Shown: piece after piece, positions 1 through 64,000 of the stretch
Layout of the letters: the number at the start of each line of letters is the position of its first letter
How positions within the stretch are numbered: position 1 is the first letter of the stretch
NCBI RefSeq assembly: GCF_032444005.1
Contig: NC_091289.1
Span: 9,176,001-9,240,000, forward strand
Source: Ranitomeya imitator
Taxonomy: Eukaryota
Length of the DNA: 64,000 nucleotides
Direction: 5' to 3'
The notes under the pieces: model-generated
Databases searched by the model: none
Told to the model about the DNA's origin: nothing
Seen by the model: only the letters and a program-made list of their open reading frames with translations
Program-made: the position numbers and the translations under genes

Positions 1-285
1 ACAGGATGTAACTCAGGATCAGTAATGTAATGTATGTACACAGTGACTGCACCAGCAGAATAGTGAGCGCAGCTCTGGGGTATAATACAGGAGGTAACTC
101 AGGATCAGTAATGTAATGTATGTACACAGTGACTGCACCAGCAGAATAGTGAGCGCAGCTCTGGGGTATAATACAGGAGGTAACTCAGGATCAGTAATGT
201 AATGTATGTACACAGTGACTGCACCAGCAGAATAGTGAGTGCAGCTCTGGGGTATAATACAGGATGTAACTCAGGATCAGTAGTA
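1..285. repeat. 86-bp satellite (copy cluster 1), CAND2 intron
   Basis: Tandem unit gtgactgcaccagcagaatagtgagtgcagctctggggtataatacaggatgtaactcaggatcagtaatgtaatgtatgtacaca; source of the [11 protein letters not shown] pseudo-ORFs. Confidence 0.9.
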
Positions 286-326
286 TAATGCATATTATCA
301 ATTAATTTCTTATGGTTTTCCTGCAG

Positions 327-3300
327 GCTCTACTTTAGCCGCCAATGTGTGCAGGAAGATCACAGGACAACTGACCGGAGCTATAGGAAAGCGGGATGAT
401 GCTGCGGTGCAGCTGGAGGCTCTTGATATATTGTCGGACATGTTGGGAAGGTGAGATGATTCTTTATAGGAAGTTTATTTTTGTTACCAACATAATAATG
501 CTGCACTCTATAGCGCTGTAGCATGACAACATGAAATATATAAATATGATTCGCATTACTGCACTGGAAGATATGAAAAATTGAGAATACTTATCTCATA
601 CTTTCTCAATTTTTCATATTTTCTAGTGCAGTAATGTGATTCATATTCCATATATTTCACGTTGTCATGCTATAGCGCTACAGAGTACAGCATTATTTTG
701 TTAGTTACATATGGCGATGGCTGCTCTTAGTAAGCTCCTGTACACACCTGATTTCGGTTTGCAGGTGACGGTCAGTCTTTTGATATTTGAGTGTATTTTT
801 GTTGTGGCTCCATCTCATCTCCTCTATGCCCCCAGCAGATTGGGAGGAGCGCTCTACTCCTTCCACCCCTCCATCCTCAGCTGTCTTCTGCCCCAGCTCA
901 CCAGTCCTCGTCTTGCAGTGAGGAAGAGAGCGGTGCTGGCGCTGGGGCACCTGGTGCAAACCTGCAATGGAAACCTGTTCACAGAACTGCTGGAACATCT
1001 GGTGGCCGAAATGAAAAAGAACGAATCCACATCCACCACTAGAACGTATATTCAGTGTGTGGCCGCTGTCAGCATGCAGGCCGGACACAGACTGGGTAAG
1101 GAAGGCGGCACGATGCCAATGCATATTATAGGAACATTATCATTTATTACCTCCTCATCCCATCTGTCCTTTCTCCAGGGCCACATCTAGAGAGAATAGT
1201 GCCCCTAGTGGTGGGGTTCTGTAAAGTGGAAGATGATGAGCTGCAAGAGCAGTGTTTCCAGGCTCTGGACTCCTTCATCAGACGCTGCCCCAAAGAAATA
1301 TCACCTTATGTCCCCACAGTCATGGATTTATGTCTGAAGTATATTTCTTATGACCCTAACTACAACTATGATAGTGAAGAGGAAGAGGAGACGATGGAGA
1401 CAGAAAGTGAAGAAGAACCAGGTATGACCCTCAAATACTGCCCCTATGTACAAACATATAACTACTACAATACTGGCCCCCATGTACAAGAATATAACTA
1501 CTATAATACTGCCCCCTATGTACAAGAATATAACAACTATAATACTGCCCCCTATGTACAAGAATATAACTACTATAATACTGCTCCTATGTACAAGAAT
1601 ATAACTACTATAATACTGCTCCTATGTACAAGAATATAACAACTATAATACTGCCCCCTATGTACAAGAATATAACTACTATAATACTGCTCCTATGTAC
1701 AAGAATATAACTACTATAATACTGCTCCTATGTACAAGAATATAACTACTATAATACTGCCCCCTATGTACAAGAATATAACTACTATAATACTGCTCCT
1801 ATGTACAAGAATATAACTACTATAATACTGCTCCTATGTACAAGAATATAACTACTATAATACTGCCCCCTATGTACAAGAATATAACTACTATAATACT
1901 GCCCCTATGTACAAGAATATAACTACTATAATACTGCTCCTATGTACAAGAATATAACTACTATAATACTGCTCCTATGTACGAGAACATAACTACTATA
2001 ATACTGCTCCTATGTACAAGAATATAACTACTATAATACTGCCCCTATGTACAAGAATATAACTACTATAATACTACTCCTATGTACAAGAATATAACTA
2101 CTATAATACTGCCCCCTATGTACAAGAATATAACTACTATAATACTGCTCCTATGTACAAGAATATAACTACTATAATACTGCTCCTATGTACAAGAATA
2201 TAACTACTATAATACTGCTCCTATGTACGAGAACATAACTACTATAATACTGCTCCTATGTACAAGAATATAACTACTATAATACTGCCCCTATGTACAA
2301 GAATATAACTACTATAATACTACTCCTATGTACAAGAATATAACTACTATAATACTGCCCCTATGTACAAGAATATAACTACTATAATACTACTCCTATG
2401 TACAAGAATATAACTACTATAATACTGCTCCTATGTACAAGAATATAACTACTATAATACTGCCCCATATACAAGAATATAATACTATAATACCGCCCCT
2501 ATGTACAAGAATATAACTACTATAATACCGCTCCTATGTACAAGAATATAACTACTATAATACTGTCCCCCTATGTACAAGAATATAACTACTATAATAC
2601 TGTCCCCTATGTACAAGAATATAACTACTATAATACTGCCCCTATGTACAAGAATATAACTACTATAATACTGCCCCTATGTTCAAGAATATAACTACTA
2701 TAATACCGCCCCTATGTACAAGAATATAACTACTATAATACCGCCCCTATGTACAAGAATATAACTACTATAATACTGCCCCTATGTACAAGAATATAAC
2801 TACTATAATACTGCTCCTATGTACAAGAATATAACTGCTATAATACTGCTCCTATGTACAAGAATATAACTACTATAATACTGCTCCCTATGTACAAGAA
2901 TATAACTACTATAATACTGCTCCTATATACAAGAATATCTTCTATAATACTGCCCCTATGTACAAGAATATGACTACTGTAATACTACCCCTATGTATGA
3001 GAATATAACTGCTATAATACTGCCCCTATGTACAGTAGAATATAACTGCTATAATACTGCCCCTATGTACAGTAGAATATAACTGCTATAATACTGCCCC
3101 TATGTACAGTAGAATATAACTGCTATAATACTGCCCCTATGTACAGTAGAATATAACTGCTATACTACTGCCCCTATGTACAGTAGAATATAACTGCTAT
3201 AATACTGCCCCTATGTATGAGAATATAACTACTATAATACTGCTCCAATGTACAAGAATATAACTACTATAATACTTCCCCTATGTATGAGAATATAACT

Positions 3301-6300
3301 GCTATAATACTGCTCCTATGTACAAGAATATAACTACTATAATACTGCTCCTATGTATGAGAATATAACTGCTATAATACTGCTCCTATGTACAAGAATA
3401 TAACTACTATAATACTGCCCCTATGTATGAGAATATAACTGCTATAATACTGCTCCTATGTACAAGAATATAGCTACTATAATACTGCCCCTATGTACAG
3501 TAGAATATAACTGCTATAATACTGTCCCTATGTACAGTAGAATATAACTGCTATAATACTGCCCCTATGTATGAGAATATAACTACTATAATACTGCCCC
3601 TATGTATGAGAATATAACTGCTATAATACTGCCCCTATGTACAGTAGAATATAAACATTGCTGTTGGTTTTGTGTCTCTAGAGAGTGATGAAGAATACAG
3701 CGATGATGATGATATGAGCTGGAAAGTCAGGCGTTCAGCTGCTAAGTGCCTGGAGACTCTGATCACCGCCAGACCCGATCTTTTATCAGAATTTTATAGG
3801 TCAGCGGCTCCAGCGATCATTTCACGATTTAAGGAAAGAGAGGAGAACGTGAAGGCGGACATGTTCTCTGCGTACATCTCGATGCTCAGGCAGACTCGCT
3901 GCTCTCACAGCTGCAGACAGAATGTGGAGGCCTCAGATAAGGGGGACAGTCCTCTTAGCGCTCTGCAGAAACAGGTGACCAAAGTCGGGAGGCAAAGAGC
4001 CTTCTAAATGCCAATGCTTGTTGGTCACCACCTTGGTCTCCTTCCTTCCTAGGTTCCATCGGTTATGAAGTCTCTCCAGAAACTGCTCAGGGATAAGAGC
4101 TTCAAGTCTCGTCAGGGATGCTTTGCAGTTCTTACAGAGCTGACCGCTGCCCTTCCTGGCTGCCTCTCCCAGCATATCCCTGCATTGGTTCCAGGTAGGA
4201 CTCCATGATATCCATAGACAGCACTGGGTGGAGAAGTCTTCTTGTAGTGGCCATATGTGTTTCCACCGATAGGTCTCGCCTTCTCCTTGACGGACAAAGG
4301 CAGCAGCTCCAACATGCGCCTGGATACGCTGATGTTCCTTCACGTCATCCTCAACTGTCATCCCCCCGAATGCTTCCAGCCTCACCTTCCAGCCCTCTTA
4401 CCTCCGGTGGTCGCCTGTATTTCTGACACCTTCTACAAGATCACCTCGGAAGCCCTGCTGGTGGCTCAACAGTTGGTAAAAGTGATCCGACCGCTGGACC
4501 AGGCCAAGATCCCCGAGCCTTCGCCCTATACCAAAGAGCTATTCAGCGCCACATTGAAAAGATTGCAGGCGACAGATATTGACCAGGAGGTGAAGGAGAG
4601 GGCTTTGTCTTGCATGGGTCATCTCATAAGCCATCTTGGAGACCAACTGGGGAATGATCTCCCATCCACTCTCCTACTCATTCTTGAACGTCTCCGCAAT
4701 GAAATCACGAGACTGACGGCGGTGAGGGTTCTCACCCTCATTGCAGGATCTCCTCTCAAGATTGACCTGCGGCCTTTGCTGAAGGACGCACTGCCGATTC
4801 TGGCGTCCTTCCTACGTAAGAACCAGCGAGCCCTCAGGCTAGGAACAGTATCGGCCCTTGAGGTGTTAGTCAGGAACTACAATGACTGTTTGAAGCCCGC
4901 CATGTTGGAGCCCGTGTTGGAGGAGCTTCCGTCTCTTCTGGTGGAATCGGACATGCATTTGGCTCAAGTGTCTGTAGACTTTCTCACCACCTTGGTATCT
5001 GCACATCCGGCTTCTCTTCCCAAACTTAGTTCCCGCATCCTTCCCCAATTGTTCCAGCTGGTGCACTCGGCTCTCCTCCAAGGAGGCGCCTTGGCGTCCA
5101 TTCTTTCCTTCTTGCAGGCGCTGGTCATGAGCCACACAGCTCACCTTGGATATGCCGATCTTCTCAAACAACTCACCGGTCCTGTCCAGTCCACTGGGCC
5201 CACCCTTCACAAACAGGCCTTCCATTCCGTGGCCAAGTGCGTGGCCACTTTGGCCAGTGCCTGCCCTAAGGAATCCAATGCTTCCATTACCCAATTCATA
5301 CAAGATGCCAAAAATCCCCGTGTTGGAGACCCAGTGAAGGTGTTGGCGTTCTTGACACTGGCAGAAATTGGGCGCAAGCGGAGCCTTGGCAGCCAGCAGA
5401 AGGAGCTAAAGACTGTGATCCTCGAGGCTTTTGCGTCTCCCAGCGAGGAGGTGAAATCTGCAGCATCGTATGCCCTTGGCAATGCCTGTGTGGGCAGCCC
5501 TGCAGATTTCCTGCCCTTCCTGTTACATGAAATTGGAGGTCAGCTCAGAAGGCAGTATCTGCTCCTCCACTCTCTTAAAGAAGCGCTTACATGCCTACCC
5601 AGCGAGGAGCTGCGACCGTACCAGGAAGATGTCTGGAAACTGCTGCTGGAGCACTGCGAGGCTGCAGAGGAAGGCACCAGGAACGTGGTGGCCGAATGTG
5701 TGGGAAAACTGACCCTTGTGAACCCAGAACAACTCCTGCCGCGGCTGTGCAAACAGCTGAGCTCAGGTGATTTATACAGCGACCACTAGGGGGAGTTCAC
5801 TACATATTTATATGGCCACCACTAGGGGGAGCTCACTACATACAAATTTATACAGCAACCACTAGGGGGAGCTCACTACATTCAGATTTATACAGCCACC
5901 ACTAGAGGGAGCTCACTATATACAGATTTATACAGCCACCACTAGGGGGAGCACACTACATACAGACTTATACAGTCACCACTAGAGGGAGCTCACTACA
6001 TACAGATTTATACAGCCACCACTAGGGGGAGCACACTACATACAGACTTATACAGTCACCACTAGAGGGAGCTCACTACATACAGATTTATACAGCCACC
6101 ACTAGAAGGAGCTCACTATATACAGATTTATACAGCCACCACTAGAGGGAGCTCACTACATACAGACTTATACAGTCACCACTAGGGGGAGATCACTACA
6201 TACAGATTTATACAGCCACCACTAGGGGGAGATCACTACATACAGATTTATACAGCCACCACTAGAGGGAGCTCACTACATACAGATTTATACAGCCACC

Positions 6301-9300
6301 ACTAGGGGGAGCACACTACATACAGACTTATACAGTCACCACTAGAGGGAGCTCACTACATACAGATTTATACAGCCACCACTAGGGGGAGATCACTACA
6401 TACAGATTTATACAGCCACCACTAGGGGGAGCACACTACATACAGACTTATACAGTCACCACTAGAGGGAGCTCACTACATACAGACTTATACAGTCACC
6501 ACTAGAGGGAGCTCACTACATACAGATTTATACAGCCACCACTAGGGGGAGCACACTACATACAGACTTATACAGTCACCACTAGAGGGAGCTCACTACA
6601 TACAGATTTATACAGCCACCACTAGGGGGAGATCACTACATACAGATTTATACAGCCACCACTAGGGGGAGATCACTACATACAGATTTATACAGCCACC
6701 ACTAGGGGGAGCACACTACATACAGACTTATACAGTCACCACTAGAGGGAGCTCACTACATACAGATTTATACAGCCACCACTAGGGGGAGCTCACTACA
6801 TTCAGATTTATACAGCCACCACTAGAAGGAGCTCACTATATACAGATTTATACAGCCACCACTAGAGGGAGCTCACTACATACAGACTTATACAGTCACC
6901 ACTAGGGGGAGATCACTACATACAGATTTATACAGCCACCACTAGAAGGAGCTCACTATATACAGATTTATACAGCCACCACTAGAGGGAGCTCACTACA
7001 TACAGACTTATACAGTCACCACTAGGGGGAGATCACTACATACAGATTTATACAGCCCCCACTAGGGGGAGCTCACTATATACAGACTTATACAGTCACC
7101 ACTAGGGGGAGTTCACTACAGATTTATACAGCCACCACATACAGACTTATACAGTCACCACTAGGGGGAGCTCACTACATACAAATTTATACAGCAACCA
7201 CTAGGGGGAGCTCACTACATTCAGATTTATACAGCCACCACTAGAAGGAGCTCACTATATACAGATTTATACAGCCCCCACTAGGGGGAGCTCACTACAT
7301 ACAGACTTATACAGTCACCACTAGGGGGAGTTCACTACAGATTTATACAGCCACCACATACAGACTTATACAGTCACCACTAGGGGGAGCTCACTATATA
7401 CAGATTTATACAGCCACCACTAGGGGGAGCACACTACATTCACATATATACAGCCACCACTAGGGAGAGTTCACTACATACAGACTTATAGTCACCACTA
7501 GGGGGAGTTCACTAGATTTATACAGCCACCACTAGGTGGAGCTCGCTACATACAGATTTATACAGTCACTACTAGGAGGAGCTCACTACATACAGATCTA
7601 TACAGTCACCACTGGGCGGAGCTCACTACGTAGATTTATATACAGCCACCAGTAGAGGGAGCTCACTACATACAGATTTATACAGCCATTATTAGAGGGA
7701 GTGCACTACATATTTTTACAGCCACCACTAGGGGGAGTTCACTAAATATTTATACAGTACCAACCGGGGGAGATCACTACATATTTCTAGTCACCACTAG
7801 GGGGAGCGACATGCAGATGTAAAGAGATCTTGTTGGACTCAATATTAAACACTTGTGTGTTCCTAAGCTTTTGCAGTTCCCTTAGGCTACGTTCACATTT
7901 GCGTTGTGCGATGTTGCGTCGGAGACACAACGCAAACAAAAACGCAACAAAACGCACGCTAAAACGCAGCGTTTTGCGACGCATGCGTCCTTTTTTGCCG
8001 AATTGACGCAAAAAAAATGCAACTTGCTGCGTCCTCTGCGCCCTACGCTTGGGGCAGAAAAAACGCATGCATCGCAAAACGCAGCAGAACGCATGTCTAT
8101 GCGCCCCCCATGTTAAATATAGGGGCGCATGACGCATGCGTCGCCGCGGCTGCGTCCGACGCAGCCCGGCAGAACGCAAATGTGAACGTAGCCTTACTGG
8201 TGTGATTTACAAGATCAGCATCCACATGACAGGCCCTCCATGCAGATGCGCCGTGTATCTTTTCATCACTTGTTCCCCGATTCGCAGGTTCCCCGTACAC
8301 TCGCAGCACAGTTGTCACCGCTATCAAATTCACCATATCTGACCAGCCGGCTCCCATTGACCCCCTCCTGAAGAATTGCATCGGTAAGGGCTGACACAAG
8401 ACTGACACCTAGTGGTCACCAACCTGCATTACAAGTGTGAACGGAAAACGTAAAGACGACCTGAACTAAAATAGTTTTACCTGCATTTTATTCACAGGCG
8501 ATTTCTTAAAACCCCTCCAGGACTCGGAGCCCAATGTCCGTCGCGTCACTCTGGTCATGTTTAATTCAGCTGCTCACAACAAACCGTCTCTGGTGCGGAA
8601 ACTTCTGAGCAGAGTCCTTCCGCCTGTGTACGAAGAGACCAAAGTACGGAAAGAACTGATCCGTGAGGTGAGGAGACAGTATCAGACTAGCAGTGCAACT
8701 ATCAATGCTCTAAGGGATGATTCTTAACAGCGCCACACCTGTCCTCAGGCTGGGTGTGGTACTGCAGCTCTTCACATCTTTCCATCATTTAATTCATGTG
8801 TTTACGACCTACTGATATTTGTCCGTCTGTGTACCGGGACCCCCCACGGTCAGTGAAAACACTGCTGCAAAATGGGCAGCGCTTGCAGGAGCGTGCAAGG
8901 ACGCATGGACACCACTCTGTGCCGGCCGCTGCGCACTTCAGAATGGTGGGGGGTCCCAGTCCTCAAACCACCACTTAACAGCACATTGTAGCCCCTTTAA
9001 TATAAAAAAAATGTAATTTAATAAGTAACTGCAAGGTATTCGCTGATCTTTGCCGGTATTTTCATGGCAGGTGGAGATGGGCCCATTCAAGCACACGGTG
9101 GACGACGGCCTGGATGTCCGGAAGGCGGCGTTCGAGTGCATGTACACGCTGCTGGAGAGCTGCCTGGACCAGCTGGACATCTACGAATATCTGAACCACG
9201 TGGAGGACGGACTGAAAGATCACTACGACATTAGGGTAACTGAGCCGCGGCTTCCATACAGCCCAGAAATCATCCGACATGACCCGTGAAGGGCGACTTG

Positions 9301-9858
9301 TCTGCACCACGAAAGCCTTCTCGGCCCATCACTCTACTTGTTTTGCAGATGCTCACCTTCATCATCCTCACCCGTTTGGCTACTCTGTGCCCCAGTGCCG
9401 TTCTGCAGCGCCTGGACCAGCTCATCGAACCCCTTAGAGCCACGTGCACCACCAAGGTATGGCCACTGGTAATAACCAGTCCAGGAGTGCGCGTGGAGAC
9501 TGGATACATGTCCAGAGATTTTCTCAGCATAGATGGAGTGTAGACCCCTGATGTGATGTAACCGGGGCAGAACAGTCAGCCCGATCATTGTCCCTCCTAA
9601 TGATACATAATATTGTCCTTCTGCTCGCAGGTAAAGGCTGGCTCCGTGAAGCAGGAGTTCGAGAAGCAGGATGAGCTGAAGCGCTCGGCTATGAGAACCA
9701 TCACTGCGCTGCTCACAATCCCGGAGGTGGAGACCAGTCACAGCATGGCCGAGTTCCTGATGCAGATCAGAGCCAACCCCGAGCTCTCGTCCCTGATGGA
9801 GAACATCCAGAAAGACTCGGTGACCGCCTGCAGCACGGAGATGATGGACATCAGCTAA
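327..9858 (+). CDS. CAND2: Cullin-associated NEDD8-dissociated protein 2 (HEAT-repeat), 5'-partial, spliced
   Basis: Phase-consistent GT-AG exons: 327-450, 839-1095, 1179-1421, 3682-3974, 4053-4194, 4273-5766 (1494 nt), 8288-8383, 8498-8667, 9071-9235, 9349-9456, 9631-9858 (TAA). Peptides include [58 protein letters not shown] and [24 protein letters not shown]2 rather than CAND1 is supported by DIRM/RLAT/LIEP/KAGS/IPEV residues and by adjacency to RPL32. AATAAA at 10008-10013. Confidence 0.93.
1434..3655. repeat. 35-bp minisatellite, ~60 copies, CAND2 intron
   Basis: Unit aatactgcccctatgtacaagaatataactactat; begins about 12 nt after the donor at 1422. Confidence 0.95.
5770..7806. repeat. 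40-bp minisatellite, ~50 copies, each with a CTCF-like motif
   Basis: Unit actagggggagctcactacatacagatttatacagccacc; starts 3 nt after the donor at 5767. Confidence 0.95.
7885..8193. mobile_element. PIF/Harbinger-type MITE
   Basis: TIRs GGCTACGTTCACATTTGCGTT / AACGCAAATGTGAACGTAGCC with a TTA/TTA 3-bp TSD. Confidence 0.85.
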
Positions 9859-10487
9859 GAGTCGGACAGCAGCTGCAGCGCAGAAAACCAACCCGACTCA
9901 CTGAATGCAGTGGCTACCAAGTGTGACCTCCGCCCAAGCCGAGGAGGCTGCCTCACTGCATCTAGAAGGGCTTCAAATAGGAAACCAAAGTGTAAGTTGT
10001 GTTCATAAATAAAATCCTAAAACCCGATTACAGAGGAAAAGTTATTATAGAGCAGAAAACTGAGGCTACCGGCAGCCATACTTTATACAATGAAGTGGAA
10101 GCAGGTGGTATGGACTGGGGGAGGGGAATGTGTCAGGAGGTATTGGGCCCCATCCCCTCGGATGCTGAACTACTCAGAACAGGGTCACTTATGTATGTAA
10201 AGTCCCTTTAAAGGAGGCTCCAGTGCTGCTGACTTCTGGATCAGGTGGTGAATGAGTCCACAAATGCAGGACGGGACCCATGGACGATACCTACCGGTTG
10301 CGCATACGATTTTGCAAGCGCCTAATAAGAAGTGAGCTGCGCTGAAAGCAATTCTTTACGTTCGTGGAACATGAGGCTCAGATACTTTGCCCTTTTATCA
10401 TTACTTTATCTAATCCAAAACCAAGACACAGACTAAAGTCCAAAACTCCCATTATGTTTATTAGCACAAATACTCGGAGCGATTGGT

Positions 10488-11735
<1,248 letters not shown>

Positions 11736-11783
11736 TTAGATCTTTACTGTCGGTATTTACGGTGACGATCGACGCCATTGCTG

Positions 11784-11918
11784 ACTTGTCGCAGACCAAC
11801 TTCCATAAACTGATATAAGGAACCAGCCATGGAATGGGTATCTGGCTGCAGTGCTCTGCCTCCATGTCCACACGCTGCAAGAGCACAGGCCGCCCCGCAG
11901 ACAAAAGGATGGAGACGC
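11784..11918 (-). ncRNA. SNORA7: H/ACA box snoRNA SNORA7 (ACA7) in RPL32 intron 1
   Basis: Two hairpins. Lower stem GTCTCCAT (11916-11909) pairs with ATGGAGGC (11865-11858); H box AGAGCA at 11857-11852; ACA box at 11789-11787, 3 nt from the 3' end and about 73 nt from the 3' splice site. The 3' pocket strands UACCCAUU and AAGUU are complementary to the conserved 28S segment CAAACUU-U-AAAUGGGUA. Host gene, intron position and sequence match recalled mammalian SNORA7A. Confidence 0.88.
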
Positions 11919-13144
11919 TTACTGTCCGCACGCTGCAAGAGCACAGGCCGCCCCGCAGACAAAAGGATGGAGGCGCTTACTGTCCGCACGCTGCAAGAGC
12001 ACAGGCTGCCCCGCAGACTAAAGGATGGAGGCGCTTACTGTCCGCACGCTGCAAGAGCACAGGCCGCCCCGCAGACTAAAGGATGGAGGCGCTTACTGTC
12101 CGCACGCTGCAAGAGCACAGGCTGCCCCGCAGACTAAAGGATGGAGGCGCTTACTGTCCGCACGCTGCAAGAGCACAGGCCGCCCCGCAGACTAAAGGAT
12201 GGAGGCGCTTACTGTCCGCACGCTGCAAGAGCACAGGCCGCCCCGCAGACAAAAGGATGGAGGCGCTTACTGTCCGCACGCTGCAAGAGCACAGGCCGCC
12301 CCGCAGACAAAAGGATGGAGGCGCTTACTGTCCGCACGCTGCAAGAGCACAGGCCGCCCCGCAGACAAAAGGATGGAAGCGCTTACTGTCCGCACGCTGC
12401 AAGAGCACAGGCTGCCCCGCAGACTAAAGGATGGAGGCGCTTACTGTCCGCACGCTGCAAGAGCACAGGCCGCCCCGCAGACTAAAGGATGGAGGCGCTT
12501 ACTGTCCGCACGCTGCAAGAGCACAGGCTGCCCCGCAGACTAAAGGATGGAGGCGCTTACTGTCCGCACGCTGCAAGAGCACAGGCCGCCCCGCAGACTA
12601 AAGGATGGAGGCGCTTACTGTCCGCACGCTGCAAGAGCACAGGCCGCCCCGCAGACAAAAGGATGGAGGCGCTTACTGTCTGCACGCTGCAAGAGCACAG
12701 GCCGCCCCGCAGACAAAAGGATGGAGGCGCTTACTGTCTGCATGCTGCAAGAGCACAGGCCGCCCCGCAGACAAAAGGATGGAGGCGCTTACTGTCTGCA
12801 TGCTGCAAGAGCACAGGCCGCCCCGCAGACAAAAGGATGGAGGCGCTTACTGTCTGCACGCTGCAAGAGCACAGGCCGCCCCGCACACAAAAGGATAGAG
12901 GCGCTTACTGTCCGCACGCTGCAAGAGCACAGGCCACCCCGCAGACAAAAGGATGGAGGCGCTTACTGTCCGCACGCTGCAAGAGCACAGGCTGCCCCGC
13001 AGACTAAAGGATGGAGACGCTTGCTGTCCGCACGCTGCAAGAGCACAGGCTGCCCCGCAGACAAAAGGATGGAGGCGCTTACTGTCCGCACGCTGCAAGA
13101 GCACAGGCCACAGACTAAAGGATGGAGGCGCTTACTGTCCGCAC
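11865..13144 (-). repeat. 58-bp tandem array (~22 copies) derived from the SNORA7 5' hairpin
   Basis: Plus-strand unit tgtccgcacgctgcaagagcacaggccgccccgcagacaaaaggatggaggcgcttac; the gene-proximal copy forms the snoRNA 5' hairpin. Confidence 0.95.
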
Positions 13145-14166
13145 TAACATACAACATGCCTGGTGGGCCGAGAGCTGGACCCTGCACTGATTACAGGCTC
13201 TCAGCTGCACTGTCAGGGTGAAGCAGCGGCAAACTGGGCCCCCTTCATTCTCAGGGAACCCTAGAGGTCAGGTTACCACCGTTCGTACCGTGATGCCACA
13301 TCCTTGCAACAAGATACCATCTTTTAAAAGGGGTATTCCTATCTAATAGTGATGAGTGAGCATGCTCGAGTGTTAACCCATCAGTATCTCCTTAAGCAGC
13401 TAAGTCATAGACCCTCCAAGTGACCAGTAAAATGTCCGCCATAACCCAGTATTGGTGACCAGTACGGCCGCCTCTTAGGCTGAATGCACCTGGCGCTTAT
13501 CACATGGGCTGGGAATATGGCGGTGTATATACACCAGGGGCCAGAACTGTGCCCCTTTGGCCGGTATACAGTATATACACATTCCTCCTCGGTATAGAAG
13601 AGCAGAGTCTTCTGTGCGACTCCATTGAGAAGTAATCTATAACACGCAGGGTACAATACACCATGGGGGTCTGCGGACATAAGAGCGAGTGAATGTGGCT
13701 GTACCCTATAGATGCAATAAGATGCAACGGCAGGAAAATAAAATCCTGAACTGACTGATCTACGGCGGCTCAGCAAAAATGTACAAAACTGAAGACGAGG
13801 ATCTCAGGTAACATCAGCGAGCCACCTCTTAGTGGGGCCCTAGCGGGTCAGGGATGACGTGATAAAGCACCAGCAGGTGGAGAGAGCCAGGCGCCCAATA
13901 GTAGCCATGCTGCAGGAGAAGGCCCCACAGGAACAATAGTCGCCTCCTCAGCAGGATACTGCAGGGGGGCTGCTCCTATATCGCTCTCAGCTTTCTAGTT
14001 TTTATCTCCTTTCACTTGGTGTTTCATGGCGGCCATTGTTGCTCTGCCTGTGGGGTGCTTTTCCATCCAGCATAGATGCTATGTGGGCACCCAGGCCGCT
14101 GCACTAGCTGATAGTGTCTTCTCAGCAGAGGTTGGCGCCGCACCATTAAGGGAAGGGACCCACTAA

Positions 14167-14435
14167 GTCTACGTTCACATTAGCGTTTTGCGTGTTTGCG
14201 TCGGGCGACGCATGCGTCATGCGCCCCTATATTTAACATGGGGGACGCATGGACATGCGTTGTGCGACGCATGCGGTTTTTTTGCCGCAAGCGTCGGGCG
14301 CAGAAAACACAACAAGTTGCATTTTTCTTGCGTCCAAATTTCGGCAAAAAAGGACGCATGCGTCGCAAAACGCAGCGTTTTTATTTGCGTTGTGTCGCCG
14401 ACGCAGCGGCGCACAACGCAAATGTGAACGTAGCG
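14167..14435. mobile_element. PIF/Harbinger-type MITE, same family as 7885-8193, opposite orientation
   Basis: Ends GTCTACGTTCACATT / AATGTGAACGTAGCG with a TAA/TAA TSD; internal sequence is the reverse complement of the first copy. Confidence 0.8.
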
Positions 14436-14584
14436 TAAGAGCTTTGCCATGACGCAGCAGGGGGCTTCATACAGTCCAATCAGATGATACCCAAGATCCT
14501 TGTGTTCAGTTTTGTACATTTTTGCTGTGCAATTGATTAATGTCAGAGTTTTGGATGTGCCGTCCATGTCTTCTACAGCTATGG

Positions 14585-17030
14585 TGCCCCCTCCACCCCA
14601 CAGGACCTATATATAGCGCCCCCTCTATAGTGCCCATACATAATGCCCCCTCTATAGTGCCCATATATAATGCCCCTCCACCCCACAGGACCTGTATATA
14701 ATGCCCCCTCTATAGTGCCCATATATAATGCCCCTCCACCCCACAGGACCTGTATATAATGCCCCTCCACCCCACAGGACCCGTATATAATGCCCCCTCA
14801 ATATTGCCCATATATAATGCCCCTCCACCCCACAGGACCCGTATATAATGCCCCTCCACCCCACAGGACCCGTATATAGCACCCCTCCACCCCACAGGAC
14901 CCGTATATAGCACCCCTCCACCCCACAGGACCTGTATATAGCACCCCCCTCTGTAGTGCCCATATATAATGCCCCTCCACCCCACAGGACCTGTATATAA
15001 TGCCCCCTCTATAGTGCCCATATATAATGCCCCTCCACCCCACAGGACCCGTATATAGCACCCCTCCACCCCACAGGACCTGTATATAGCACCCCCCTCT
15101 GTAGTGCCCATATATAATGCCCCTCCACCCCACAGGACCTGTATATAATGCCCCCTCTATAGTGCCCATATATAATGCCCCTCCACCCCACAGGACCCGT
15201 ATATAATGCCCCTCCACCCCACAGGACCCGTATATAATGCCCCTCCACCCCACAGGACCCGTATATAATGCCCCTCCACCCCACAGGACCCGTATATAAT
15301 GCCCCTCCACCCCACAGGACCCGTATATAATGCCCCTCCACCCCACAGGACCCGTATATAATGCCCCTCCACCCCACAGGACCCGTATATAATGCCCCTC
15401 CACCCCACAGGACCCGTATATAATGCCCCTCCACCCCACAGGACCCGTATATAATGCCCCTCCACCCCACAGGACCCGTATATAATGCCCCTCCACCCCA
15501 CAGGACCCGTATATAATGCCCCTCCACCCCACAGGACCCGTATATAATGCCCCTCCACCCCACAGGACCCGTATATAATGCCCCTCCACCCCACAGGACC
15601 CGTATATAATGCCCCTCCACCCCACAGGACCCGTATATAATGCCCCTCCACCCCACAGGACCCGTATATAATGCCCCTCCACCCCACAGGACCCGTATAT
15701 AATGCCCCTCCACCCCACAGGACCCGTATATAATGCCCCTCCACCCCACAGGACCCGTATATAATGCCCCTCCACCCCACAGGACCCGTATATAATGCCC
15801 CTCCACCCCACAGGACCCGTATATAATGCCCCTCCACCCCACAGGACCCGTATATAATGCCCCTCCACCCCACAGGACCCGTATATAATGCCCCTCCACC
15901 CCACAGGACCCGTATATAATGCCCCTCCACCCCACAGGACCCGTATATAATGCCCCTCCACCCCACAGGACCCGTATATAATGCCCCTCCACCCCACAGG
16001 ACCCGTATATAATGCCCCTCCACCCCACAGGACCCGTATATAATGCCCCTCCACCCCACAGGACCCGTATATAATGCCCCTCCACCCCACAGGACCCGTA
16101 TATAATGCCCCTCCACCCCACAGGACCCGTATATAATGCCCCTCCACCCCACAGGACCCGTATATAATGCCCCTCCACCCCACAGGACCCGTATATAATG
16201 CCCCTCCACCCCACAGGACCCGTATATAATGCCCCTCCACCCCACAGGACCCGTATATAATGCCCCTCCACCCCACAGGACCCGTATATAATGCCCCTCC
16301 ACCCCACAGGACCCGTATATAATGCCCCTCCACCCCACAGGACCCGTATATAATGCCCCTCCACCCCACAGGACCCGTATATAATGCCCCTCCACCCCAC
16401 AGGACCCGTATATAATGCCCCTCCACCCCACAGGACCCGTATATAATGCCCCTCCACCCCACAGGACCCGTATATAATGCCCCTCCACCCCACAGGACCC
16501 GTATATAATGCCCCTCCACCCCACAGGACCTGTATATAGCACCCCTCCACCCCACAGGACCTGTATATAATGCCCCTCCACCCCACAGGACCTGTATATA
16601 GCACCCCTCCACCCCACAGGACCTGTATATAATGCCCCTCCACCCCACAGGACCTGTATATAGCACCCCTCCACCCCACAGGACCTGTACATAATGCCCC
16701 TCCACCCCACAGGACCTGTATATAGCACCCCTCCGCCCCACAGGACCTGTATATAGCACCCCTCCACCCCACAGGACCTGTACATAATGCCCCTCCACCC
16801 CACAGGACCTGTATATAGCACCCCTCCGCCCCACAGGACCTGTATATAGCACCCCTCCACCCCACAGGACCTGTACATAATGCCCCTCCACCCCACAGGA
16901 CCCGTATATAGCACCCCTCCACCCCACAGGACCCGTATATAGCACCCCTCCACCCCACAGGACCTGTATATAGCACCCCCCTCTATAGTGTCCATATATA
17001 ACGCCACTCCACTTCTATAGCACCCCCTCT
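14585..17030. repeat. 31-bp G/C-skewed minisatellite, ~75 copies, RPL32 intron 1
   Basis: Unit gcccctccaccccacaggacccgtatataat; identical core from about 15180 to 16500, with degenerate flanks. Confidence 0.95.
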
Positions 17031-17199
17031 GCACCTCGGGCCCTGGATATAACACCCTCCGCCGCCAGAGTCCACCTCATATCACCCCGCACTGAGGGGG
17101 CGCCACCAAGCCCTCAGCAAGCCGAGCTATGGGGCTGTCTGCAGGGTCCGCAGTTATCAGTCTGGCCTCCATGCTGGGACTTGTAGTACCACACTCCGC

Positions 17200-17530
17200 T
17201 CCTATCCCGTGCACACACAAGCCGCCATATTCAGCACAGGCCCCGCTGACCCAACACCTCCTATCCCGGCTGTATACAGGGCCCACCAGGGACAAAATAA
17301 CAACGGCTGTCCCCAGTCACACCACCGGCTTACACTGCGGTACCGGCAGGGACGGGAAGGGGACAGGATCCGCGCGGATGACGACAGATTCACTCACCGG
17401 TCCGGAGCGTCCGCCTTCTCCGCAGACAGCCCGAGGAAGAGAGAGCGAGAGGCGCTGCGCGAGCTGAAGAGGAGCCGCGGACTTCCGGCGGAACAGCGCC
17501 ACTGCTATAGCGGCACCCGGCGGTACTGCA
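17200..17530 (-). promoter_or_regulatory. RPL32 CpG-rich TATA-less promoter with ETS/GABP and YY1 motifs
   Basis: CpG-dense. ACTTCCGG (ETS) at 17481-17488 upstream of the TOP start; GCCGCCATATT (YY1-like) at 17221-17231 in intron 1. GABP and YY1 control of rpL32 is established in mammals. Confidence 0.7.
17398..17445 (-). other. RPL32: RPL32 non-coding exon 1 with 5' TOP tract
   Basis: Minus strand reads CTCTCTCTTCCTCGGGCTGTCTGCGGAG...CCG|gtgagt: a pyrimidine-tract start typical of ribosomal-protein genes, similar to the recalled mammalian RPL32 5'UTR, followed by a strong donor. Intron 1 is about 5.7 kb (11711-17397). Confidence 0.85.
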
Positions 17531-17880
17531 GCCTTGTATAATTCAGTTTTCTTGGACTTTCTTGTTTTTTCCTATTTAGAATTGAGAGTCTTCTCTTCTT
17601 TCCTTTATGGAACTAAAGCCACTTCTGATTCTAAATATTTTTCTATCTATTGGCTAACACGGTACCAAGATCTATATCTTTCTTGTTTTTTCCTCTCATT
17701 CACATTGGGGTCTGTGGAACCTTCTGATCTTTCTTTATTCCATTTTGTAGGGTGGCGATGTGGCCACAAAACAGCGATTCTGCCATTACAATTATTGTTT
17801 CTCTTTCTTCTCATTTTGACAGTGCCAGCACAATCCCGTTGCAGGAGGCTGATGAGATCAGAACGACCACCTTCCCCCAC

Positions 17881-18346
17881 TCCTGTTAGTGGGATCGCCC
17901 CTCCTGAGCCGTCTGTATGGGCATGTAGGTCTCAGGACGCTGAATACAATGACACCTTGATGTCTGCGATCCCCTGAATAGTTCCTGAGACATCCATGGT
18001 TTTCTTAATACGTAAATGAGCTGTTCAGATCTGTGGGCGGGACATAGATCTCCCTGAGACTCCGCCTCCAGAGCTTAGCCAAAATGAAGGGGGCGTTACC
18101 GGTGTGAGACATATAATGACCGACAGTCTGGTGACGCTCCCTGTCATTTACAGCAATCTTCGGAGGCGGATTCTCAGGGAGATCTATGTCCCGCCCATAG
18201 ATCTTAACAGCTCATTTACATATAAAGAAAACGTGGATTTCTCTGGAATAAGACATGGGATCACAGATATCAAGGTGTCATTTTATTCACCGTCCTGTGC
18301 CGTACATGCCCACAGGAGGGTTTATCCTACTCACAGATTCCCTATA
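17881..18346. mobile_element. Palindromic MITE (T2/Kolobok-like end)
   Basis: Arms of about 180 bp are reverse complements (e.g. agatctgtgggcgggacatagatctccctgag vs ctcagggagatctatgtcccgcccatagatct); right end cagattccctataa. Family assignment is an inference. Confidence 0.7.
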
Positions 18347-18700
18347 AATGTTACTGTCATGATGAAAGTCAGTAAAGCAGTAAGACTCGGGTGCGGGCTG
18401 TGTGACGCTGCCGGCAGCCGCCATGTGTGCAGTGGGCTCAGCGTCTGAGATGCAACTGAGACCTGTGCAGCGTGGCCCCCAGGAGCCGTGCATCTCGCTC
18501 ATCCTCAGGGCCCCGGTTATGGTGGTCCCTATAAGGGTCGCATAGTGTATTATAAGCGTGCAGAGGTGGCACGTACACACGGACCGCCATACCTATGGGG
18601 CTAAGACCCCTCTTCATCATAATGGTGTAAAGTAGTTGGAGCCATCATAGAGATGTTGCATCGGGGCCCGAAGACTTCCCAAAAAATCATCTCCCTTCTC

Positions 18701-19437
18701 TCCTGAAATCCTCTGCGCTGCTGCGGACACGGCAGCTTTCGGTGTGTAGCTTTAGTCTGTGACCCTCCCACCAGATCAATGCACGCCAGTCCTGAAATCC
18801 TCTGCGCTGCTGCGGACACGGCAACTTCCGGTGTGTAGCTTTAGTCTGTGACCCTCCCACCAGATCAATGCACGCCAGTCCTGAAATCCTCTGCGCTGCT
18901 GCGGACACGGCAACTTCCGGTGTGTAGCTTTAGTCTGTGACCCTCCCACCAGATCAATGCACGCCAGTCCTGAAATCCTCTGCGCTGCTGCGGACACGGC
19001 AACTTCCGGTGTGTAGCTTTAGTCTGTGACCCTCCCACCAGATCAATGCACGCCAGTCCTGAAATCCTCTGCGCTGCTGCGGACACGGCAGCTTCCGGTC
19101 TGCAGCTTTAGTCTGTGACCCTCCCACCAGATCAATGCACGCCACTCCTGAAATCCTCTGCGCTGCTGCGGACACGGCAGCTTCCGGTGTGTAGCTTTAG
19201 TCTGTGACCCTCTCACCAGATCAATGCACGCCACTCCTGAAATCCTCTGCGCTGCTGCGGACACGGCAGCTTCCGGTCTGCAGCTTTAGTCTGTGACCCT
19301 CCCACCAGATCAATGCACGCCACTCCTGAAATCCTCTGCGCTGCTGCGGACACGGCAGCTTCCGGTGTGTAGCTTTAGTCTGTGACCCTCTCACCAGATC
19401 AATGCACGCCACTCCTGAAATCCTCTGCGCTGCTGGA
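18701..19437. repeat. 89-bp tandem array (8 copies plus a partial)
   Basis: Unit begins tcctgaaatcctctgcgctgctgcggacacgg at 18701, 18790, 18879 and so on. Confidence 0.95.
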
Positions 19438-19925
19438 GCCATTCTCCTACTGTGGCACAAGATCACTCTGCTGAAATACTCTGTGCTGTCATTTAGATTG
19501 GATGGTTGGGGTCACAGTTATTGCCTAATTTCTCCAGTAAGTTTTGGACGCGCCCCAGAACAGCTCAGAGGCAGCAGACGTACCCAGGACCTGGTGCTGG
19601 AGGGGCCGAAAGCCTCTTCTTCCACATAAGACCCCAATGCTGAAAATGGAACATGAAAGGTGGGACCCTCGTCTAGGGGCGCGGAAGCCGCAGGTGACCC
19701 CACCGCACGGTGAGAAATCCCGGTGAGGACAGCGCCCCCTGCATGTCACTGGCAGCACAAGGGGCTGCACTGCAGAACGCGGACCACCTACAGCCCCTCA
19801 TATCGCAGCTGTGACACGCGGAACATTACTGGAAGTTCTAGTTAGCGCATTACAAATAAGTCACCAGGTTTGTGAGACAGTCGGTTTATTACTCCCTCCA
19901 TTATGTAGAATTTGGGGTCTCGGCC

Positions 19926-22900
19926 TCAGGACGCCTCCGACACTTTGGGCAGATAAATACGCAGCTTGTCCAGCATCTGCCCCGGCCAGAACGCGTTATC
20001 ATCAGACGTATAGAAGCTGTGGGGGAATCGGTGCCTCAGGGCCCTAGTAAAATAGGAGAGATCATCAATATCAGATGGGTGGGGGTCCGACACCCGGGAC
20101 CCCCGTACAGATCAGCAGTACAGAGTGGAACAGCGCCGTACACTGCGTAGTGGATGTTCTCACTACTGCAGCTAAGATACATTCACTTCAATAGGAGCAG
20201 ATCTGCAGTTCCGGGATTGGCCACTACACAGGGTGCGGCGCTGTGCTGAGCTGATCAGCGGGGGAGAGGTGGGGGCTGAATGTCGGACTCCCAGTGATTG
20301 GTAATTAATGACCTTTTCTAAGGATACCACAGTCTTGGACAACCCCTTTAACACTCTCCTGATATTGGTGAAGAGACATGTTTCAGCAGCAGAGAGAATA
20401 TTACTGTCACCCCGTGATCTGTGCCGCACACGTCCACTGCTTCTGTGTGCCTCATACGAGATCACCGCACTCATCTCCTGAAATCCTCTGTGCTGCTAGG
20501 ACTCTGCTGATAGTGCTATCCTCAGATGGAAACTCCCCACAGGTTCAGTGCACTGCTCTCCTGAAATACTCTGTGCTGCTAGGACTCTGCTGAGAGTGCT
20601 ATCCTCAGATGGAAACTCCCCACAGGTTCAGTGCACTGCTCTCCTGAAATACTCTGTGCGGCCAGGACTCTGCTGATAGTGCTATCCTCAGATGGAAACT
20701 CCCCACAGGTTCAGTGCACTGCTCTCCTGAAATACTCTGTGCTGCTAGGACTCTGCTGAGAGTGCTATCCTCAGATGGAAACTCCCCACAGGTTCAGTGC
20801 ACTGTTATGCTGTGCTATCAGGCAACACAGCGTGCAGTAATCAGAGCACATACAGTGATATGGCAATAACCCAAAAACAATAGAACAAGCTCTGAGACGT
20901 GGAATCTCTGCAGACTGCAATACCTGAACCTATCCTCACACAACTAAAAGCAGCAGTGGATTGCGCCTGACACTACCTATGCAACTCGGCACAGCCTGAG
21001 GAGCTGACTAGCCTGAAGATAGAAATACAAGCCTGACTTACCTCAGAGAAATACCCCAAAGGAAAAGGCAGCCCCCCACATATAATGACTGTTAGCAAGA
21101 TGAAAAGACAAAACGTAGGAATGAAATAGATTCAGCAAAGTGAGGCCCGATATTCTAGACAGAGCGAGGATAGCAAAGAGAACTATGCAGTCTACAAAAA
21201 ACCCTAAAGCAGAACCACGCAAAGGGGGGCAAAAAGACCCACCGTGCCGAACTAACAGCACGGCGGTGCACCCTTTGCGTCTCAGAGCTTCCAGCAAAAG
21301 AGAATAGCACAGCTGGACAGAAAAAACGGAAACAAAATCAAAGTAACACTTATCTAGCAGAGCAGCAGGCCACAGGAAAGATGCAGTAGCTCAGATCCAA
21401 CACTGGAACATTAACAAGGAGCAAGGAAGACAGACTCAGGTGGAGTTAAATAGCAAGGCAGCCAACGAGCTCACCAAAACACCTGAGGGAGGAAGCCCAG
21501 AGGCTGCAATACCACTTGTGACCACAGGAGTGAATTCAGCCACAGAATTCACAACAGTACCCCCCCCCCTTGAGGAGGGGTCACTGAACCCTCACCAGAA
21601 CCCCCAGGCCGACCAGGATGAGCCACATGAAAGGCACGAACAAGATCTGGGGCATGGACATCAGAGGCAAAAACCCAGGAATTATCCTCCTGAGCATAAC
21701 CCTTCCATTTGACCAGATACTGGAGTTTCCGTCTAGAGACACGAGAATCCAAAATCTTCTCCACAATATACTCCAATTCCCCCTCCACCAAAACAGGGGC
21801 AGGAGGCTCCACAGATGGAACCATAGGTGCCACGTATCTTCTCAACAACGACCTATGGAATACATTATGTATGGAAAAGGAGTCTGGGAGGGTCAGACGA
21901 AAAGACACCGGATTGAGAATCTCAGAAATCCTATACGGACCAATAAAACGAGGTTTAAATTTAGGAGAGGAAACCTTCATAGGAATATGACGAGAAGATA
22001 ACCAAACCAGATCCCCAACACGAAGTCGGGGACCCACACGGCGTCTACGATTAGCGAAAAGCTGAGCCTTCTCCTGGGACAAGGTCAAATTGTCCACTAC
22101 CTGAGTCCAGATCTGCTGCAACCTGTCCACCACAGAATCCACACCAGGACAGTCCGAAGACTCAACCTGTCCTGAAGAGAAACGAGGATGGAACCCAGAA
22201 TTGCAGAAAAATGGAGAGACCAAGGTAGCCGAGCTGGCCCGATTATTAAGGGCGAACTCAGCCAACGGCAAAAATGACACCCAATCATCCTGGTCTGCAG
22301 AAACAAAACATCTCAGATATGTTTCCAAGGTCTGATTGGTTCGTTCGGTTTGGCCATTAGTCTGAGGATGGAAGGCCGAGGAAAAAGACAAGTCAATGCC
22401 CATCCTACCACAAAAGGCTCGCCAGAACGTCGAGACAAACTGGGAACCTCTGTCAGAAACAATATTCTCAGGAATGCCATGCAAACGAACCACATGCTGG
22501 AAGAACAAAGGCACCAAATCAGAGGAGGAAGGTAATTTAACCAAGGGCACCAGATGGACCATTTTAGAAAAGCGATCACAGACCACCCAAATGACCGACA
22601 TCTTTTGAGAAACGGGAAGGTCAGAAATGAAATCCATCGAAATATGTGTCCAAGGCCTCTTCGGGACCGGCAAGGGCAAAAGCAACCCACTGGCACGTGA
22701 ACAGCAGGGCTTAGCCCTAGCACAAATTCCACAGGACTGCACAAAAGTACGTACATCCCGTGACAGAGATGGCCACCAGAAGGATCTAGCCACTAACTCT
22801 CTGGTACCAAAGATTCCTGGATGACCGGCCAGCACCGAACAATGAAGTTCAGAGATAAGTTTATTAGTCCACCTATCAGGGACGAACAGTTTCTCGGCCA

Positions 22901-25900
22901 GACAACGATCAGGTTTATTAGCCTGAAATTTCTGCAACACTCTCCGCAAATCAGGAGAGATGGCAGACACAATGACTCCTTCCTTGAGAATACTCGCCGG
23001 CTCAGATAACCCCGGAGAGTCGGGCACAAAACTCCTAGACAGAGCATCCGCCTTCACATTTTTAGAACCCGGAAGGTACGAAATCACAAAATCAAAACGA
23101 GCAAAAAATAACGACCAACGGGCCTGTCTAGGATTCAAGCGCTTGGCAGACTCGAGATAAGTCAAGTTCTTATGATCAGTCAATACCACCACGCGATGCT
23201 TAGCTCCTTCAAGCCAATGACGCCACTCCTCGAATGCCCACTTCATGGCCAGCAACTCTCGGTTGCCCACATCATAATTACGCTCAGCAGCAGAAAATTT
23301 CCTGGAAAAGAAAGCACATGGTTTCAACACTGAGCAACCAGAACCTCTCTGTGACAAAACCGCCCCTGCTCCAATCTCAGAAGCATCAACCTCGACCTGG
23401 AACGGAAGAGAAACATCTGGCTGACACAACACAGGGGCAGAACAAAAACGACGCTTCAACTCCTGAAAAGCTTCCACAGCAGCAGAAGACCAATTAACCA
23501 AATCAGCACCCTTCTTGGTCAAATCGGTCAATGGTCTGGCAATGCTAGAAAAATTACAGATGAAGCGACGATAAAAATTAGCAAAGCCCAGGAATTTCTG
23601 CAGACTTTTCAGAGATGTAGGCTGAGTCCAATCCTGGATGGCTTGGACCTTAACTGGATCCATCTCGATAGTAGAAGGGGTAAAGATGAACCCCAAAAAT
23701 GAAACTTTCTGCACACCGAAGAGACACTTTGATCCCTTCACAAACAAAGAGTTAGCACGCAGGACCTGAAAAACCATTCTGACCTGCTTCACATGAGACT
23801 CCCAATCATCTGAGAAGATCAAAATGTCATCCAAGTAAACAATCAGGAATTTATCCAGATACTCACGGAAGATGTCATGCATAAAAGACTGAAAAACAGA
23901 TGGAGCATTGGCAAGTCCGAACGGCATCACCAGATACTCAAAATGACCCTCGGGCGTATTAAATGCCGTTTTCCATTCATCTCCCTGCCTGATTCTCACC
24001 AGATTATACGCACCACGAAGATCTATCTTAGTAAACCAACTAGCCCCCTTAATCCGAGCAAACAAGTCAGATAACAATGGCAAGGGATACTGAAATTTAA
24101 CAGTGATCTTATTAAGAAGGCGGTAATCAATACACGGTCTCAGCGAACCATCCTTTTTGGCTACAAAAAAGAACCCTGCTCCCAATGGTGATGACGATGG
24201 GCGAATATGTCCCTTCTCCAGGGATTCTTTCACATAACTGCGCATAGCGGTGTGTTCAGGCACGGACAAATTAAATAAACGACCCTTAGGGAATTTACTA
24301 CCAGGAATCAAATTGATAGCACAATCACAATCCCTATGCGGAGGTAGGGCATCAGACTTGGGCTCTTCAAATACATCCTGATAATCAGACAAGAACTCTG
24401 GGACCTCAGAAGGAGTGGATGACGAAATAGACAAAAATGGAACATCACCATGTACCCCCTGACAACCCCAGCTGGACACCGACATGAAATTCCAATCCAA
24501 TACTGGATTATGGGTTTGTAGCCATGGCAACCCCAACACGACCACATCATGCAGATTATGCAACACCAGAAAGCGAATAACTTCCTGATGTGCAGGAGCC
24601 ATGCACATGGTCAGCTGGGCCCAGTATTGAGGTTTATTCTTGGCCAAAGGTGTAGCATCAATTCCTCTCAATGGAATAGGACACCGCAAAGGCTCCAAGA
24701 AAAACCCACAACGTTTAGCATAATCCAAATCCATCAGATTCAGGGCAGCGCCCGAATCCACAAACGCCATGACAGAAAACGACGACAAAGAGCATATCAA
24801 GGTAATGGACAGAAGGAATTTGGACTGTACAGTACCAATAACGGCAGAGCTATCGAACCGCTTAGTGCGCTTAGGACAATCAGAAATAGCATGAGTGGAA
24901 TCACCACAGTAGAAACACAGCCCATTCAGACGTCTGTATTCCTGCCGTTCAACTCTAGTCATAGTCCTATCGCACTGCATAGGCTCAGGTTTACTCTCAG
25001 ACAATACCGCCAGATGGTGCACAGATTTACGCTCGCGCAAGCGACGACTGATCTGAATGGCCAAGGACATAGACTCATTCAAACCAGCAGGCATAGGAAA
25101 TCCCACCATTACATCCTTAAGAGCTTCAGAGAGACCCTTTCTGAACCAAGCCGCCAGTGCAGATTCATTCCACAGAGTGAGTACTGACCACTTCCTAAAT
25201 TTCTGACAATATACTTCTACATCATCCTGACCCTGGCATAAAGCCAGCAAATTTTTCTCAGCCTGATCTACTGAATTAGGCTCATCGTAAAGCAATCCAA
25301 GCGCCTGGAAAAACGCATCAACATTACTCAATGCAGGGTCTCCTGGCGCAAGAGAAAATGCCCAGTCTTGAGGGTCGCCGCGCAAAAAAGAAATAATAAT
25401 CAAAACCTGTTGAATAGGATTACCAGAAGAATGAGGTTTCAAGGCCAGAAATAGCTTACAATTATTTTTGAAGCTCAGGAACTTAGTTCTATCTCCAAAA
25501 AACAAATCAGGAATAGGAATTCTTGGTTCTAGCATAGATTTCTGATCAATTGTATCTTGAATCTTTTGTACATTTATAACGAGATTATCCATTGAGAAGC
25601 ACAGAGCCTGAATATCCATGTCCACAGCTGTGTCCTGAAGCACTCTAATGTCTAGGGGAAAAAAAAAAAAAAAACTGAAGACAGAGCTGAGGAAAAAAAA
25701 ATGATGTCAGGACTTCTTTTTTCCCTCTATTGAGAATCATTGGTTTGGGCTCCTTGTACTGTTATGCTGTGCTATCAGGCAACACAGTGTGCAGTAATCA
25801 GCGCACATACAGTGATATGGCAATAACCCAAAAACAATAGAACAAGCTCTGAGACGTGGAATCTCTGCAGACTGCAATACCTGAACCTATCCTCACACAA

Positions 25901-28900
25901 CTAAAAGCAGCAGTGGATTGCGCCTATCAACTACCTATGCAACTCGGCACTGCCTGAGGAGCTGACTAGCCTGAAGATAGAAATACAAGCCTGACTTACC
26001 TCAGAGAAATACCCCAAAGGAATAGGCAGCCCCCCACATATAATGACTGTTAGCAAGATGAAAAGACAAAACGTAGGAATGAAATAGATTCAGCAAAGTG
26101 AGGCCCGATATTCTAGACAGAGCGAGGATAGCAAAGAGAACTATGCAGTCTACAAAAAACCCTAAAGCAAAACCACGCAAAGGGAGGCAAAAAGACCCAC
26201 CGTGCCGAACTAACGGCACGGCGGTGCACCCTTTGCGTCTCAGAGCTTCCAGCAAAAGAGAATAGCACAGCTGGACAGAAAAAACGGAAACAAAATCAAA
26301 GTAACACTTATCTAGCAGAGCAGCAGGCCACAGGAAAGATGCAGTAGCTCAGATCCAACACTGGAACATTGACAAGGAGCAAGGAAGACAGACTCAGGTG
26401 GAGTTAAATAGCAAGGCAGCCAACGAGCTCACCAAAACACCTGAGGGAGGAAGCCCAGAGGCTGCAATACCACTTGTGACCACAGGAGTGAATTCAGCCA
26501 CAGAATTCACAACAGTGCACTGCTCTCCTGAAATACTCTGTGCTGCCAAAGATGACCGGCCCCGTTTACATCACCACACGGAGCTGCTTTTTCCTTTTCC
26601 GTCTTACCGACTCATTTCTTCGAACTCCTCGAAGGTCGTCCAACATTTCAGAGCCTCTGTCCTGACTTTCTTCTTCCCTCTGACTTTTCCCTTAACCCAT
26701 TTGACATATTCTTCTGGAGGGTACGGAGCTTCCCCGACGGAGATTCTGGAAGCTTCTTCCTGCTTGTATTCTGACTTTGCAGAGAAGATTCGCCTGTAAT
26801 GTATGTACACAGTGACTGCACCAGCAGAATAGTGAGTGCAGCTCTGGAGGATAATACAGTAGGTAACTCAGGATCAGTAATGTAATGTATGTACACAGTG
26901 CCTGCACCAGCAGAATAGTGAGCACAGCTCTGGGGTATAATACAGCATGTAACTCAGGATCAGTAATGTAATGTATGTACACAGTGACTGCACCAGCAGA
27001 ATAGTGAGTGCAGCTCTGGAGTATAATACAGGATGTAACTCAGGAACAGTAATGTAATGTATGTACACAGTGACAGCACCAGCAGAATAGTGAGTGCAGC
27101 TCTGGAGTATAATACAGGATGTAACTCAGGATCAGTAATGTAATGTATGTACACAGTGACTGCACCAGCAGAATAGTGAGTGCAGCTCTGGAGTATAATA
27201 CAGGATGTAACTCAGGATCAGTAATGTATGTACACAGTGACTGCACCAGCAGAATAGTGAGTGCAGCTCTGGAGTATAATACAGGATGTAACTCAGGATC
27301 AGTAATGTAATGTATGTACACAGTGACTGCACCAGCAGAATAGTGAGTGCAGCTCTGGAGTATAATACAGGATGTAACTCAGGATCAGTAATGTATGTAC
27401 ACAGTGACTGCACAAGCAGAATAGTGAGTGCAGCTCTGGAGTATCATACAGGATGTAACTCAGGATATTCAATGAGTTTAGGGCCTCACATTAGTTTGTC
27501 CTCTTGCTTCTATCTATCGGTCGGTGAGATCGGGGCACACCTTGCAATAAACCAAAGAGAATATGTTTCTGGAGATCCATCTTGTCGTTTCCTGATATAA
27601 GTAGGGCAGGTAGACACATACAGTTATGGCCGTAAGTGCTGGCGCCCTTGAAATTGTTCCAGAGAATTCTTACAATTACACGTTGTTGTTATTATTATTA
27701 TTGACAGCCTTAGGCTGGATCTCGAGCCATGGTGACTTGATGAATGAGCGATCTTTAGGAAGATCCATCTTGTGCCAACCTAGATGGGTCCACCAGAGTC
27801 TTCGTTTCGTTATCATGATTGTATCAAGCCCTCGGGTTGCTGGTCTTCCTCTTCGCCTTGTTCCTTCTATTCTTCCATGATGTCCTTCTCCAGTGACCAA
27901 TCTCTTCGTATGATGTCTCCAAAGCTGTTCTCCATCCTTAGTGTTGCACTCACAGTCACACAATACAAAGATTGAAGCAACTTTTCCCCTTTTTGTTTGA
28001 TTTCCGACACGATTTTCATAATGCCCACACCTGTTACTTGCCACTGGAGAGTCTGTACGAGCATCACATGCTGAAAACAAAGTTGTTTACACTCAATTTC
28101 AGAAAGTTGCCAACAATTTTGTCCAGGCCATTTTGGGGTTTTGTGTGAAATTATGTCCAATTTGCCCTTTGTTTCCTCAGTTTTTTTGTGTTGCTCCAAT
28201 AAACACAAAAGGAAATAAACCTGTGTATATCAGAACGCGTGTAAGTGCAATAATTGTCTGGGAGAAATACTTAATTTTCTGGAACAACTTCAAGGGTGCC
28301 AACACTTTCGGCCATGGCTGGATTTTGCCCTTTTATCACCAGGATGGGGTATGGTTTGAACCCCTAACATAAGGGGCTTTTTCTCGTTTTTGGGGCCAGG
28401 ATTGATCCCATATAATTTGTGTTGTTCTCATAGCTTTTTACCCGGACTCTGAAGAACTCCTCATCGTCTTGCCCGTTCTTGCCGCCTCTGGAGACGTCGC
28501 CCCATTGTTCGCCATCCTGGTCGTATGCTTGGGTCTGAGCGCTGTCCCGGGCTGTCGGAGCTGCAGATGTTCTTTAGACTCACAGATCAGCTTATCCCCG
28601 GGGTGCAGTAAAGCTGCGCATAGGAAAAAATGGGATCTCGTCAGGCTCAGAGCGGCTGTAGCGCGAGGATGTGGGGATGAAGTCGGGGTGTCACCTCGTT
28701 CCAGCAGCGTCTCGGTGAGGGGCACCCCGCGGGCCTGGCACAGTTTTAGGATCTGGTAGTATTGCTGCAGGCCCAGTCGTCTGAACTGCTCCACCCGGTC
28801 CGCTGCCTCCTCTCCCAGCGTAGAGGGCAGAGCGTGGCCATCGATGGCGGCATTACCGCTACGCACCAGGCGGCACTGCTCCAGCCATTCTAATAGCCGG

Positions 28901-31900
28901 GTGTTGCTCTAAGGACAGAAGAAATACCCAACAGGCATAACTAGACTTATCAATCAGGAGCTTAGGAAAGATGGATCACAGCCCCAGGGTAAATGAGGAT
29001 GCTGGGACTTGTAGTTCCTGCCATGTTTCATCCCTGTGGTTTCGTATCCGATGCCCTCACCTGTGCTCTTCGTCTCCTTTCCCTGTAATTTTTTCCGATT
29101 TCCTCCATGTCCTCGTAGCTGAGGGGTCTCATCTCATCCAGACTGATGGGGGGCACCTGTAAAAAGTGCGATTTGCTGCTGTCGCTCGGCGCACTGTGTG
29201 GTGGACGGGATCTACATCTGGAAAAAAATGAGCCATCGAGAGTTACAGAAACAGACGCCTCGGGCCGAGCATCACCGGGTGGCGGGAACCATTGTGCTTT
29301 ATCTGCGGACACAAAACAAAGGACATATGAGAATAAAAAAGTCCAGAGCGTCGGAAGGCGCATGACCACTTTACCGCACCGTGAGTCACCAACCCGCCGC
29401 TCTTCCTCTCGGCTCTTGTATTCTTCCACCATAAATGGCGCCCAACTGAAAGCTCCTTGTAATTGACGTGATTTGGATGTTTGATGCCGAGTGAGATGAC
29501 CAAATCATCAAACTGCAAGTCACTGATAGGTATCATGGCCTGGAAACATACATACATGATATAATACTGCCCCTATGTGCAAGAATATAACTACTATAAT
29601 ACTGCCCCTATGTGCAAGAATAGAGCTACTATAATACTGCCCCTATGTACAAGAATAGAGCTACTATAATACTGCCCCTATGTACAAGAATATAACTACT
29701 ATAATACTGCCCCTATGTACAAGAATATAACTACTATAATACTGCCCCTATGTACAAGAATATAACTACTATAATACTGCCCCTATGTACAAGAATATAA
29801 CTACTATAATACTGCACCTATGTACAAGAATATAACTACTATAATACCGCCCCTATGTACAAGAATATAATTACTATAATACCGCTCCTATATACAAGAA
29901 TATAACTACTATAATACTGCCCCATGTACAAGAATATAACTACTATAATACTGCTCCTATGTAAAAGAATATAACTACTATAATACTGCTCCTATATACA
30001 AGAATATAACTACTATAATACTGTCTATGTACAAGAATATAACTACTATAATACTGCCCCTATGTACAAGAATATCACTACTATAATACTGCTCCTATGT
30101 ATAAGAATATCACTACTATAATACTGCTCCTATGTATAAGAATATCACTACTATAATACTGCTCCTATGTATAAGAATATCACTACTATAATACTGCCCC
30201 TATGTACAAGAATATAACTACTATAATACTGCTCCTATGTAAAAGAATATAACTACTATAATACTGCTCCTATGTATAAGAATATCACTACTATAATACC
30301 GCTCCTATGTATAAGAATATCACTACTATAATACTGCCCCTATGTACAAGAATATAACTACTATAATACTGCTCCTATGTAAAAGAATATAACTACTATA
30401 ATACTGCTCCTATATACAAGAATATAACTGCTATAATACTGTCTATGTACAAGAATATAACTACTATAATACTGCTCCTATATACAAGAATATAACTACT
30501 ATAATACTGTCTATGTACAAGAATATAACTGCTATAATACTGCTCCTATGTATAAGAATATCACTACTATAATACTGCCCCTATGTACAAGAATATCACT
30601 ACTATAATACTGCCCTCTATGTACAAGAATATAACTAATATAATACTGTCCCCATGTACAAGAATATAACTACTATAATACTGCCCCCTATGTACAGGAA
30701 TATAACTACTATAATACTGCCCCTATGTGCAAGAATAGAACTACTATAATACTGCCTCTATGTACAAGAATATAACTACTATAATACTGCTCCTATGTAA
30801 AAGAATATAACTACTATAATACTGCCCCTATGTACAAGAATAGAACTACTATAATACTGCTCCTATGTACAAGAATATAACTACTATAATACTGTCTATG
30901 TACAAGAATATAACTACTATAATAGTGCTCCTATGTATAAGAATATCACTACTATAATACTGCTCCTATGTATAAGAATATCACTACTATAATACTGCTC
31001 CTATGTAAAAGAATATAACTACTATAATACTGCTCCTATATACAAGAATATAACTACTATAATACTGTCTATGTACAAGAATATCACTACTATAATACTG
31101 CCCCTATGTACAAGAATATAACTACTATAATACTGCCCCCTATGTACAAGAATATAACTAATATAATACTGTCCCTATGTACAAGAATATAACTACTATA
31201 ATACTGCCCCCTATGTACAAGAATATAACTAATATAATACTGTCCCTATGTACAAGAATATAACTACTATAATACTGCTCCTACGTACAAGAATATAACT
31301 ACTATAATACTGCTCCTACGTACAAGAATATAACTACTATAATACTGCTCCTATATACAAGAATATAACTACTATAATACTGCTCTTATGTACAAGAATA
31401 TAACTACTATAATACTGCCCCCTATGTACAGGAATATAACTACTATAATACTGCTCCTATGTACAATTATATAACTACTATAATACTGCCCCTATGTACA
31501 AGAATATAACTACTATAATACCGTCCTATGTAGATGATATAACTACCGCAGCACTCAAACTCTGTGGACGGGTTACACGATGAGTACAGTCTGGACATGT
31601 TTTCGTCACCTCTTTCCTCACAGACTTCAGGTCGTGACTGGAGATTTCCTTCTTCTTGCGTTTGTTCGTCTGGTTGTAGAGATCCACCAGGCGCAGCCGT
31701 CGTTGGTGCAGGTAGTTGGCCATTATTGCCAGGGCTTCGGGGCTGGGTTGCTGGATGCTGGGGGTGACCCTGTTGCGCTGTGCGCTCTTTGACGCGCTGA
31801 CTTCTTCATCCTATAGATCACATTAGGGAGGAGTGATGAGAGAAGACTATGACTCCCATCATCAGGGGGAGCGGAGGTTTCGGCTGCCTCTTGGTGTAGT

Positions 31901-32405
31901 CCCTACATGATGGGCATTGTAGTTGTAGACCTCGGCTTGCTGTACTCACCACATCCTCAGAATCCTCCCTGGACGCCCGGCTTTCCTCTCGTCTCTCCAC
32001 CATTTTTTTCCGTACACGTTTCTCCAGATCCGTCAGCTCCGATTTTCCTTGCAGCCATTTTTCGACGTCCCCCATATTGTCCACTTGTGACCGGAGATTC
32101 TTCCTGTCCAGTATCCAGTCTGACACGCTCCTCCCGGCCGGGCTCGGCTCCTCCATCACTCTCGTCCCATCACCTTGTGACTTGTGGAGGCCCCTGGAGT
32201 CCACATTGGTCTCCCCTTTAATTTCTTGTCTCTCCGCTTCCAATTTTTCCATTGGGGGAGCAAAGATTCGTCGGATCCTTGACTTTGGAGGTCCGAACGT
32301 CCTGCAAGCCACCCTGAAGAAGCGAGTCTGGGCCAGGTCCCGCTCTTTCCACCCCGTCGGCCCATTATTGGGGGTCTGGTCTAGGAAGGAAACCTCTTTA
32401 GCCAT
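19926..32405 (-). CDS. EFCAB12: EF-hand calcium-binding domain protein 12, spliced; start codon uncertain
   Basis: Phase-consistent exons: 32405(first in-frame ATG)-31950, 31810-31610, 29539-29380, 29302-29061, 28908-28695, 28613-28442, 26793-26608, 20043-19926 (TGA). Motifs RKNLRSQVDNMGDVEKWL, RPLSYEDMEEIGKNYRERRR, EQCRLVRSGN..IDGHALPST, ALLHPGDKL..LRQPG and NAFWPGQMLDKLRIYLP match recalled human EFCAB12, and the position between RPL32 and MBD4 agrees. AATAAA at 19885-19890. Confidence 0.85.
20475..20802. repeat. 83-bp tandem array (4 copies, last one interrupted by the LTR element and resuming at 26515)
   Basis: ctcctgaaat at 20475, 20558, 20641, 20724; the continuation gtgcactgctctcctgaaatactctgtgctg follows the element. 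Confidence 0.9.
20803..26514 (-). mobile_element. Full-length Ty3/Gypsy chromovirus LTR retrotransposon (Tf1/sushi group)
   Basis: LTRs at 25760-26514 (5') and 20803-21556 (3'), both TG...CA, with only about ten differences by eye over ~755 bp. PPT AAG(G)n at 21571-21560. Flanked by a GTGCAC duplication (20797-20802 and 26515-26520). Confidence 0.97.
21549..25643 (-). CDS. Gag-Pol polyprotein: gag, CCHC knuckle, aspartic protease, RT, RNase H, integrase, chromodomain
   Basis: Uninterrupted 1364-codon ORF; first ATG at 25619 (MDIQAL). Motifs: CFYCGDSTHAISDC, FVDSGA, YLDD, VDAS/ELLA/TDH, H-H-C-C plus ISMDF/VSDRG/QTER, and chromodomain EYIVEKILDSR...YLVKWKGY. The stop lies 8 nt inside the 3' LTR. 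Confidence 0.96.
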   Translation of the reverse strand: MLQDTAVDMDIQALCFSMDNLVINVQKIQDTIDQKSMLEPRIPIPDLFFGDRTKFLSFKNNCKLFLALKPHSSGNPIQQVLIIISFLRGDPQDWAFSLAPGDPALSNVDAFFQALGLLYDEPNSVDQAEKNLLALCQGQDDVEVYCQKFRKWSVLTLWNESALAAWFRKGLSEALKDVMVGFPMPAGLNESMSLAIQISRRLRERKSVHHLAVLSESKPEPMQCDRTMTRVERQEYRRLNGLCFYCGDSTHAISDCPKRTKRFDSSAVIGTVQSKFLLSITLICSLSSFSVMAFVDSGAALNLMDLDYAKRCGFFLEPLRCPIPLRGIDATPLAKNKPQYWAQLTMCMAPAHQEVIRFLVLHNLHDVVVLGLPWLQTHNPVLDWNFMSVSSWGCQGVHGDVPFLSISSSTPSEVPEFLSDYQDVFEEPKSDALPPHRDCDCAINLIPGSKFPKGRLFNLSVPEHTAMRSYVKESLEKGHIRPSSSPLGAGFFFVAKKDGSLRPCIDYRLLNKITVKFQYPLPLLSDLFARIKGASWFTKIDLRGAYNLVRIRQGDEWKTAFNTPEGHFEYLVMPFGLANAPSVFQSFMHDIFREYLDKFLIVYLDDILIFSDDWESHVKQVRMVFQVLRANSLFVKGSKCLFGVQKVSFLGFIFTPSTIEMDPVKVQAIQDWTQPTSLKSLQKFLGFANFYRRFICNFSSIARPLTDLTKKGADLVNWSSAAVEAFQELKRRFCSAPVLCQPDVSLPFQVEVDASEIGAGAVLSQRGSGCSVLKPCAFFSRKFSAAERNYDVGNRELLAMKWAFEEWRHWLEGAKHRVVVLTDHKNLTYLESAKRLNPRQARWSLFFARFDFVISYLPGSKNVKADALSRSFVPDSPGLSEPASILKEGVIVSAISPDLRRVLQKFQANKPDRCLAEKLFVPDRWTNKLISELHCSVLAGHPGIFGTRELVARSFWWPSLSRDVRTFVQSCGICARAKPCCSRASGLLLPLPVPKRPWTHISMDFISDLPVSQKMSVIWVVCDRFSKMVHLVPLVKLPSSSDLVPLFFQHVVRLHGIPENIVSDRGSQFVSTFWRAFCGRMGIDLSFSSAFHPQTNGQTERTNQTLETYLRCFVSADQDDWVSFLPLAEFALNNRASSATLVSPFFCNSGFHPRFSSGQVESSDCPGVDSVVDRLQQIWTQVVDNLTLSQEKAQLFANRRRRVGPRLRVGDLVWLSSRHIPMKVSSPKFKPRFIGPYRISEILNPVSFRLTLPDSFSIHNVFHRSLLRRYVAPMVPSVEPPAPVLVEGELEYIVEKILDSRVSRRKLQYLVKWKGYAQEDNSWVFASDVHAPDLVRAFHVAHPGRPGGSGEGSVTPPQGGGVLL
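26796..27466. repeat. 86-bp satellite (copy cluster 2), EFCAB12 intron
   Basis: Same unit as 1-285; abuts the acceptor AG at 26794-26795. Confidence 0.92.
27621..28320. mobile_element. Degenerate, internally deleted Tc1/mariner element
   Basis: Inverted ends TA|CAGTTATGGCCGTAAGTGCTGGCGCCCTTGAAATTGTTCCAG and CTGGAACAACTTCAAGGGTGCCAACACTTTCGGCCATGGCTG; no intact transposase. Confidence 0.7.
29560..31545. repeat. 35-bp minisatellite (second locus), ~55 copies, EFCAB12 intron
   Basis: Same unit as 1434-3655; fills almost the whole intron 29540-31609. Confidence 0.95.
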
Positions 32406-32959
32406 CGTACAGATTTGGGCCGGGCACCATGGGTTTCGGGTGCTGGGGGATGTCAGCACTTATGGCCGTCTGATCGTCGCAGGTACTGAGTCGGAGCTGA
32501 CCGGTGACATCAGGAGGTGAAAAAAAGGCTGAAAAAGGTACAAATTGCCAACAATTACCAGTTCTATCAGCTCAGACTGGGATAATGGCTGCATCCGAAC
32601 CTCCCGTAGCGTCAGCAGCACCAGATGGAACGGGACATCAGATCCAGGGAGATAAGAGACATCATGGGACCCAAAGCAAAAGGGCAAAGTGCTACCCCTC
32701 TAAAAACAAAGATGTGGCAGAGCCACTGTGCCGCACAGAAGGGAGTACGCACTGCTAACAAAAGGGAAGTGGGACACGTATCGCAGCCCCCAGACTGAGG
32801 TACTGCATGGTCCCCGCAGAAAGTGATGTCTGCACAGTGATTTCCCCCAATTTACCCCCACACACAGTATGAGGCCTCTACAGTTCCCCCAAAACAGTAC
32901 AGTGCTACTATAGTGAACCAACGCAGTGAAGTGCCCCAACACATCATGAAGCACCAGTG

Positions 32960-35900
32960 CTCCCCACACAGTACGATGCCACAGTGCCCCCAACATAATG
33001 ATTCCTCCAGAGTGCCCAAAACACAGGATGCCCCATAGTATGATTCCCCCACAGTGCCCCCAACATAGTATGATTCCTGCACATTACTTCCACCATAGTA
33101 TGATTCCTCCATAGTGCCCCCAACATAGTATGATTCCCCCACAGTGCCCCCAACATAGTATGATTCCTCCAGAGTGCCCGCAATATAGTATGAGTCTCCC
33201 ACAGTGCCCCCAACATAGTATAATTCCCCCACAGTGCCCCAACATAGTATGAGTTACCCACAGTGCCCCCAACCTAGTATGATACCTCCACAGTGCCCCC
33301 AACATAGTATGAGTACCCCACAGTGCCCCCAACATAGTATGATTCCTCCACAGTGCCCCGAACATAGTATGATTCCTCCACAGTGCTCCCAACATAGTAT
33401 GAGTACCCCACAGTGCCCCCAACATAGTATGAGTACCTCACAATGCCCCCAACGTAGTATGATTCCCCCACAGTGCCTCCAATATAGTATGGGTCCTCCA
33501 CAGTGCCCCCAACATAGTATGAGTACCCCACAATACCCCCAACATAGTATGGGTCCCCCACAGTGCCCCCAATATAGTATAATTCCTCCACAGTGCCCCC
33601 AACATAGTATAAGTACCCCACAATGCCCCCAATGTAGTATGATTCCCCCACAGTGCCCCAATATAGTATGATTCCTCCACAGTGCCCCCAACATAGTATG
33701 GGTCCCCCACAGTGCCCCAAACCTAGTATGATTCCCCCACAGTGCCCCCAACATAGTATGATTCCTCCATAGTGCCCCCAACATAGTATGAGTCCCCCAC
33801 AGTGCCTCCAACATAGTATGATTCCTCCACAGTGCCCCCAACATAGTATGGGTCCCCCACAGTGCCCCCAACCTAGTATGATTCCTCCACAGTGCCCCCA
33901 ACATAGTATGATTCCTCCATAGTGCCCCCAACATAGTATGAGTCCCCCACAGTGCCTCCAACATAGTATGATTCCTCCACAGTGCCCCCAACATAGTATG
34001 AGTCCCCCACAGTGCCCCCAACATAGTATGATTCCTCCACAGTGCCCCCAACATAGTATGGGTCCCCCACAGTGCCCCATAGTATGATTCCTGCACAGTG
34101 CCCCCAACATAGTATGATTCCTCCACAGTGCCCCCAACATAGTATGATTCCCCCACAGTGCCCCCAGCATAGTATGATTCCCCCACAGTGCCCCCAGCAT
34201 AGTATGATTCCTGCACATTACTTCCACCATAGTATGATTCCTCCATAGTGCCCCCAACATAGTATGGGTCCCCCACAGTGCCCCAAACATAGTATGATTC
34301 CTGCACAGTGCCCCCAACATAGTATGATTCCTCCACAGTGCCCCCAACATAGTACGAGTCCCCCACAGTGCCCCCAACATAGTAGGATTCCTCCACAGTG
34401 CCAACATAGTATGATTCCTCCACAGTGCCCCCAACATAGTATGAGTCCCCCACAGTGCCCCCAACATAGTATGATTCCTCCACAGTGCCAACATAGTATG
34501 ATTCCTCCATAGTGCCCCCAACATAGTATGGGTCCCCCACAGTGCCCCAAACATAGTATGATTCCTGCACAGTGCCCCCAACATAGTATGATTCCTCCAC
34601 AGTGCCCCCAACATAGTATGAGTCCCCCACAGTGCCCCCAACATAGTATGATTCCTCCACAGTGCCAACATAGTATGATTCCTCCACAGTGCCCCCACCA
34701 TAGTATGGGTCCCCCACAGTGCCCCAAACATAGTATGATTCCTGCACAGTGCCCCCAACATAGTATGATTCCTCCACAGTGCCCCCAACATAGTATGATT
34801 CCCCCACAGTGCCCCAGCATAGTATGATTCCCCCACAGTGCCCCCAACATAGTATGATTCCTGCACATTACTTCCACCATAGTATGATTCCTCCATAGTG
34901 CCCCCAACATAGTATGGGTCCCCCACAGTGCCCCAAACATAGTATGATTCCTGCACAGTGCCCCCAACATAGTATGATTCCTCCACAGTGCCCCCAACAT
35001 AGTATGAGTCCCCCACAGTGCCCCCAACATAGTATGAGTCCCCCACAGTGCCCCCAACATAGTATGAGTCCCCCACAGTGCCCCCAACATAGTATGAGTC
35101 CCCCACAGTGCCCCCAACATAGTATGATTCCTCCACAGTGTCAACATAGTATGATTCCTCCACAGTGCCCCCAATATAGTATGATTCCTCCACAGTGCCC
35201 CCAACATAGTATGGGTCCCCCACAGTGCCCCCAACATAGTATGATTCCTCCACAGTGCCTCCAACATAGTATGATTCCCCCACAGTGCCCCCAACATAGT
35301 ATTATTCCCCCACAGTGCCCCCAACATAGTATTATTCCCCCACAGTGCCCCCAACATAGTATAATTCCCCCACAGTGCCTCCAACATAGTATGATTCCCC
35401 CACAGTGCCCCCAACATAGTATGATTCCTCCACAGTGCCCCCAACATAGTATGGGTCCCCCACAGTGCCCCCAACCTAGTATGATTCCTCCACAGTGCCC
35501 CCAACATAGTATGATTCCTCCATAGTGCCCCCAACATAGTATGAGTCCCCCACAGTGCCTCCAACATAGTATGACTCCTCCACAGTGCCCCCAACATAGT
35601 ATGAGTCCCCCACAGTGCCCCCAACATAGTATGATTCCTCCACAGTGCCTCCAACATAGTATGATTCCTCCACAGTGCCCCCAACATAGTATGGGTCCCC
35701 CACAGTGCCCCAAACATAGTATGATTCCTGCACAGTGCCCCCAACATAGTATGATTCCTCCACAGTGCCCCCAACATAGTATGAGTCCCCCACAGTGCCC
35801 CCAACATAGTATGATTCCTGCACAGTGCCCCCAACATAGTATGATTCCTCCACAGTGCCCCCAACATAGTATGATTCCCCCACAGTGCCCCCAACATAGT

Positions 35901-36650
35901 ATGATTCCCCCACAGTGCCCCCAACATAGTATGATTCCCCCACAGTGCCCCCAGCATAGTATTATTCCCCCACAGTGCCCCCAACATAGTATAATTCCCC
36001 CACAGTGCCTCCAACATAGTATGATTCCCCCACAGTGCCCCCAACATAGTATGATTCCTCCACAGTGCGCCCAACATAGTATGGGTCCCCCACAGTGCCC
36101 CCAACCTAGTATGATTCCTCCACAGTGCCAACATAGTATGATTCCTCCATAGTGCCCCCAACATAGTATGATTCCTCCACAGTGCCTCCAACATAATATG
36201 ATTCCTCCACAGTGCCCCCAACATAGTATGGGTCCCCCACAGTGCCCCCAACATAGTATGATTCCTGCACAGTGCCCCCAACATAGTATGATTCCTCCAC
36301 AGTGCCCCCAACATAGTATGAGTCCCCCACAGTGCCCCCAACATAGTATGATTCCTCCACAGTGCCAACATAGTATGATTCCTCCACAGTGCCCCCAACA
36401 TAGTATGATTCCCCCACAGTGCCCCCAACATAGTATGATTCCCCCACAGTGCCCCCAACATAGTATGATTCCCCCACAGTGTCCCCAACATAGTATGATT
36501 CCCTCACAGTGCCCCCAACATAGTATAATTCCCCTACAGTGCCCCCAACATAGTATAATTCCCCCAGTGCCTCCAACATAGTATAAATCCCCCACAGTGC
36601 CTCCAACATAGTATAATTCCCCCACAGTGCCCCCAACATATTATGATGTC
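32960..36650. repeat. 30-bp minisatellite, >100 copies, EFCAB12 5' region
   Basis: Unit cacagtgcccccaacatagtatgattcctc, with degenerate tails to about 32830 and 36830. Confidence 0.95.
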
Positions 36651-37559
36651 CTCTCAGTGCTCCCCCAGTGTCTCAAAACACAATAAGATGCCCCCACAGT
36701 GCCCCTCAACACATAATGATGTCCTCACAGTTCTCCCACCCAAATACAGTACGATGACCCCAATATTATGCCCCCATAGTGACCCCAACGCAATACGATG
36801 CCCCCACAGTGCCCCACAACACATTACACGCAGCGCGGGACACCTGGGGCGCAGTCAGTATTTTGTGTTCCTTAGTCCATGGACTGTTAGCGGTCCCCAG
36901 CCCCGTCCCTGAGCCACGAATTCCCCAATCACTTGTGAAAACGCCGATCTCATTATAATTTGTCTTTTCTCGTTATAATTCTTTATTTTCCACTTTCCAC
37001 TGAAGTCCGACAAAATCAGAATATAAAGTTACACGTTGTTATTATTTTTGTCATCTGTTTTCTATGTAAATATTTTCTTACCCTCGCCCTAATCCTAACA
37101 TTTTACGCCCCTCCCCCCCCCAGCATTGGCCCCAGCCCCCCCATCCTGACCTCATATCAATGTCTGGACTGGTTGCAATAGTAGCGAACAATCAGCCGTG
37201 AGCGGACGCTCATTCTGTAGAAGTAAGCCATGTTCCCATTCACTGACAACAAGCAGTTCGTGAAATTCGTGAGGAACCAAAAGACAAAGCACATTAGAAC
37301 GCTGCGGGGCGACACGTCTCAGACCGCGCGCTCATCCGGGCATTATTACATCAGTGTGAACAGAAAGCGCCGAACAATCAGATATTCTGGATTAGCGGAC
37401 ACACGGAAAAGTACAAAAAGTTTTGCATATTCCCCGGCAAAGCACTAATTGGAGGGTGGGCTGCTGTTTGTATCCTGTCTTCCTTTAGAAGCCCCCTGAT
37501 CTGTCAGAATCCCCCCACAGATGTAGAGGACCAGTGTTATCCCCCCAGGTGCAGAGAAC

Positions 37560-37660
37560 GCCTCCCCACACACCTGAGCAGCCAGCGCCTTCGCACAGTG
37601 TGTACAGCTCGCCATGGTAACAGCACCGCCCCCACTCACTGATTGGATAAGAGCCAAACT
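37560..37660 (-). promoter_or_regulatory. Putative EFCAB12 promoter (CCAAT, GC box, RFX X-box)
   Basis: In minus-strand order: CCAAT (37646-37642), GGGCGG (37631-37626), then near-palindromic X-box CTCGCCATGGTAAC (37608-37621). It lies between the MBD4 3' end and the first EFCAB12 coding exon found. Confidence 0.55.
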
Positions 37661-38112
37661 CTGCAGACCTAAGAGGCCCAACTGCAGAATGTCTCCTGGC
37701 CGCCATGTTTGCTAAGACCAAAACCGCATCTACCGAGGGCAGAGACAATGCAATAGCCAAATTGTGAAATTTAACCCTTTCCAGCACCGCTAATTTCTCC
37801 ATTTTATTTTTTGTTCTTTTTCTTCCAGGATCTATAAACTACTAGACTGGTAATTCTGACTTTTTTTTTATTTATTTATTTATTTGCATTTATGACATTT
37901 AAAAAAAAAAAAAAAGATAAATATTTTGATAGATCAGATTCTTATGGACGGGACGATACCAGACACATTTATTTTTTCTTTGCCTTTTGATTTAGTTTTT
38001 AAAACTAGAAAATGTGGGTGATCGAAAAAGTTTTCTTAAAAAATAAAAATAAAAAAAAAGAATTAAATACATTTATTTCAATATTCCACTTGGAGAGATG
38101 AAGCAGCTTTAA

Positions 38113-39159
38113 CCCCTTCATGACATAGCGATTTACCGCTATCGTTTTTTTGCTCCCCTTCTTCCTAGAGCCATCATTTTTTATTTTTCCGTCAATATGG
38201 CCGTATGAGGGCTTTGTTCTTTTTCAGTGACATGATGGATTATACTATATACCGTACTGGAAACCAGGGAAAAAAAACTCCAAGTGCGTTGAAATTACAA
38301 AAAAAAAGTGCAATGCCACAATTGGTTTTAAAAGGTTCCTAATTAACATGTTCACTATATGGTAACATTGACCTGGGAACACGACCCCCCGGTCAGTGCG
38401 AGTTCGCAGATGGCAAAACATATATAGTTTTTTTTTATATTTAAGTGGTGAAAAAATTCATAAATTTGTAAAAAAAAAAAAAAAATTAATAAATTTGCTT
38501 TTGTCACCATTTACATAAAGCCTTCATTTCTGGGGATCTGGGGCTGGGACAAAGCTGATGTTTTTATCGATACCACTTTGGGTAGATACAATGTTTCTGA
38601 ATGCGGCGATAACAAATGTGTATTATTTTTTTTTTAAATTGTACTATATTTAATGGGGCTAAAGGTGGGCGATATTCTAACTTTTGTGTTTTTGTTTTCA
38701 TATTTTTAAAAACTTATTTTCTCACTTTGTACTGTATTTAATAATCCCCTTAGGGGACTTGAAGCTGCAATCGTCTGATCACTTGTGCCATGCACTGCGG
38801 GGATTCAGCTCTTGGTATAGGGTAAATCACGACCTCCTACTGGCTGGTTTTCACTGGAGGATCGTAATGAAAGAACGGGGGGTCTTCAGCAGACCCTCAG
38901 CTGTCATGACAAGCCATTGACGCAGCGCGATCATATTACAGGAGCACTGTTGGGAGTGTGGAACTGCGCGTTCCCCCTGAAGGTGCATGTTAAATGCTGC
39001 TTTCAGAGATGGATAGCGGGATTTAATAGGTTAACAACTCCACCCGCGGCTGTTAGGGGCACATGATGGCTGATTAAATCAACCATCATCTGCAGGGAAA
39101 GATGCGGGCCACCCGAAAAGGACATATGACGTTAATGTATGTCATATGTAGTGAAGGGG
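38113..39159. mobile_element. Non-autonomous piggyBac-like element
   Basis: TTAA|CCCCTTCA ... TGAAGGGG|TTAA (TTAA TSD, CCC/GGG ends); no ORF. Confidence 0.75.
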
Positions 39160-39332
39160 TTAATGCATTATATAAAAAAAAAAGTTTTCAATGGTATAAA
39201 ACATTTATTGTACAAAAGGTTTTATAACAATTTAATATTTTACAGATATAAAAGATACAACGTTTATAAAAGTGACAAATGACACAATACGTGACATAGG
39301 AGAGATAATGGCGCCGTATCCGTATAAAGCCG

Positions 39333-42300
39333 TCAGCCTAATCCGAGCGCGTCCTTGTTCTCCCGCAGCCAGGAGTGGTACGAGTTCAGCTTGTGATCCT
39401 CCGGACGAACCTGAAAAAAAAACACAAAATAAAACGGTCTATGGGGATAGAAAGGGAATAAAAAACAGCAGGATTACAATAGAAGTAACAGTCCTGATGG
39501 ACACGTTGTATCCGGGATCCGGCGGGATCCGCACCTCTCTCCACTCGTTCACACAGAAGATTCGATACGAGTCGTTTCCGTATTTTCCGATTCCGTGAAG
39601 CTCGATGGGATAGCGCCACTTCTTTGTGAGAAATTCATCTGCATTACAGAACACAGGGCTGATGAGTGCCCCCTCCCCCGCCGCAGACCCCGCTATATCA
39701 CGGCTGTGCTCAGCTATACCCGAGAACCTGACGATCGTCTTCGCTCGGAGTTCGTAGAGTCCGAGCGGCTGCAGAAGTTCAGACATCTCCTTCCAGTCGG
39801 CTGCTCGCGCCACGTCTGGGGTCGGGTATTTCTCTAGGAAGCGCCACAGGACGGGGACGGCCATTTTTCCTATTAGTACAGATGGTGACAGGTGATAACT
39901 CGGCACCCACCGGAGGCTGTCACCCAGCTTTCCAGGGTTCCTGAGTGGCACCTCCCAGTTATACAGCTGTGAGGGGAAAGGGGGAAGGGAAGTGAAGAGC
40001 AGTAAATGTGACGAATTCTCACCAGACGTCTTGTTCAGGAAGATGGTGGCGACGAGAAGCTTCCAAGGATCGTGAAAGAGCGTTTCTTGCACTAAATTGA
40101 AGGGCGAGCGAGGAGGAGTCCATTTACAGAAAGCTTTCCTCCGAGGCGGATCCATAGCTGCGAGCGGAGGAAAAATAACAATACTTTTACAATCTACACA
40201 TAGTGAAAACATAGTTATTATTATTATTAGTGGCTTATATAATTAGATAGGAAGAGGTTCAATGACAGGAAAAAAATCACAAACGTGATTCCTGCGTAAT
40301 CAGTGATGAATTCTATACATAGGTTACATAATATACCCTGTATTATACTCCAGAGCTGCACTCACTATTCTGCTGGTGCAGTCACTGTGTGCATACATTA
40401 CTGATCCTGAGTTACATCCTGTATTATACCCCAGAGCTGCACTCACTATTCTGCTGGTGCAGTCACTGTGTTCATACATTATCTTACTGATCCGGAGTTA
40501 CATCCTGTATTATACCCCAGAGCTGCACTCACTATTCTGCTGGTGCAGTCACTGTGTGTATATACATTACATTACTGATCCTGAGTTACATCCTGTATTA
40601 TACTCCATAGCTGCACTCACTATTCTGCTGGTGCAGTCACTGTGTTCATACATTACCTTACTGATCCTGAGTTACATCCTGTATTATACCCCAGAGCTGC
40701 ACTCACTATTCTGCTGGTGCAGTCACTGTGTGTATATACATTACATTACTGATCCTGAGTTACATCCTGTATTATACTCCATAGCTGCACTCACTATTCT
40801 GCTGGTGCAGTCACTGTGTACATACATTACATTACTGATCCTGAGTTACATCCTGTATTATACTCCAGAGCTGCACTCACCATTCTGCTGGTGCAGTCAC
40901 TGTGTACATACATTACATTACTGATCCTGAGTTACATCCTGTATTATACCCCAGAGCTGCACTCACTATTCTGCTGGTGCAGTCACTGTGTTCATACATT
41001 ACCTTACTGATCCTGAGTTACATCCTGTATTATACCCCAGAGCTGCACTCACTATTCTGCTGGTGCAGTCACTGTGTGTATATACATTACATTACTGATC
41101 CTGAGTTACATCCTGTATTATACTCCATAGCTGCACTCACTATTCTGCCGGTGCAGTCACTGTGTACATACATTACATTACTGATCCTGAGTTACATCCT
41201 GTATTATACCCCAGTGCTGCACTCACGATTCTGCTGGTGCAGTCACTGTGTTCATACATTACCTTACTGATCCTGAGTTACATCCTGTATTATACCCCAG
41301 AGCTGCACTCACTATTCTGCTGGTGCAGTCACTGTGTGTATATACATTACATTACTGATCCTGAGTTACATCCTGTATTATACTCCATAGCTGCACTCAC
41401 TATTCTGCTGGTGCAGTCACTGTGTACATACATTACATTACTGATCCTGAGTTACATCCTGTATTATACTCCAGAGCTGCACTCACCATTCTGCTGGTGC
41501 AGTCACTGTGTACATACATTACATTACTGATCCTGAGTTACATCCTGTATTATACCCCAGAGCTGCACTCACTATTCTGCTGGTGCAGTCACTGTGTTCA
41601 TACATTACCTTACTGATCCTGAGTTACATCCTGTATTATACCCCAGAGCTGCACTCACTATTCTGCTGGTGCAGTCACTGTGTGTATATACATTACATTA
41701 CTGATCCTGAGTTACATCCTGTATTATACTCCATAGCTGCACTCACTATTCTGCCGGTGCAGTCACTGTGTACATACATTACATTACTGATCCTGAGTTA
41801 CCTCCTGTATTATACTCCAGAGCTGCACTCACTATTCTGCTGGTGCAGTCACTGTGTACATACATTACATTACTGATCCTGAGTTACATCCTGTATTATA
41901 CCCCAGAGCTGCACTCACTATTCTGCTGGTGCAGTCACGGTGTACATACATTACATTACTGATCCTGAGTTACCTCCTGTATTATACTCCAGAGCTGCAC
42001 TCACTATTCTGCTGCTGCAATCGCTTTTTCCAGTATTATTGCACATATGCTGAATCTTATATACTGTATATATATGATTCACACACACTTTATAGACACA
42101 TAGATGAAATCAGCACAAACCTTCACGTTTGGCTTTCTTGGAGAAGTACGGGCTGGTCTTCCTCTTCTCCACCTGTGATCTTGGGATGGGATCGGAGTCG
42201 CTGTTATCCTGGTGGGAATCACTTGCCGTTCCCTCCTGCTCAGTGTCAGTCGGCAGCTGTAAAGCACAGGACACGGACTGGTCATGGGTTTCCTCCGGCC

Positions 42301-43466
42301 TACCCGTCTCAGTCCGGTCTATGGACCTATCCATCTTTTCAGAGTCAACAGGCGACAGTATTTGGGGGTCATTCATCAAATCCTCTCCATGTTCTTTGCT
42401 TCTTTTCCTTGAATTAACCCTTTGATTGGATGTGTTTTGTTGTATCTGAGCCTCTTGCTTGGATGCCGAACGCTTCCTTGGTCTGTTTAGCTGTCTTGCC
42501 GATGCCCTCCTGACACTTCTTACTCTTTTCCGGTCACCGCCTTTCTTCGTGTTGACTTCTATTTCCGGGACGGTGACATTATTGTCTTCCGCGTCCTGCG
42601 CAGTCCTGGTATTGTATGAAGCCTCGGTCCCATGATCACAGACCGCTGGTCCTTCCTCTTTGTCCTTCCCTGCAGCTCCATTCCCCTTGGCCGCTCTTTG
42701 CCTTTCACACTTTGTGAATTGCTTCAGTGGTGAAGCTGAGAAATCAAAGTCTTCGATCTTGACCTTGATGTGATTGACGTGGAGATATTTGACCAGGGCA
42801 CATTTTGATCGGAGTTTGGTCCCCTGGGGGCTGAGAAACAAGTCAAGGAAATAACTTATTCCTGTGCAATAGAGCAATATTCCCGTAATACAAGAGCATA
42901 GAAAAATCTTGGCAGTATATCTTATCAGAGAAATCTAGTCCTTTCTCCACTTATGAGCCTCTTCTATTTCTTCCCTGCATCCTAAACTCATTATTCTCTC
43001 TGCTGATATATGACCAAGACAGACTGCCAGCTCACTGAGGAATCAGATTACAGCTGAATGCTGAAGCCAATGGAGGGAGGAGAGTGAAAGACACACATAG
43101 ATCAGCGCTGCAGCTTCTTAGTAAATGTTTTCTCGCAACCCAGAGCTGGATTCACATCTACACTGCTGACGTCCGCACTCTGGAGACTCACAGTAAGTGT
43201 ACACAGCAGCTGTGAGTTGCTTGTTGTACGGGACTGACCTCACAAATAATACATTGTATTTTCCAGCTGTTTTTCCGGACTTCCTCTGGGTTATGACTTT
43301 TCTCCAGCCCTCGGGAATTGTATCCAGGACGTCAGGCCCAGAATCTCCGTCATCGCTGGGTAGTTCTGTGTCAGTGCAGGGATTCACTGCAGCACCTTGT
43401 GAGTGCAGAACATCGGATTCCACAGGATCCTTAGCTTCAGATTCCACAGGATCTTTAGCCGCTTTC
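39333..43466 (-). CDS. MBD4: Methyl-CpG-binding domain protein 4 (DNA glycosylase); exon 1 lies separately near 45590-45703
   Basis: Exons 43466-43239, 42830-42121, 40157-40023, 39869-39720, 39638-39535, 39410-39333 (TGA). MBD: [33 protein letters not shown]. Glycosylase: [35 protein letters not shown] and HhH motif [14 protein letters not shown] with the catalytic Asp. Two phase-2-compatible first exons are possible (ATG 45703 with a weak gtgact donor, or MGRMRPRC ending at a gtaatg donor near 45590). AATAAA at 39204-39209. Confidence 0.93.
40335..42020. repeat. 86-bp satellite (copy cluster 3, opposite strand) with higher-order structure, MBD4 intron
   Basis: About 19 monomers of 79-88 bp; diagnostic variants recur at 260-bp and 606-bp spacing. 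Confidence 0.93.
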
Positions 43467-44552
43467 CTGGAAGAAATTAGCAAATAAAAGTAAGATGAAT
43501 GTGGACAAACCCAGAAGGGGGTAACGTTTACGCCCCTATCCCCTCCTCCCTCAAGGAGGAATCAACCTCTGGAACCAAAGAAACATAAGGAATACAGCTG
43601 TGGTGTGGAGATGCGTCCTCCTATATTGTTTCTCCTGGAGACTCCTTGTATTGGGATCTGTGGCATATTAAAGGGAGTGGACACTTTGGGAGGTGTTTTT
43701 TTTTTTTTTGCTACAGTGGATGTATTTTGAGCTTCACTAAAGATTTTGCAGCGTTGGACACTTTTGAGCGCTTTCTTTTCATCCACATGGCTGTCTGTCA
43801 AACGAGTTAACTAAGAATCCTTTAGCGAGTTAATGTCGAAGTGGAATTTGTATTTCATTTACTTGTCTTTTTGTGATCTCTCCAAAATGGAATTATGACC
43901 ACATCTAAGTAGATCTAAACGTTCATGTGACCATAAATTAGCTGAGAACAGCTCAGGAACACATAAGAGAGAGTCAAAGTCCCCAGTAGAACGAGCTCAC
44001 TGATGGATTCTCAGTCAAATCATTCTGGAACCAACAATAGTCAGCGCAGCATAGAAGCTATTGAAGTCAAACATTGTTAATGAAAATCAATAGTATTAAT
44101 TATTTTTATCCCAAAATACTTGCAATTAAGTTAAAAAAAAAAGCCCTTTAAGGTGGTCTTTTCCTTTATGTGAATAGGGTTGACCGTAATTCTCCACACA
44201 GTCTGGTGGCTGGGAGCGCCACTGTGCAGGGAAACTATACACGGGGACGACGCGTGAAACCAGACCTGTGGCCCCTTCACTCTTTAGACTGGTGGCGGAC
44301 CCAGAGGTTGGTGCACCGGAATTAAAAATATAATTACCAACCTCTGATAAGTGTCAGAGACCATAATGTATATCAATAGGGCATAGAAAAAAAAGCGATA
44401 CACTTTGCTTCTCAGTTCTCCAGTGCAGATCAAGATCTCCATTTGCAGTTAGTGAGTGGAAACCGCCTGCTAATGCTTCTCACAGCTGAAGGTTTGTTAC
44501 AATTGTAGCTGAACAGTTGAGGCTGTAGAGTAAACACCGTCTGTCCTGATCT

Positions 44553-45168
44553 CCTACCTTCCTTCCTGATACTTTCACCATCTGCACAGATCTCCTACCT
44601 TCCTGATACTAACACCATCTGCACAGATCTCTTACCTTCCTTCCTGATAATTACACCATCTGCACAGATCTCCTACCTTCCTGATACTTACACCATCTGC
44701 ACAGATCTCTTACCTTCCTTCCTGATACTTACACCATCTGCACAGATCTCCTACCTTCCTTCCTGATAATTACACCATCTGCACAGATCTCTTACCTTCC
44801 TTCCTGATACTTACACCATCTGCACAGATCTCTTACCTTCCTTCCTGATACTTACACCATCTGCACAGATCTCTTACCTTCCTTCCTGATACTTACACCA
44901 TCTGCACAGATCTCCTACCTTCCTGATACTAACACCATCTGCACAGATCTCCTACCTTCCTTCCAGATACTAACACCATCTGCACAGATCTCCTACCTTC
45001 CTTCCTGATACTTACACCATCTGCACAGATCTCTTACCTTCCTTCCTGATACTAACACCATCTGCACAGATCTCCTACCTTCCTTCCTGATACTTACACC
45101 ATCTGCACAGATCTCCTTCCTTCCGGATACTTACACCATCTGCACAGATCTCCTACCTTCCTGATACT
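44553..45168. repeat. 41/37-bp minisatellite, ~15 copies, MBD4 intron 1
   Basis: Unit acaccatctgcacagatctcctaccttccttcctgatactt; variants lack one ttcc. Confidence 0.9.
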
Positions 45169-45906
45169 TGGTTGCACTTTTCCTGCACTCAGACATTTTA
45201 TTCTGGACCCCACAACGTCTCAGCGCAACAAAGTATCATGAGGAGGGAGACTGGTGCAGATGAACAGGCATTTACCCCACAGATGATTGTTTATACTGGA
45301 TACAAAGGAACAAACCCTCAGCTGTGAGAAGCATGACACGTTCACAGCATTGCAATGTAGACAAGAGATGTCGTGTCACTGACAGCAAGCAGAGTTATTA
45401 ACTGCAAAGGGAAAATAATCAATTCGAAAGTTGTATTACTTCAGATCTGACAATCACTGAGGATTTCTTGGGTCAGACTGGCACATCATTACTCCTAATG
45501 ACGGGACTTTATTATTATTTATGATTTTATTTCCATTTTGTGCACAAATATGAAAAATAACAATACAGCATAACATTACCTGCACCTAGGCCTCATCCTG
45601 CCCATCTGATCGCCAGCAGCGCCTCCTCCCTGCTATCAATCGTTCTTGATGCCCAGCAGTAAGAAGCAGCTTATAGTCACCAGTCCTGGATGGGCGCAGC
45701 CATGTTTGAGCCTTGCAGAATCACGTGACTTGATCAGCGCTCCTGACTACGCATGCTCCCCGCATACCTGTCTAGTTGGAGCATGCGCTGTGTGAGCTAG
45801 GACACGGGGCGGGGCTCAGTATGGTAATAATCTCCTGTCTGTTGTGGTGACACCGGAGTCCGGTGAGCAACGGTAACGGATTCCTGAACCACAGAAAACC
45901 GGAGCC

Positions 45907-63864
<17,958 letters not shown>

Positions 63865-64000
63865 GTGCGTCCACCAATGAGGGTCATTCCCGTCTCCGAT
63901 CCATTCAGTGCAACTTCTGTAAATCTTCCCCACGCTCGACTGACTCCTGTCATAAGTCATTTATCCATTGATAAAATTGCTGCTTAAAGGAGTCGTCTGA

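What the first reader, a model, noticed from the sequence alone, without database searches (positions are those of the whole stretch)
11784..13144. A snoRNA hairpin turned into a satellite: ~22 tandem copies of the SNORA7 5' hairpin upstream of the intact snoRNA
Seen: on the RPL32 sense strand each 58-nt unit reads GTAAGC-GCCTCCAT-CCTTTTGT-CTGCGGGGC-GGCCTGT-GCTCTTGCAG-CGTGCGGACA. That is the 5' lower-stem strand, left pocket, the complete upper stem-loop and the right pocket strand of the snoRNA. Only the last copy continues into ATGGAGGC, the H box, the 3' hairpin and the ACA box. Each junction creates ACAGUA, which fits the H-box consensus ANANNA and starts with ACA. Most upstream copies carry GCCTCCAT, a perfect complement of the single ATGGAGGC strand, whereas the resident copy has GTCTCCAT (G-U), so upstream copies could out-compete the native stem. 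The array opens with GTGCGGACA, a 9-nt microhomology that plausibly seeded slippage. Established: intronic H/ACA RNAs mature by exonucleolytic trimming of the intron up to the assembled RNP. Inference: this highly transcribed intron may yield 5'-extended, multi-hairpin SNORA7 forms in 58-nt steps, a dyskerin-loading or decoy RNA, or copy-number-tuned snoRNA output. I know of no described snoRNA-derived minisatellite.
Basis: partly seen in the sequence, partly recalled or inferred. Interest (0 to 1): 0.92.

Follow-up and report, generated by a model that had tools for sequence, protein, structure and literature searches.

The report
Minisatellite grown from SNORA7 snoRNA hairpin
In a frog's RPL32 gene, 58 bases covering most of the first hairpin of the intronic snoRNA SNORA7 have been copied head-to-tail 21 extra times; the array is real and young, and a close relative lacks it, so it is most likely a tolerated by-product of a very repeat-prone genome rather than a working RNA device.

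Summary
A 58-nt x 22.2 array (96% identity) lies at 11865-13144, on the RPL32 sense (minus) strand. It abuts a full-length SNORA7 homolog at 11784-11917 (Rfam E=1.8e-10, 54 bits, below the gathering score of 100). That homolog sits in the same pre-ATG RPL32 intron as human SNORA7A.

Each unit is 6 nt of upstream intron plus the 5' hairpin without its 3' basal strand. A GTGCGGACA 9-mer precedes the array and ends every unit, which is the classic slippage-birth signature. A ~7-unit higher-order block shows later unequal exchange.

Public contigs show:
- A related species label has exactly the single-copy form (skip of 1213 nt = the 21 extra units).
- A second label has a differently structured array.
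- An independent haplotype of the same species breaks at both array edges.

Function is unsupported. Units alone give no SNORA7 hit, and tandem units fold worse than shuffled sequence. 32% of the window is minisatellite. In-silico equilibrium folding does favour upstream copies for the single ATGGAGGC strand, so a cis effect on snoRNA maturation remains testable.

Earlier notes of this scan report histone-signal minisatellites elsewhere in this genome. Verdict: a real, curious, probably neutral minisatellite.

The parts
11784..11917 (-). SNORA7 homolog (H/ACA snoRNA): 5' hairpin 11916-11858, H box AGAGCA 11857-11852, 3' hairpin, ACA box 11789-11787, 3 nt tail
   Evidence: Rfam RF00409 full-length match, 54.4 bits, E=1.8e-10, below gathering score 100. 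Canonical hairpin-hinge-hairpin-tail fold, -49 kcal/mol. Same host intron as human SNORA7A (PMC9394076).
11865..11922 (-). Resident (22nd) repeat unit: 6 nt of intron (GTAAGC) plus the first 52 nt of the snoRNA. Differs from the array consensus at unit positions 8 (T) and 53 (T).
   Evidence: Unit table.
11858..11865 (-). ATGGAGGC, the only 3' strand of the basal stem; all 22 copies of the 5' strand could pair with it
   Evidence: Single occurrence on the minus strand in 11700-13260. Pairing probabilities.
11923..13135 (-). 21 extra tandem units (20 of 58 nt, the distal one 53 nt; 1213 nt in all). A ~7-unit higher-order block is repeated (units 10-16 and 17-22), and the distal units are the most diverged.
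   Evidence: TRF. Unit table and lag analysis, with the minimum at lag 7. The skip of exactly 1213 nt in a relative's contig.
13136..13144 (-). GTGCGGACA: the upstream copy of the 9-nt direct repeat that also ends every unit (8/9 match to the resident GTGTGGACA)
   Evidence: This flank is retained in the single-copy contig of organism C, which covers 13111-13200.
11610..11705 (-). RPL32 exon 2 (carries the ATG), preceded by a polypyrimidine tract and AG 3' splice site; 78 nt downstream of the snoRNA 3' end
   Evidence: [23 protein letters not shown].... Splice joint 11524/11610 in RNA contigs of X16 and X37.
11343..11524 (-). RPL32 exon 3
   Evidence: Pfam Ribosomal_L32e, E=4e-29. Spliced RNA contigs. 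The lower boundary comes from a contig end or loose end at 11343 and is approximate.
11706..17397 (-). RPL32 intron 1 (inferred, about 5.7 kb). It contains SNORA7, the 58-nt array, a very high-copy dispersed repeat (14134-14460) and a 31-nt satellite (14588-16972).
   Evidence: The 3' splice site is read from sequence. The donor CCG|GTGAGT at 17398/17397 is read from sequence only.
17398..17445 (-). Candidate RPL32 exon 1 (non-coding, TOP-like CTCTCTCTTCCTCGG start) behind a CpG-rich promoter with a CCGGAAGT site
   Evidence: Sequence and CpG observed/expected 0.64-0.91. No RNA support was obtained, because this lies outside the stretch laid.

Best explanation
This is a young, lineage-specific intronic minisatellite, and its unit happens to be the first 52 nt of the SNORA7 snoRNA plus 6 nt of upstream intron.

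Birth (inferred): a 9-nt direct repeat lay 6 nt upstream of the snoRNA (GTGCGGACA) and in the 3' pocket strand of its first hairpin (GTGTGGACA). Replication slippage or unequal exchange between these two copies duplicated the 58 nt between them. This is the Haber-Louis / Taylor-Breden route of minisatellite birth.

Growth (shown by internal structure): unequal exchange then expanded the array to 21 extra units, including duplication of a ~7-unit block.

Fate of the RNA (inferred): the array is transcribed as part of RPL32 intron 1. Its units lack the 3' strand of the basal stem and cannot form an H/ACA domain, so they are degraded with the intron. The mature snoRNA is made from the resident copy, which folds locally as it is transcribed.

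The array has no function of its own. It is a tolerated by-product of a genome that produces minisatellites at a very high rate.
For: - Array anatomy: the 9-mer precedes the array and ends each unit. All 21 array units and the flank share C at unit position 53, while the resident copy alone has T there. So the repeated junction descends from the flank copy.
- A relative (organism C, X37) has a 250-nt contig that joins 13200-13111 directly to 11897-11763. It skips 1213 nt, which is exactly the 21 extra units (53 + 20 x 58).
- Organism B (X12) has a different array: a unit-like contig with 10+2-nt deletions at depth 47.5 against about 8 for flanks, and flank contigs that run on into sequence that does not align.
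- Organism A run X1 differs from the window at several flank sites, so it is another haplotype. Its contigs break at both array edges, at 11900 and 13080.
- A higher-order repeat and more diverged edge units are typical of unequal exchange.
- Units are not H/ACA domains: there is no partner strand, no Rfam hit on 11918-13250, and tandem units fold worse than shuffles (z=+2.2 as RNA; z=+2.8 to +3.8 as DNA).
- 16 arrays cover 32% of the 64-kb window.
- The birth models are summarised in PMC3389668.
Against: - Equilibrium folding predicts that upstream perfect GCCUCCAU copies, not the resident G-U copy, pair with AUGGAGGC. The resident keeps 2-6% in most contexts. The array may therefore not be innocuous for snoRNA maturation.
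- No RNA data could show what is made from the array. All runs are contigs, and array contigs are too short to be laid.
- The polarity is unresolved: gain in A and B, or collapse in C.
- The single-copy evidence is one contig at depth 5 in one RNA-like run.
- The copy number of 22 is not independently verified.
Confidence: 0.7

Rival explanations
1. The array has the same neutral mutational origin, but it perturbs SNORA7 biogenesis in cis. Upstream perfect 5' strands capture the single AUGGAGGC strand. That would give either 5'-extended, multi-branched SNORA7 forms in 58-nt steps or a reduced yield of mature snoRNA, so copy number would modulate output as a side effect.
For: With upstream units included, the mean pairing probability of AUGGAGGC with the resident 5' strand falls to 0.02-0.06 (0.39 with two units), and the rest goes to upstream copies. 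MFE structures use an upstream copy when 1, 3 or 5 upstream units are included; with 2 the resident copy is used. 18 of 21 upstream copies are perfect complements, while the resident has a G-U pair. The 5' ends of intronic H/ACA RNAs are set by exonuclease trimming up to the RNP (established knowledge).
Against: The advantage per copy is about one G-C versus G-U pair, and co-transcriptional local folding and loop entropy favour the nearest copy. In isolated units the GCCUCC strand is sequestered by pairing with the G-rich upper-stem strand. There are no RNA data. The snoRNA sequence itself is conserved between A, B and C apart from one bulge position, which suggests it stays functional.
Confidence: 0.2
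2. The array is a selected functional element: a multi-hairpin H/ACA-like RNA, or a dyskerin-loading or decoy platform, made from the highly transcribed RPL32 intron.
For: Each unit keeps both pocket strands and the upper stem, and each junction reads ACAGUA, which fits ANANNA. The host gene is very highly expressed (exon depth above 10,000 in RNA contigs).
Against: There is no basal stem, so no PUA-domain binding site as known for H/ACA RNPs. There is no covariance-model hit. The array RNA is less structured than random sequence. A close relative lacks the array, and another has units with 12 nt deleted from the upper-stem region. The 5' hairpin pocket is poorly conserved against the Rfam consensus, unlike the 3' pocket. 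The genome-wide excess of minisatellites explains its existence.
Confidence: 0.05
3. The array is an assembly artefact: a collapsed or expanded repeat that does not exist at this length.
For: No long read spanning the array was available. Array depth in X1 could not be read, because variant sites break the contigs into pieces too short to lay.
Against: Contigs from an independent haplotype stop at both edges instead of bridging them, whereas organism C bridges. The ordered variant pattern, the higher-order block and the unique 53-nt distal unit are not what mis-assembly produces. Organism B also has repeat-depth unit contigs.
Confidence: 0.03

Closest known systems
Minisatellite birth by slippage between short direct repeats (Haber & Louis 1998; Taylor & Breden 2000, as summarised in PMC3389668)
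   Same: A unit of tens of bases is flanked by a 5-10 bp direct repeat. The array begins with one copy of the short repeat and every unit ends with it. Later growth is by unequal exchange.
   Different: Here one copy of the short repeat lies inside a functional snoRNA. The unit is therefore a truncated RNA domain, and the array stays fused to the working gene.
PcP190 satellite DNA of frogs, derived from 5S rDNA (PMC11675491, PMC4201667)
   Same: A tandem repeat in anurans whose unit descends from a small non-coding RNA gene.
   Different: PcP190 is an old, genome-wide, heterochromatic satellite of ~190 bp that includes most of the transcribed region. The present array is a single-locus, 1.3-kb, young minisatellite of a partial snoRNA, still attached to its parent.
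Whole-snoRNA duplications: cis-duplication within host genes, tandemly repeated C/D snoRNAs of imprinted loci, H/ACA retrogenes (PMC2653536, PMC1802619)
   Same: snoRNA sequence multiplied within or near its host gene.
   Different: Those copy complete snoRNAs, often with host exons or by retroposition, and give potentially functional paralogs. Here only about 40% of the snoRNA is copied and no copy is a complete H/ACA domain.
Minisatellites seeded from histone H1/H2B 3'-processing signals in the same genome
   Same: Same genome. The unit is part of a functional RNA signal next to the intact signal. Follow-up agents judged these to be tolerated unstable minisatellites.
   Different: Different source element (a histone stem-loop/HDE region rather than a snoRNA hairpin), and 3' of genes rather than intronic.
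Human RPL32 / SNORA7A locus, including the intron-retaining 'RPL32 snoRT' bound by dyskerin (PMC9394076)
   Same: The same host gene, and the same intron before the initiation codon carries the snoRNA.
   Different: As far as I know, no tandem array of the hairpin has been reported upstream of human SNORA7A.

Membership tests
SNORA7 (Rfam RF00409), for the resident RNA at 11784-11917 | Covariance-model score at or above the curated gathering score | tested here: inconclusive
   54.4 bits against a gathering score of 100, so there is no hit in the default scan. The match is full length (1-140/140) with E=1.8e-10 and is by far the best family.
SNORA7 (Rfam RF00409), for the resident RNA at 11784-11917 | H/ACA architecture: hairpin, H box ANANNA, hairpin, ACA 3 nt from the 3' end | tested here: met
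   AGAGCA at 11857-11852 and ACA at 11789-11787. Two-hairpin MFE fold. Structure line of the model alignment.
SNORA7 (Rfam RF00409), for the resident RNA at 11784-11917 | Conserved host position: the RPL32 intron upstream of the ATG exon | tested here: met
   The snoRNA ends 78 nt upstream of the ATG exon of RPL32. [quoted passage not shown]
SNORA7 (Rfam RF00409), for the resident RNA at 11784-11917 | Conserved guide pocket | tested here: met
   The 3' hairpin pocket strands ACCCAUUCCAU and UGGAAG are identical to the model consensus. The 5' hairpin is conserved only in shape.
SNORA7 (Rfam RF00409), for the resident RNA at 11784-11917 | Complementarity to the 28S rRNA target, and accumulation as a ~134-nt dyskerin-bound RNA | not testable with these tools
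   No rRNA sequence of this organism and no small-RNA reads were available. RNA contigs over the snoRNA have only intron-level depth of about 5.
Minisatellite / VNTR | Head-to-tail repeats of a 10-100 bp unit, many copies | tested here: met
   58 nt x 22.2 copies, 96% identity.
Minisatellite / VNTR | Copy number and structure vary between close relatives | tested here: met
   Organism C has a one-unit form (skip of 1213 nt). Organism B has units with 10+2-nt deletions at about 6 times single-copy depth. Organism A has 22 units. Variation within the species was not tested.
Minisatellite / VNTR | Birth signature: a short direct repeat bounding the unit | tested here: met
   GTGCGGACA lies before unit 1 and at the end of each unit. 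The resident copy has GTGTGGACA.
H/ACA RNA domain, for each repeat unit | A basal stem closing the pseudouridylation pocket, followed directly by an H or ACA box | tested here: not met
   The complement ATGGAGGC occurs once only. ACAGUA fits ANANNA but follows no stem. Unit folds use other pairings.
H/ACA RNA domain, for each repeat unit | Recognisable by a covariance model, and thermodynamically stable | tested here: not met
   No SNORA7 or other H/ACA hit in 11918-13250 at E up to 10. Three units fold with z=+2.2 against shuffles. The complete resident hairpin gives z=-2.2.
ncRNA-gene-derived satellite DNA (PcP190 type) | Genome-wide amplification into long arrays | tested here: not met
   The unit is found only in this array within the window. 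Laid array contigs reach depth 19 in X1 and 47.5 in X12, against about 450,000 for the neighbouring dispersed repeat.

The most novel reading that the evidence does not exclude
The array is a natural series of competitor strands. Species with 1, several and 22 copies of the basal-stem 5' strand upstream of one H/ACA snoRNA would differ in SNORA7 yield, or would make 5'-extended SNORA7 isoforms in 58-nt steps. A minisatellite would then tune or damage the output of a conserved rRNA-modification guide. I found no description of a cis mechanism of this kind for snoRNAs.
Probability: 0.15. Interest if true: 0.65.

Novelty: new variant of a known kind. Interest (0 to 1): 0.4.

Why it matters
As a piece of genome anatomy, this is a clean textbook case of minisatellite birth caught with its ancestral form. 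The pre-expansion (or fully collapsed) one-unit allele, the seeding direct repeat and the expanded array are all visible in close relatives.

It also shows that in this repeat-prone frog genome even part of a conserved, functional snoRNA can be swept into an array without destroying the gene.

If the in-silico stem competition is real in cells, the locus offers a natural copy-number series. That series could test how H/ACA RNPs choose their basal stem and set their 5' end co-transcriptionally. If not, it is a harmless curiosity.

Tried and rejected
1. The default Rfam scan of the whole window found nothing. The SNORA7 match appears only with E-value thresholds.
2. Rfam on the array alone gave only chance-level lncRNA matches and no H/ACA family.
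3. RNA evidence: two run searches found no run on record as RNA, and all runs are kept as contigs. The one read-laying run showed spliced RPL32 mRNA and intron-level contigs over the snoRNA, but nothing readable inside the array. So transcription, ends and any ladder could not be assessed.
4. An independent copy-number estimate from depth failed. Variant sites cut the array into contigs too short to be laid.
5. I tested whether hairpin-forming sequence nucleates minisatellites in this genome, an idea prompted by the histone stem-loop arrays in earlier notes. Across the 16 arrays of the window, unit trimers show no general excess of structure, and the 58-nt array is less structured than shuffles. 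The idea is rejected.
6. A first exon 1 candidate at about 13826-13867 was dropped. No RNA contig lies there, and a much better promoter and exon 1 lie at 17398-17445.
7. ORFs running through the array are periodic artefacts of the repeat, not genes.
8. Literature searches for a snoRNA-derived minisatellite or satellite found none.

Full report
**The observation.** Tandem Repeats Finder reports one array at 11865-13144 with period 58, 22.2 copies, 96% matches, no indels and score 2308.

Read on the minus strand, it consists of a 9-mer (GTGCGGACA, 13144-13136), 21 units (the distal one 53 nt, the others 58 nt) and a 22nd, resident unit that runs on into a complete snoRNA. The 26-nt upper-stem core occurs 21 times, all inside the array, against none expected by chance.

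- 18 of 21 upstream units have GCCTCCAT, while the resident copy has GTCTCCAT.
- ATGGAGGC occurs once on this strand.
- Junctions read ACAGTA, with one ACAGCA.

**The snoRNA.** The default Rfam scan of the window is empty. With E-value thresholds, RF00409 (SNORA7) matches 11784-11917(-) over the whole model (1-140) at 54.4 bits, E=1.8e-10. The next family reaches only 15 bits. The score is below the curated gathering score of 100, so by that yardstick membership is not established.

Three other points support it:
- The RNA folds as hairpin, H box (AGAGCA), hairpin, ACA plus 3 nt.
- The 3' pocket strands are identical to the model consensus.
- It lies 78 nt upstream of the ATG exon of RPL32 (Pfam Ribosomal_L32e). 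Human SNORA7A has the same position, in the RPL32 intron before the initiation codon (PMC9394076).

A TIP120-domain (CAND-like) gene ends tail-to-tail next to RPL32. From memory, this is also the human arrangement. I therefore treat the RNA as the SNORA7 ortholog. The 5' hairpin is conserved only in shape.

**Gene context.** Exon 2 is 11610-11705 and exon 3 ends at 11524, with the splice seen in RNA contigs.

Exon 1 was not in the stretch I laid. By sequence, a CpG-rich promoter carries a CCGGAAGT site, a TOP-like CTCTCTCTTCCTCGG start and the donor CCG|GTGAGT at 17398/17397. This makes intron 1 about 5.7 kb. It holds the snoRNA, the 58-nt array, a very high-copy dispersed repeat and a 2.4-kb 31-nt satellite. 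The array is therefore intronic and on the sense strand. This is an inference from sequence.

**How it arose.** The unit runs from 6 nt upstream of the snoRNA to GGACA in the 3' pocket strand. Its boundaries are set by the 9-nt direct repeat, not by the hairpin.

All 21 array units and the flank 9-mer carry C at unit position 53. Only the resident copy has T. The T appears to be shared by organisms B and C, since no difference is listed at 11870. So the repeated junction descends from the flank copy, as expected if exchange between the two 9-mers made the first duplication. This is the model of Haber & Louis and of Taylor & Breden, summarised in PMC3389668.

Units 10-16 and 17-22 repeat the same variant pattern. 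Unit differences are lowest at lag 7, and the distal units are the most diverged. That points to growth by unequal exchange.

**Comparative evidence (contigs only).**
- Organism C (X37, an RNA-like run with exon depth above 17,000) has a 250-nt contig at depth 5 that joins 13200-13111 to 11897-11763. The skip is 1213 nt, exactly the 21 extra units (53 + 20 x 58). An array would have broken this contig, so C has the one-unit form with the flank 9-mer region.
- Organism B (X12, DNA) has flank contigs that run 242 and 56 letters into sequence that does not align. It also has a 128-nt unit-like contig with 10- and 2-nt deletions in the upper-stem region, at depth 47.5 against about 8 for the flanks. 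That indicates an array of different structure.
- Organism A run X1 differs from the window at flank sites (11441, 13700, 13805), so it is another haplotype. Its contigs stop at 11900 and 13080, the points where repeat words begin.

The array is thus real and lineage-specific. Whether A and B gained it or C lost it cannot be told, because the labels are coded and I have no tree.

**What the array RNA can do.** A unit lacks the basal-stem 3' strand:
- The array alone gives no H/ACA hit.
- Three units fold worse than 199 of 200 shuffles (z=+2.2).
- The complete resident hairpin folds better than shuffles (z=-2.2).

So the units are not H/ACA-like hairpins, and dyskerin loading is unlikely on known requirements (a basal stem plus a box).

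On the other hand, equilibrium folding of the snoRNA with 1-8 upstream units gives the resident 5' strand only 0.02-0.06 of the pairing with AUGGAGGC (0.39 with two units). Upstream perfect copies take the rest. The per-copy advantage is about one G-C versus G-U pair. Kinetics (nearest-neighbour, co-transcriptional RNP assembly) probably favour the resident copy. No RNA data could decide this.

**Base rate.** Sixteen arrays cover 20.6 kb, or 32% of the window. Earlier notes of this scan describe minisatellites seeded from histone 3'-processing signals in the same genome, judged tolerated by-products (unchecked by me). I tested whether hairpin-prone sequence seeds arrays in this window, and it does not.

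**Verdict.** A function is not supported.
- Most likely (0.7): a neutral, young minisatellite.
- 0.2: it perturbs snoRNA maturation in cis.
- 0.05: a selected function.
- 0.03: an assembly artefact.

I found no prior description of a snoRNA-derived minisatellite. The nearest precedents are the 5S-derived PcP190 satellite of frogs and whole-snoRNA duplications.

Noticed in passing
window 14134-14460: A very high-copy dispersed repeat inside RPL32 intron 1. Contig word depth is about 450,000 in X1 and 85,000-300,000 in X12, against 6-8 for flanks. It is CpG-rich (observed/expected 1.1-1.2), gives 'opposite strands' joints (inverted-repeat, MITE-like), and is also present in RNA-like runs.
   Followed up: no
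window 14588-16972: A 31-nt satellite (about 75 copies, 91% identity) also lies inside RPL32 intron 1. With the 58-nt array, tandem repeats make up about 65% of the intron.
   Followed up: no
whole window (arrays at 1, 1434, 5769, 14588, 18700, 20467, 26795, 29560, 33034, 40337, 44534, 46105, 48538, 61527, 61753): 32% of the 64 kb is minisatellite. Some units recur at distant places (35-nt at 1434 and 29560; 86-nt at 1, 26795 and 40337), so those belong to dispersed families. Others look locally born, like the 58-nt array.
   Followed up: partly
window 61753-61933: A 70-nt tandem unit whose trimer folds far better than shuffles on both strands (z=-5.5 and -6.0, DNA parameters). It may be a palindromic or hairpin-forming element.
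   Followed up: no
window 9050-9858 (+): The last exons of a TIP120-domain (CAND1/2-like) gene (Pfam PF08623, E down to 7.5e-28) lie tail-to-tail with RPL32. From memory, CAND2 neighbours RPL32 in human as well.
   Followed up: partly
window 17398-17520 (-): Candidate RPL32 promoter and non-coding exon 1: a CCGGAAGT site, a TOP-like start and a GTGAGT donor. This is a sequence-only call.
   Followed up: partly
window 11441 and 11807: At 11441 (RPL32 exon 3) the window has A, but X1, X12 and X37 have G and X16 has both, so this is a polymorphism. At 11807 (a bulge in the SNORA7 3' hairpin) organisms B and C both have C on the + strand, so the window's A is probably derived.
   Followed up: no
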